Source: Promethearchaeota archaeon (GTDB lineage: Archaea > Asgardarchaeota > Lokiarchaeia > Sigyniarchaeales > SOKP01). Taken from it: a DNA stretch of 50,108 nt. The notes beneath the pieces are model-generated. The model saw only the letters and a list, made by a program, of their open reading frames with translations, searched no databases and had not been told where the DNA came from. The stretch is from positions 1 to 50,108 of the forward strand of contig JAEOTA010000010.1 in assembly GCA_016840085.1 (NCBI GenBank). Reading direction: 5' to 3'. Positions within the stretch are counted from its first letter, which is position 1. The number at the start of each line of letters is the position of its first letter. A program made the translations under genes and the position numbers. This document shows, piece after piece, positions 1 to 50,108 of the stretch.

Positions 1-953
1 AAGGGCCATAGACTTTTTAATCGTACAAGTCCCACCTTATATCCTTTTTGGCGTGCTTGCTCAACGACTTCTGGCACCCCTCTTGCATTAATTCCATAGG
101 CTAAGATAACAATATCAGCATCGTCTAAATGTTTTTCCTCCCAATCATTAATTTGAGGTCTTGCTCTCCTAATTTTTTCACAAAGCCGTGTAATGAGAAT
201 TTCTGCTGCTTCTGGTGTCGATTGTGGATTACCCTCTATATCATGAGTTAAACCTGAAACATAAAAAGAATAGTTCGTTCCTGCTATTGCCATTCCAGGC
301 ACAAGATCATCATCAAAAGCTTCAAAAGGTTTATATTTCTCAGGTGGAACTTGAGGTTTTTTACGCTCTATCAATTCAATATTTGAATGTATATTAACAA
401 TTTCCATCATTTGTCCTAAAATTCCGTCCGAAGCGACAATTACAGGTATACGATATTTCTCAGATAAATTAAATGCATGTATGGTTAAATCGTACATTTC
501 TTGAACTGTAGATGGGGCTAATACAATTATTTCATAATCTCCATGAGAAGCATATCTCGTTTGATATACATCAGATTGAGATGCATTTGTAGGTTGTCCT
601 GTACTAGGCCCTCCTCTCATTATTGTGACGATAACTGCTGGTGCTTCTAACATCATTCCCAAACCTATACTTTCAGCCATAAGTGAAAAACCTGGCCCTG
701 AAGTTGCAGTCATAGCTTTCTTTCCAGCATAAGAAGCTCCAAAACAACTGGTGATTGAAGCCAGCTCATCTTCCATTTGAACAAATGTTCCATTAACTTG
801 AGGAAGACGTCTTGACATGTAAGCAGCAATTTCTGAGGATGGTGTGATAGGATAACCCGCAAAATATAAACATCCTGCTGTAATCGCACCTTCTGCGCAT
901 GCAGAATTTCCCGTAGTTAGGATTCTTTTTTCTTGGAAGTTTGCATTACTCAT
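1..953 (-). CDS. korA: 2-oxoacid:ferredoxin oxidoreductase alpha subunit (3' end runs off the window start)
   Basis: Not in ORF track. Hand translation from ATG at 953 gives MSNANFQEKRILTTGNSACAEGAITAGCLYFAGYPITPSSEIA, and later QMEDELAS, ATSGPGFSLM and RGGPSTG, typical of OFOR alpha. Overlaps the stop of the upstream ferredoxin subunit. Confidence 0.9.
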   Translation of the reverse strand, partial: MSNANFQEKRILTTGNSACAEGAITAGCLYFAGYPITPSSEIAAYMSRRLPQVNGTFVQMEDELASITSCFGASYAGKKAMTATSGPGFSLMAESIGLGMMLEAPAVIVTIMRGGPSTGQPTNASQSDVYQTRYASHGDYEIIVLAPSTVQEMYDLTIHAFNLSEKYRIPVIVASDGILGQMMEIVNIHSNIELIERKKPQVPPEKYKPFEAFDDDLVPGMAIAGTNYSFYVSGLTHDIEGNPQSTPEAAEILITRLCEKIRRARPQINDWEEKHLDDADIVILAYGINARGVPEVVEQARQKGYKVGLVRLKSLWP

Positions 954-1233
954 TGTTTATAACCTCCTTAATATCTTTTTCTAAAATATATAATGAAACA
1001 GTAGGACATAACCGTTCACATTGTCCGCATCCTGCACACTCTTCAGGTTTAACCACGATCGCGTAGTGGAGCATGCGACTATTGAACTTATCTTCACTTA
1101 TTTCTATTATTTCTTTTGGACAGAATGACAAACATAATTCACAACCATCGCATTGTTCAGAATCTATTATTATTTCATATTTTTTCTCGGAGGGAGGAGG
1201 TGGCAAAATGGGTGTCCGTTTAGATTTTAACAT
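946..1233 (-). CDS. 2[4Fe-4S] ferredoxin, OFOR delta subunit
   Basis: Two CxxCxxCxxxCP motifs (CDGCELCLSFCP, CAGCGQCERLCP). Lies directly upstream of the OFOR alpha gene. Confidence 0.9.
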   Translation of the reverse strand: MLKSKRTPILPPPPSEKKYEIIIDSEQCDGCELCLSFCPKEIIEISEDKFNSRMLHYAIVVKPEECAGCGQCERLCPTVSLYILEKDIKEVINNE

Positions 1234-1426
1234 TTTTTAATCCTCTTGTATACATACACTTCTAACTATATTTTTTTCTCTTATGCTTTAGAATAGTAGG
1301 TTCTCTTTTAAATTTGTTTTTTCAAAGTATAAGCAACTCACTAAATCGCGATTTCTTCTTATGAAATTACCTTTTTGAGAAATTAAAAGTCTAATCTTAT
1401 AAGGTTTTATAGAAAACAAATACATT

Positions 1427-1993
1427 TTATTGAGATTTATTTATTATTTCCTGATAGAGCGCTTGACCAAGTTGATAACTGTGAATATTAAGGTCTCTAA
1501 ACCGTTTTGGCATACTATTTAAAACTTGGTCATAATATTCTTCTTTTAAATCAATTTTTCCACTCTCTTTAAGATATTGAGAAAGGAATCCTAAACAAAG
1601 AATATTCGCGCTCTTGGGCATTTTATTTTCATCGGCTCGTCTTGTAATTGGAACACGGTGGATTGTACCTTTCTGGATGATTTCTTCGGCGTTGGCAATT
1701 GTATGTTCATCGATAAAAGAGAGAGTATTTTCATATATACATTCAGAGGCGCGTTCGAATCCTTTTTGATCTATAGCAATAAAAATATTAGCATCTTTAT
1801 CGCAGAATGGATATGAAATAGGAGTAGAGCTCAGAATAACATCACAAAAAATAGGTCCCCCTCTAACGGAAGGTGTATAGTCTACTGTGAGTGTTGCATA
1901 ATAATCAGCAACCATTGCAACTCGAACTAATACACTTCCTAAGAATTTGATACCTTGTCCGCCGCGACCAGAAAATCGCAATTTTAATTTCAT
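1427..1993 (-). CDS. 2-oxoacid:ferredoxin oxidoreductase gamma subunit
   Basis: N-terminal RFSGRGGQG and YTPSVRGG motifs of the PorC/KorC family; clustered with alpha and delta. Confidence 0.88.
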   Translation of the reverse strand: MKLKLRFSGRGGQGIKFLGSVLVRVAMVADYYATLTVDYTPSVRGGPIFCDVILSSTPISYPFCDKDANIFIAIDQKGFERASECIYENTLSFIDEHTIANAEEIIQKGTIHRVPITRRADENKMPKSANILCLGFLSQYLKESGKIDLKEEYYDQVLNSMPKRFRDLNIHSYQLGQALYQEIINKSQ

Positions 1994-2172
1994 GAATATC
2001 TCTAATAATAGATGTAACTTGAAATTGTTTATAGTAAATAATTATAATTAATTTAACTAATTTTTTTACAAAATATGCATCATTGATATATAATTCTTCT
2101 GCAAGAAAAGGTCCATTCGCAAAACGTACACCTTCTCCCCTTTCTTGCATTCACTCTTTATTAAACTTAATA

Positions 2173-2265
2173 TTACTTTTTAGTTCCATATTCTCCCCAT
2201 TTGCCATCTCGATCAGAAAAAGCTTTCTTTAGACCTTCTTTATATATTTGTATAAAAAATTCGCT
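2173..2265 (-). pseudogene. Possible 3' remnant of an enoyl-CoA hydratase-like gene
   Basis: Frame ends EGLKKAFSDRDGKWGEYGTKK*, which resembles C-termini of some crotonase-family proteins from memory. The rest of the 63-aa ORF overlaps the mutase gene in another frame. Tentative. Confidence 0.25.
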
Positions 2266-2272
2266 TATTGTT

Positions 2273-3949
2273 TTAAAATATCTGAGGAGACTGATATTCT
2301 CCAAATACATCTCGTAGGACATCACAAATTTCTTGTACAGTAGCATAGGTTTTAACTGTCTCAATCATAATCGGCATAATATTTTCAGAAGAATTAGCAA
2401 CTTTTTTTAATTGATTTAATTTTTCTCTAACAAGGTTTTCATTTCGGTGTTCCTTTAAATTTTTTAGAGCTTCTTTGATTCTTTTCTCAGAGTCTTTATC
2501 ATGTTTGAATGTATCTATTTTACATTCCTCATCAATACAAAAAATATTTACTCCGATTACTTTATTAACACCCTCATCGATTCGGATTTGTTCCCTATAT
2601 GCGTTATTTATAATTTCCTGTTGAATATATGCTTTTTCAATGGCTATTGGCATACCCCCCATTTTGTCTATTTTTTCAATATATTCAATAGCTTTTTCCT
2701 CTAGTTTATTTGTTAAATATTCAATATAATAAGAACCCCCTAATGGATCAGCAACATCAGCTACTCCAGTCTCATAAGCAAGCACTTGTTGCGTTCTTAA
2801 TGATAATCTAGCTGAATCTTCAGTTGGTATTGCTAGTGCTTCATCTGCTCCACAGGTATGAAGAGATTGTGTACCACCCAGAATTGCCGCTAAAGCCTGG
2901 ATTGCAACTCTAATAATATTAACTTGAGGTTGTTGGACTGTGAGTGTACCTCCTGCGGTGTGTGTGTGGAATCTTAATCTAAGGGAATTAGGATTCTTAG
3001 CGTTAAACCGGTTTTTCATAATTGTGGCCCATAATCTCCTTGCAACTCTTAATTTCGCAATTTCTTCAAAAAAATTGTTATGTGTAGTAAAAAAGAATGA
3101 TAATCTTGGAGCAAAATCATCAATATCTATCCCTCTTTTAAGGACTTCTTCAACGTAAGAAATACCATCAGCTAGAGTAAACGCAATCTCTTGGACAGCA
3201 TTACCTCCTGCGGCACGCATATGGTAACCACATATGCTAATCGTATTAAATAGTGGTAAATAATTAGAGCAATATTCAATTATATCTGCCACCAATCTTA
3301 AGGATGGTTTTGGAGGGAATATATATGCACCTCTTGCCACAAATTCTTTCAAAATATCATTTTGAACTGTACCCATTAACTTTTCTGACTCAACACCATG
3401 CTTTTCTCCAACTGCGATATACATTGCTAAAAGAATTGCTGTTGGAGCATTTATAGTCATGCTGGTTGAGACTTTATCTAAAGGTATCCCTTCAAATACT
3501 TTTTCGAAATCCTTCAAAGAATTTACGGTGACACCAATTCTCCCTACTTCGCCTAAACATATTTTATTATCAGAATCATATCCCATCTGAGTAGGCAGGT
3601 CAAATGCTATAGAAAGTCCTTTTTGACCTTGAGATATTAAATATTTAAATCTCTCATTTGTCTTATCGGCATCAGCAAAACCGCCATATTGCCTCATGGT
3701 CCAAATTCTACCACGATACATATTTGGATATACTCCTCTAGTAAAGGGTGGAGTTCCCGGAAACCCTAAATCTTCAACGAAGTCTAGATTTTCGATATCT
3801 TCTGGACCGTAAACATGTTTTAAAGGAATTCCTGAAGGAGTTTCAAATTTTTCCTTAATTTCCCCTCTTTCAGTAAATTTCGATAAAATATTTTCTTCCC
3901 ATTCCAATCTTTTATCTACTATTTTTTTGAGTATTTCATTAGGAATCAT
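2273..3949 (-). CDS. mcmA1: Methylmalonyl-CoA mutase, large (substrate-binding) subunit
   Basis: PFTRGVYPNMYRGRIWTMRQYGGF, GLSIAFDLPTQMGYDSD, QNDILKEF, LGGTQSLHT and DPLGGSYY. No fused B12-binding domain. Confidence 0.93.
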   Translation of the reverse strand: MIPNEILKKIVDKRLEWEENILSKFTERGEIKEKFETPSGIPLKHVYGPEDIENLDFVEDLGFPGTPPFTRGVYPNMYRGRIWTMRQYGGFADADKTNERFKYLISQGQKGLSIAFDLPTQMGYDSDNKICLGEVGRIGVTVNSLKDFEKVFEGIPLDKVSTSMTINAPTAILLAMYIAVGEKHGVESEKLMGTVQNDILKEFVARGAYIFPPKPSLRLVADIIEYCSNYLPLFNTISICGYHMRAAGGNAVQEIAFTLADGISYVEEVLKRGIDIDDFAPRLSFFFTTHNNFFEEIAKLRVARRLWATIMKNRFNAKNPNSLRLRFHTHTAGGTLTVQQPQVNIIRVAIQALAAILGGTQSLHTCGADEALAIPTEDSARLSLRTQQVLAYETGVADVADPLGGSYYIEYLTNKLEEKAIEYIEKIDKMGGMPIAIEKAYIQQEIINNAYREQIRIDEGVNKVIGVNIFCIDEECKIDTFKHDKDSEKRIKEALKNLKEHRNENLVREKLNQLKKVANSSENIMPIMIETVKTYATVQEICDVLRDVFGEYQSPQIF

Positions 3950-4571
3950 TATATCAATTCTCTCATTATTTCTTTTATATAGTAAATTTAAATTTAAGAG
4001 TATTTTTTTCTTTGTCGTCTAAATAATTAAATATCTTTTGATAAATATTTTTTTTAAATTTTCATATTGAATAAAGAATTCTCCAATAATTTAAATACCT
4101 AATTTGAATATTTCCGTTTTGAAGAAAAATATAACTATAGAAGAATCAATAATAACAATAGTTATCTAATAATTCATAGTGTACGGATATAAACTCTTAA
4201 ATATACCATCAAAAAATATATTTTTGGCTGTTAATACACAATTTTCAATAAATAATGCAATGAAAACTTTTATTCATTGTTAATTTGGCTCAAAAATATA
4301 AGCACTTACTTTTTTACTTTCTAAATCATTAAAAATTTACTATTATTGAAGTTTTACTCCCAAAATTTAAGAAAAAAATTATAGAAATTATTCAAAAATA
4401 TCTTTTTCATGTCGACATTTAATGAGAAATTAGAAATCATTACATTTTTCATTAACAAAAGTTTTTAAAAAGAAAAAATTTAAGAGCATCTTATTTTATA
4501 TAAAATTCTGAAGAGTTTATTTCACATACAAATTTTAATTATTCAAATTAAATACTTCTATTTAATGAAAC

Positions 4572-6464
4572 ATGATATTTAAAGAGAAATTTAGTTTAAT
4601 TACGTCAAAAATAGATTATAGATCTATTTTTAAGTTAATTCCTACTCCCATTTATCTTTGGCAGAAAGTAGATGATGAGTTAGTTTTAATTAATTTTAAT
4701 AATGCTGCTAAAGAAATCACTGACGGTAAAATTAAAAGCTTTTTAGGGATCAAAGCTTCAGAATTACATAAAGAACAACCACAAATTTTAGAGGAACTCT
4801 ACCAATGTATGAATGAACATAAATATATCTCAAGAGAAATGTTATATCATTATCAATCTACAAACCAGGATAAAGTTCTCTTTGTAATTTATGATTTTAT
4901 CCCACCAAATTTAGTACTAGTTCATACAAAAGATATTACAGAACAAAAAACAATAGAAGAAAAATTACGGGAAAATGAAATACGTTATCGTACCATTGTA
5001 GAAAACTCTCATGATGGAATTCTTATTGTAGATGATAATTATAAATTCACCTATATAAATAATACACTGTGTAAAATTTTAGGATACTCTTATGATGAGA
5101 TAGTTGGTCAAGATTTTCGAAATTTTCTAGACGAAAAAAGTAGAAAACTTGTAGGGGATCGTTATGTTCGTAGACAAAGAGGGGAAAAGGTACCCCCGAG
5201 ATATGAATTTAACGTAATAAGAAGTAATGGCGAAAAAAGGCGCGTAGAAATAATTTCTACTGTAAATACAGAGTTAAGTGGGGGAATTAAGACCATTGCT
5301 CAAATCTTAGATATTACAGAGCGTAAAAAAATAGAAAAAAAATTAAAAAATTCAGAAAAAAAATTTCGGAGGATATTTGAAGATTCACCTTTTTCTATAG
5401 TCTTATTCGATTTAAATGGAACAATTGTTGATTGCAATCCAGCAACAGAAAAATACAGTGGACATAAAAAGGATGAATTATTAGGTAAAAATTTCAGAGA
5501 TCTTTCATTTATTCATCCAGACTATTCACCATTACTTATAAATCTCTTTAATCGATTTTTGAAAGGAGAAAAAACTTATAATATAGATCTTCAAATGTAT
5601 AAAAAAAATGGAGATTTGGTTTGGATAGATTTACAAGCTTCTCGAATTAAATTAAATGGAAAAATTTTTTTCCAAACTATGATACATGATATTACTAAAC
5701 GAAAAAAAGCAGATCTTCTTGTAAGAGAGCAAATTAGAAGACTAAAAGAAATAACTCAAATTCAAAAAGAATTTATTACTAGAGCTTCTCACGAATTAAA
5801 AACTCCTTTAATGTCAATAAGTGGAGCGAGTGAATTTCTAATTGATGTTTATAATGATAAAATAGATAAGAATGCTTTAGAAATGCTTGAAATAATAGAT
5901 AGAAATAAAAAGCGATTAGAATACCTCATTAATAACTTACTTGATATTACTCGTATGGATAATAATAAACTCAAATTAAATAGACAATCATATAACATAT
6001 GTGAAATAATCAGAGACATTTCGAATGAGATGATGTATCTTTTTAAGAAACGTAAAATCAATTTAGAATTAGAACTTCCTCTGAGTATAATGGTACAGGT
6101 AGATAAAATACGATTTGAACAAGTAGTTACAAATTTACTTTCAAATGCTATTAAAAACACACCTCCTAATAATCAGATTAACATTTTAGTCAGACATAAA
6201 GGAAAAAGCGTTGAGATGTCTATTAATGACACAGGAATAGGCTTAACTAACGAAGAAATTAATAAAATCTTTACCAAATTTGGTAAAATAGAAAGATTCG
6301 ATAAAGATTTAGAATTTCTTGATATCCAAGGTTCTGGTCTTGGATTATATATCTCAAAAGAAATTATCGAATTACATGGGGGTCATATTAGTGCAGAATC
6401 CGCTGGAAGAAATATGGGCGCAAAATTTACAGTTGAATTACCAATAAATAAACCTATCTCTTAA
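4572..6464 (+). CDS. Multi-PAS sensor histidine kinase
   Basis: Three PAS/PAC-like repeats ending in DITE/DITK; H-box SHELKTPL, N-box NLLSNAIK, G1 DTGIG, G2 GSGLGL. Confidence 0.93.
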   Translation: MIFKEKFSLITSKIDYRSIFKLIPTPIYLWQKVDDELVLINFNNAAKEITDGKIKSFLGIKASELHKEQPQILEELYQCMNEHKYISREMLYHYQSTNQDKVLFVIYDFIPPNLVLVHTKDITEQKTIEEKLRENEIRYRTIVENSHDGILIVDDNYKFTYINNTLCKILGYSYDEIVGQDFRNFLDEKSRKLVGDRYVRRQRGEKVPPRYEFNVIRSNGEKRRVEIISTVNTELSGGIKTIAQILDITERKKIEKKLKNSEKKFRRIFEDSPFSIVLFDLNGTIVDCNPATEKYSGHKKDELLGKNFRDLSFIHPDYSPLLINLFNRFLKGEKTYNIDLQMYKKNGDLVWIDLQASRIKLNGKIFFQTMIHDITKRKKADLLVREQIRRLKEITQIQKEFITRASHELKTPLMSISGASEFLIDVYNDKIDKNALEMLEIIDRNKKRLEYLINNLLDITRMDNNKLKLNRQSYNICEIIRDISNEMMYLFKKRKINLELELPLSIMVQVDKIRFEQVVTNLLSNAIKNTPPNNQINILVRHKGKSVEMSINDTGIGLTNEEINKIFTKFGKIERFDKDLEFLDIQGSGLGLYISKEIIELHGGHISAESAGRNMGAKFTVELPINKPIS

Positions 6465-6567
6465 AAAATTTAAAACCACTTCTGTTGATAAAAATTTTAG
6501 ATTCCAAGAGGGATTAAGAGATTAAATATACTTTTAAGAGATAACGGGATTTAATCTCTAAAAATCA

Positions 6568-6930
6568 TTAAAATGGTTCAAAAACATATGTATAAACTTT
6601 TTTTCCATCCAAATTATCACAGATTTTAGTATAGATAGGTTTTAATTTCATTCCTGTTTTTAAATTTTCTTTTGTTATTATTTGTCCAAGTGCTTTAATT
6701 CCATTTTTAAACTCTACAACTCCAAGAGCATAAGAATTTTGATCACGAAATTCAGCAGGAGGTGCTTTTAAAATAGTATAAGTTAATAATTTGCAAGTTT
6801 CTGAGGCTTCGATTAAAGAGAATTCAGTGTGTTTACAATTTAAACATCTTAAATGTGATTTATGTTGTAAAAATCCGCAATTATTGCATTTATTCCACTC
6901 AATTTTTTCTTCGCTATTCATTAAGATCAT
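6568..6930 (-). CDS. DUF35-type zinc-ribbon/OB-fold protein
   Basis: CNNC...CLNC zinc ribbon followed by OB-fold pattern LLTYTIL..PP....YALGVVEF..G. Confidence 0.85.
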   Translation of the reverse strand: MILMNSEEKIEWNKCNNCGFLQHKSHLRCLNCKHTEFSLIEASETCKLLTYTILKAPPAEFRDQNSYALGVVEFKNGIKALGQIITKENLKTGMKLKPIYTKICDNLDGKKVYTYVFEPF

Positions 6931-7008
6931 ATACTCTTATCTTAAACTCATTTATAGAAGAAATTGTAGATATAAAAAAAATTTTCGTTCCACTTAGTTT
7001 TACAATTA

Positions 7009-9144
7009 CTAATCTATTTGATTTGAAAAAATATCCAAGTCTAGACTTTTTTTTATAAAAATTTCCACTATTAGCGATTTAAGTGAAGGGATATCTTTTA
7101 ATTCAACATTTCGGCTTGACTTATAGAATTTATTTAATGTCTCCCATATAGAGGTAGTATTTTGTATATGTTCTTTAAATGCAATTAATTTTCGACTTGC
7201 TAGATATGTTTGCCCTTTGAATAAATAACATATTGAAAACGTCTCAACTGATTGCATGAGTATAGTATATTCGCCAAATTTAGCCCTATCAAGTCCCTTA
7301 GAAAAGAGTTCCCCACTAAAAGAATTAAAAGCACTTAAAAATCCACTTATAAGATCATCTTCAAAAGCCCATTTTTCTGCAAATTGGTTAGAAAATAAAG
7401 GAAAACCACCCTCTCCTATAATTAAAAGTAGCACAGGAACTTCAGGGGTTAATTTAGGGAGTTCAACTGCCTGTTTTCCTTGCATACGATCTATAACCCC
7501 ATCAAAGGAGGCTAATTTTATGCGTTCAGACATAGGGGCATTTATTTTTTTAAGATTATCCCAATCATTTAATTGTTCCAATAAATTATCATGTTCACTA
7601 GAAATCTTTATAGCTAACAATTTAAGACCATGTAGCTCAGCAATACGTTGAGCGTGTGTTAATAATTGTTTAGCTTCTACAATATCCATTTGGATTAATG
7701 CCAGCTTTGCTTGTAACAATTTTGTCTCAGTTAACCATAAATAAGCATGTTGATTCTCCGCTATCGTAGACATTCTATTAATTAGTGGATTAATTTCATC
7801 CAACACTTCTGGATTATTAGTCATGAATAATTCATCTAAAAAAAGATCACATAAATTAACTATGGCCTGGAGATATAATCGAGGAGTAATAGGTTCACTA
7901 TCAACTATTTGTTTAAGTAATAGTTCGGCTTCGGAATGATTTCGAATTCGACCTTTTATTTTCAACATTAATGCTTTCGCTATCTTGTAAGCTTGGGTGG
8001 GGGCTTTGCTTTCCATTTGTTGAGAAACTTGCTCTAATTGCGTTAAGTATATTTGAGCTTGCTCAAGAGAATTTTTATCTAGATTTGTTAGAACTAAATA
8101 AAAAAGTGAGGAGTATATACCATGCGGTAAATTGAGTTTTTCTGAAAGTGTCAAACTACGCTTAAGATAATCTATAGCTTTGTAAAAATCTCCTTTCATT
8201 CTATAAGTAGACCCTATTCCCATTAAATTATATGTAACTCCTTCGATGTAGTCCTCATTCTCTGCAAGCGAGACCGAACGTGTATAATATCTTAGAGTCC
8301 TATCTAACTCGCCTTTCTCTTTGTAAATAGCGCCTAAAGTATGCAATGAACCAGTTTTAGCAGTGATGCTCATTTCGTTAATTGTTAAACTCTGTTTGCA
8401 ATAATTCAAAGCCTGATCGAAGTCACCCTTTATATAATAGCAAAGCCCAACTAATGCAAGGTTTGATGCTATACCAATCTGATTTTCTAATTCTTTTTGA
8501 ATTGCTAAACTCTTTAAAGCGTAATCTAAAGCTTTGTTAGGCTCACTTTTATACAAATATATATCTCCGAGTAGCCAATAAATAAGTGAAATATCGATTT
8601 TTTCCGCTACCTTTTCTCTTGTTTCAACCCAATGTAATGCTAGCTCTAATGCCTTATTAAGATCATCATTTAAACGATAAATTCTGGATTTTATTATTAA
8701 AAAATCCGATTGTTGTCTAGAAAGATTTAAGTATGTTTCACCAGAAACTGAATTAAGTAATTTTTCAGCCTTTAGTATTAGATCAAGTGCTTTATCTTGC
8801 TCACCTAGAAATGCAATATAAGATTTAATAAGGAGACCATCGATAGTACTAGTTATATCTCCCATTCTTTGACTCAGATCATAAGCGAGTTCCCCAAATT
8901 CTACAGCTTTCTTATATTGTTCCTTATAATTATATATTCTTCCTTTCAAGATTAGTGTTGATAATTCATCTTTGGGAGTGTTTGTTTCTTCTCTCTCAAA
9001 ACTCGTTAATATTTCAAGCGCTTTCTCAAACTTAGCTTTATACATCAGTTGTTCTACATTTATTAGTTCATCGGATTTAGATTCGAACAAATTTACTTGT
9101 CTCCCATTATGAGAAAAAAATCTCGGAATAGAATTATCTTTCAA
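7009..9144 (-). CDS. TPR-repeat protein with C-terminal longin-like domain
   Basis: Multiple TPR units (LGDIYLYKSEPNKALDY, LGAIYKEKGELDRTLRYY, IGSTYRMKGDFYKAIDY). C-terminal LLLIIGEGGFPLFS...LISGFLSAFNSFSGELF matches the longin-like pattern common in Asgard proteins. Confidence 0.75.
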   Translation of the reverse strand: MKDNSIPRFFSHNGRQVNLFESKSDELINVEQLMYKAKFEKALEILTSFEREETNTPKDELSTLILKGRIYNYKEQYKKAVEFGELAYDLSQRMGDITSTIDGLLIKSYIAFLGEQDKALDLILKAEKLLNSVSGETYLNLSRQQSDFLIIKSRIYRLNDDLNKALELALHWVETREKVAEKIDISLIYWLLGDIYLYKSEPNKALDYALKSLAIQKELENQIGIASNLALVGLCYYIKGDFDQALNYCKQSLTINEMSITAKTGSLHTLGAIYKEKGELDRTLRYYTRSVSLAENEDYIEGVTYNLMGIGSTYRMKGDFYKAIDYLKRSLTLSEKLNLPHGIYSSLFYLVLTNLDKNSLEQAQIYLTQLEQVSQQMESKAPTQAYKIAKALMLKIKGRIRNHSEAELLLKQIVDSEPITPRLYLQAIVNLCDLFLDELFMTNNPEVLDEINPLINRMSTIAENQHAYLWLTETKLLQAKLALIQMDIVEAKQLLTHAQRIAELHGLKLLAIKISSEHDNLLEQLNDWDNLKKINAPMSERIKLASFDGVIDRMQGKQAVELPKLTPEVPVLLLIIGEGGFPLFSNQFAEKWAFEDDLISGFLSAFNSFSGELFSKGLDRAKFGEYTILMQSVETFSICYLFKGQTYLASRKLIAFKEHIQNTTSIWETLNKFYKSSRNVELKDIPSLKSLIVEIFIKKSLDLDIFSNQID

Positions 9145-9284
9145 TAGGGAATTTAAAAATACAAATTTAGAAGAAGAATAAATTACTTAAAAGACTTTGT
9201 AATAGTCTTGTTTAAAATTAGAATTATCTCAAAACTTTTTTCTTGTTAAAAGTTATTATTCGCTTTTTAATTCTTATGAATAAA

Positions 9285-11522
9285 TTAGTAGTCGAGAGGA
9301 TTGATTGGCATATACAGAAAATCTTTTAATATATTAAACGTATTAATTAAATAAGCTGGTTTATTCGTATCGTTTTTTCTCTTAATCTCACAATATTCTT
9401 CGGAAGATAAGGGATAAGGAAATATACATTTTAGGCAAGTTTCATTTTTAATACATTTATTGCACTTTCTTCTTTCTACCTTTTCTTTTTTTAAACGCTG
9501 TAGATTTCGTATAATATCCGAAAATGATATTCCAACCTTTCCTATTGGATCTGAATGCCAACAAATTCGAATAGAATCATCATCCCCTATAATAGCAGTT
9601 TCTAATTTTTGACAATTTGCATGATCCTTCGTCCATCTACATAGATTTTGAAATTGAGGTAGTAATCTACGTTCTAAAAGGTAATTGAAACTATCTTCAC
9701 TTTTTGAAATCTCATTTAGGAGATTATAGATTGCCCTTGTGTCAATTGTAGTATGATCTGAGCAAATAAGGTTTTCCATGCTAGTATTGCCTTCCTTATA
9801 ATCTTCCAAAGCTGAAGCTGCGTTTTGTAATTTAATATATAATCCAGTTTGTTCACCTAATAAATGCGTTCTCCCTGGTTTTAAGATATATGCTTTGTTT
9901 GAATTTTCCCAATAATATGATTCATAATACATAGTCGGTGAAAATTCATTATAAAGGGTTGCTTCATTTTCTTTATGGAATTTCATATATTTTAGTTTGT
10001 TTGAATATATATGAATAATTGTTCCATTTATCGCAAGATTTTCTTGTATCCATTTTACTAATGTTGGTTTTATAAAGTCAGAATTAATTATTATATTATC
10101 AAAAAAAAATTTCATATTTTCCCGTTTAAGATTGAATGATAAAATTTTGAGGATATTATAATCAATAACTTTGCTATTAGTTTCTGTTGCAGATTTTGGA
10201 GCAAATTTTACTTTGTATACATCAAACGGAAAGTTATTATTTAATAGTATTGTATTTTTTTGACCTATTGGTTCAATTTTATAACCATAGCTCTTATAAT
10301 TTCGATATAGCGGCGTACCTTTATAAATATGAAGATAATTATGTGCATAAAAATCAATATCTAATTTTTTTACCAATTCTATAGTTTTTTGCGCGTCCTC
10401 AATAGTTTCGCCTGGTAATCCAATCATAATACTTACAAATACTGGATACATTCCAATCTTTTTCGCATATGATGTCATATTTTTTAATTTTTCAATAAAT
10501 TCCATCTCCTTTACAAATTTTTCTGAAGGCATACTTTTTGGAGGGTTTACTTTGCCTATCGCTCTTAAAACTCTTGGGACAGCGCTTTCTAAAGAAAATC
10601 CTATTGAAGCAAAACCTGCTTCCCTCATTAGATCTAATAATTCTTCAGTAATTTTGTCACATCGCGTAATACAAGATAAAGGAACCTTAATATTATTTTC
10701 AATAATACGCTCACAAATTAGTTTCGCTCTTGATGGTATTATTGTGAAACCATCATCGTTAATAGGAACAGGGCTTTTGAACTTATTATATTCATTCAAA
10801 AATGATAATTCTTCTATTACTCTTTCTATTGAGTGAAGAAAAATATTTCTTTTGCTTATTATTGCACAATTACAATAAACACAGTTTTGATTACACCCTC
10901 TTGCAGTAATTATCCCTGTAGGAAAAGTTTCAGATACAGGAATGACTTTTGAAAGATAAGGAGATGGATAATTATCTAAATAATTTTTAATTAATCGGTT
11001 TGAAAGTAGAATATTACTATCTGGATTTGTGATAATCTTATCTTCATTTCTAAAAGTAATACCTTTTATATTATCTAGATTAGCTTGAATTAAATTAAAA
11101 CTATTTTCAGATAGCGTCGTTAATAATTTAAGCATTGTTTCTTCTCCCTCCCATCTAACACAAAGATCTATACTGCTGGTACTCTCCAAAATTTCTTTAG
11201 ATTGCACGCTAGGGGTAGGACCTCCAAAAACAATTATAATTTTTGAATTATATGCTTTTAATCCCTTGCTAATCAATACACATTGCATATAATTTTTTTC
11301 ATAAACTGTAAATCCAACTATTTTAGGATTATAATATGCTATTTTCTTAACACATTCTTTAACATTAAAAGACTCTTTTGAGATAAATTGCTCAGCACGA
11401 AAACCTTTTTTTCTTAAGTATGCGATTACATAGGCTGAACCCAAATTATGGTTATAACTAGATAAATTTAAAACCCCCCCAGATGGAAAAATCATCAATA
11501 TGTCTAAAAATTTCTTATTCAA
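9285..11522 (-). CDS. Cobalamin-binding radical SAM enzyme with C-terminal SPASM-like Cys cluster
   Basis: N-terminal B12-binding region (HNLGSAYVIAYL, VFGGPTPS, EGEET); TARGCNQNCVYC CxxxCxxC motif; GLPGET; C-terminal CNKCIKNETCLKC (Cx2Cx5Cx2C) plus further Cys. Confidence 0.85.
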   Translation of the reverse strand: MNKKFLDILMIFPSGGVLNLSSYNHNLGSAYVIAYLRKKGFRAEQFISKESFNVKECVKKIAYYNPKIVGFTVYEKNYMQCVLISKGLKAYNSKIIIVFGGPTPSVQSKEILESTSSIDLCVRWEGEETMLKLLTTLSENSFNLIQANLDNIKGITFRNEDKIITNPDSNILLSNRLIKNYLDNYPSPYLSKVIPVSETFPTGIITARGCNQNCVYCNCAIISKRNIFLHSIERVIEELSFLNEYNKFKSPVPINDDGFTIIPSRAKLICERIIENNIKVPLSCITRCDKITEELLDLMREAGFASIGFSLESAVPRVLRAIGKVNPPKSMPSEKFVKEMEFIEKLKNMTSYAKKIGMYPVFVSIMIGLPGETIEDAQKTIELVKKLDIDFYAHNYLHIYKGTPLYRNYKSYGYKIEPIGQKNTILLNNNFPFDVYKVKFAPKSATETNSKVIDYNILKILSFNLKRENMKFFFDNIIINSDFIKPTLVKWIQENLAINGTIIHIYSNKLKYMKFHKENEATLYNEFSPTMYYESYYWENSNKAYILKPGRTHLLGEQTGLYIKLQNAASALEDYKEGNTSMENLICSDHTTIDTRAIYNLLNEISKSEDSFNYLLERRLLPQFQNLCRWTKDHANCQKLETAIIGDDDSIRICWHSDPIGKVGISFSDIIRNLQRLKKEKVERRKCNKCIKNETCLKCIFPYPLSSEEYCEIKRKNDTNKPAYLINTFNILKDFLYMPINPLDY

Positions 11523-11663
11523 GTGTATTCACCTTACCATCAACACAAACAAAATTTTTCAAAAAAATATTTCCCTATATTTCTTCGAATTCTAAAAAAC
11601 ACCAGTCTAAAAAAAAAATATTAAAAAAAATAAAACCTCTAATTTATTGACCTAGTCAAATCC

Positions 11664-11891
11664 TTAACCAACTATAACAAATGACATCATGTTATTAATC
11701 ATGGTCTTTTTTTCCGTACTAGAAAGGCTGGGATCAAGAGAATCTTTTATGCGTTTCCTTATTTGACCATGGCTTTCATTATTAGCTAATCCTTGGTTTA
11801 CCGTATCAATTATATTCTGGCCAAGAACAGTACCAAATTTTTGAAGGATATTATCCTTTGTATTATTAGATATTTCAGACATTTTTCTCAT
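11664..11891 (-). CDS. Small protein, candidate precursor peptide for the adjacent radical SAM enzyme
   Basis: 72-75 aa ORF directly upstream of and co-directional with the rSAM gene; helical-looking body with hydrophobic tail MMSFVIVG. Confidence 0.6.
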   Translation of the reverse strand: MRKMSEISNNTKDNILQKFGTVLGQNIIDTVNQGLANNESHGQIRKRIKDSLDPSLSSTEKKTMINNMMSFVIVG

Positions 11892-12107
11892 CTCATAATT
11901 TTTCGAATTTCGCTTTATTTATTGTTTATCTAAATATCATGGATAATTGTTTTTCTACATTTATAAAATATTTTATTTTTTTAGCATTTTTTTTAATGAA
12001 AATTTTTTTCATTTTTCTAAATAATTTACTATCTTTTAGTGATTTTGATAAAAATTATTTTTTTAATGTCGAAATTCAGTAAATATCAAAGGTATTAATC
12101 TGTAACC

Positions 12108-12665
12108 TTATAACTCTGCAGATAATACCTTATTTTTTTGATATAGATCATTAATAATTGCATTAAAAGCTTCAATAACTCCCTGTCCTGTTTTTGCTGA
12201 AGTTATGTAATAACCGAGAAAATTTCGGTTTTTAATAACTTCTTGAATTTTAGAATGATCTATGTTATTTTCATCCGCTAAATCAATTTTATTAGCAAAT
12301 ACAATGGTAGGAATATTTCCACAATAATGATTTACATCTTGATGCCAATCTGATATATGGTTAAAACTTTCTTCTCCAAGTTTATTTTCTTCTAAGCTAT
12401 ATACAATTATAGCTGCCTTACTGCTTTTAAAAAAGGATGGACGTAAAAAGTGAAATGTATTTTGGCCAGCTATATCCCAAAATAATAATCTAATTTGATC
12501 TCCTTCAATTTCTTTGTCAAAAACAGAAAATTGTGCGCCAATAGTTTTAATATAATCCTTTATGAAAGAACCTTTTGTAAAGTTTTTAATTAAGGTTGTC
12601 TTACCTACTCTTCCATCACCGACAACAGCTATCTTAAAACTGAATTTGCGTCCTCTTTCATTCAT
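12108..12665 (-). CDS. Rab/Ras-like small GTPase (cassette 1)
   Basis: G1 GDGRVGKT, G2 TIG, G3 WDIAGQ, G4 NKID, G5 TSAK. No C-terminal Cys prenylation motif. Confidence 0.95.
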   Translation of the reverse strand: MNERGRKFSFKIAVVGDGRVGKTTLIKNFTKGSFIKDYIKTIGAQFSVFDKEIEGDQIRLLFWDIAGQNTFHFLRPSFFKSSKAAIIVYSLEENKLGEESFNHISDWHQDVNHYCGNIPTIVFANKIDLADENNIDHSKIQEVIKNRNFLGYYITSAKTGQGVIEAFNAIINDLYQKNKVLSAEL

Positions 12666-12867
12666 TTTTTTTTCGCAGAAATCGGGTAATAATTAATTCT
12701 TATTAAAAAGTTTTAACTAGAGTAAGATCAGTTATTAATTAATATAAAATTTTGGTTTAAAAATCACCTCAAAATGAAATTTCTTCGCTATTAAGCAAAT
12801 TTTTAGAATGTTCCATACATCATGTATGAAAATAAAAAAAATTCGGTTTATTTTGATCAATAATTTT

Positions 12868-12912
12868 TATAAAGAAAAAAAAGAAGGAGGGAGTCATTAA
12901 AGGACCCCCTCC
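12868..12912 (-). terminator. GC-rich hairpin plus U-tract ending the small-peptide operon
   Basis: Minus strand GGAGGGGGTC-CTTTAAT-GACTCCCTCC: 10-bp stem with one G-U pair (12886-12912), followed by TTCTTTTTTTTCTTT. Confidence 0.65.
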
Positions 12913-12989
12913 CCCTAGCCTTACTACTCCCTGATCTGATTACTCAACTTTTCAGATGAATAAAATCAGCTTGATGAGAATAAATTATT

Positions 12990-13271
12990 TTAGAGAAGCC
13001 CGTAATTCCTGTAATGTATATTTCTTTTAAGATTTTCAATATTAAACACTTCTTCTAAATATTTAGCGTTATATCTAGCTTTCTTTAATAATTTTGATAA
13101 AGCTCTTTTAATAGGTTTTTCCTCTGCCTTAACTTTCACTACTTCGAATTCCCCCTCAATTGGAGGGAGCTCTTCTAAAATAATTATTTCTTCAATTTTG
13201 AATGGTTCCTCAAGAGCTTTTTTCTTGACCATAACTTCAACCATTTTGTTAATCAACCCCTTTTTTTTCAA
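12990..13271 (-). CDS. Small hypothetical protein 'C' of cassette 1 (true start may be the ATG of MVEVMVKKKA)
   Basis: Charged Glu/Lys-rich ORF in tandem with the 13275 ORF. Its NAKYLEE segment resembles NPRYFEE of the A peptides. Confidence 0.6.
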   Translation of the reverse strand: MKKKGLINKMVEVMVKKKALEEPFKIEEIIILEELPPIEGEFEVVKVKAEEKPIKRALSKLLKKARYNAKYLEEVFNIENLKRNIHYRNYGLL

Positions 13272-13274
13272 ATT

Positions 13275-13478
13275 TTATTTTAAATCTTTTAGACCGAATC
13301 TAAACTTTTCAGGATTCAACAAATAATAATCATAAGATTGTTTCCATCTTTTTTCGACTCTCTTCTTTTCAATCAAATCTGTTCCGCTTTCGGTGACGAG
13401 GGGTGTTTTAATCAATATCTTAGGCCATTGCCTAATTTCTCTTATAAAATCTACATCCAAATATTCATTTAAATCCAA
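13275..13478 (-). CDS. Small peptide 'B1' of cassette 1
   Basis: C-terminus YYLLNPEKFRFGLKDLK aligns with DYLLHPKKYNFGWKDL of 17052..17144. RBS-like GAGGTGGTGA lies upstream near 13509-13518; the start could be an in-frame CTG near 13504. Confidence 0.72.
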   Translation of the reverse strand: MDLNEYLDVDFIREIRQWPKILIKTPLVTESGTDLIEKKRVEKRWKQSYDYYLLNPEKFRFGLKDLK

Positions 13479-13552
13479 TTTGATTACATCTTTACTTTCT
13501 GTCAGAAATCACCACCTCTTTATTTTTTATTTAAAAATTAATGTGATTCTTT

Positions 13553-13807
13553 TTAGTAATACCCAAAAAGGTTAAAGTTAGAACTATGAATGATATCCGA
13601 TGATTCTATTTTGAGTTTTGCATCTTTTAGTGTAATCTGGTTTTCAAAGTATCTTGGGTTTATATTCTTGTAAATTTCATATAGCTCATATTGTTTTTTT
13701 ACTTCAATGTCTTTTTCCTTGGTTTTGGAAACTTTTTTCAATAAAACTATAAATAATTCTTCAAGTTCTACAAGAGTATCCTTTTTTTTTATTAGAACTT
13801 GTCCCAT
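13553..13807 (-). CDS. Small peptide 'A1' of cassette 1
   Basis: AAGAGGG upstream of ATG. C-terminal NPRYFENQITLKDAKLKIESSDIIHSSNFNLFGYY aligns without gaps to the 14034 ORF. Confidence 0.78.
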   Translation of the reverse strand: MGQVLIKKKDTLVELEELFIVLLKKVSKTKEKDIEVKKQYELYEIYKNINPRYFENQITLKDAKLKIESSDIIHSSNFNLFGYY

Positions 13808-13847
13808 TTTTTTCCCTCTTTTATATTTATTCTTGAATATAGTAAGA

Positions 13848-13909
13848 TCAGGGTTCGATATATAGTTTTACATGCAGAACTTCGCTTGGACTTTTAGATT
13901 TGTTTTAGA
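13848..13909 (-). promoter_or_regulatory. Conserved promoter/operator, copy 1 (TATA plus AGTT-N10-AACT)
   Basis: 62-bp block aligns ungapped to 14287-14348 (46/62 identical by hand count). ATATATAG at 13858-13865; AGTT-ttacatgcag-AACT at 13864-13881. Confidence 0.7.
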
Positions 13910-14033
13910 GTCCAATTTTCTAATACTATTGAAAAATACTATCTTACTTGCAAATTTTATAATTTATTAAAGTTTCATGATTTACAACTTATTTTAGATT
14001 TTAGAAATAGAGTAAAAAAAAATTTTAAAATGT

Positions 14034-14261
14034 TTAAATACCATTAAAGAAGTTGAATTTAGAACTCAAAATAATATCTGAAGTAAAATTTCTTTCTTTT
14101 GCTCCATTAAGATGTTCAATTTCTTCAAAATATCTTGGATTCAAATCTCCAAGTACTTCATCCTCTTCATTTTCTATAGGAGTATGAACTTCATCTTCTT
14201 CAACTTCAGGGATTTTCATAACCGTTAAATTTTCATAAGCTTGGGTCATTTTTCTCATCAC
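14034..14261 (-). CDS. Small peptide 'A2' of cassette 1
   Basis: Acidic body with internal repeat EEDEV twice. C-terminal NPRYFEEIEHLNGAKERNFTSDIILSSKFNFFNGI is paralogous to A1. Divergent from the regulator. Confidence 0.78.
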   Translation of the reverse strand: MMRKMTQAYENLTVMKIPEVEEDEVHTPIENEEDEVLGDLNPRYFEEIEHLNGAKERNFTSDIILSSKFNFFNGI

Positions 14262-14286
14262 TTTTTTTTTGTTAAATTAAATTAGG

Positions 14287-14348
14287 TCAGGGTTTAATAT
14301 ATAGTTTAATATCCAAAACTCTAATTGGAGTCCCGAATTTGTTTTAGA
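14287..14348 (-). promoter_or_regulatory. Conserved promoter/operator, copy 2, in the divergent intergenic region
   Basis: ATATATAG at 14297-14304; AGTT-taatatccaa-AACT at 14303-14320. A TATAAATA at 14357-14364 could serve the + strand regulator. Confidence 0.7.
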
Positions 14349-14395
14349 TCGAAAAGTATAAATAAACCCTACAATATAATAATTATAGAGTTTTC

Positions 14396-16306
14396 GTGAC
14401 TCCATGCAATTTTCCCCCTAAGGAAATTTTAGATCCTATCATTGGAAGACCAAATTATGAATATATTATTCTTTGGATCTTGAATAATAATGAAGTATGC
14501 TCTTGGTCAGATTTAAAAGAAAAAGTGAATCGATCAACTTTATCAATATATTTGAATAGACTTAAACGCGATGGCTATATAGTAAAGAGTGAATTTAATA
14601 AGTATCGTGTTACACCTAAAGGAAGAAATAGATTTTACGATTTAAGTCAAGCTAAGCAAAAAGGAAGAAAATTAAGTTATCCTCCGCAGGTAATATTAAA
14701 CCAAAGAAACTATGATCATTGGGTTCTGTGGATGTTGTACAATAATAACTACTGTAAATGGGCAGATTTTCTCGAAGAACCTCTTAAAATAAATCAATCT
14801 TCATTATCGAAGAATTTAAATAATTTAATCGAGAATAAATTTGTAAGAAAGGAAGATAAAGAGTATAGAATTACCCAAACCGGGAAATTGGAATACTCTA
14901 AAATGTTAAGCCATTATGATTTAGATAGACAATCAATATTAGAAGAAGAAAGTAAACGGATTGCAGAGTTGACTCAAAAAACACTCAAGTTTTTTGAATA
15001 TTATGAAATTAGTGATAGAGGCATTCAATTTAGATTTCTTAATAGTGTATTGAGACTAGATTATGAACAAATTAAAAGTGTATTAAGAAATGAGGTGGAT
15101 TTTCATAAAATATTGCTTTTTCTCTCAATGAATCACCCAAATGAATTTCCGAATTATATTTCTCTTAAGGATTTTTCAGAAAAGTATGAAATTAAAAAAA
15201 CTACTCTTGAATACTATACTGATGAGATAGTCGAAAATCAAATTTATCCAATAAAATTTTTTAAATTGGAGGTTCCTCCTAATAAATATTACTATTTTCA
15301 ATCAGGTGAAAAAATAGAAATGATGCTACGAGTTATTGCAGAGGAGCACATAACAAAGTTTACCTACTTGAATAAACTTTTTGAAAATTCATCAAAATTA
15401 ATTCTACCTCTTGATATGAATTCTACAGTAAATGCTATTTTGGAAGAAGCATGCCAAAATATTTTCAAAGAGGATTTAAAAAGCTCATTAAGGAAATTTT
15501 TGCCTGAATATATTAATTATTTAGCCTATAAAATCGAGAAAAAGAGGAGATTAATAGGTATTGCCGATAAGCTAGAAGGAATTATTTGGCAGAATATTCC
15601 TGAAATGTTTAAATCAATAAATAAAGATGAATTAGAAGCTCAATATGATGAAAAAATTGAAGAAATCAATAAAGCGATTGAATTGAATCCAGACAAACTT
15701 GATTTATATTATTCAAAAATTAAGATTTTGATATATTTTAACCAATATGAGGAGGTAATTGAATTGATAGATAAAATGCTAAATCAATTTACTGATGAGG
15801 AAAGGGATCTTAAAATTAAAAGAGCATATATTCTTAAAGAAATGAGAAATATAGAAGCGGGATTGGAGATCATCAATGAATTAATTGATAAATATCCGAA
15901 AGATAATAATCTTCTTCTCAATAAAACATATTGGTTACAATATTTAGATAAAAAAGAAGAAGCCTTAGAATTAATTTTAAATTTGATAGAAAGTGAACCC
16001 GAAAATGGACTTTATTATGACACTTATGGTGAAATTCTAATGAATTTTGCTGAATATGACAACGCTATAAAACAGTTCCAGAAAGCAATAAAGATTAGCA
16101 GTAATACATGGTATAGTTACCAAACATATATTAAATTAGGAATTTGTTATAAAGAACTTGAAAATTATGAATTAGCTATTAAATATCTCCAGAAAGGGAA
16201 AGAATTTACAAATAAGGCTTTAATTGATATTAATACCAAAAAGGAATGGTTAGCAATTACAGAATTATTCCTAGCAGAAATAGAACAACTTCAAGCTGAG
16301 TTTTAA
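14396..16306 (+). CDS. Multi-winged-helix plus C-terminal TPR putative transcriptional regulator (cassette 1)
   Basis: Two tandem MarR/ArsR-like wHTH repeats (IILWILNNN...STLSIYLNRLKRDGYI...YRVTPKG; VLWMLYNNN...SSLSKNLNNLIENKFV...YRITQTG), a probable third wHTH (ISLKDFSEKYEIKKTTLEYY), then TPRs (YYDTYGEILMNFAEYDNAIKQFQKAI; YIKLGICYKELENYELAIKYLQKG). Confidence 0.8.
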   Translation: MTPCNFPPKEILDPIIGRPNYEYIILWILNNNEVCSWSDLKEKVNRSTLSIYLNRLKRDGYIVKSEFNKYRVTPKGRNRFYDLSQAKQKGRKLSYPPQVILNQRNYDHWVLWMLYNNNYCKWADFLEEPLKINQSSLSKNLNNLIENKFVRKEDKEYRITQTGKLEYSKMLSHYDLDRQSILEEESKRIAELTQKTLKFFEYYEISDRGIQFRFLNSVLRLDYEQIKSVLRNEVDFHKILLFLSMNHPNEFPNYISLKDFSEKYEIKKTTLEYYTDEIVENQIYPIKFFKLEVPPNKYYYFQSGEKIEMMLRVIAEEHITKFTYLNKLFENSSKLILPLDMNSTVNAILEEACQNIFKEDLKSSLRKFLPEYINYLAYKIEKKRRLIGIADKLEGIIWQNIPEMFKSINKDELEAQYDEKIEEINKAIELNPDKLDLYYSKIKILIYFNQYEEVIELIDKMLNQFTDEERDLKIKRAYILKEMRNIEAGLEIINELIDKYPKDNNLLLNKTYWLQYLDKKEEALELILNLIESEPENGLYYDTYGEILMNFAEYDNAIKQFQKAIKISSNTWYSYQTYIKLGICYKELENYELAIKYLQKGKEFTNKALIDINTKKEWLAITELFLAEIEQLQAEF

Positions 16307-16350
16307 GTAGTATTTTAAAAGCTTCGAAGATTTGATTCTTATCAAAAGAT

Positions 16351-16905
16351 TTATGATGCTGAAGCTAATTCTTTATACTTCTTATATAATTTATTGATAA
16401 TAGCGTTAAAAGCGTCATACACTCCTTGACCCGTTTTTGCAGATGTTAGATAATAACCAAGAAAATTTTGGTTATTTACTACTTTTTGAATCTTGATATC
16501 ATCTAAATTACTTTCATCAACTAAATCAACTTTATTAGCAAATAATATAATTGGAATATCTTCACAATGTTGCTGTACTTCATTATTCCAATGTTCTATA
16601 TTTTCAAAACTTCTTTTTCCAAACTCATTCTCTTCTAAACTATACACAATGATTGCAGCTCTACTCTCATTGTAAAAAGAGGGGCGTAGAAAATGAAATT
16701 CATCTTGACCTGCAATATCCCAAAAGATTAATCTAATGTGATCTCCCTCAATTTCCTTATCAAATTCAGAAAATTGCGCACCAATAGACCTCACATAATT
16801 TTTTTCAAAAGACCCTTTCGTAAATTTTTTAATCAAGGAGGTCTTTCCTACCCTTCCATCTCCTATAACCGTAATCTTAAAACCAAATTTCTGAGGACCC
16901 GCCAT
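16351..16905 (-). CDS. Rab/Ras-like small GTPase (cassette 2)
   Basis: GDGRVGKT, SIG, WDIAGQ, NKVD, TSAK. Close paralog of 12108..12665, sharing the YSLEEN..G..SF insert. Confidence 0.95.
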   Translation of the reverse strand: MAGPQKFGFKITVIGDGRVGKTSLIKKFTKGSFEKNYVRSIGAQFSEFDKEIEGDHIRLIFWDIAGQDEFHFLRPSFYNESRAAIIVYSLEENEFGKRSFENIEHWNNEVQQHCEDIPIILFANKVDLVDESNLDDIKIQKVVNNQNFLGYYLTSAKTGQGVYDAFNAIINKLYKKYKELASAS

Positions 16906-17051
16906 CGAAATATTTTATAGAAACTGATTATAAATTTTTGATTAATGTAAGATTAGATATTTTTTAATATAAAATTTTAGTTCTATAGTGAAAAATTATA
17001 ACAAAAGAACAAGAAAACAAAAATAAAATAGAAAAAAAAAAAGATAATTAA

Positions 17052-17144
17052 TTATAGGTCTTTCCATCCAAAGTTGTATTTTTTTGGATGTAAAAGATAA
17101 TCCACTAGGGTTGCATCCATTCCCTTAGCTTTCTTTTTTGACAT
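17052..17144 (-). CDS. 30-aa peptide 'B2' MSKKKAKGMDATLVDYLLHPKKYNFGWKDL
   Basis: Hand-translated, below the ORF-track cutoff. GGAGG RBS at 17154-17158. C-terminal half matches B1. Confidence 0.72.
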   Translation of the reverse strand: MSKKKAKGMDATLVDYLLHPKKYNFGWKDL

Positions 17145-17185
17145 TTTTAATTTCCTCCATAAAGTTTTTTAAAATAAAAAAAAAA

Positions 17186-17269
17186 TTATTTGGTGATGCC
17201 ATCAAAAATAGGATGGCAAATTATATCATTCCTAACCTTGATAATTCCTTCCTTAGCTTTTTTTCTCAT
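17186..17269 (-). CDS. 27-aa peptide 'A3' MRKKAKEGIIKVRNDIICHPIFDGITK
   Basis: Hand-translated. GAGGTC RBS at 17276-17281, downstream of the conserved TATA/palindrome. NDII...FDGI echoes SDII...FNGI of A2. Confidence 0.62.
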   Translation of the reverse strand: MRKKAKEGIIKVRNDIICHPIFDGITK

Positions 17270-17316
17270 TTTTTTGACCTCTTATTTTTACTTAATTTTA
17301 ATATGGGTTTGATTAC

Positions 17317-17353
17317 ATATATAGTTCAGGATGCTGAACTTTTCACGAAGTTC
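17317..17353 (-). promoter_or_regulatory. Conserved promoter/operator, copy 3
   Basis: ATATATAG at 17317-17324 overlaps the perfect inverted repeat AGTTCAG-gatg-CTGAACT (17323-17340). A second inverted repeat GAACTT-N6-AAGTTC spans 17336-17353. Confidence 0.7.
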
Positions 17354-17435
17354 GAAATAAAAAGAAAGCACACATAATTTAAATAGCATAAAAAACTATC
17401 TATAACTAACGATTATAAATTTTAATGTATAACTT

Positions 17436-19340
17436 ATGAGTACTATACAATACCCTCCTGAAGAGATTTATAAGACTCCTATATTAGGCAAGAAAAATTT
17501 TGAACATATTATTCTCTGGATGTTATATAATAATGAAGAATGCGAATGGGCTTGTTTTTCTCAAAAACCTCTTGAACTACGGTTATCTACTTTATCAAAA
17601 TACTTATCACTGCTAAAGGGAAAGCAATATGTTGAAAAACTTTCAAGAGGGCATTATAAAATTACGTCAGAAGGTAAAAAGAGATTTCTTGAATTATCTA
17701 AAGACGTAGGAAAGAAAAGAAAATTAAGTTATCCGCCAGATATAATTAAAAAGAAAAGAAACTATGATCATTGGATACTGTGGATGGTGTATAATAATAA
17801 TTATTGCAAGTGGGCAGACTTTCTAGCCGAACCTCTTTCTATTAATCAATCATCCTTATCAAAGAATATGAATTTATTATTGGATTTAGGATATATAGAA
17901 AAAGAGAATAAAGAATATAGAATTACTCAATTAGGCAAGTTAGAGTATTCTAGAATATTACAAGATTATGATTTAGATAGACAATCAATCTTGGATGAAG
18001 AAAGTAAACGAATTGAAGAGATAACTAAAAAAACAATCAATTTTTTTGATAAATACGGTATTGAGGATGAAAATATACAATTTAGATATCTTCACAATGT
18101 TTTAAGGTTAGATTATACAAGAGTAGAATCAATGCTTTCAAATGAGGAGGATTTTAATAAAATTTTACTCTATATCTCAATAAATCATCCAGATCAATAT
18201 CCGGATTATATATCCACAGAAGAATTTTCGAGCAAATATCGGATTAAACAATCTAAACTTGAATATTATATTGATGAAATTGTTGAAAATAACATATATC
18301 CAATTAAATTTTTTAAATTAGTGGTTTCTTCCGACGAAAAATATTATTTACAAGAAGATGAAAAATTAGAAAAAATACTTAGAGCGATTACAGAAGGTCA
18401 TATTACCAAATTTACCTATTTAGATAAATTATTCTCAAGATCTATGAATAGACGTGCTATTGTAAGAGAAATTTTAGAAGAAATTTGCGAAGTATTATTC
18501 AATAATGATTTAGAAAAAACTTTAAGAGAATTTTTACCAGACTATATTAATTACTTAGCATATAAGGTTGAAGCTAAAATAGAATTTAAAGAAAGTCTCG
18601 ATAAGCTTGAAGGAATAATTTGGCAAGATATGATAGAGATATTTCAATCGAATGAATCTAAAGATTTCGAACAACAATATGAGGAAGAACTTGAAGAGAT
18701 TAATAAACAAATAGAATCAAATCCAAAAAACCTCGACCTATATTATTCTAAAATTAGGATTTTAGTTTATTTTGATCAATTTGATGAAGTGTTAGAATTA
18801 TTAGATGAGATACTCGAAATGTTCCCTGCTAATGAAAAAGATATTAAGATGCAAAAAGCATCTGTTCTTAGGAGAATGCAAAAAATAGAAGCTGGACTAG
18901 AAATAATTAATAATTTACTGCTAAAATTTCCTGAAGATTATGATCTTCTTAATTATAAGGCTTACTGGTTCTATTATTTAAATGAAAAAGAAGGTGCAAT
19001 AAAACTAATTAAGGAGATCATAGAGCATGAACCAAATAATGCGACTTACCATGATACCTATGGAGAAATCTCTATGTTTTTTAAAGATTATGATAAAGCT
19101 ATAAAAGAATTCCAAAAAACGTTAGATTTAGCAACTGATGATTGGTATTTAAACCAGACTTATATTAAGTTAGGAATATGTTATAAAGAATTAGAAAATT
19201 ATGAAGCTGCACTTGAAAATCTTCAGAAAGGAAAAGATCTCACAAATAAATCTTCAATTGATCCCGAAACCAAAAAAAAGTGGCTTTCAATTGCAGAACT
19301 TTTCATTGCAGAGATTTCTCAATTAGGGGTTGAGTTTTAG
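17436..19340 (+). CDS. Multi-winged-helix plus TPR putative regulator (cassette 2)
   Basis: Full-length paralog of 14396..16306, sharing RNYDHW.LWM.YNNNYCKWADFL, YDLDRQSIL.EESKRI and QTYIKLGICYKELENYE. Confidence 0.8.
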   Translation: MSTIQYPPEEIYKTPILGKKNFEHIILWMLYNNEECEWACFSQKPLELRLSTLSKYLSLLKGKQYVEKLSRGHYKITSEGKKRFLELSKDVGKKRKLSYPPDIIKKKRNYDHWILWMVYNNNYCKWADFLAEPLSINQSSLSKNMNLLLDLGYIEKENKEYRITQLGKLEYSRILQDYDLDRQSILDEESKRIEEITKKTINFFDKYGIEDENIQFRYLHNVLRLDYTRVESMLSNEEDFNKILLYISINHPDQYPDYISTEEFSSKYRIKQSKLEYYIDEIVENNIYPIKFFKLVVSSDEKYYLQEDEKLEKILRAITEGHITKFTYLDKLFSRSMNRRAIVREILEEICEVLFNNDLEKTLREFLPDYINYLAYKVEAKIEFKESLDKLEGIIWQDMIEIFQSNESKDFEQQYEEELEEINKQIESNPKNLDLYYSKIRILVYFDQFDEVLELLDEILEMFPANEKDIKMQKASVLRRMQKIEAGLEIINNLLLKFPEDYDLLNYKAYWFYYLNEKEGAIKLIKEIIEHEPNNATYHDTYGEISMFFKDYDKAIKEFQKTLDLATDDWYLNQTYIKLGICYKELENYEAALENLQKGKDLTNKSSIDPETKKKWLSIAELFIAEISQLGVEF

Positions 19341-19348
19341 ACGTAAAT

Positions 19349-21139
19349 TCAGTTCTTTTCTACTAATTTTTCTAATTCATCTATCTTATCCGAGAGATAT
19401 TTAATCCCTTTTTGCCAGAAAGAAGAATCATTCAGGTTAATACCTATTTCAGATAACATTTCTTCAGGAGAAAGTGAGCTTCCAATAGAAAGTAATTTGA
19501 GATACTTAGGAACGAATTTTTCTTTCTGCTCGAGATACATTTGATAGATTGAAATCACTAAAAGGTTAGACATGTTATAAGCATAGACATAGAAAGGCTC
19601 GTGTAGAAAATGTGGAACTACAAAACAATAACTAGCATAATCTTTTTCGATGTTGCTGATTGAATTTCCAAACATTAATTCCATTTCTTTAACAAAAGCT
19701 TTTTTGATTTCATCTGCTGTAGGGAGTTTTTTCTCAAGGATTTCATGAATTTTTCTTTCAAAGTGATAAAAAGCATTTTGTCTGTGAGAAGTAGCAAATT
19801 TAGATTCTATAAAAGAACATAATAGTGTAATTTTTTCTTCTTTTGAATCTACTGTCTCAAGAAGGAGATCTGTTACTAATAATTCATTGAATATAGATGC
19901 TATTTCAGCAACTACTAATGATATTTGTATATTTATAAAATTTTGATCCCTTTGAATATAAAAAGCATGAAAAGCATGGCCAAGTTCATGTGCTAACGCT
20001 CGAACCGAATCGATATTATATGTGAAATTAATAAAAACAAAGGGATAATGCTTTAATTTTCCATATTCGCAAAAAGCTCCCCTATTTTTCCCTTTCCGGG
20101 GAGTTACATCTATATGATTTAATTTATTCATATTTTCTACTATATTTTTGAATTCTGGGTGGAATTTTTCAGTAGCAGTTTTAATCAATTCTATTGTTTC
20201 CTGGTAGGAATATTCTCTTGTTATCTGACCAATGGGTGCGTAAATATCTGATATATGCAATTCTGGAAGATTCAAGATTTTTTTCTTTAAATTATAATAT
20301 CTCTCAACAATATTATTACTTTCTGTGGTAAAATTTCCAAGTACTTCAACGATTTCATCACTTACTTCATTTTGCAGATTTCTTCTAGATATTGGATGAA
20401 TAAAATTCTTTTTCTTATTTTCTAAATCCCAGTTTTTGAGGATATTAGTGAAAATGTGTGTGAAAATCATTTCATTGTTTTTGTATTCTGTTAACATTGT
20501 TTGTAAGGCTTTATAACGAAGATCTTTATCCTGCTGATACATAAAAGCAAAAAGTTCTGCTTCAGTTAATATTTTCTTTTTTCCATCTACTTCAAAATCA
20601 AATAAGAAACTGCTTTTTAATTCTCTATAAAGATTTAGGAATCCCTTAACACCAGTAATATCTTTCATTAAAATTAACTGTTCTTCTTTTTCAGAAAGCT
20701 GATGTTTCTTTTTCATTCTATTAAATTTTAGTGCATGAGAATAACGGTTTAGTTCAGGAGCTTTAATAAGTTCTTTAAATTTCTCATCTGAAATCATATT
20801 TAGCTCTAAATTAAAAAATAAGAGCTTTTCTTGAATTGCGACTTTAAAATCTTCTATTTTTGCATGAAAGGATTTTACACTCTCATCTAATGAATTAATA
20901 GAATATATTAATAGAGAATAAATGCTGAGGTAAAAGACTTTCTCAGAAATTTTTTCGTATTCTTGATACCATTTTATGAGTTGTTGAGGATGAAGTGAAG
21001 GATTCTCCAACTTTCCTTTGACCTTTTGATAAAATTCTTCTGAGGCATTTTTTATATCTTCAATATCCCTGTCAATTGAGGGATCATTGATATTCTTATA
21101 GAAATTGCTCAAATCCCATTTAATGAGATCTTCAACCAT
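19349..21139 (-). CDS. pepF: Oligoendopeptidase F (M3B family)
   Basis: WDLS N-terminus, IDVTPRKGKNRGAFC, zinc motif AHELGHAFH, AEIASIFNE, PHF...FYVYAY. Confidence 0.9.
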   Translation of the reverse strand: MVEDLIKWDLSNFYKNINDPSIDRDIEDIKNASEEFYQKVKGKLENPSLHPQQLIKWYQEYEKISEKVFYLSIYSLLIYSINSLDESVKSFHAKIEDFKVAIQEKLLFFNLELNMISDEKFKELIKAPELNRYSHALKFNRMKKKHQLSEKEEQLILMKDITGVKGFLNLYRELKSSFLFDFEVDGKKKILTEAELFAFMYQQDKDLRYKALQTMLTEYKNNEMIFTHIFTNILKNWDLENKKKNFIHPISRRNLQNEVSDEIVEVLGNFTTESNNIVERYYNLKKKILNLPELHISDIYAPIGQITREYSYQETIELIKTATEKFHPEFKNIVENMNKLNHIDVTPRKGKNRGAFCEYGKLKHYPFVFINFTYNIDSVRALAHELGHAFHAFYIQRDQNFINIQISLVVAEIASIFNELLVTDLLLETVDSKEEKITLLCSFIESKFATSHRQNAFYHFERKIHEILEKKLPTADEIKKAFVKEMELMFGNSISNIEKDYASYCFVVPHFLHEPFYVYAYNMSNLLVISIYQMYLEQKEKFVPKYLKLLSIGSSLSPEEMLSEIGINLNDSSFWQKGIKYLSDKIDELEKLVEKN

Positions 21140-21494
21140 AATACAGATAAAAAGGCAAACTTTATTTGAATTTTACGAGAATTAATCAATAATGATAAGA
21201 TATCCAAAAAAATGAAGATAAAAAATTTATTGATTTTTCCCTTATAACTAAGTTAAACCTTCATAAATAGCTTTGGTACCCTCTTCTTTTTTTGCACCTT
21301 ATCATGTTTCCTTAAAATGTGATAAATTGACAAAATTTTCTAATTTAAATAAAAAAGTAGATCATTGATAATATAAGTATATTGGAAGATATTAAATTGA
21401 TAAAATTCCAAATATTAGCTATTTCCAAAATCAAGGAAAAATTTTTAAAGGTTTTCGCATTATTATATTACGAAAAGGGAGTTATTTAGTAAGC

Positions 21495-21866
21495 ATGAGC
21501 AAATTTGAAAATCATAAAAAACTGTATTTGAATTTTAAAGGAGATGCTGAAAATGAGGATCTTTCATTACCCTCTAGAGCAGAATTATACTTTCTTTCGA
21601 TATATCATTTAATTGAATGCTGCGCAGCAAAATATCGGATACATATCAACAAACATCAAAAAGTAAGGATACTCTTAGAAAATAATCCGTATATCTTTGA
21701 AAAAGAAACTGAAAACGTATGGCGATTATTTCAAGATATTGAAAATAAAATTCGACCAAAATTCACTTATGGATTTAGTTGGACGGATAAAGATTTTAGT
21801 GAATTGAAGGAAAAATATTATATATTAGAAGAAATAGGCAATAAGATTCTAACGGAGGAATTTTAA
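21495..21866 (+). CDS. HEPN-like protein (putative toxin)
   Basis: Small helical protein (AELYFLSIYHLIEC, HQKV, IRPKFTYG) ending 1 bp before an MNT gene. Confidence 0.6.
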   Translation: MSKFENHKKLYLNFKGDAENEDLSLPSRAELYFLSIYHLIECCAAKYRIHINKHQKVRILLENNPYIFEKETENVWRLFQDIENKIRPKFTYGFSWTDKDFSELKEKYYILEEIGNKILTEEF

Positions 21867-21867
21867 T

Positions 21868-22548
21868 ATGAAACTTGAAGAAAGCGAGATAAAAAATTTA
21901 AAGAGCACTTCAAAATTGGAGGAGATAATTAAAAATATTAAGACTTTTATAGACAGTAATCTCTCTAAATATAAAGAGATTGGAAATATTATATTATTTG
22001 GCTCTTTATCTACTGGAAGGTTTAATAAAGAGAGTGATATCGACATTTGTATTTTGTTTAAGCGAAATACTCCTAAAAGTATGGAAAATACCATTTTTAA
22101 CTATTTTTTGAACCTAGGAAAGGAATTAAATCGCTCTATCCAATGTATTTTCTTTTTTCCGGAGGATATAAATAACTGGGATACAATTTTTGTGGAAAAT
22201 ATTTTAGCAGAAGGTCAATCACTCTATGGAAATTCTAATTATTATGAAACTTTAATAAAAACTCTAAAAGTGAAACCATATCAAATTATAACTTTAAATC
22301 TAAGAGCATTAAATAATTCTGCTAAAATGAAACTTAAAAGAATATTATATGGATATAAAACTACCAAACAATATTCAGAAAAAATATATAAATATAAAAA
22401 AAAAGGATTAGTAAAAGAATTACAAGGAATGAAATTAGGACGGGGATCATTCATTATACCTGAAAAATTCTTATTTTTGATTGAAAATAAGTTAAAAGAA
22501 TTTGATATTAAATTTTCAAACTTTAGAGTATGGATGCAAGAAATATAG
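21868..22548 (+). CDS. Minimal nucleotidyltransferase (MNT) antitoxin with C-terminal extension
   Basis: LFGSLSTGRFNKESDIDI (GS-x10-DxD), followed by about 100 extra basic residues. Confidence 0.85.
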   Translation: MKLEESEIKNLKSTSKLEEIIKNIKTFIDSNLSKYKEIGNIILFGSLSTGRFNKESDIDICILFKRNTPKSMENTIFNYFLNLGKELNRSIQCIFFFPEDINNWDTIFVENILAEGQSLYGNSNYYETLIKTLKVKPYQIITLNLRALNNSAKMKLKRILYGYKTTKQYSEKIYKYKKKGLVKELQGMKLGRGSFIIPEKFLFLIENKLKEFDIKFSNFRVWMQEI

Positions 22549-22668
22549 TTAAAATCAGTTGAGTTAAAAATTCTTCTTTTCTAGATTCTTTCTACTAAGA
22601 TTGAAAGAATGTTATTCTAATTTCCAAAATAGAAAACATTCTTTTAAAATCGTAGTTATATTTACATA

Positions 22669-23334
22669 ATGATTAAAGAAATTGAGATACAATATCAAAA
22701 TATTATAGAAAATTTTCCTAACGCTGAAACTATTGAAAATAAAATTTCTCATATTAAAATTGGATTAATTAAGGGGATTATGTTAGAAATTGACTATTCT
22801 AAATATCCTAAAAAACCAAAAGTTAAGATTATTAACCAATCAGGGAAAGTATATAAAAAATTGAATAATGATATCACTTCTTTAAAGAATTGGAAAATAA
22901 TTAAGACTAAGTCTATTTTAAATGTTATTAATGAAATTATTTTTATTTTAGAGGATCTTCAATCAAATACGGTCAAAATAAAAAGGGATTTATTAGTTGG
23001 GTTTTTAGCGTTATGTCGGGCGCATCATCCAAAAGAATTTTTAGGAATCCTTAAAAGGGATAAAAATGTATTTACAGAATTTATATTACCGCCAGGCGCA
23101 ATTACTTCAAGAAATTCAGGAGTATTTTTTCCGAGTAGACTCCCAATAAATCAATATTATCAAGGAACTATTCATTCACATCCATCTGGAAATTTATACC
23201 CTTCCCTACAAGATTTAAATAGTGTATTTAAAGGAAACAGATTTCATTTTATTGTAGGATTTCCATATAGTTTAAACTATATTAAATGTTTTGATAAAAA
23301 TGGCACAGAGCTTCATTTTAAAGTGATTAACTAA
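22669..23334 (+). CDS. UBC/RWD-like domain fused to JAMM/MPN+ metalloprotease
   Basis: C-terminal HPKEFLG...GTIHSHPSGNLYPSLQD (E...HxHx7SxxD). N-terminal LEIDYSKYPKKPKV resembles the YPxxxP motif of E2/RWD folds. Confidence 0.78.
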   Translation: MIKEIEIQYQNIIENFPNAETIENKISHIKIGLIKGIMLEIDYSKYPKKPKVKIINQSGKVYKKLNNDITSLKNWKIIKTKSILNVINEIIFILEDLQSNTVKIKRDLLVGFLALCRAHHPKEFLGILKRDKNVFTEFILPPGAITSRNSGVFFPSRLPINQYYQGTIHSHPSGNLYPSLQDLNSVFKGNRFHFIVGFPYSLNYIKCFDKNGTELHFKVIN

Positions 23335-23423
23335 TATACAATTACTTTTTCAAGATTAAAATTAAGATAAATTTTAAATTAAACACCTAAGATTTAAAAT
23401 ATTTTAAATTTTAATTATAACTA

Positions 23424-24647
23424 TTACATCCTCTCTGTAAGTATTGAAATTATATTATTCCCAAATCCACCAAAGTTGCATGTAATCCCTGTTTCGGCAC
23501 CATCGACTTGTCTTTTTCCAGCTTCTCCTCGTAGTTGCCAAACCAATTCTACAACTTGGGCAACACCAGTAGCCCCTAAGGGATGTCCACGAGCTTTTAG
23601 ACCACCCGAAGGATTTATAGGGATTTTTCCACCAATTTCAGTTAAACCTTCATGCGCAGCTTTAGCACCTTCACCTTTCTTAAAAAAACCGATATCCTCA
23701 CTTTGAACAGCTTCAAGAATCTCAAATGCATCATGAAGTTCGGCTACATCGATATCTTCTGGTGTTTTTTTAGCCATTTTATAAGCTTGTTCTGAGCAGA
23801 GTCTCAAAGCTTTTAAAGTTGTAATATCTTCACGTTCAAAAATTATATGTGTATCTGTTGCTTGCCCGATTCCAGAAATCATAATAGGAGTATCACAATA
23901 TTGATTAATTTTTTCAGCATTACATAGAACTAAAGCAGCGGCTCCATCTGAAATAGGACAAATATGAAAAAGCCTTAAAGGATCAGCAATAATAGGATTA
24001 GTTTTATCATCTTCAAGGAATTCATAAATAGTTTTCCAGGTTCCTTTTCCCTTTTGAATGGCACTCTTCATAAAATCACTGATTGATCTTTGAAAATGTG
24101 CATTCGCATTCAATGCTCCATTTTTATGGTTCTTGATTGCGATATCTGAAATCCAATCCAACTTAGCATTATATTTCTCTAGATAAGCTCGCGTCAATAG
24201 TCCCGCAAACGATGGAAGAGACACACCATGAGGTCTTTCTGCTTCTGGATGTGTTAAAGTAGCTACATTTGAAGTAATATAACCGGGAGTTGTAATATGA
24301 GTCATTTTTTCTCCCCCCACGACTAATACTAAATCACTCATTCCAGAAGCGATTGCTTGAAAACCCGCTTTAATAGCTGAACCTCCGCTTGCAGGTCCAT
24401 TTTTGATGTCATCTGCTGCTGCGGGTATTAAACTTAATTTATCCACAAGTGCACTGGCTACACCTGATATATGATTATAAGATTCTGGACTCATTGCACC
24501 AACATAAACTGTATCAAAGATTTTATCATTTGTATTAGAATCATCAATTGCAGCCAAAGAGGCCTCACATAGTAAGTCCATTAATCCTTTCTCTTCAATT
24601 TTTCCAAATTTAGTATGTCCTACTCCAATAATTGCGACTTTATTCAT
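23424..24647 (-). CDS. Thiolase-family protein (archaeal/SCP-x type)
   Basis: IIGVGHTKFG, CPISDGAAA, ELHDAF and NPSGGLKARGHPLGATG. The usual N-terminal catalytic Cys position reads GPASG. Confidence 0.9.
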   Translation of the reverse strand: MNKVAIIGVGHTKFGKIEEKGLMDLLCEASLAAIDDSNTNDKIFDTVYVGAMSPESYNHISGVASALVDKLSLIPAAADDIKNGPASGGSAIKAGFQAIASGMSDLVLVVGGEKMTHITTPGYITSNVATLTHPEAERPHGVSLPSFAGLLTRAYLEKYNAKLDWISDIAIKNHKNGALNANAHFQRSISDFMKSAIQKGKGTWKTIYEFLEDDKTNPIIADPLRLFHICPISDGAAALVLCNAEKINQYCDTPIMISGIGQATDTHIIFEREDITTLKALRLCSEQAYKMAKKTPEDIDVAELHDAFEILEAVQSEDIGFFKKGEGAKAAHEGLTEIGGKIPINPSGGLKARGHPLGATGVAQVVELVWQLRGEAGKRQVDGAETGITCNFGGFGNNIISILTERM

Positions 24648-24798
24648 AGTTCTAAAAAATTATAGTTTTTTAAAAAATCTTCTTAGACTTTTTTAATATT
24701 CTGGAATTCAAGTAACTCAATATAATATAATCTTATAAAAAAGGTTTAAAGAACTGAGAGTAAAATATCTTTATCCTTTATTTGTTTTTCTTATCTTT

Positions 24799-26481
24799 AT
24801 GGTTTCTATTACGTTGCTTTTTATACTAAATTACTTCTGGATAATAATACCTTCTTTTATAATATTTTATCCGATGCCATATCTTTCTGGAATAAAAGAA
24901 ACAATCCAAAATAAAGATGTGGTTGTAAAAATTAAGAATAAAGCACCTTTTATACTACCTATTTTCTTTTTCTCGATACCCACAATAATTATGAATATTA
25001 TATTTCTTTTTACCGATTTAATTGCTCTAGTACTATTTTTTATGATTTACATAGTTAGTATGGTCTTTTATTTCATTGGCATATTTATTTTAATTCGAGA
25101 TTTAAGAAAAGAATTTGAAATTAAGGTTAAACCTATTGAAATTGACCTAGTGCAAAGTAAAAAGAAGTTGCTTTTAATTAATCCTGTGAATCCAAATGTA
25201 GCAGGATTAACACTCAACCCATCCTCCACTTTTCCACCTTTAGGCTTAGGAATAATAACTTCTTTAACTCCTGACGATTTTCAAGTAAAATTAATTGATG
25301 AAAATTTTGAAAGATTTGAATACGAAGACGCTGATCTTGTTGGTATAACAGCATTTACTTCTGTAGCAAACCGAGCATATGAAATCGCATCTCAATTTCG
25401 GCAGAGAGGTATTCCCGTTATTATGGGGGGAATACACGCATCAATGGTTCCAGAAGAAGCCCTAAAATATGTTGATTCTATTGTTATAGGAGAAGCAGAA
25501 AGCATCTGGCCTACTGTTATAGAAGATTTTTTAAATAACAATCTAAAAACCAGATATGAAGGCGTCCATTTAGACTTAAAGAATTCTGTTGTTCCAAATC
25601 GAGATCACTTTAGTGATAAGTATTTATTTGGGACAATACAAACATCAAGAGGATGTCCTATGGATTGCTATTTTTGCTCTGTAAGTGCCTTCAATGGAAG
25701 AAAATACAGACAACGACCATATGAAGAAATTTTAGATGAGTTAGAACAATTGCGTCAAAGATATATCTTTTTTGTTGATGATAACATTCTTGGATATGGT
25801 AAGAGTGCTGAGGAAAGAGCTATCAATCTTTTTAAAGGAATGGTGGAAAGAAAATTAAATAAAACATGGTTTTGTCAAGCCTCATTAAACTTTGGAAGTA
25901 ATAAAGAAGTTATAAAATGGGCAGCTAAAGCAGGATGCAAAATGGTATTTTTAGGATTAGAATCTGCTGATCCCGAAGAACTTAAAGTAATGGAAAAAAA
26001 ATTGAATCTTCAATTAGAGTATGAAAGAGCTTTTAAAAATATTAATAAATATAAAATTGCAGTACTAGGGGCATTTATATTTGGTTCTGATGCAGAAACT
26101 AAAGAGAGCATGTGGAGGAAAGTAAATTATATACTGAAACACCGTATTGATGTTATTCAAACTACAACATTAACTCCCTTACCAGGCACAAGATTGTTTA
26201 AGGAGTTAGAACAAAAGAATAGACTCATCCATACAAATTTTCCTCAAGATTGGAATCTCTACGATATGGGACATTTAACCTTTAAAGTTAATAATATGAG
26301 TAATGATGATTTTCTGAAAATTCATAAGAAATGTTCGAAAAAACTTTTTTCCAAAATAACGTTATATAAGAAATTTTTAAAAACTTGGTTTCATTGTAGG
26401 AGTTTTCAAACCTCAATGTGGGCATACAGTTCAAATAAAAACTATAGAAATGTTTTTTTATCGAATCCTGGACCAGTTTGA
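24799..26481 (+). CDS. Membrane-anchored cobalamin-binding radical SAM protein
   Basis: About three hydrophobic segments in the first 100 aa; PPLGLG, MGGIHAS, GEAE, SRGCPMDCYFC, FVDDN, TPLPGT. Confidence 0.85.
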   Translation: MVSITLLFILNYFWIIIPSFIIFYPMPYLSGIKETIQNKDVVVKIKNKAPFILPIFFFSIPTIIMNIIFLFTDLIALVLFFMIYIVSMVFYFIGIFILIRDLRKEFEIKVKPIEIDLVQSKKKLLLINPVNPNVAGLTLNPSSTFPPLGLGIITSLTPDDFQVKLIDENFERFEYEDADLVGITAFTSVANRAYEIASQFRQRGIPVIMGGIHASMVPEEALKYVDSIVIGEAESIWPTVIEDFLNNNLKTRYEGVHLDLKNSVVPNRDHFSDKYLFGTIQTSRGCPMDCYFCSVSAFNGRKYRQRPYEEILDELEQLRQRYIFFVDDNILGYGKSAEERAINLFKGMVERKLNKTWFCQASLNFGSNKEVIKWAAKAGCKMVFLGLESADPEELKVMEKKLNLQLEYERAFKNINKYKIAVLGAFIFGSDAETKESMWRKVNYILKHRIDVIQTTTLTPLPGTRLFKELEQKNRLIHTNFPQDWNLYDMGHLTFKVNNMSNDDFLKIHKKCSKKLFSKITLYKKFLKTWFHCRSFQTSMWAYSSNKNYRNVFLSNPGPV

Positions 26482-26496
26482 AAAACCTTGAAAAAA

Positions 26497-27498
26497 TTAA
26501 TCTTGAGATAATTTTTTCCTTAAAGCTTCTGTTAATAGTGGGACAATCACTTTATAATCCCCTACAATCCCATAATCACAGAAATCAAATATAGGAGCAT
26601 TAAGATCTTTATTTATAGCTATTATTTTTTTACTGCTTTTCATTCCAACTAAATGTTGGGTTGTTCCTGATATTCCACATGCAATATAGATGTTGGGACA
26701 TACCACAGTACCACTTTGCCCAACTTGACATGATTTTGGTTTCCATCCTGCATCTACTGCAGCTCTACTAGCTCCAACCGCTGCATTTAACACTTCAGCT
26801 AATTCCTCTACAATTTTAAAATTTTCTGCACTACCTATTCCTCTTCCACCTGATACGATAATATCCGCTTCATCAATAGGCTTTACATCAGAAGTAGTTG
26901 TTTCAATTTTCTCTTTTATTTTTGTTTTAAGTTGAGAAGGTTCTATTTCAATTGGAATTTTAACGAGGTCAATTTGAGTTTTCTTTGTAGCTTCTGATTT
27001 TTCCATTACGTTTGATCTCACTGTTGCCATTTGAGGTCTTTTGTTTGGACATATTATATCTACTAAATAATTACCTCCATATACAGTGTGTGTTTGTACT
27101 AAATTTCCGTCTTGAATACCTAAATCAATACAATCTGCTGTTAAACCAACTTCTAATGATGCTGCTATTCTAGGTGCTAAATCTCTTCCAAGTTTTGTTG
27201 CAGGAAATAGGATTATATTTGGCAAATATTTCTTAATTAAATCTATAAATACAGAAGAATATGTTTCGGCAAGATAATCGTCCAAGATCTTATGTTCACC
27301 TAAATATATTTTATCTATAGCGTGATAAGATAGTTCTTCACAGATTTTTGATATATTACTTCCAAAAACAACAGCACAGACTTTTTCATTAGAATTTTTT
27401 GCTAGTTCTTTAGCTTTTCCAAGTAGCTCAAATGAAACTCCGCGGATTTTTTCTTTTTTTAATTCCACAAAAACCCAAACATTTTTGCATCCTTCCAT
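26497..27498 (-). CDS. etfA: Electron transfer flavoprotein alpha subunit
   Basis: GLTADC, RPQMATVR, IIVSGGRG, GASRAAVDAGW, QVGQSG, GISGTTQH, AINKD. Confidence 0.95.
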   Translation of the reverse strand: MEGCKNVWVFVELKKEKIRGVSFELLGKAKELAKNSNEKVCAVVFGSNISKICEELSYHAIDKIYLGEHKILDDYLAETYSSVFIDLIKKYLPNIILFPATKLGRDLAPRIAASLEVGLTADCIDLGIQDGNLVQTHTVYGGNYLVDIICPNKRPQMATVRSNVMEKSEATKKTQIDLVKIPIEIEPSQLKTKIKEKIETTTSDVKPIDEADIIVSGGRGIGSAENFKIVEELAEVLNAAVGASRAAVDAGWKPKSCQVGQSGTVVCPNIYIACGISGTTQHLVGMKSSKKIIAINKDLNAPIFDFCDYGIVGDYKVIVPLLTEALRKKLSQD

Positions 27499-27500
27499 GA

Positions 27501-28292
27501 TTAGATCACCTTATCTTTTGTGAGTAGTTCCATCAATGTTTCTACTGCTATGTTCGGTGCATCAGTAATGACTATACCTTGTTCTCTTTTTGGAAGTTTA
27601 TATAACTTTAATATCTTTATTAATGAGCCCGATGAACCATATTTGTTTTTATCACCTTTAATATCGTCTGCTTTTAAAATCTCAAATGGTTTTTTCTGTG
27701 CAGCAATTATTTTTGGTAATGGGGGTATCCTAGGTTGAAAAGATGAGGGAGGTATTGTAGCCACAACCAAAGGTATACTTGATTCGATTATATTATATCC
27801 TTCATCTGTTTGAGCCTTAACAAACAATTTACTATTTTCTAATTTCTCAACATTTTCGACATATGTTATATGAGGGATATCTAATATAGCGGCTAATTCA
27901 GGACCAACTTGCCCTAAACCCGTATCAAAAGAAGAATTGCCACAAAAAATAATATCATAATCACCTATTTTCTTTATAGATGAAGCAAGGATATTTGCTG
28001 TAGCAAAAGTATCAGATTCTTTAAATTCTTCATCATTAAGCAATATTCCTTTATCAGCACCTAATGCTAAGCATCTCATTAAAGTGCTTTTTGTTTCAAG
28101 ATCTCCCATAGAAATAGCAGTAATCTCATCTCCTTCTTTTTTTATTTTAATTGCTTCTTCTAAAGCAAACTGATCAAAAGGAGAGATCATCGTTGATACT
28201 CCTTCCTTTAATACTCTATTTGTCTTCGGATCGATTTTAAGGTCATTTGATTCTGGGACTTGCTTTACTAAAACTACAATCTTAATAGACAT
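27501..28292 (-). CDS. etfB: Electron transfer flavoprotein beta subunit
   Basis: VKQVP, DQFALEEA, LALGAD, DTFATA, GQVGP. Confidence 0.95.
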   Translation of the reverse strand: MSIKIVVLVKQVPESNDLKIDPKTNRVLKEGVSTMISPFDQFALEEAIKIKKEGDEITAISMGDLETKSTLMRCLALGADKGILLNDEEFKESDTFATANILASSIKKIGDYDIIFCGNSSFDTGLGQVGPELAAILDIPHITYVENVEKLENSKLFVKAQTDEGYNIIESSIPLVVATIPPSSFQPRIPPLPKIIAAQKKPFEILKADDIKGDKNKYGSSGSLIKILKLYKLPKREQGIVITDAPNIAVETLMELLTKDKVI

Positions 28293-28387
28293 AATTCTAT
28301 AAAATGATTAATTAAGGGTATATACAGTTTAAATCTTTAAAGCGTTAATTTATTTTTTATTAAAAATATAAAAAAAAGTTATTGAAA

Positions 28388-29581
28388 TTATTTATAGGAG
28401 ATTAGTTCTTTACCAAGAAGTTCTCTTGCAACAATCATCTTCATAACTTCACGAGTTCCCTCAGCTAAGGAAAAAGATCTTATTGCTCTCCAAGCTGCTT
28501 GATCTGGGCATTCTTTAGAGTAACCAAAAGCTCCTTGCCACTGGATAACATCATTAATTGCTTCACAAGCCCAATCTGAGCAGAACATTTTTGCCATAGC
28601 TACGATTTTGCTGGTTTCGAATCTATTTCCCTTCCCTTGTTGTTCTAAATCTATAGCCATCAAAGCTTGATACCCTAGATCTCTTAACATCATTAACTTA
28701 GTATAATGTTCTGCTAATCTAAAATTAATCTCCTGAAATTTTGCTAGTTGTTTTCCAAATACCATCCTTTGCTTAACATAATTCATTCCATTTTCTAATG
28801 ACTTCAAACCAGCAGCAGCACAAATAACAGCAATTAAAGCTCTTGCATATTCATATCCTTCATGGATTATGTAGAAACCCTTGTTTTCCTCACCAAGAAT
28901 GTAGTGTTTAGGAATTTTTACATTGTCTATAGAAAAACCACCACAAGAAATACCTTCTCGACCTAAATCTTCGATGTATGTAGGAGTAATCCCTTCAGCT
29001 GTGAGAGGTAAATAAAACACAGTCATACCTCTTGATCCTGCCTCAGGTGTTTGATGAGCAATAGTGATATGACCACCTCCTTTTGTTGCAGCTTCTCGAA
29101 CACCACTGATATACATTTTTTCTCCATTTACTATGAAATTATCACCTTCTTTTTTTATATTTGTTTTTCCACCTACAACATCAGTTCCTGCATCGCTTTC
29201 CGTAGTTGCTATTCCAAGAAACCATTCTCCTTTAGTTGCTTTAGGAAATACTTCTTTTTTTGCTTCTTCTGTTCCGTATTTATTTAAGAGAAAACCCCAA
29301 GCTGCTTGAACTAAATAAAACACACAAGTAGATCCTGTGCAGTCTGCTTTCGCTAATTCTTCTGCTATAACGCCAGCTGAAACCGCATTTAATCCAGAAC
29401 CTCCATAAGCAGGATCTGCAGTACACGCAAGCAATCCTAATTCTGCCATCCCTTTAACAACATCATCAGGAATGGTTTTTATCTTTTCCATTTCAAGTGC
29501 TATTGGAGTAATTTTTTTTTGGGCAAACTCTCTCACACTTTGACGAATTAATTCTTGTTCTTCAGTAAATTTTATATTCAT
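28388..29581 (-). CDS. Acyl-CoA dehydrogenase
   Basis: YGGSG, ATTESDAGTD, NGEKMYIS, LGEENKGF, RMVFGK, GAFGYS, AEGTREVMK. Upstream of etfBA. Confidence 0.93.
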   Translation of the reverse strand: MNIKFTEEQELIRQSVREFAQKKITPIALEMEKIKTIPDDVVKGMAELGLLACTADPAYGGSGLNAVSAGVIAEELAKADCTGSTCVFYLVQAAWGFLLNKYGTEEAKKEVFPKATKGEWFLGIATTESDAGTDVVGGKTNIKKEGDNFIVNGEKMYISGVREAATKGGGHITIAHQTPEAGSRGMTVFYLPLTAEGITPTYIEDLGREGISCGGFSIDNVKIPKHYILGEENKGFYIIHEGYEYARALIAVICAAAGLKSLENGMNYVKQRMVFGKQLAKFQEINFRLAEHYTKLMMLRDLGYQALMAIDLEQQGKGNRFETSKIVAMAKMFCSDWACEAINDVIQWQGAFGYSKECPDQAAWRAIRSFSLAEGTREVMKMIVARELLGKELISYK

Positions 29582-29683
29582 AACTCTAACCTTTTGATTT
29601 TTAAAGAGAATTAATTATAAAAATACGCTTTAAACTTAATTAATTTAATTGATTTAGAGAAAAAATAGAAAAAATTATTCTTT

Positions 29684-29846
29684 TTATTTTGGATGCTCAT
29701 TTCTTATAATTGTGGCTGCACCTATTCCTAGCCCCATCAACACTCCCTCTTCTCTTATTTATTGGCGTTCTCATATGATCTATCAATACAGGTTCCTGTC
29801 TTGGATCTTTGAAGTATTTTTCATACATACTTACTGGTTCTGCCAT
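29684..29846 (-). pseudogene. Internally deleted thiolase remnant
   Basis: AAGGTGA RBS, then MAEPVSMYEKYFKDPRQEPVLIDHMRTPINKRRG (thiolase-like RTP N-terminus), joined in another frame to MGLGIGAATIIRNEHPK* (thiolase-like C-terminus). Confidence 0.55.
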
Positions 29847-29980
29847 AAATTTTCACCTTTTTAATTAATTTATAAAACCAAGTAAAATTTTATTAATTAA
29901 TTTTATTTGAAGTTCTGATAAGTATATACATAGATTTGAAATTATTTCATATTAGATTTCAGATTTTGAGGTAAAATAAA

Positions 29981-30883
29981 ATGTTAAAAGGAATCCATTT
30001 TCTCTTGACCTATGCTTGTAATTATACATGTGAACACTGTTTCTTATATTGTAGCCCAAATGCAAAAGGAACATTTACATTAGCTCAAATTAAAGAAGTA
30101 TTGGGTGAATCAAAAAAAATAGGAACGGTAGAATGGATATTTTGGGAAGGTGGAGAAGCTTTTCTTTTCTACCCCATTATGCTTGAAGGAATGAAAATTG
30201 CTAAAGATATGGAATTTAAGAATGGGATTGTAACTAATTCATATTGGGCAACGAGTACAGAAGATGCAGAGATTTGGCTTAAACCCATTGCTGAAATTGG
30301 CATTTCTGATTTTAGTGTAAGTGATGACACGTTTCATTTTGAAGACGAAGCGGAAAATTTAGCAAAATTTGCGAGAAAAGCAGCAGATAACTTAAAATTA
30401 TCCTCACATTCAATAACAATTGAAGAACCTACCATCAAGACTGGTATTGATAAAGATCAAGAAAAAGGGGAACCTGTGATTGGTGGTGGTGCCATGTTTA
30501 GAGGAAGAGCTGTTGAAAATTTAATTGAAGGATTGCCTAAAAGGTCATGGAAAGAAATGATTAAATGTCCCTATGAGGATCTGGACGGACTTGGAAGAAT
30601 TCATGTTGATCCGTTTGGTAATGCTCACATATGTCAAGGCTTAAGTATAGGAAATTTCTGGGAAAAACCTCTTTCTGAATTGATCAAAGATTATAAACCA
30701 GAAGATCACCCTATTTGTGGACCATTAATTCGAGGTGGACCTGCTCAACTAGTGAAAGAATACGAAATTGACCATGAAGAGGAGTATGTTGATGAATGTC
30801 ATCTCTGTTATCTCGCTCGATTGAGTTTGATAGACAAATTTCCAAACTATCTTGCACCAAGACAAGTATATGGATTAGATTAA
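29981..30883 (+). CDS. Radical SAM protein of unknown function
   Basis: TYACNYTCEHC motif, EGGE, C-terminal Cys (CPY, ICQG, ICGP, ECHLC). Confidence 0.88.
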   Translation: MLKGIHFLLTYACNYTCEHCFLYCSPNAKGTFTLAQIKEVLGESKKIGTVEWIFWEGGEAFLFYPIMLEGMKIAKDMEFKNGIVTNSYWATSTEDAEIWLKPIAEIGISDFSVSDDTFHFEDEAENLAKFARKAADNLKLSSHSITIEEPTIKTGIDKDQEKGEPVIGGGAMFRGRAVENLIEGLPKRSWKEMIKCPYEDLDGLGRIHVDPFGNAHICQGLSIGNFWEKPLSELIKDYKPEDHPICGPLIRGGPAQLVKEYEIDHEEEYVDECHLCYLARLSLIDKFPNYLAPRQVYGLD

Positions 30884-31129
30884 AAAAATAATTATATAAT
30901 GTCTTTTTTTTTACATTTTTGGAATTATCATCTGTCAATTAAAGTGGTAAATAAAACTTGTTTTTTGTATTAATTGTATAAAAGAATTCAAATATTCGAA
31001 CTATATTATTACATTATAAATAAAAAATAAGAGAATTATACTAAAAAAGAAAGTTCTATCCAAATTCGAGGTATTAGTAATATTACGTATATAGATAAAG
31101 AAAAACTACGTACTCTATTTAAATGGTAC

Positions 31130-32275
31130 ATGCAAGAGGTAGGAGAACATTTAATATCAATTTTGGTAGTGGGGCAAGATGGATTAGTCGTAGACATTTT
31201 AACTCGAGATTCTGGTAAGATAGATGAAAAGAAATTTGTTGGAGCATTTAGTTCGCTAGCTGAATTAGTACTTAAAAAAATTACTCTAGATTTTGATCTT
31301 GGCACATTTGGTGCTGGCACTTTCGATACAGACAGATATCGATTTATTTTTTGTGAAGCTGGAGTAGAGCATGTTATGGTGTCGATTCTTCATCCAAAAG
31401 CTCTTGTTGATGAGATTTTTCCATACACATACTTAACAGCAGATAAGGTAGCCCGAATAATCGATGGAGAGTTACCTGTTAGTCCAGTGATCCCTAAAAT
31501 TATACGGGAAAATGAAATGGAAAGAATTAAGCGAAAAATGGAATATTATCAGAGTAAACCCCATTCACCGGAGTATGTATATAAATTAAGTATAATTGGT
31601 GATCGAGGAGTTGGAAAAACAAGTATGGCTCAAAGATATGTACATGGAATATTTCAAGCAGATTATAAAGCTACTATTGGAACCTTCATTTCAAAAAAAG
31701 AATGTAAGTTCGATGAGCTAAAAACCGCTGTAAGATTTATGATATGGGACTTAGCAGGGCAAAACCAATTCCAACGATTATGGCCAGATTATTTAACTGA
31801 TTCACGAGCGGGAATTATTGTTTATGATATTTCTAATAGAGAATCATTTGAGAACGTAAAAAAATGGTATGATATTATTACTAAAGTTGCGTATCCAAGT
31901 TTAATTTTAGTTATAGCAGGAAATAAAATTGATCTTGAAGATTCAAGAGTAATATCAAAAGATGAAGGAATGGAATTAGCAATAGAATTGGGTATATACT
32001 ATATGGAAACCTCAGCCAAAACAAATGAAAATATAGATGATGTATTTGAGTGGATAGCATTGCAAATCATTAATAAAAATATTGAAATGTTGAAAGACAC
32101 ATTACTAGACAAAAGAGTTGAAGATAGCTCGAAATATATAATATCTGGCCCTGAATTAAAGTTATTGAACCATCATTTTACTAAACAACTTGATTACTGT
32201 ATAGGAACAAAAGACACTAAAGACATTATAAAGTATTTAGATATGTTGAAAACAATAGAAAAAAATAAGTTCTAA
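31130..32275 (+). CDS. Roadblock/longin-like domain fused to Rab-like GTPase
   Basis: N-terminal ISILVVGQDGLVV roadblock-like strand pattern; GDRGVGKT, TIG, WDLAGQ, NKID, ETSAK. The frame is open upstream, so the start may be near 31082 after a GAGGT. Confidence 0.88.
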   Translation: MQEVGEHLISILVVGQDGLVVDILTRDSGKIDEKKFVGAFSSLAELVLKKITLDFDLGTFGAGTFDTDRYRFIFCEAGVEHVMVSILHPKALVDEIFPYTYLTADKVARIIDGELPVSPVIPKIIRENEMERIKRKMEYYQSKPHSPEYVYKLSIIGDRGVGKTSMAQRYVHGIFQADYKATIGTFISKKECKFDELKTAVRFMIWDLAGQNQFQRLWPDYLTDSRAGIIVYDISNRESFENVKKWYDIITKVAYPSLILVIAGNKIDLEDSRVISKDEGMELAIELGIYYMETSAKTNENIDDVFEWIALQIINKNIEMLKDTLLDKRVEDSSKYIISGPELKLLNHHFTKQLDYCIGTKDTKDIIKYLDMLKTIEKNKF

Positions 32276-32285
32276 CTTAAAAAAA

Positions 32286-35174
32286 CTAAATATCAATATA
32301 CAAAGCAGGTTTGAATGGTTTAGCTTTAATTGCTCTCTTTTTTGGATCAAATTCTGAATTAATTTCAATGGTGGTATTTACTTTTTTCTCTATATATGAT
32401 TTATATTGATTTAACGAATCAATTTCATCTATCTGAGTCAAATTTTTTTCCCATATACGATCTTTCAACTGGTTTTTTATATATGGAATCAATTGCTTTT
32501 TAGAAATTAATTCTTTATCATTTTTTATCTCTGAAATTATGGCTTCAAAATCATCTCTCTTCGAAATTATTGTTTTCAAAACCTTGTATTTCCATTTTGG
32601 GGCAGTATAGATATATATTTTATCTGATTTTCGAGTTTTGACGATTTTTCTTATGTTCAAAAGATCTTCAATAACATTGGTAATATAATCAAATTCAAGT
32701 TCAAGGTTATTATCAATGAATTTTTTGTTGAAATCTCCCCAAATTGCGGTTGATATGAAACCTGAATTACTAGCAATTTCCCACAACTCCTCACATAAAT
32801 GTGGCATGGTTAAGGATAGTATCTTTAGCCAATCAGTATAAATAATTTTAAATGATATTATAAAATCATTTTTGTTTTCAGTATCTCTGAAAAAGTCCTG
32901 TATTAAGTTAAAGATTTCATAAAATGAAATTTGTAGGTACCTTCTAATATTATATACTTCTAATGCTTTTTCTGCTTCAAGGAATTTTATAATTATTTTA
33001 GATAAAATCACTTTTGAATACTTAGACTTAATATTTTCATATTTTGCTTCGATACTTTTTAACTGATTAATTTTATCAAACATAAATCCATAAAATTTAG
33101 AGATATGGTTTCTTACTGATTCTATTTCTTTCTTTCGAAAATTCATGTACACACTAAAATCAGCTCCATGTGAAATATAAAATCTAAACAAATCAGCTCC
33201 ATAAATCCTCTGAATATCTGCTAAAGAAATTACATTCCCCTTTGATTTACCCATTTTCTGTCCTTCAATAATTACAGGTTCTATTAATGATATTAATTTT
33301 GGCCAATTCTTTTCAGGAAATATTGCTACATGGTGGAAAATGTAAAAACTTAGATGGTTAGAAATATGCATTATGGCAGTATGGCGATGATCAACTGGAT
33401 ACCAATATAGAAATTCTTTTTGTAATTCTTTAAGAATATTTTCATCAATATTTAGCTTTTTTGAAAGCTTTTTTACTTCACCTTTTTCTAAGTAGATATA
33501 ATCGAAAAATTCTGGAATCATTTGTTCTGGTTTAATTTGATATTGTTTTATTTTATGGATTATGGTATAGAAAGCCATATATATTGTAGAATCACTTAGA
33601 GACTCTATTATCCATTCTTTATTAAAAGGTAACTTAGTTCCTAAACCTCTTTTACGAGCACAAGGTCTTTTTTCTAGCCAATTAAATATATTTTCAAAAT
33701 TTAACCTATATTTTTTAGGTATTATTTTCATGCTATTAAGGCATTTAAACGCATTTTTTTTCCAATCTCCCGCATTAAATTTAAGAAACCATTGATCCTT
33801 AAGAATAGAAACGATAATATCCGTTCCACATTTACATTTAAGATTTTTAGTCACTGGGATATACAATTTATCTGCTTTATTCTCTTCACTTAAATCTATA
33901 GAAACTTGTTTGGCAGCATCACTCACTTTCATTCCTTGGTACTTACCACATTTTTCATTTAGCGTACCATTATAAAATTCATCTTTATAGTTCTCACTTG
34001 TAGCTAAATCTAATTTTTCAGTGTCAAATTGTGAAATAGCATTATATTTTTCACAATATACTTTAGCAGGAAAGTCCTTAAACCCTTTTAAGTCAATAAT
34101 TTCAATAGGATATATTAATTCAACTTCCCTCTCATCTAAACCAAATTCTTTAATTAAATCTTCATTCTTTTGTAAATCTATAAGAGCAATATAATCATAT
34201 GGGGCATGAGCAGGAACAGAATACACTACTCCAGTTGCCGTAGATGTATCAACAAAATCTCCAGGCAGAATCGGTATTTCTTTGATTCTAAAAACATCAG
34301 CGACCTTCTTTCCAATTATTTCTTTACCCTTAAAATTCTTCAGAACCTTAATATCTTTATTCTGATTCTCTAATAAAAAAATTGATTCCTTAGAAATAAA
34401 CCAAATCTCATCATTTACAGAAGTTTTTACATAATTTCCATCAGGTTTTATCCAAATGTTTGTAACTCCATATACTGTTTCAGGTCTTAATGTTGAAGCT
34501 ACAAGAAAACCATCTTCAAAGGGAAATTTAATACATATGAACTCATTAATATTTAAATCTAATTCATCTCCACTTAAAATATCATCTTCGCCAACTGCAT
34601 TTCCATCTCGAGGGCAATATAAAATCGGGTATTCTCCTTTCTCAATATAACCCTTGTTATTTAAATGATGATATTGCCATTCAATAAATTTATTATAGAG
34701 TCTATCACCAGTAGTAAATTCTCTTCTCCAATCCAAACTCATCCCAATCGATTTAAAATCAATTTTAATTGTTTTAGAAAAATACCTTACTATATTCCAA
34801 GGATCTATAAAACTTTCTATTATTTTTTGTAATCTTTTTTTATTGTTAGTGTATAATGAAACATATTCTTTCATTCTAGCTATTATTTCTGGATCTTTTC
34901 TTTCTATAGAAGAAGATATTGCTAAAACAGGTGTCCCTGTGATATGAAAAGCCATAGGATACAGTACATTATATTCTTTAGCCCTATAATAACGAGCAAA
35001 AACGTCACCATTTATAAAACTCCTTCCGTGGCCTATATGTAAGGGGCCAGAAGCATATGGATATGGAGATGTTATAAAAATTTTTTTCTTATTTGGATCT
35101 GGATTTGCTTCAAATATTTTATCCTGTTCCCATTTATCTTGCCATTTTTTTTCTATTTCTTGAGGATCATACAT
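32286..35174 (-). CDS. leuS: Leucine--tRNA ligase (archaeal/eukaryotic type)
   Basis: PYPYASGPLHIGH, FHITGTP, STLRPET, SVPAHAPYD, WIIESLSDSTIYMA, KMGKSKGN. Confidence 0.96.
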   Translation of the reverse strand: MYDPQEIEKKWQDKWEQDKIFEANPDPNKKKIFITSPYPYASGPLHIGHGRSFINGDVFARYYRAKEYNVLYPMAFHITGTPVLAISSSIERKDPEIIARMKEYVSLYTNNKKRLQKIIESFIDPWNIVRYFSKTIKIDFKSIGMSLDWRREFTTGDRLYNKFIEWQYHHLNNKGYIEKGEYPILYCPRDGNAVGEDDILSGDELDLNINEFICIKFPFEDGFLVASTLRPETVYGVTNIWIKPDGNYVKTSVNDEIWFISKESIFLLENQNKDIKVLKNFKGKEIIGKKVADVFRIKEIPILPGDFVDTSTATGVVYSVPAHAPYDYIALIDLQKNEDLIKEFGLDEREVELIYPIEIIDLKGFKDFPAKVYCEKYNAISQFDTEKLDLATSENYKDEFYNGTLNEKCGKYQGMKVSDAAKQVSIDLSEENKADKLYIPVTKNLKCKCGTDIIVSILKDQWFLKFNAGDWKKNAFKCLNSMKIIPKKYRLNFENIFNWLEKRPCARKRGLGTKLPFNKEWIIESLSDSTIYMAFYTIIHKIKQYQIKPEQMIPEFFDYIYLEKGEVKKLSKKLNIDENILKELQKEFLYWYPVDHRHTAIMHISNHLSFYIFHHVAIFPEKNWPKLISLIEPVIIEGQKMGKSKGNVISLADIQRIYGADLFRFYISHGADFSVYMNFRKKEIESVRNHISKFYGFMFDKINQLKSIEAKYENIKSKYSKVILSKIIIKFLEAEKALEVYNIRRYLQISFYEIFNLIQDFFRDTENKNDFIISFKIIYTDWLKILSLTMPHLCEELWEIASNSGFISTAIWGDFNKKFIDNNLELEFDYITNVIEDLLNIRKIVKTRKSDKIYIYTAPKWKYKVLKTIISKRDDFEAIISEIKNDKELISKKQLIPYIKNQLKDRIWEKNLTQIDEIDSLNQYKSYIEKKVNTTIEINSEFDPKKRAIKAKPFKPALYIDI

Positions 35175-35596
35175 TCTCTTTACCTCAAAATTTGCTTTTT
35201 ATTTTTTCTCTTTCAATGTATTTTCTTATATGAGTGAATAACCCGCTCATATTCTTTTTCAATTAAAATTACACACCAAGCGAACAAATCCGTGGAAGAA
35301 TTAAAAGAAAAAGAATATAAGGATTTGTTTTGCTCATAATAATAAAACTGCGAGTAAATTAACTAAGGATAATTTTTTCCTTATGAATTCCCTTAAAACA
35401 GTTTTATTCGAAATCATATATATATAATTTATGTGTTTTATAATATTAAAATATTTTAGATTTCTCATTTCTATTGCAAGAGTTCTTTTTTTAATGCATA
35501 TTGCAAATTGTTAAATACAATTTCTTTTTTTTACAATTCACACCTTGATTAATTTATAACTCTTATTACTTTTAGGTTAATGGGGATAAGGATCTC

Positions 35597-37864
35597 TTGA
35601 ATGATATTACCGAAAAAATTGAAGTGGAATTAAAAAATAATACAAAACTATGGCAAACAACTCTTGATGCTATAAGTGAGTCTATTTTTCTCATTGATTT
35701 AGATCATAAAATTCTCCAATACAATAGAGCAACTCTTGATATTTTAGGGAAATATAGACATAGAGAAATTATTAATCACACTTGTTGTGAATTGGTACAT
35801 GATACTTCAGGACCGGTTGAATGGTGCCCTGTGAATCGTATGCTGGACTCTGGTCACAGAGAAGCTACCGTTAGAAAAATTAAAGGAAGATGGGTTGAAA
35901 TTTCCACTAATCCTGTCTTTAATGATGAAGGTGAGATCACTGGAGCAGTTCATGTCATTGCGGATATTACATCACGAAAACAAGCAGAAGATGCACTACG
36001 AGAATCAGAACAACAATATCGTACAATTCTTAATTCTTTAATGGATCCTATGCATGTTATAGATAAAGACTTAAGAATTATATTTAAAAATCCAGCTATG
36101 ACTGAATGGCTTAATAAATTGAATATCAATTCAGACATAGTTGGTAAAACAGTTTTCGAGGCATTTCCTTTCTTAGTTTATGATAAAATCTATAATGAAT
36201 ATGATAAAGGCTTCAAAAGCGGTGAGCTTCTAATCACCATAGAAGCTTCTAAACTGTTTGATCGAAATGTATTTACTAAAACACTAAAAATTCCGATTAA
36301 AAGTGAGAGTGAAGTTAACCATATTATAACTACTTTAAGAGATATTACTGATCAGAAGGAAGCTGAAGTAAAATTAAAAGCATCTGAAGAAAACTATAAG
36401 AATATCATCAACAATCTCATGGATATTATAATAATTTTGGATTTAAAAGGGAATTTCCAATACATCAGTCCTCAAATCTATGATATTTCTGGATTTAAAC
36501 GAGAAGAGATTATTGGCAAAAATGGATTTAAGTTAATGCATCCTGATGATATAAGAAATGCTGCTGAAGTATTAAAAGAAGCAAGGGATAAGAAGAAGAG
36601 AGTGTATATTGAATACCGAACTATACATAAAGATGGTTACTATATAGATGTATCTGCAAGTGGGAAAATAGTGAATATTAATGGAGAAGACAGAATTTTC
36701 GCAGTCGTAAGAGATATATCTGATCAAAAAAGAGCAAAGCAAAAATTAAAAGAATCTGAAGAAATGTTTAGAACCATCACTGAACAAGCATTCATGGGGA
36801 TTTTAATCATTCAAGATGATAAAATTGAATATGTGAACAATGCTTTGCTCCATATATTTGAATTTTCTAATCAAGAAATCGATAATTGGTTAAAAGATGA
36901 TTTACTAAGGATAATTCATCCTGAAGATTTACAATTTCTAAGAAAATATCGACAAAAATTACGAGCAGGTGATCCTAATATAAAACCATATTATTCCTAT
37001 AGAGTATTCACTAAATCAGGCAAATTAAAATGGATTGATCAATTCTCAAAGCCTATTATTTATAAAGGAAAACCGGCAGAATTAGTTATAATTATGGATA
37101 TTACAGAAAAAAAGGAGGCTGAACAAGAATTAATAAAATTAGATAATCTAAAATCGGAGCTTCTCAGGAGAACTTCACATGAACTAAAAACACCTCTTGT
37201 TTCAATTAAAGGTTATTCTGACCTTTTGTTAAATGTGCAAAAAGAAAAACTTGATGATTATGTTCTTGCATCAATTGTTGAAATAAAACAAGGATGTGAA
37301 CGGCTTGAAAGTCTTATACAGGATATATTAAATACAGCTGAACTAGAATCAGGTACAATCCAATTGAAAAAAAAAGAAGAAGATTTATCTTTCTTAATAA
37401 AACTGAGTATAAGAGAATTGCAAGGATTAATAAATTTGAGGAATCATACAATTAATTTAAAAATTCACGATAAATTGGTTACCAGTTTTGAGCCAGAACA
37501 AATCCATCGAGTTATAAGTAATTTAATAAATAATGCTATAAAATACACTCCTCCTGATGGCATTATTGAAATTAAAACAGAAATTAGAGATAATGTCATT
37601 ATACTTTCAGTAAAAGACTCTGGAATTGGTATAACAAGAGAAGAAAAAGAAAGACTGTTTACTCAATTCGGGAAAGTTGAACGGTATGGTCAAGGACTTG
37701 ATATTATATCCGATGGATCTGGTCTTGGGTTATATATCTCAAAAAAAGTAATAGAATTGCATGGTGGAAAGATATGGGTTGAATCTGAAGGTAGAAATAA
37801 AGGCTCAACATTTTATTTCAGTCTTCCATTGATTATAGAAAATTCTGGTGGAACAATCCCTTAA
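35597..37864 (+). CDS. Multi-PAS sensor histidine kinase
   Basis: Four PAS/PAC-like repeats; SHELKTPL, NLINNAIKYT, DSGIG, GSGLGL. Confidence 0.93.
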   Translation: MNDITEKIEVELKNNTKLWQTTLDAISESIFLIDLDHKILQYNRATLDILGKYRHREIINHTCCELVHDTSGPVEWCPVNRMLDSGHREATVRKIKGRWVEISTNPVFNDEGEITGAVHVIADITSRKQAEDALRESEQQYRTILNSLMDPMHVIDKDLRIIFKNPAMTEWLNKLNINSDIVGKTVFEAFPFLVYDKIYNEYDKGFKSGELLITIEASKLFDRNVFTKTLKIPIKSESEVNHIITTLRDITDQKEAEVKLKASEENYKNIINNLMDIIIILDLKGNFQYISPQIYDISGFKREEIIGKNGFKLMHPDDIRNAAEVLKEARDKKKRVYIEYRTIHKDGYYIDVSASGKIVNINGEDRIFAVVRDISDQKRAKQKLKESEEMFRTITEQAFMGILIIQDDKIEYVNNALLHIFEFSNQEIDNWLKDDLLRIIHPEDLQFLRKYRQKLRAGDPNIKPYYSYRVFTKSGKLKWIDQFSKPIIYKGKPAELVIIMDITEKKEAEQELIKLDNLKSELLRRTSHELKTPLVSIKGYSDLLLNVQKEKLDDYVLASIVEIKQGCERLESLIQDILNTAELESGTIQLKKKEEDLSFLIKLSIRELQGLINLRNHTINLKIHDKLVTSFEPEQIHRVISNLINNAIKYTPPDGIIEIKTEIRDNVIILSVKDSGIGITREEKERLFTQFGKVERYGQGLDIISDGSGLGLYISKKVIELHGGKIWVESEGRNKGSTFYFSLPLIIENSGGTIP

Positions 37865-38019
37865 ACTTAGGGTATATGTCCTATGGTATTTTTGACAATT
37901 TTGAGTAATTTTTAAATTACTTGTTATTTTAATATATTTTATTAGTGTTTATGGAATTCACTCACAACCATAAAAATCAATTAAATTTTAAAGAAATTTA
38001 ATAGAGGTGAGATGATAGT

Positions 38020-38334
38020 ATGTTATTTATTACATATTGGGAATTAAATGAAGATTTTGATCCATCAGATTTAGCTGAAGTTGCTCAAAAAGTCATAAGC
38101 AAAAAGTTATACCCTACTGAAGGAGTTAATCAAATTGGATGGTATGCATCTACAGGGGATTTCTGGGGTATTACAATAACAGAAGCGGAAAGTGAAGAAC
38201 AATTGGTCAAAGACACTAATGTATGGAGAATGGCAAAACCAGGTTTATTTAAGTTTATTAAAACATCTCCTGCAATGGAACTCGCTAAAGCAATTCCTAT
38301 TCTGATAAAGCTTAAAAAACAACTCGAAGGATAA
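38020..38334 (+). CDS. Small DUF3303/GYD-like protein
   Basis: GAGGTGA RBS; MLFITYWE...GWY....WGITITEAESEE pattern. Confidence 0.6.
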   Translation: MLFITYWELNEDFDPSDLAEVAQKVISKKLYPTEGVNQIGWYASTGDFWGITITEAESEEQLVKDTNVWRMAKPGLFKFIKTSPAMELAKAIPILIKLKKQLEG

Positions 38335-38426
38335 GAAAAAAAGTTAGTATTAAAATCTATAATTTTTTTTTTTTAAAATTTAAAACCCTTAACTATTATT
38401 TAAACTGATAATTAACTATTTTATAT

Positions 38427-39044
38427 ATGCCAATTTCAAAAAAAGATGCTGTAAAACGAGCAGATTTAATTGTTAAAAAGGTTTTAAAAGAACATGACCT
38501 CCTTTCTGAAGTGTTACAAAGTGTCAGAGCAAAAGAAGACTCTATTAGATATCCAAATGCGATTGCTTTAGAGGTTCTAAGTGAAAAACATCCTGAGATT
38601 ATCTATCCTGAATGGGATTTCTTTTTAGACTTATTAAAAAGTAAAAATGCTTATCACAAATCTATTGCCATTTCTACCATTGCGAACCTAACACTCATCG
38701 ATGATAGCAAAAAATTTATTATGATTTTCAAAGAGTTTTTTGATCTTCTTGATAATAAAAGTGTGATAGTAACCAGAAAGTTAGCTATTTATTCAGGAAG
38801 AATTGCTAAAGCTAAACCGTCGTTGAGAACCAAGATTACAGAAATCTTGCTCCAGATCGATAAAACTAAACATAATCCAAATCGTAAAGATCTAATTAAA
38901 GGGGATATAATTGAAAGTTTCAGTGAATATTTTAAGGATATTACGGAAAAAAAGGAAGTATTAGATTTTGTGAAAGCTCAATTAAATAGTAGCAGCCCTA
39001 GCACAGTAAAGAAGGCTAAAGAATTCCTAAGAAAATGGGAATAA
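38427..39044 (+). CDS. HEAT/ARM-like repeat hypothetical protein
   Basis: Helical repeats (IRYPNAIALEVLSEKHPE, LLDNKSVIVTRKLAIYSGRIAKAKP, SPSTVKKAKEFL). Confidence 0.6.
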   Translation: MPISKKDAVKRADLIVKKVLKEHDLLSEVLQSVRAKEDSIRYPNAIALEVLSEKHPEIIYPEWDFFLDLLKSKNAYHKSIAISTIANLTLIDDSKKFIMIFKEFFDLLDNKSVIVTRKLAIYSGRIAKAKPSLRTKITEILLQIDKTKHNPNRKDLIKGDIIESFSEYFKDITEKKEVLDFVKAQLNSSSPSTVKKAKEFLRKWE

Positions 39045-39153
39045 TGAAGTAATTACTAAACCTCCCAATTTCTATAACAAAATCTCTTAATATTGTTAAT
39101 CCTTCTAAAGATCATACAAAATTTAATCATAAGTATATTATGGTGAGATTTAT

Positions 39154-40608
39154 ATGGTCGAGTTTAATCCACAAATTGTAAGCAAAGAAGAATTACGTGC
39201 GATTTCTGCTGGAGTTAATGAAGAAGAATTACTTTTATTTGATAAACATTGTTTAAATAACTATTATGAACAAAAAATATTGATTGAAGCAAAAGAACCT
39301 GGTTCTCCATGGGTTGTTGTAAAAGATTTTAAAACAGGGGAACAATCAGAAATAATAGATTGCACTTCTCAGAATTGGACTTTAGCATTGGGTTTTGCTA
39401 ACCCTGACGTAAATTATGCGGTTGCAGAACAAATGAAAAGATTGACTCATATAAAATCTGATGTAGTATCTCCCTCACGTGCAAAATTTATAAACAAACT
39501 ATCTGAATTATCTCCTGGTAGGTTAAAAGGAGGGAGAGTTCATCTAAATAATGAAGGTGGTAGTTTAGCAATTGAAGCTGCGATAAAACTTGCTTTAACG
39601 GCATCAAGAGGTGGAGAACAATTCTTAACTTTTCGAGGAGGATACCATGGAAACACCTTAGCTATGTTATCAGCATCTCAACCTTTCCATTCTATAACAA
39701 GGTTTAAATCATTTGGTGTGGATTCTTTCATAAGAATCCCCCAACCATACTGCTATCGATGTTTATGGAAATATAAAAATGGCTTAAATGGGAAAAAGGA
39801 TCCACACTGTAATTTGGAGTGCTTTGATTTAACAAAAGAATACTTAATGGGATTAACTACTAGAAAACTTGCAGGAGTTCTTTTAGAGCCTTGGCAAGCC
39901 GCAGGAGGGCACATTCCGTTTCCACCAGAGTTCCTAACAAAACTGAGAGAAATATGCGAGGAAGAAAACATTTTTATAATATATGATGAATCACAGACTG
40001 CTGTTTGGAGAACTGGTAAATATTTTACATTGACAGAAAAATATGAGAAAGAGTTAGGAATAGATGTTTCTCCGGATATGATGTGCTTTACTAAAGCTAT
40101 TGGAGGAGGTTTCCCTTTAGGAGCAATGGTAGCATCTACAAAGATTAAGAAAAGATTTACCGCATCAGAAGACCACACAACATTTTGTAATACACCAATC
40201 GGTTGTACCGCAGGGCTAGCTTCTATCATGGTCATAGAAAAGGCTAAAATTGGAGGAAATTGTGAAGAAAGAGGAGAACAAATCACTAAAAGAATAAAAG
40301 AGATCCAAAGCAATTATGAAGTTATTGGTGATATTCGTGGTCCAGGTTTGTTTGTAGGAATTGAATTAGTAAAAGATCAGAAGTCAAGAGAACCCTTTAC
40401 TGAATTGATGGAAGAAATGCTTCATGAGGGTGTAAGGCAAAATATTTATTTTGGACCTAGTATGCCATATTTAAGCGGAACAGGAAAATTATTAATGCGA
40501 AATCTGATCAAGATAAAACCACCACTCAATATTAGTTCAGACGATGCTGATTTTATCTGTGATAAATTCGAAAGTGTGCTGAAAGCATCAATTAATAATT
40601 TAAAATAA
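39154..40608 (+). CDS. Class III PLP-dependent aminotransferase
   Basis: GGSLAIEAAIKLA, GGYHGNT, LEPWQAAGG, YDESQTAVWRTG, FTKAIGGGFPLG, IRGPGLFVGIELV. Confidence 0.92.
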   Translation: MVEFNPQIVSKEELRAISAGVNEEELLLFDKHCLNNYYEQKILIEAKEPGSPWVVVKDFKTGEQSEIIDCTSQNWTLALGFANPDVNYAVAEQMKRLTHIKSDVVSPSRAKFINKLSELSPGRLKGGRVHLNNEGGSLAIEAAIKLALTASRGGEQFLTFRGGYHGNTLAMLSASQPFHSITRFKSFGVDSFIRIPQPYCYRCLWKYKNGLNGKKDPHCNLECFDLTKEYLMGLTTRKLAGVLLEPWQAAGGHIPFPPEFLTKLREICEEENIFIIYDESQTAVWRTGKYFTLTEKYEKELGIDVSPDMMCFTKAIGGGFPLGAMVASTKIKKRFTASEDHTTFCNTPIGCTAGLASIMVIEKAKIGGNCEERGEQITKRIKEIQSNYEVIGDIRGPGLFVGIELVKDQKSREPFTELMEEMLHEGVRQNIYFGPSMPYLSGTGKLLMRNLIKIKPPLNISSDDADFICDKFESVLKASINNLK

Positions 40609-40679
40609 ATATAAGAAGAACATTGAATTCAGTTCATATCATTTTACCTGATACCCCACCTCAAAATATAGGAACTATG

Positions 40680-41639
40680 TTACAGTCTATTATTCGATTT
40701 AATATGTAAATACTGAGTAGATTTTTTGCTAAATGAAAATTGTTTTTGTTCATATGGAATTAGTTTGATTAATGGCAAGAAATTCGCTAAATAGAGTGAA
40801 ATTCCTCTAATTTCCTTATTATTAAGAAAAAATTGTATTGATTCAAATTTTAAAAACCCAAATTGTCCAACTAGCTCATGTAAAGTTCCAATGTTATGAG
40901 ATCCTAAATATACCGAATGATATTTATCAGGTTTATGTTCTTGTTGGAAAAGAATGGTTCCAATTTTATAGTGAGGAATTCCACCATCTAATATACAATT
41001 TAAATGATTCACTCTTACCTTAACTCCGCAAATTGGAAACATTTTATGATAGAAGTGTTCTGGGAAATATGCTAAAATCATTTCTGGAAAAATAGAATGA
41101 ATTTCGATTGGAATTTGTGCTGTGTCTAGTTTTTCAATGGTTTCTGCTTTATTATCCCCATTTTCAATCGTTAAGGAAAAATTTTTACCACCTCTGGCGC
41201 GGATTGCATCGTTAAATGGTCTAAGTTCCAAGTGTAAATGTGGGCTAGACCAGTAAGCAAAATAACCATTGCGTATTGTTTTTCCTATTGGATCTCCTAT
41301 TTCAATTTTATCTCCTAATTGAATAAAAGGTTTAACATGCATCAACTTCCATACAATATCAGAATTTGAAAAATTACTAATTAAAATTAGATAATCAAAA
41401 TCAACTCCTTTCAAAAATTTCGGTTTTGGTGCTTTTAACTTTTTTATTTTTAATATTTTTCCAGCAACAGGACTCACTACGTTATAATTATCCAAAGTCA
41501 AATTGTGGTAAACATCAATAGCAAGACCATGTTGATGTGAATAATAAGGAGATGTTCCTATACTAAAATGGCTAGTCTTGGGTATTGATACTTGAATATC
41601 ATCCATTTTAACTATATTATAAAATTCAGATTTAGGCAT
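40680..41639 (-). CDS. M23 peptidase-like hypothetical protein
   Basis: HQHGLAID, SPVAG, MHV...GDKIEIGDPIG and PHLHLELR match the M23 zinc-ligand pattern. Confidence 0.6.
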   Translation of the reverse strand: MPKSEFYNIVKMDDIQVSIPKTSHFSIGTSPYYSHQHGLAIDVYHNLTLDNYNVVSPVAGKILKIKKLKAPKPKFLKGVDFDYLILISNFSNSDIVWKLMHVKPFIQLGDKIEIGDPIGKTIRNGYFAYWSSPHLHLELRPFNDAIRARGGKNFSLTIENGDNKAETIEKLDTAQIPIEIHSIFPEMILAYFPEHFYHKMFPICGVKVRVNHLNCILDGGIPHYKIGTILFQQEHKPDKYHSVYLGSHNIGTLHELVGQFGFLKFESIQFFLNNKEIRGISLYLANFLPLIKLIPYEQKQFSFSKKSTQYLHIKSNNRL

Positions 41640-41981
41640 GAAGAATTCAAGAAATTATTGAGTATCTGTTATATAAAGTAAATTAGTTATACTAAAAATA
41701 CCTTAATTTAATAATTTAAATTAATGCTAAAAATATCTTAATTACTATAATAGCCCAGTTTTTATTAGTAATAAAAATGAATAAAAATTTTCAAACTATA
41801 ATCTAAAAAATGAATCGGAAATACTTTCTGGAGGTTCCTAGTTGATATTATCAATATTATTTATCAATTAAAACAAATTTTTTTTTCAAAAAAACCCATA
41901 AAAGTCAAAATTTATTATCCATAGTTCCTTTATATAATTAGATATTTTAGAAGTGAAATATCTTTTTCAAAAATTAAAAAA

Positions 41982-42251
41982 TTGGTTTTTAAAGTGGTAA
42001 AAGGAACAGTAAAATGGTTTAATAGCCGAAAAGGCTATGGATTTATAAATTCTGAAGAAGGAGCCGACGTGTTTGTTCATTATTCCGCATTAAGTGGAAA
42101 AGATGACGAATATAAAACTTTAAACGAAAATGATAAAGTCGAGTTTGATGTTGTAGAGGGTCAAAAAGGACCACAAGCGAATAATGTTGTCGTTACCGAA
42201 AAAGCCCCTCCTAGCCCATATAGTAGAGGCAGAAGAGATTCTCGCTTTTAA
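41982..42251 (+). CDS. cspA: Cold-shock domain protein, copy 1
   Basis: [34 protein letters not shown]. Confidence 0.93.
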
Positions 42252-42548
42252 TGTTATGAATTTTTATAAATCTACAAATAAGAAAAATATAATATAAGAA
42301 GTACATAATATTTTGTAAAAATCTCTTTTTACGATTGTTATCGAACCTTATCTTTTTTTTTAATTTTTTTATAAAATTATTTATCCTTAATTAATCTCTT
42401 GTCTAAATCTTTCAGCCTTATTGCATGAAATTATATCATTGAGGAATATTAATATAATTTTTAAAAGAAATATTTTATATTTATAGTATTTATTCATTCT
42501 GTTATATGATTAAAAAAAAATTAAATTTAGATGGTCGAAAGAAAAAAA

Positions 42549-42953
42549 TTAGATTAACATTTTATTTAAATCTAAATTTTCAGGGATTTTATTATTACGA
42601 GTTAACCAAGAAACTTCATGTTTTAAATATCTCCATGAAATCTCACACTTTTCTTTTTGATCCTTAACAGCTGTTTCAAACTCCCAAGGGTTGATTATGA
42701 CTAAATCTCCTTTTCTTATCCAGACTCGCTTTTTTATTTTTCCTCGGATTCTTCCAATACGATATTTTCCATCTTCGCAAAATACTCCCATTCTTTCCTG
42801 ACCATATATATCAGTAACTCGAGCAAACATCTCTCCATTTTTTCTATATGGCATTTTAATACGAGTCACTTCGGGAGTCGGAGAAGGTGTATAACTCCTC
42901 CTACCTCGTTTACTTTGTTTCTTTTTCATTTTTGGCATAATAGATTTACACAT
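42549..42953 (-). CDS. eif1a: Translation initiation factor aIF-1A
   Basis: GEMFARV...G...V.CEDGK.R.GRIRGKIKKRVWIRKGDLVIINPWEF...ISWRY, with a basic N-terminal tail. Confidence 0.92.
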   Translation of the reverse strand: MCKSIMPKMKKKQSKRGRRSYTPSPTPEVTRIKMPYRKNGEMFARVTDIYGQERMGVFCEDGKYRIGRIRGKIKKRVWIRKGDLVIINPWEFETAVKDQKEKCEISWRYLKHEVSWLTRNNKIPENLDLNKMLI

Positions 42954-43202
42954 ACTATTATTTTATTAATTATAACATTCCGATTTCCCAATAATATCTG
43001 ATATTAAAGTTCAAATATTTAATGTTTAAAAATGTAAATCGGAGAAACGTTTCGAATAAGAAATATTAATTTTTTGAATCTATAATATAAATTTGAAATC
43101 AAATTTGAAACATTTGTTAATAATTTAAAAAGAAAAAGATTATGTGCTTATTTAGTTTTTGTTTTTTAAGATTAATTAAAAAAAATTAAAAATTTAACTT
43201 AA

Positions 43203-43260
43203 TTAATGATCTTCTTTCAATTTTTCATAGAAATCCAGTGACTTAGGATTTCTTAGAATA
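43203..43260 (-). pseudogene. 3'-end remnant of an acetoacetate--CoA ligase gene
   Basis: Translates ILRNPKSLDFYEKLKEDH*, versus ALRNPESLDFYENIKDELK* at the end of 46238..48238. 43222-43253 matches 46260-46291 at 28/32 nt. Confidence 0.6.
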
Positions 43261-43443
43261 GTTATGGGGCAGTAATAATGATGAATGCTTCTTTAAAAAA
43301 ATATGTTTAAATTATTCATTCAGATCTTTTTAAGAATTAAAAAGAGAAAATCTTTTTCAAGTAATTTCATTCTGTGAAAACTAAAAAACTAAAACTTTAT
43401 TATTTCTAAATGGTTATTATTAAAATGTCTTTCTTCAAGAAAG

Positions 43444-43725
43444 ATGTATTTCAAAATCGAAAATTTGGTTTTAAAAGTGGTAAAAGGAACAGTAAAATGG
43501 TTTAATAGCCGAAAAGGCTATGGATTTATAAATTCTGAAGAGGGGGGCGATATATTTGTGCATTACAGTGCTCTAAGTGGGCGTGATGATGAATATGTAA
43601 CTCTCCATGAAAACGATAAAGTTGAATTTGATGTTGTTGAGGGTCAAAAAGGACCACAAGCGAATAATGTTGTCGTTACCGAAAAAGCCCCAAGATCTGA
43701 ATATAGCCGAGGTTATCGCATTTAA
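43444..43725 (+). CDS. cspA: Cold-shock domain protein, copy 2 (start probably TTG 43465 or a later GTG)
   Basis: Near-identical to copy 1 at protein and DNA level; differs mainly in the C-terminal tail. Confidence 0.93.
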
Positions 43726-43726
43726 T

Positions 43727-45307
43727 CTAAACCAGGTTTATAAATCTTACAAAAGAACAAATCAAAATAAGTAGTAAATAATATCTAGTAAAATAATTTT
43801 TACATTTGTTATCGAACCTTATCTTTTTATTTTTTTTATTAATAAAGTTTACTATAGTTTGCTTCCAGACATTTATTCCTTGAGATTCTAAACGGTTAAT
43901 GATTTTCTCAATTTCCCTATTCTTCTCATGAACGATCATGGTATTTACAATATATAAATCCGTGAGAGATTGAAGATCTAATAATGAATCTGGAAGTTCT
44001 TTTATCGGATTATTATTTAACCATAGTATCTTTAATGATTTTAAATAACCGATATTTTCAGGCATAAACTTAATTTTATTATTACTCAAATCTAAAATTT
44101 CGAGATTTTTAAATTCAGAGTCAAAATTGGGAAATTCTTCCAAATGGTTGAAGCTTAATCCTAAGACTCTTAACGAATCCATTTCATCCATGTTTTTAGG
44201 TAAACTTCTTAATTGGTTTCCCCATATTGATAGGATTTCTAATTTTTTTAATCTAGAGATTGATTCAGGCAAAACTTGAATGAGGTTATGGTTTAGATGC
44301 AATTCTCTAAGGTTGATTAAGTATCCAATCTCATTTGGTAGAGTAATTATATGATTATCACTAAGATTTATTTTTTTTAGAGATTTTAAATTTCCTATTG
44401 ATTCTGGAAAGGATTTTATTCTATTTTCAGTCAAGTAGAGTTCTTGTAAGTTTTCAAAATTTCCTATCGAAAAAGGTAATATTTTTAATCCGCATCGATT
44501 AAAACTTAGGGCAGTAATTCTATTTTTTTCGTTTGAGAAACCTATATGAGTGTCCTTAGTAATAATACCCGTAGGTTTTAAACTATTGATTAAAAATATT
44601 TTCGAATGAATCAAATTCTCCTTGATGATGCCTAATACCGCATCAATTTCAATATCATCAAGAATAGAACTTTGTTTCTTCTTAAATTTCGTTTCTATTT
44701 GCTCAAAGAGTATTTCCATTAATAGTTCAATTTCCTCATTATTAAAGTATTCAAGATAATTTTCTCGAATTAAATATTGAGCAACATTGGTATGAACATT
44801 TATAAGTCTTTCAGCAATTTCGTCTTTAAAAACTCGTCTTGCTTTAGGATCTCCCACATCAGTCAATTTTTTGAGAAGTGGAAAGGCCAAATTACTATGG
44901 AGTAAACTTGTATCATATAGATTTTCAGACCAGGATTCTAAATTAGAACAATGCCCCCAGAATTCAATTTCAGGTATTAATTGATTATAATTCATATTAG
45001 TTTCTAAGGAGTGATCGAGTTTTTCACTGACATCATCGATCGACATGAAATCATCGAAATCCTCTAAATTATCTTTTGGAATCTCAATCAACAAATATTT
45101 ACATTGTAGAAATTTTTCATCCTTAACATAAATTACTGTTTTGCCTTTTTCAAGTTTTAATGTTATGAACTCATTTACCTTATACTCAGTTTCTTCTTTT
45201 TCTGTCGGTTTAATATCTTCAACTGAGTATTTGATTTTTGTTCCACACTTGCGACAGTAATTGTAAGTAGTTTTATTCCTTGTTCCACATTTAGGGCAAA
45301 AAAGCAT
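43727..45307 (-). CDS. Zinc-ribbon plus leucine-rich repeat protein
   Basis: CPKC...CRKC ribbon; central block EFWGHCSNL..W....YDT.LLHSNLAFPLLKKL; about eight LxxLxLxxNxIxxLP repeats. Confidence 0.88.
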   Translation of the reverse strand: MLFCPKCGTRNKTTYNYCRKCGTKIKYSVEDIKPTEKEETEYKVNEFITLKLEKGKTVIYVKDEKFLQCKYLLIEIPKDNLEDFDDFMSIDDVSEKLDHSLETNMNYNQLIPEIEFWGHCSNLESWSENLYDTSLLHSNLAFPLLKKLTDVGDPKARRVFKDEIAERLINVHTNVAQYLIRENYLEYFNNEEIELLMEILFEQIETKFKKKQSSILDDIEIDAVLGIIKENLIHSKIFLINSLKPTGIITKDTHIGFSNEKNRITALSFNRCGLKILPFSIGNFENLQELYLTENRIKSFPESIGNLKSLKKINLSDNHIITLPNEIGYLINLRELHLNHNLIQVLPESISRLKKLEILSIWGNQLRSLPKNMDEMDSLRVLGLSFNHLEEFPNFDSEFKNLEILDLSNNKIKFMPENIGYLKSLKILWLNNNPIKELPDSLLDLQSLTDLYIVNTMIVHEKNREIEKIINRLESQGINVWKQTIVNFINKKNKKIRFDNKCKNYFTRYYLLLILICSFVRFINLV

Positions 45308-45557
45308 TTTTCTTAATAAAAGCTATATTAAAAGCATGGTTCTTTTAGTTTATAAAAAACTAAGCTTATTTATAATTATTCTCTTACATATATTACTAAT
45401 AGAACTAAAAATAAAATTATTTCAAAGCTTTTTTCTTCTGAATATTTTATTATAAAATCTAATTCTTTTTGCTGTTTGAGATAACTATTTTGTTTAGAAG
45501 AAAAATATTAATATGTGTATTCACATAAATTCACATAGAACAAAAAAATTTAGAAAA

Positions 45558-45782
45558 ATGGCTAATATAACCTTATCAATCCCAGAAGATTTAAAAAAAG
45601 AGATGGAAGGATTCCCTGAAATTAATTGGTCAGAAGTCGCTCGAACATCTATTAAGCAAAAAATAGCTCATCTTAAATTCTTAAAAGGATTTCGTATGGA
45701 TAGTGAAATTACTCCTGCAAATGCCTTAAAGTTAGGAAAAGAAGTAAGTAAATTGTTAGGTGAGCGTTATATGAAGGAATAA
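45558..45782 (+). CDS. RHH/CopG-type antitoxin
   Basis: MANITLSIPEDLKKEM...INWSEVAR ribbon-helix-helix pattern, ending 2 bp before a PIN gene. The ORF-track start at 45513 is probably too long. Confidence 0.8.
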   Translation: MANITLSIPEDLKKEMEGFPEINWSEVARTSIKQKIAHLKFLKGFRMDSEITPANALKLGKEVSKLLGERYMKE

Positions 45783-45784
45783 CA

Positions 45785-46210
45785 TTGAAACTGGTAATTG
45801 ATGCTAATATTTTATTTGCAGCTTTAATTAAGGGAAGTTTAACTGCTGATTTAATTATTAGTGATGAGCTACAACTTTATGCACCAGAATTTTTATTAGA
45901 GGAATTTTCCAAATATCAAAACCGAATCATTGAAAAAACTCATAGATCAAAAGAAAACTTTGAAACTTTTTTGCAAGTATTAAAAGAATATATTGCTTTT
46001 ATCCCTCAGAAAAATATTACGCCCTTTCTTGAAAAAGCGAATGTATTTTCGCCAGATCCTAAAGATTCAGTTTACCTAGCCTTAGCCTTAGTACTCAAAT
46101 CTGCAGTCTGGTCGAATGACAAAAAACTAAAAGAAGAACAAAATCATGTGAAAGTTCTATCAACAGAGGACCTAATTAAAATAACTAGTATATTAAAAAA
46201 AAATAAGTAA
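45785..46210 (+). CDS. vapC: PIN-domain toxin (VapC-like)
   Basis: LVIDANIL, EE, DPKDSVYLALA, WSNDKKL. Confidence 0.88.
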   Translation: MKLVIDANILFAALIKGSLTADLIISDELQLYAPEFLLEEFSKYQNRIIEKTHRSKENFETFLQVLKEYIAFIPQKNITPFLEKANVFSPDPKDSVYLALALVLKSAVWSNDKKLKEEQNHVKVLSTEDLIKITSILKKNK

Positions 46211-46237
46211 TAAGAAGAAAGAAAATAATATTATTTG

Positions 46238-48238
46238 TTATTTTAGCTCATCCTTAATATTTTCATAGAAATCAAGTGATTCGGGATTTCTCAATGCTCC
46301 TCTATTTGCTATAACAATACCATGGATGATTTTTGTGACAGCTATTTCCACTTTTTTATTAGAAAAGGTATAAGGAATCCCATCTGGAGGAGCTTGCAGA
46401 ATCAATTTAGGTACATGTCTTGGAGATGTTTTTTCTCGTAAAGTTTTTCTAATTTTTTCTTTTAAATCGTCATTAAATTCATAATCCTCGTTTAACAATA
46501 CAAACATTACAACGCGGATATCACCATTGATCTTTTGTCCTATAACAAGGCTGTCTGCGATTTCAGGTAATTGTTCAACTACATTATAAATTTCCGCGGT
46601 ACCAATTCTGACTCCAGAAGGTTTTAAAACAGCATCAGATCGCCCCCAGAAAGTAATTCCGCCTGTATCACTATGAATTACAATATAATCTCCATGCCTC
46701 CATACATTCTTTCCTAGATCTTTGAAATGATCAAAATATGCTACTTTATATTTTGACATATTCTCATCATCTTCCCAAAAGTAAATGGGCATTGAGGGAG
46801 AGGGAGTCTCACATACAAGTTCAGCTTGTTCATCAAGAATAGGCTCAGCATTATCATTATACGATTGCACCTTCATTCCTAAAGATTTACCTTGGAGTTC
46901 ACCAGAATATACAGGTTGTATTGGTAAAGCACATGCAAAACAACCATTAATATCTGTTCCTCCACTTATTGAATTGAAATAGAGATCTTTTTTTATTTCT
47001 CTATATACATATTCAAATCCTTCGGGTGAAAGTGTGGATGCTGTTTGAGAGATTTCTCGAAGTGAGCTTAAATTATATTTTTCAGTAGGTTTAGCACCTA
47101 TACCCATTAGATGATGGATATATGATGCACTCGTCCCAAATATTGAGATTTTATATTTTTCCATTAGTTCAAACATACGCAGGGGATCAGGATAAAGTGG
47201 GTTCCCATCATAAAGAAATATAGTTGCTCCAACAGCTAAAGAGCTGATTAACCAATTCCACATCATCCATGAGGGAGCAGTTATATAATTTATTACATCT
47301 GAACGTTTAAGATCGGTTGATAAAATTAGTTCTTTTAAGTGATTTATTAAGACCCCACCTGCTCCTTGAGCCATACATTTTGGTTTTCCTGTAGTACCTG
47401 ATGAAAACATAATATAAACAGGATGTTCAAAAGGTAATTGCTCAAAGTGAAGTTCTATCTCTTCTTCTTTTGATAGAAAATCATCCCAGTGAACAGCATT
47501 TGGAATGCTACTAATATCTGGTTTTCCATCAGAAACATATGAAACAACGATTACTTTTTCAATTGATGGAATAGCGTCAACAACTTCTTTAATATTAGTA
47601 ATAGTCTCAAAAACTTTATCTCTATAATAATATCCATCAACAGTGAACAAGATTTTTGGTTCAATCTGCCCAAATCGATCTATTACTGCACTTGCCTGTA
47701 ATTCTGCTCCACAAGATGCCCAAATAGCACCAATCGCTGTGGCGGCTAACATGGCTATGGGTGTTTCGATCAAATTTGGGATGTATGATACAACTCTATC
47801 ACCAACTTTAACTCCTATTTCACGAAGAGATTTCGCTAGCCGGGCAACTTCTTTATATAAATTTGCGTAAGAAATTAATTCTGTTTTTTTAGTTTCACCT
47901 TGGAATATAAATGCGAATTGGTCATCCTTATATTTTAAAAGATTTTCAGCAAAGTTAAGTTTAGCTCCAGGAAACCATTTTGTACCGGGAAATACATTTA
48001 AATCATCAACCACTTTATCATAGTTCTGTGAAGCAATAATACCTCCAAAATCCCACATTGCTGCCCAGAAATCCTCAATATTATCAGTTGACCATTGATA
48101 TAATTCTTTTGCTCCATTAATTTTCTTTCTATATTTTTTATTAATTAAATCAATAAAATGCGTGACTTCTGCATTTTTTATCCATTTTTTTGAAGGTTCC
48201 CAGAGTTTTTTTCGCTCATTGCTCATGATAAAAATCAC
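46238..48238 (-). CDS. Acetoacetate--CoA ligase (AMP-forming)
   Basis: WFPGAKLNFAENLL, IMFSSGTTGKPKC, WMMWNW, SISGGTD, GRSDAVLKPSGVRIGTAEIY. Confidence 0.92.
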   Translation of the reverse strand: MIFIMSNERKKLWEPSKKWIKNAEVTHFIDLINKKYRKKINGAKELYQWSTDNIEDFWAAMWDFGGIIASQNYDKVVDDLNVFPGTKWFPGAKLNFAENLLKYKDDQFAFIFQGETKKTELISYANLYKEVARLAKSLREIGVKVGDRVVSYIPNLIETPIAMLAATAIGAIWASCGAELQASAVIDRFGQIEPKILFTVDGYYYRDKVFETITNIKEVVDAIPSIEKVIVVSYVSDGKPDISSIPNAVHWDDFLSKEEEIELHFEQLPFEHPVYIMFSSGTTGKPKCMAQGAGGVLINHLKELILSTDLKRSDVINYITAPSWMMWNWLISSLAVGATIFLYDGNPLYPDPLRMFELMEKYKISIFGTSASYIHHLMGIGAKPTEKYNLSSLREISQTASTLSPEGFEYVYREIKKDLYFNSISGGTDINGCFACALPIQPVYSGELQGKSLGMKVQSYNDNAEPILDEQAELVCETPSPSMPIYFWEDDENMSKYKVAYFDHFKDLGKNVWRHGDYIVIHSDTGGITFWGRSDAVLKPSGVRIGTAEIYNVVEQLPEIADSLVIGQKINGDIRVVMFVLLNEDYEFNDDLKEKIRKTLREKTSPRHVPKLILQAPPDGIPYTFSNKKVEIAVTKIIHGIVIANRGALRNPESLDFYENIKDELK

Positions 48239-48391
48239 ATTATTAGGAATTTATTATTAAGAATACTCATTATTGAAATATTAAATATTTTAATTTTACT
48301 AAGCATTTTTTATTAAACTTTTCTTTTAAATCAAATCAGATCTTTTTAATGATTCTACTTAAAATCCTTTTTAGGAGCTTAATATAACAAA

Positions 48392-49888
48392 TCATAAATT
48401 AGTACTCAGTTCAAATCTCTTTTTAAATTCTACATATTCACATACTTTTGCTAAAGCATTTACAGGTCTATCCCATAATTTGAATAGTATTGCTCCATTT
48501 TTTCTTAATCTTTTGGACCAAGGACTTGTAAATCTCATGGGATTAATATATAATATTGGTATCGAATATTTTTTTGAATTCTCTAAAGTTGGTTTTAATA
48601 ATGTATTTGCTAAACCATCCATAACTTCATCTGGTTGATGTGTAAAATCAGCATTTTCAGCAATTTTAGCATTTTGAAGATAATCATCCATAACATCTTG
48701 AAATCCAACAACACCGTATTGAATTATAGCATCAATCTCACCAGATTTCATTAAAATTTCAGGTAAGTTAATATAAAAATAAGATAAATTTGTATCAAAA
48801 GCACAATCTACAGGGTTCTTATAACTTGCATTTGTTGGAAGGATTTCTTTTAATTGTCTTTGGAGTGTATCCGAGAATTCTGGTACCTTTAAACCTTTTC
48901 TTTCCGCATTATTAGCGACCATTGCTCCAGGACCTCCCGAATTTGTAATAATCCCTAATCTCTTCCCTTTTGGTAATATTCCTCTCGATAATATCAAAGC
49001 GATATCTAAAAACTCTTGAACATAATCTGTTTTTATCATTCCCGTTTCTTTAAAAACTGCCTCATAAATTTTAGCATCACCAGCTAATGATCCTGTGTGA
49101 CTTTTGAGAGCACGATTTCCTGCTTCAGAACCACCAACATATATTATTATGATAGGCTTTTTAGGAGTGATTTCTTTTGCTAATTCAAGAAACTTTTTAC
49201 CACGTTTCAATTCTTCTACATACAAACCAATAACTTTAGTATCATCATCATCTTTATAATATTCCAAACAATCTACCACATCAATATTTGCTTCATTTCC
49301 AACAGAAATCGATTTACTTAAACCTAAATCTAAATTTTCAGAGTCAAACCAGATATGACTTGAAAGCGTTCCACTTTGAGAAGCAATAGAGAAATTCCCC
49401 TTTTTTAAAATCTCCCATATCGCAATATTGAATGCTTTATTTTCTTCTCTTAAACCATACCAGTTATTGAAGATGCCCAAACAGTTTGGTCCTATGAATC
49501 TAATTCCGTAATGGTTAGCTATCTCTTTGATTTCTTCAGTGAGGGTATTTTTTCGATCCCCTACTAATTCTCTGAAACCTCCAGAAATAACAATTATCTT
49601 CTTTACGCCTTTTTCACCACATTCTCTAAAGATTTGAGGAATAATTTTAGCGGAGAGTACAGTAATTACGAGATCAGGTATTTCAGGAATATTCGTAATG
49701 TTTTTGTATGCCTTATATCCCATAACAGATTCTAATGTTAAGTGTATTGGATAAATTCCCCCATCAAATCCAGATTTAATTAAATTCATAATCTGAATGG
49801 CTGCTAATGAATTACCTTTATTATTAGCACCATAGAATGCTACACTCTGTGGATTTAAGAATTCATGTAAAAAATGTTGTTTACTCAT
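48392..49888 (-). CDS. acdA: Acyl/acetate--CoA ligase (ADP-forming) alpha subunit
   Basis: PQSVAFYGA, ISGGF, IGPNCLG, SQSG, SVGNEA, SHTGSLAG (phospho-His), TNSGGPG, NPVD. Confidence 0.9.
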   Translation of the reverse strand: MSKQHFLHEFLNPQSVAFYGANNKGNSLAAIQIMNLIKSGFDGGIYPIHLTLESVMGYKAYKNITNIPEIPDLVITVLSAKIIPQIFRECGEKGVKKIIVISGGFRELVGDRKNTLTEEIKEIANHYGIRFIGPNCLGIFNNWYGLREENKAFNIAIWEILKKGNFSIASQSGTLSSHIWFDSENLDLGLSKSISVGNEANIDVVDCLEYYKDDDDTKVIGLYVEELKRGKKFLELAKEITPKKPIIIIYVGGSEAGNRALKSHTGSLAGDAKIYEAVFKETGMIKTDYVQEFLDIALILSRGILPKGKRLGIITNSGGPGAMVANNAERKGLKVPEFSDTLQRQLKEILPTNASYKNPVDCAFDTNLSYFYINLPEILMKSGEIDAIIQYGVVGFQDVMDDYLQNAKIAENADFTHQPDEVMDGLANTLLKPTLENSKKYSIPILYINPMRFTSPWSKRLRKNGAILFKLWDRPVNALAKVCEYVEFKKRFELSTNL

Positions 49889-50108
49889 ATCCTCTCACTT
49901 GATTTAAAGAATATTACATGTTTTTAAAACCTAAATTTTACTTAAATCTAAAATAAAATGATGTAAAAAAAAGTATAAGATTAGAATTGAGTAAATTTTA
50001 ACTTTAAATCTTTTTATTTTTTTCTATTTATTTACTTGATTTTTCGAGCTAGAATAATAATCCATAACGATTTTTAATTCGTCGGCGTAATACTTCCTCT
50101 GAATTGAA

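Follow-up and report, generated by a model that had tools for sequence, protein, structure and literature searches.

The window analyzed here, a stretch of 50,108 nucleotides from a contig (JAEOTA010000010.1) of an Asgard archaeon (Promethearchaeota, Lokiarchaeia), carries two tandem cassettes of Rab-like GTPase, small ORFs, operators and a divergent regulator gene, together with two other neighbours. The features, on the forward (+) or reverse (-) strand, are as follows:

7009..9144 (-), large TPR protein, of a family recurrent beside these GTPases (47 regulator loci)
12108..12665 (-), Rab-like small GTPase 1 (185 aa; Pfam Ras, E 1e-39, and alignment)
12699..12757 (-), GTPase 1 promoter element, BRE/TATA-like, without operator (repeat D10, shared with 16924-16982)
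12882..12916 (-), terminator-like GC-rich hairpin plus T run (14 pairs, 8 of them G-C), between the microprotein operon and GTPase 1
12990..13244 (-), N-family microprotein (84 aa; N HMM 66.7 bits; SD-like site)
13275..13505 (-), long B-family microprotein (about 76 aa from CTG; 67 aa from the first TTG)
13553..13807 (-), N-family microprotein, first gene after the second operator (84 aa; N HMM 42.7 bits; SD)
13856..13911 (-), second operator and TATA unit of cassette 1 (PWM 38.8 bits; repeat D5)
14034..14261 (-), N-family microprotein (probable start ATG 14249, 71 aa; N HMM 50.9 bits, A HMM -0.3 bits)
14295..14350 (-), operator of cassette 1, with ACTTC/GAAGT-type half-sites (PWM 44.2 bits, best match in the genome)
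14396..16306 (+), regulator 1 (636 aa, GTG start; three wHTH, helical linkers and a TPR block)
16351..16905 (-), Rab-like small GTPase 2 (184 aa; Pfam Ras, E 1e-39)
16924..16982 (-), GTPase 2 promoter element (repeat D10)
17052..17144 (-), short B peptide (30 aa; GGAGG site 8 nt upstream)
17186..17269 (-), short A peptide (27 aa; GAGGT site)
17315..17370 (-), operator and TATA of cassette 2, GAACTT-N5-GAAGTTC (PWM 33.0 bits)
17436..19340 (+), regulator 2 (634 aa; AF2 model and Pfam)
19349..21139 (-), M3/PepF-type oligoendopeptidase, recurring at 30 of 160 regulators, of uncertain membership in the system

The first-pass annotation had described two cassettes of the same order, each with two peptides and one TATA/palindrome unit. 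Both cassettes and their order are real, but cassette 1 contains four small ORFs and two operator/TATA units. The ORF at 14034..14261 is the one formerly called peptide A of cassette 1, and the ORF at 12990..13244 had been overlooked.

The two regulators are 57% identical and both gave wHTH and TPR matches, as had been proposed for them. In regulator 2, the AF2 model (mean pLDDT 84.9, pTM 0.45) and Pfam delimit two wHTH domains (22-89 and 110-176), a wHTH-like domain (237-306), a helical region (310-404) and the TPR block (409-629), and several orthologues of regulator 1 (830-840 aa) carry a second TPR block. This regulator, with its three wHTH plus TPR, was present in 45 of the 54 genomes of one Lokiarchaeia family and in just 1 of 196 Asgard genomes outside it; the system was not found in two single-contig genomes. 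A lineage-specific expansion of transcription factors is well supported by the sequence comparison. Since regulators 1 and 2 belong to different deep clades of the regulator tree, and the tandem order is seen again in at least eight other genomes, the cassette pair is best read as old paralogues and not as a recent duplication. Fold searches with the whole-regulator model returned TPR matches only, the wHTH models of Sso10a, Sta1 and Lrs14 gave weak sub-threshold matches to the regulator, and PADLOC yielded no more than weak wHTH/TPR matches. No description of a regulator/microprotein/GTPase system was found in the literature, in agreement with the earlier remark that none was known in archaea, and the DNA-binding regulator family is not previously described.

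The TATA and palindrome element common to both cassettes, already pointed out in the earlier annotation, scored 33-44 bits in the genome scan, against shuffle peaks near 16-17. The operator at 14295..14350 abuts, on the upstream side, the BRE/TATA that belongs to the divergent operon. For most of 151 regulators, taken among those with flanking DNA, the operator was located around -110 to -130, with a fixed spacing to the TATA and the first ORF mostly 45-70 nt downstream. By clade, the operator subtype and the recognition helix of wHTH1 change together, and the wHTH2 helix is nearly invariant. Because of this near-fixed position and of the subtype changing with wHTH1, the wHTH domains probably bind the palindrome, as had been supposed. 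A short basic ORF with a ribosome-binding (SD) site followed 44 of 238 operators vs 5 of 1963 plain TATA boxes. Orphan operator and peptide units were detected at five loci without a regulator, and one orphan operator of the source genome stands before a CxxC gene which elsewhere is found linked to a regulator; hence, with such units also far from any regulator, these genes constitute a regulon. A site directly upstream of BRE/TATA is the usual position for an archaeal activator, and the wHTH activators Ptr2, Lrp-type and Sta1, single-wHTH proteins of 60-160 aa, bind there. The operator described here likewise abuts BRE/TATA in a divergent layout, with binding predicted, whereas none of those proteins combines tandem wHTH with TPR. 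Judging from the site position, the regulator would activate its targets rather than repress them. A sigma-70 promoter scan remained at chance level, as expected for an archaeon.

The microprotein families A (23-31 aa), B (24-95 aa) and N (60-95 aa) were set by HMMs and motif filters because clustering all small frames automatically gave noisy groups. Some short A peptides escape their filter and a few wrong ones pass it, and therefore the small-ORF counts among 131 regulators are approximate: an adjacent short peptide gene was present at 71 of them, typically in the regulator-2 clade, it was not detected in most membrane-gene clades, and in 45 of the 131 no small ORF was detected on the divergent side, which had no GTPase either. 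A GTPase lies next to the regulator at 89 of 160 loci. The C-termini of the peptides had been considered conserved between the cassettes. This was true for B (B-family HMM scores of 62-65 bits in the cassettes) but not for A: the two ORFs called peptide A are not detectably homologous, cassette 1 scoring -0.3 bits on the A HMM and cassette 2 scoring 1.9 bits on the N HMM. Nor did hhalign support homology among A, B and N (probability of about 1% or less) or their common NP-x-aromatic look. The supposed pattern of divergent N-termini and conserved C-termini is reversed in the short A family, where the N-terminal part is conserved and the C-terminus variable; the A peptide of cassette 2 has a basic N-terminus, a conserved hydrophobic strand-like motif and a variable C-terminus. 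The B protein at 13275..13505, whose CTG start is suggested by an SD site and by its homologues, ends in a YYxLxPxKFxFGLKDL-type motif. At 50% identity the N family falls into 100 clusters, and apart from one spurious repeat protein these are small proteins standing alone, with no Pfam or Atlas match; the N protein at 12990..13244 is predicted by AF2 (pLDDT 64, pTM 0.25) to be largely disordered, with short helices towards the C-terminus, and the disorder precluded a fold search.

GTPases 1 and 2 are 68% identical members of the Ras/Rab family, which agrees with their reported conservation between the cassettes. The G1-G5 motifs are present, with invariant columns and the catalytic Gln in GTPase 1, and the switch/interswitch surface is nearly invariant. 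Unlike eukaryotic Rab proteins, which carry C-terminal cysteines for geranylgeranylation, neither GTPase has a cysteine at its C-terminus. Their promoter element is kept upstream of about 40 homologous GTPase genes, and in cassette 2 it is closely preceded by a T-rich tract that lies after peptide B. The GTPase had been placed in a feedback circuit with the regulator: the linkage itself stands, but the gene carries a promoter of its own and lies outside operator control, and therefore any link between the two would be at the protein level.

Such a link is suggested by the TPR groove. Residues D540, E544, W570, Q574, K578 and W616 were 100% conserved across three neighbour groups (regulators opposite short A peptides, opposite N/B proteins, and opposite membrane genes only) and differed only in deep long-form clades. 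They were intact in two near-complete genomes in which no B peptide was found, and altered in clades where N and A peptides persist but a nearby GTPase is missing. Among the long regulators, a close GTPase was nearby in 17 of 18 with the groove kept vs 1 of 23 with the groove altered; for the 630-aa forms the count was 78 of 103. In the altered clades, retention was 0.42 for groove and 0.26 for cap residues vs 0.66 for structural TPR residues, these clades being more divergent overall (identity 0.25-0.41 vs 0.46-0.56). The correlation comes from a few deep clades, perhaps 2-4 independent events, and the groove signature could in part be packing of the capping helix. The altered clades hold a conserved groove signature of their own, which would also fit a changed peptide ligand. 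A predicted complex of regulator 2, GTPase 2 and short B, run control-free, gave a score of 0.00 for B as partner, with the GTPase-regulator pair outside the scoring, and is evidence in neither direction. These sequence patterns point to the GTPase, more likely than the neighbouring peptides, as the input of the TPR domain, and the regulator may be a GTPase-controlled gene switch rather than a bacterial-style quorum sensor. TPR proteins are known effectors of small GTPases, as SgmX with MglA in Myxococcus and the p67phox TPR with Rac. The likeness lies in a TPR as the likely reader of the state of a Ras-family GTPase and in the clustering of the GTPase gene with TPR genes; SgmX and p67phox, in contrast, do not act as transcription factors and control no microprotein regulon, and binding in the present case is suggested by co-variation only.

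The reading that we favor, an activator of a microprotein regulon with the GTPase as the more likely TPR input, has as a whole a little less than an even chance of being correct, all of its binding steps being deduced. The tandem wHTHs would bind the arrays of ACTTC/GAAGT half-sites right upstream of BRE/TATA and turn the divergent regulon on, a step well supported by sequence. Its most typical products would be the unsecreted basic microproteins A, B and N, and other regulator clades would drive membrane-protein genes. The groove would take its input, with about even odds, from the separately transcribed Rab-like GTPase, probably from its GTP state, and the adjacent large TPR protein is a possible regulator of the GTPase. 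Speculatively, the microproteins may be disordered binders, intracellular outputs or feedback modulators, and N would be the strongest candidate for a partner of the regulator itself, given that in at least four genera (g19, g20 and g21 included) its gene comes first after the operator. A stronger version, in which the GTPase directly gates the transcription factor through the TPR groove and the diversified microproteins feed back on regulator or GTPase or signal between cells, is tentative, and we would lean against it as it stands.

The GTPase might instead be a mere syntenic neighbour of a real regulator and microprotein regulon, with the groove binding its own capping helix, a partner subunit, the basal transcription machinery or a metabolite. 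The separate GTPase promoter and the terminator that precedes the gene in cassette 1 are compatible with this, and so is the occurrence of the GTPase clade in genomes without the regulator. The source genome, with 69-72 small GTPase matches, has close paralogues of these GTPases on other contigs with no regulator, and its third regulator has neither peptide nor GTPase nearby. Nevertheless, the GTPase adjoins the regulator at those 89 loci in both orientations and in many clades, which is hard to obtain from one inherited locus, and loss of the GTPase link goes along with a changed groove. We regard this explanation as unlikely, though deserving of serious consideration.

RRNPP-like sensing, as originally proposed, would have the TPR groove bind the neighbouring peptide or a processed piece of it, as a means of autoinduction or of signalling between cells, and PepF would reset the signal. 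RRNPPA receptors consist of 5-9 tandem TPR motifs forming a concave groove, with a single N-terminal HTH and/or a three-helix bundle (PMC9765709, PMC10518010). Like Rgg/SHP and RopB/LCP, the regulators have an N-terminal DNA-binding part and a C-terminal TPR superhelix, divergent short peptide genes, here operator-driven, and orphan and multiple paralogous systems. The A peptides are propeptide-like in their conserved basic N-terminal part and variable C-terminus, B was found in regulator-bearing genomes only, and its motif also terminates a 296-aa protein, resembling a portable C-terminal tag (a search for longer proteins carrying B was empty, which is weak evidence). Divergent peptides are absent at five TPR-less regulators, all of one clade, and PepF adjoins the 30 loci listed above. 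As to homology with RRNPP receptors, none of the 28 profile matches of the regulator was an RRNPP chain, and the TPR fold aligned at Z 16-17 to PlcR and Rap, with unrelated TPRs scoring equally well. However, two to three winged helices over some 410 aa precede the TPR here, and the Rab-like GTPase linkage and archaeal TATA promoters are particular to this system. Leaderless signals are known, but these LCPs are highly hydrophobic and 8-10 aa long (PMC10518010), whereas the microproteins described here are basic and of 23-95 aa, with a median best 9-residue hydropathy of 0.64 for A and 0.41 for B. They showed no hydrophobic export signal region and are presumably unsecreted, and no recurrent peptide exporter was found at the peptide loci. 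Furthermore, the groove does not diversify with the peptide: it is the same whichever peptide is adjacent, and is kept opposite membrane genes only and where no B was found. These observations, together with the 45 approximate cases lacking both partners, speak against peptide binding as in RRNPP, and we consider it rather improbable.

The microproteins could also be end products without feedback on the regulator, whether cationic antagonistic peptides, precursors of RiPPs made by the nearby B12 radical SAM enzyme, or stress proteins that bind nucleic acids or ribosomes. Their net charge (+3 to +5 in A and B, with +5 for A and +3 for B, and +7 in the C-terminal half of N), the many diversified paralogues with orphan copies and the B12 radical SAM gene downstream at 11-12 of 160 loci would suit such roles. 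This gene is, however, linked to regulator-1-side clades only, away from most A peptides, whereas in RiPP clusters the precursor consistently accompanies a modifying enzyme, a protease and an exporter; with no recurrent transporter or protease cluster and no family or fold match found either, these roles are quite improbable. Finally, that the short ORFs are chance frames, many of which arise in AT-rich intergenic DNA, lying within conserved regulatory DNA, or attenuator leaders, is largely refuted and has almost no probability left, given their SD sites, third-position excess, in-frame indels and pN/pS, on disjoint pairs, of 0.43 for A (p 2e-9) and 0.42 for B (p 1e-7), the absence of any Rfam match and the own promoter of the downstream GTPase; as first claimed, they are genuine genes under purifying selection.

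To our knowledge, nearly all of the dozens of small GTPases of Asgard genomes lack known partners, and the role of GTPases before endomembranes is a question in eukaryogenesis. Being confined to one Lokiarchaeia family, the system is probably an innovation of that lineage rather than a trait ancestral to eukaryotes. It brings to light a regulon of proteins of 23-95 aa, most of them unannotated, and for one clade of Asgard GTPases it offers a candidate effector together with a DNA site and target genes. If true, the stronger version with direct gating by the GTPase would be the first defined pathway that leads from a small GTPase of an Asgard archaeon to gene expression, as well as the first peptide-linked regulatory system in archaea.

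The two tandem cassettes encode the following regulators and Ras-family GTPases:

14396-16306, forward strand: regulator 1, 57% identical to regulator 2
17436-19340, forward strand: regulator 2, 57% identical to regulator 1
12108-12665, reverse strand: GTPase 1, Ras-family, 68% identical to GTPase 2
16351-16905, reverse strand: GTPase 2, Ras-family, 68% identical to GTPase 1

In line with the winged-helix and C-terminal TPR architecture proposed in the first-pass annotation, regulator 2 as modelled by AF2 (pLDDT 84.9, pTM 0.45) has two wHTH domains (residues 22-89 and 110-176), a third wHTH-like unit (237-306), helical linkers and a TPR block (409-629). The nearest relatives were found in Promethearchaeota MAGs. 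Regulator matches were obtained in 34 of 36 genomes of the genus (2-11 per genome) and in 45 of 54 family genomes, versus 1 of the 196 other Asgard genomes searched. Since regulators 1 and 2 were placed in different deep clades and their tandem order was also present in at least eight other genomes, the pair is old. A third regulator of this genome lies on a separate contig, with neither peptide nor GTPase close by. Extra TPR blocks distinguish the length classes (~630, 830-880 and 980-1050 aa), and forms of 417-443 aa lack the TPR. Two ORFs (123 and 226 aa; 21495-22548, forward strand), directly past the oligoendopeptidase gene PepF, recur 3' of regulator 2 orthologues.

On sequence grounds, the small ORFs are genes of three families, among which no profile homology was found. 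Members of family A (23-31 aa; 42 collected) share a hydrophobic, strand-like motif, are basic at the start and vary in the tail; family B is a C-terminal motif borne by proteins of 24-31 and 60-95 aa; and family N (60-95 aa), predicted to be largely disordered, is built on an NAKY/NPRY core, is acidic in its first half and basic in its second, and usually ends with an aromatic residue. The gene order was operator-N-operator-N-B-N in cassette 1 and operator-A-B in cassette 2, B being the sole microprotein family common to both. The duplication first described thus held for the regulators, the GTPases and peptide B, but not for peptide A, whose supposed copies failed to cross-score on family HMMs. 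The long B gene (13275-13505, reverse strand) has an apparent CTG start with a strong SD site immediately 5', where homologues start with TTG. A 296-aa protein (L222:4518-5408, reverse strand; no Pfam match) combines a CxxC zinc-ribbon-like N-terminal segment with a terminal B motif, and a B match inside a similarly long frame occurs in a second genome. B is possibly a portable tag for the C-terminus. At loci L216, L223, L224, L228 and L229, operator-less long-B genes adjoin, mostly divergently, a conserved gene for a 296-aa product whose N-terminus is AbrB/MazE-like.

Motif sampling across 151 regions upstream of regulators revealed, at a nearly constant distance from the regulator start, a TATA on the divergent strand with ACTTC/GAAGT half-sites after it. 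When this genome was scanned with the PWM, the three sites in the window and that of the third regulator ranked top (33-44 bits; shuffles <=16.9). Orphan sites were also detected, one preceding a 23-aa A-type peptide gene (L191:5360-5431, forward strand; regulators and GTPases absent within 5 kb) and another a CxxC gene whose counterparts in other genomes are linked to a regulator; four further loci carry orphan operator-peptide units. A short basic ORF with an SD site lay 3' of the operator in 44/238 cases, versus 5/1963 for plain TATA boxes. From these patterns we infer that the regulator binds the operator, and the operator position suggests that it is probably an activator. The wHTH1 recognition helix and operator subtype differ jointly between clades (the wHTH2 helix is nearly invariant), which is consistency with binding and not proof, because the clades have common ancestry.

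Other clades showed different neighbours. The 990-aa regulators (L051, L067, L079, L084, L090, L098, L185) face divergent double-CxxC zinc-ribbon microproteins of 32-49 aa (pooled pN/pS 0.21). A large clade (L040, L052, L056, L064, L074 and related) drives genes for 131-aa and 210-360 aa membrane/secreted proteins in place of peptides; these genes often stand in tandem, with one operator per copy. A ubiquitin-like gene ending in GG adjoins the regulators without TPR (417-443 aa) and some of the long-B genes (L210-L214, L218, L219, L226, L228), and in three loci a weak operator (20-26 bits) precedes it; E1 (ThiF), E2 and JAB genes are also present at L213, L218 and L219, and a RING-like gene at some of these loci.

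The best reading, held at slightly under even confidence, is that the regulator would activate the microprotein regulon from operator sites and the GTPase would gate the regulator; support is good for its steps on the DNA site and the genes, and the protein contacts are those that we infer. Concave-face positions of the last TPR repeats were nearly invariant in 103 regulators, and these groove residues were identical whether the divergent genes encoded A peptides, N/B proteins or membrane proteins. They were likewise conserved in two genomes of 98-100% completeness in which the B search gave none. Among long regulators, a close GTPase lay nearby in 17/18 with the groove signature kept and in 1/23 with it altered, though the latter retained N and A genes; this co-variation involves few independent clades, the altered ones being more divergent overall with their own conserved signature, and the signature is possibly intramolecular packing. 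In altered clades, groove/cap residues were lost more than structural TPR residues. Of the pairings between regulator and microprotein, that with N is the most conserved: N comes first after the operator in four genera, whether or not a GTPase is present.

A merely syntenic GTPase, with another ligand in the groove, is rather unlikely: a GTPase gene lies close to 89/160 regulators, on either side. The syntenic reading is favoured by the separation of the GTPase and microprotein transcription units, as the GTPase genes carry their own conserved promoter element without operator and a strong hairpin-T terminator intervenes in cassette 1, and by the presence of the GTPase clade in regulator-free genomes.

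The original interpretation was partly supported, in that the peptides are real genes, but the RRNPP-like peptide sensing that it proposed is unlikely. The layout resembles Rgg/SHP or RopB/LCP; nevertheless, the system is not a member of that class because it departs from the defining features (PMC9765709, PMC10518010) in its DNA-binding part, in the chemistry of its peptides and in how its groove behaves. Variation in RopB-clan receptors is linked to the peptide (PMC10518010), whereas the groove here shows none across neighbour types, and the hydrophobic export region sought in A, B and N was absent from all. The regulator sequence search gave no match to any RRNPP structure, and in fold the TPR block matched PlcR/Rap and generic TPRs equally well.

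It is improbable that the microproteins are end-product effectors or RiPP precursors. Separately, a 75-aa ORF (11664-11891, reverse strand) lies upstream of a B12 radical SAM gene, and ORFs of 82-96 aa with a similar 'xVG' tail occur near such genes at L069, L081, L097, L149, L152 and L175; all these are possible radical SAM substrates. A non-coding artefact is scarcely credible: SD-like sites precede the ORFs, pN/pS was 0.43 for family A (p 2e-9) and 0.42 for family B (p 1e-7) over disjoint pairs, and substitutions in family N showed a third-position excess.

No description of this system was found in the literature. This is a real, conserved and undescribed regulatory system, confined to one Lokiarchaeia family.

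Follow-up and report, generated by a model that had tools for sequence, protein, structure and literature searches.

Locus organisation

The window (the whole 50,108-nucleotide stretch of DNA analysed here) comes from an archaeal genome of 29.5% GC whose gene content includes small GTPases and TPR-longin-like proteins, features that suggest a Loki-type Asgard archaeon. The micro-ORFs A3 and B2 sit on its minus strand between the GTPase gene G2 and the divergent regulator gene R2, with which they stand head-to-head (Table 1). A sequence-only reading of this DNA had proposed that both are unannotated genes with ribosome-binding sites, and their coordinates, ATG starts and Shine-Dalgarno (SD) sites are as it described. 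The basic starts (net charge +4 for A3 and +4 for B2) and the absence of a hydrophobic core (best 12-residue hydropathy 0.87 and 0.56, respectively) are likewise borne out, and nothing points to Sec export of either peptide. From the comparisons set out below, both micro-ORFs are judged to be real genes, and A and B to be two unrelated families of tiny proteins whose genes are probably switched on by the neighbouring DNA-binding protein R2.

Table 1. Features in and around the A3-B2 locus (positions in the window).
Feature	Position	Strand	Basis or remark
A3, short-A family basic peptide, 27 aa, ATG start	17186-17269	-	Basic start, IKxxN core, variable tail
A3 Shine-Dalgarno, GAGGTC	17276-17281	-	Sequence; kept in orthologues
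Oligo-T tract directly 3' of A3 stop	17176-17185	-	Sequence; usual 3' of short-A genes
B2, short-B family basic peptide, 30 aa, ATG start	17052-17144	-	Alignment, profile, dN/dS
B2 Shine-Dalgarno, GGAGG	17154-17158	-	Sequence, alignment
14-bp RNA hairpin within B2, covering the conserved motif	17059-17097	-	Recoding and covariation tests
Oligo-T tract 3' of B2, likely archaeal terminator	17032-17042	-	Sequence
op2 operator, inverted repeat AACTT-N5-AAGTT with TTCG flank, just upstream of BRE/TATA	17336-17356	-	
TATA box of the A3-B2 transcript (inferred promoter)	17316-17324	-	Same position in orthologues
R2, divergent regulator, 634 aa, three winged helices and about six TPRs	17436-19340	+	Pfam, AF2 model, tree
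G2, Ras/Rab-like GTPase, downstream of B2	16351-16905	-	Pfam Ras, E=1e-39
Oligopeptidase F (PepF, M3), convergent with R2	19349-21139	-	Pfam; recurs in related loci
B1, long-B paralogue, 76 aa, CTG start behind a strong SD	13275-13505	-	
R1, paralogous regulator, 57% identical to R2; other operator variant	14396-16306	+	Different clade

Several starts around B1 need revision. B1 had been read as 67 aa from a TTG and is corrected to 76 aa from the CTG at 13503-13505 (minus strand). Gene C (12990-13244, minus strand) probably starts at an ATG near 13244, giving 84 aa, and the distal long-A gene (14034-14243, minus strand) at 14243-14249, in neither case at the listed TTG or GTG; the other long A is at 13553-13807. 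C-type genes also face regulators in genera that have no B. Lying 3' of gene C is a GC-rich element that ends in a strong hairpin (12873-12960, minus strand), a candidate structured RNA without an Rfam family whose conservation extends to eight or more further loci (L031, L034, L041, L042, L108, L124, L138 and L145). A 75-aa ORF (11664-11891, minus strand) precedes a B12 radical-SAM gene (9285-11522, minus strand) and forms a candidate RiPP pair with it; comparable ORFs of 75-96 aa stand ahead of the radical-SAM enzyme in L033, L035 and L070.

B2 and the B family

The proposed alignment of B2 with B1 holds: 10 of the 15 C-terminal residues are identical (shuffle p=0.0005), and this is the sole such match among 2.3 million short-frame windows of the genome. 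B2 carries the C-terminal NPxK[FY]xFGxKDL motif of the B family and matches the family profile, which includes B2 itself, with E=2.5e-11. Short-word tblastn of the peptides against their own genome returned noise, and profiles were required. Matches to the B profile occur in 50 of the 53 genomes of the genus and 27 of the 42 genomes of a sister genus, counts that lack independence because these genomes are kin. From a library of 1.8 billion the profile picks out 53 small-protein representatives (28-104 aa). The loci examined contain 96 distinct B ORFs (24-94 aa), with the motif C-terminal in nearly all. In the closest relative, G099, the contig ends inside B2, leaving the A3 region outside it, and the 3' end of B2 is conserved.

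Frame disruption or a lack of codon-level conservation had been named as the outcome that would speak against these genes, and short B shows neither. None of 28 members has an in-frame stop. The in-frame dN/dS is 0.28, with 0.20 for the final 12 codons; the two shifted frames give 0.96 and 1.39 and contain stops in 24/28 and 16/28 members, respectively. The suggestion that the last ~15 residues are the functional unit was right in that the C-terminal part is what is conserved, but the core is some 19-20 residues rather than 15; the shortest member of the family has 24 aa. Part of the conservation of the motif at the DNA level is due to an RNA hairpin described below.

B2 had also been taken for a cut-down copy of the B1 of this genome. 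Short and long B instead form separate groups: in a weak tree of 28 columns, long B (55-94 aa) lies apart from short B (24-32 aa), with a few Trp-retaining short forms between them, and the 49-aa forms of a third genus cluster with the short type. By that split and the placing of the 49-aa forms, B2 is, as far as this weak tree can tell, an old separate subfamily rather than a trimmed B1.

The long-B genes differ in their start codon. CTG is kept in 12 of 13 B1-like genes and begins 24 of 40 long-B genes, behind a strong SD; the conservation of a codon other than AUG here suggests that translation is controlled. In one short-B gene the start codon is replaced by ACG (L042:3263-3265). Long B is interrupted by a stop codon or a frameshift in L031 (G024 cassette 1), L106 and L151, and these copies may be pseudogenes or assembly errors.

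In two genomes a 296-aa protein with an N-terminal Cys/His motif has the B motif as its tail (L121:4018-4908 and L122:3827-4717); its homologue in the genome studied here (contig C2) has an unrelated tail. The C-terminal placement of the motif and its transplant onto the tail of another protein are as expected of a portable terminal motif. Pfam returned nothing for A3, B2, B1 or the 296-aa fusion protein, and the ESM Atlas gave only unnamed clusters, under 0.9, for B1. The B2 model has a helix at residues 3-18, a short helix at 20-23 and an extended tail, at low confidence (pLDDT 68), and Foldseek with this 30-aa model found no match.

The short-B profile (B2 core 17073-17117, minus strand) matches residues 70-83 of rice cytochrome c (E=2e-4) and, more weakly, many other cytochromes c. 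Residues ~60-80 of cytochrome c resemble the B2 model in having a helix, Asn-Pro and a short basic helix, but B lacks the heme motif, the match covers 14 residues only and it is weaker with long B (E 0.3-0.6). We reject homology; the likeness is probably convergence on a helix-cap motif, or chance.

A3 and the short-A family

A weaker echo of the long-A proteins had been claimed for A3. It is at chance level (shuffle p=0.48 against 14034-14261 and p=0.06 against 13553-13807), and no short peptide reaches 5 bits with a profile built from 19 long-A proteins; neither the profile nor the shuffles found in A3 the NPRYFE core or the SKFNF-type C-terminus of long A. The FDGI end on which the comparison leaned varies even among close relatives of A3. 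Nor is A3 a reduced A1 or A2: it belongs to a separate family with a conserved middle and a variable tail. Its relatives, in an alignment of 37 members, are 20-30 aa long and share a basic start and a central IKxxN strand, with differing tails. Their dN/dS is 0.49 in the A3 subgroup and 0.22-0.37 in sister subgroups; A3 and its closest orthologue differ by six non-synonymous changes and one synonymous change, too few to be informative. The coding status of A3 is thus a little less secure than that of B2, but the constancy of its SD, its ATG and its spacing from the promoter speaks for a gene. In 13 loci a short-A gene has a short-B gene directly after it. Elsewhere in the genome (contig C68, minus strand, ~9,000 nt from the contig end) there is a further short-A-like micro-gene of 23 aa with an SD and a T tract, which stands behind a different upstream repeat.

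An RNA hairpin over the B motif

Compared with synonymous recodings of the same peptides, the short-B genes fold more stably than expected (mean z -1.84, p<0.05 in 14/28), as against 1/33 of the long-B genes. In the 14-bp stem 87% of cells are paired, seven pairs have changed on both sides and G-U pairs occur. Covariation lies above all 500 shuffles and above slid registers, a figure that relatedness inflates. The effect follows position in the transcript: mean z is -2.0 in short B, -1.1 in those long-B genes that precede a T tract and +0.1 in internal long B. The Pro codon shifts alongside from CCA (25/29) to CCT (24/32). Since internal long B keeps the peptide motif without the hairpin, the hairpin goes with the 3' end of the transcript, and the T fraction in the 25 nt after short-B stops averages 0.71. 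The best reading of the hairpin is a putative structure that stabilises or terminates the 3' end and overlaps the codons of a peptide motif.

It remains to ask whether the RNA could be the main product, with the peptide secondary or the transcript dual in function. The covarying stem speaks for this, as does one copy, L079, in which the Pro and Gly of the motif are lost and the pairing is kept; the internal long-B genes without the hairpin and the selection on the reading frame speak against it, and we consider it very improbable. Among short-A genes a hairpin occurs in some subgroups and not family-wide (mean z -0.9, 8/49). An Rfam search over 11400-17500 found nothing near a gathering score.

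Operator, promoter and dispersed regulon

The promoter and operator of A3-B2 are conserved: an inverted repeat lies ~10 bp upstream of a TATA box, which is 50-75 nt before the ATG in orthologues. The operator exists in two variants, one found with the R2 clade and one with R1-type genes. The first, op2, stands upstream of 22 of 24 R2-clade genes (labelled tree rows; support 99), most of which face a micro-peptide gene. Combined with a TATA box it turns up ~100 times across 48 genomes from two genera, whereas the reversed pattern does so three times; 17336-17356 is the only such site in this genome. The system as a whole is confined to a few genera of one family. A scan for bacterial promoters and terminators stayed at shuffle level, as expected for an archaeon.

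The gene that comes first is a micro-ORF of at most 35 aa at 60 of 94 operator sites, and at ~30 of 63 when sites are chosen by the operator alone; the background is 5 of 305 TATA-like sites in this genome. Twenty-six operator-led micro-ORFs have no adjacent regulator, and many copies that lie far from a regulator yet keep its operator point to a dispersed regulon. Other op2 targets are 64-aa, membrane and roughly 250-aa proteins. The ~250-aa family has a His-containing box like a histidine-kinase dimerisation helix (L202, L215, L218, L222 and L226), and op2 also precedes a family of 55-64 aa (L190, L204, L216 and L234).

Archaeal activators usually bind just upstream of BRE, the position that the operator occupies here. 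From this we infer activation rather than repression. R2 is the probable operator-binding protein, and A3-B2 a predicted transcript.

The regulators

The R2 model (AF2, pLDDT 85) has three winged helices, helical spacers and ~six TPRs, the last also matched by Pfam, and R1 and R2 fall in different clades of the regulator tree. The top 50 Foldseek matches to the whole R2 chain are generic TPRs (consensus TPR, Tom70, APC/C, OGT and MamA), with no RRNPP structure among them. Across 71 aligned regulators the TPR residues W511, K508, D540, E544, Q574, T575 and K578 are invariant, the pocket positions being taken from helix position and not from a complex. They are equally invariant in clades that face membrane or secreted proteins without peptides, which argues against one-receptor-one-pheromone specificity; one common ligand still fits.

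Regulators also occur in genera without a B match (4/5 genomes against 0/5 with B in g12, and 4/7 against 0/7 in g23), and there the genes opposite them encode C-type proteins and A-like peptides, or secreted proteins. Among close R2 orthologues the first peptide may belong to either family, A or B, with free exchange between the two. A complex prediction for R2 and B2, both given as alignments, scored 0.02 without controls and is evidence neither way. Close homologues of the GTPase are present in 129 of 135 genomes, a distribution that singles out no partner. Longer regulators (~840 and ~990 aa) in L083, L086, L089 and L090 face arrays that include CxxC zinc-ribbon micro-proteins of 31-46 aa, and in L161, from another genus, the regulator is divergent from a TBP-like gene ~860 nt upstream of it.

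Discussion

The reading that we favour, tentatively, is that A3 and B2 are cytoplasmic micro-proteins induced by R2, and that B docks on a conserved intracellular partner, most likely a TPR protein of the module. R2 would bind the operator upstream of BRE/TATA and turn on a short A3-B2 message ending in the hairpin and a U tract, and the peptides would be made in the cytoplasm and stay there. B2, a predicted mini-helix with a conserved C-terminal docking motif of ~20 residues, would bind one conserved intracellular protein, most likely one of the regulators themselves or of their TPR-longin neighbours; binding to such a TPR protein of the module would give feedback inside the cell. A3 would be a second, faster-changing peptide family of the same regulon. 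PepF may clear the peptides. We infer this role as well as the TPR partner; PepF may lie nearby simply through inherited gene order. Intracellular docking of B is favoured by the fixed C-terminal motif, its transplant onto the 296-aa protein, TPR residues that do not vary and peptides that lack a hydrophobic core. Purifying selection on short B, and the frequency of micro-ORFs behind op2 and opposite R2-clade genes, also count for the overall reading. TPR grooves are known binding sites for terminal peptides, and the invariant polar and aromatic residues would fit one conserved ligand. Against it stand the invariance of the same residues in regulator clades that face no peptides, the presence of regulators in B-less genera and the exchange of A for B among close R2 orthologues. 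An extended form of the model, which we regard as somewhat unlikely, is an archaeal peptide-sensing circuit unrelated to RRNPP, in which cytoplasmic micro-peptides from a dispersed regulon would act back on a winged-helix/TPR factor and couple it with Rab-like GTPases, their dose being set by the CUG of long B or by the AUG and stabilising 3' hairpin of short B.

The closest rival to docking, though itself unlikely, is that the peptides are pure outputs: R2 would sense something other than the peptides (a small molecule, or the nucleotide state of the GTPase), and the basic proteins (mean net charge +3 to +4) would act on unrelated machinery such as ribosomes, nucleic acid, acidic lipids or the GTPase. 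The regulator-less, operator-led micro-ORFs fit plain output genes equally well, the regulon also holds larger and membrane proteins, and the TPR residues stay the same whatever the peptide. This reading offers candidate targets with none singled out, however, and the pairing of micro-peptides with adjacent R2-clade genes is much more regular than a generic stress output would require. Quorum sensing of the RRNPP kind, with non-Sec export, trimming, re-import and sensing by a cognate regulator, would explain the divergent layout as in Rgg/SHP, the HTH with C-terminal TPRs, the adjacent PepF and the conserved front and variable tail of short A, the tails then being kin-specific signals. It is improbable given peptides without a hydrophobic signal helix, the fold matches to R2, TPR residues constant across peptide types and a B tail nearly constant across genomes. 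Translation of the short ORFs, mainly A3, might instead control read-through of the U tract into the next gene, whether B2, the GTPase or a TPR-longin gene: in 33 of 43 cases a short-A gene has a co-oriented gene or a short B behind it, nearly always past a U tract. But for 13 of 31 short-B genes what comes next is a new promoter, a convergent gene or nothing, regulatory amino-acid runs are absent and the peptide sequence itself is under selection, which makes leader peptides a distinctly improbable account. Least probable is a role for the peptides as RiPP precursors that the B12 radical-SAM enzyme would modify: this enzyme does show linkage to cassette-1-type loci, but it has its own adjacent 75-96-aa ORF, with which the peptides share no leader, and most short A/B loci have no radical SAM.

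Asgard archaea have many small GTPases, mostly without assigned partners. The locus offers a defined operator, a candidate regulator and synthesisable products of 24-30 residues, so that in vitro tests can be made without culturing, and the survey reveals that this lineage has hundreds of real genes too short for annotation cut-offs, as well as a non-AUG start that is conserved. A literature search returned no paper describing the module and none on peptide-receptor signalling or micro-protein regulons in Asgard archaea. What is new is that A3 and B2 receive different verdicts, that the hairpin is tied to position, that long B mostly starts at CTG and that the B motif has been fused to the tail of another protein, together with the extent of the dispersed regulon.

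Two groups of known systems bear comparison. SgrS/SgrT and RNAIII/delta-hemolysin are dual-function small RNAs with a peptide, and they resemble the predicted A3-B2 unit in being short regulator-induced transcripts with structured RNA and a conserved small ORF; the B2 hairpin differs in lying inside the ORF and following 3'-end position, and there is no Rfam match near the genes. Rgg/SHP and the other RRNPP cassettes of the Bacillota share with the module a DNA-binding N-terminus with C-terminal TPRs, a tiny, divergently transcribed peptide gene with a basic start adjoining the receptor gene, an oligopeptidase nearby and several paralogues per genome. RRNPP pro-peptides typically have an N-terminal hydrophobic signal helix (PMC7425212). 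In neither peptide family was a hydrophobic export signal found (mean best 12-residue hydropathy 0.09 for B and 0.30 for A, with a maximum of 1.4), nor did the receptor pocket vary with the cognate peptide across peptide types or peptide-less clades. By signal helix, fold kinship and pocket co-variation, the features tested, the module is not an RRNPP member. Instead of one XRE-type HTH, R2 has three winged helices and a helical spacer, with no RRNPP fold match in the top 50. Its peptides come from two unrelated families that can replace each other, many of the peptide genes lie at a distance from the receptor gene, and a small GTPase is linked.
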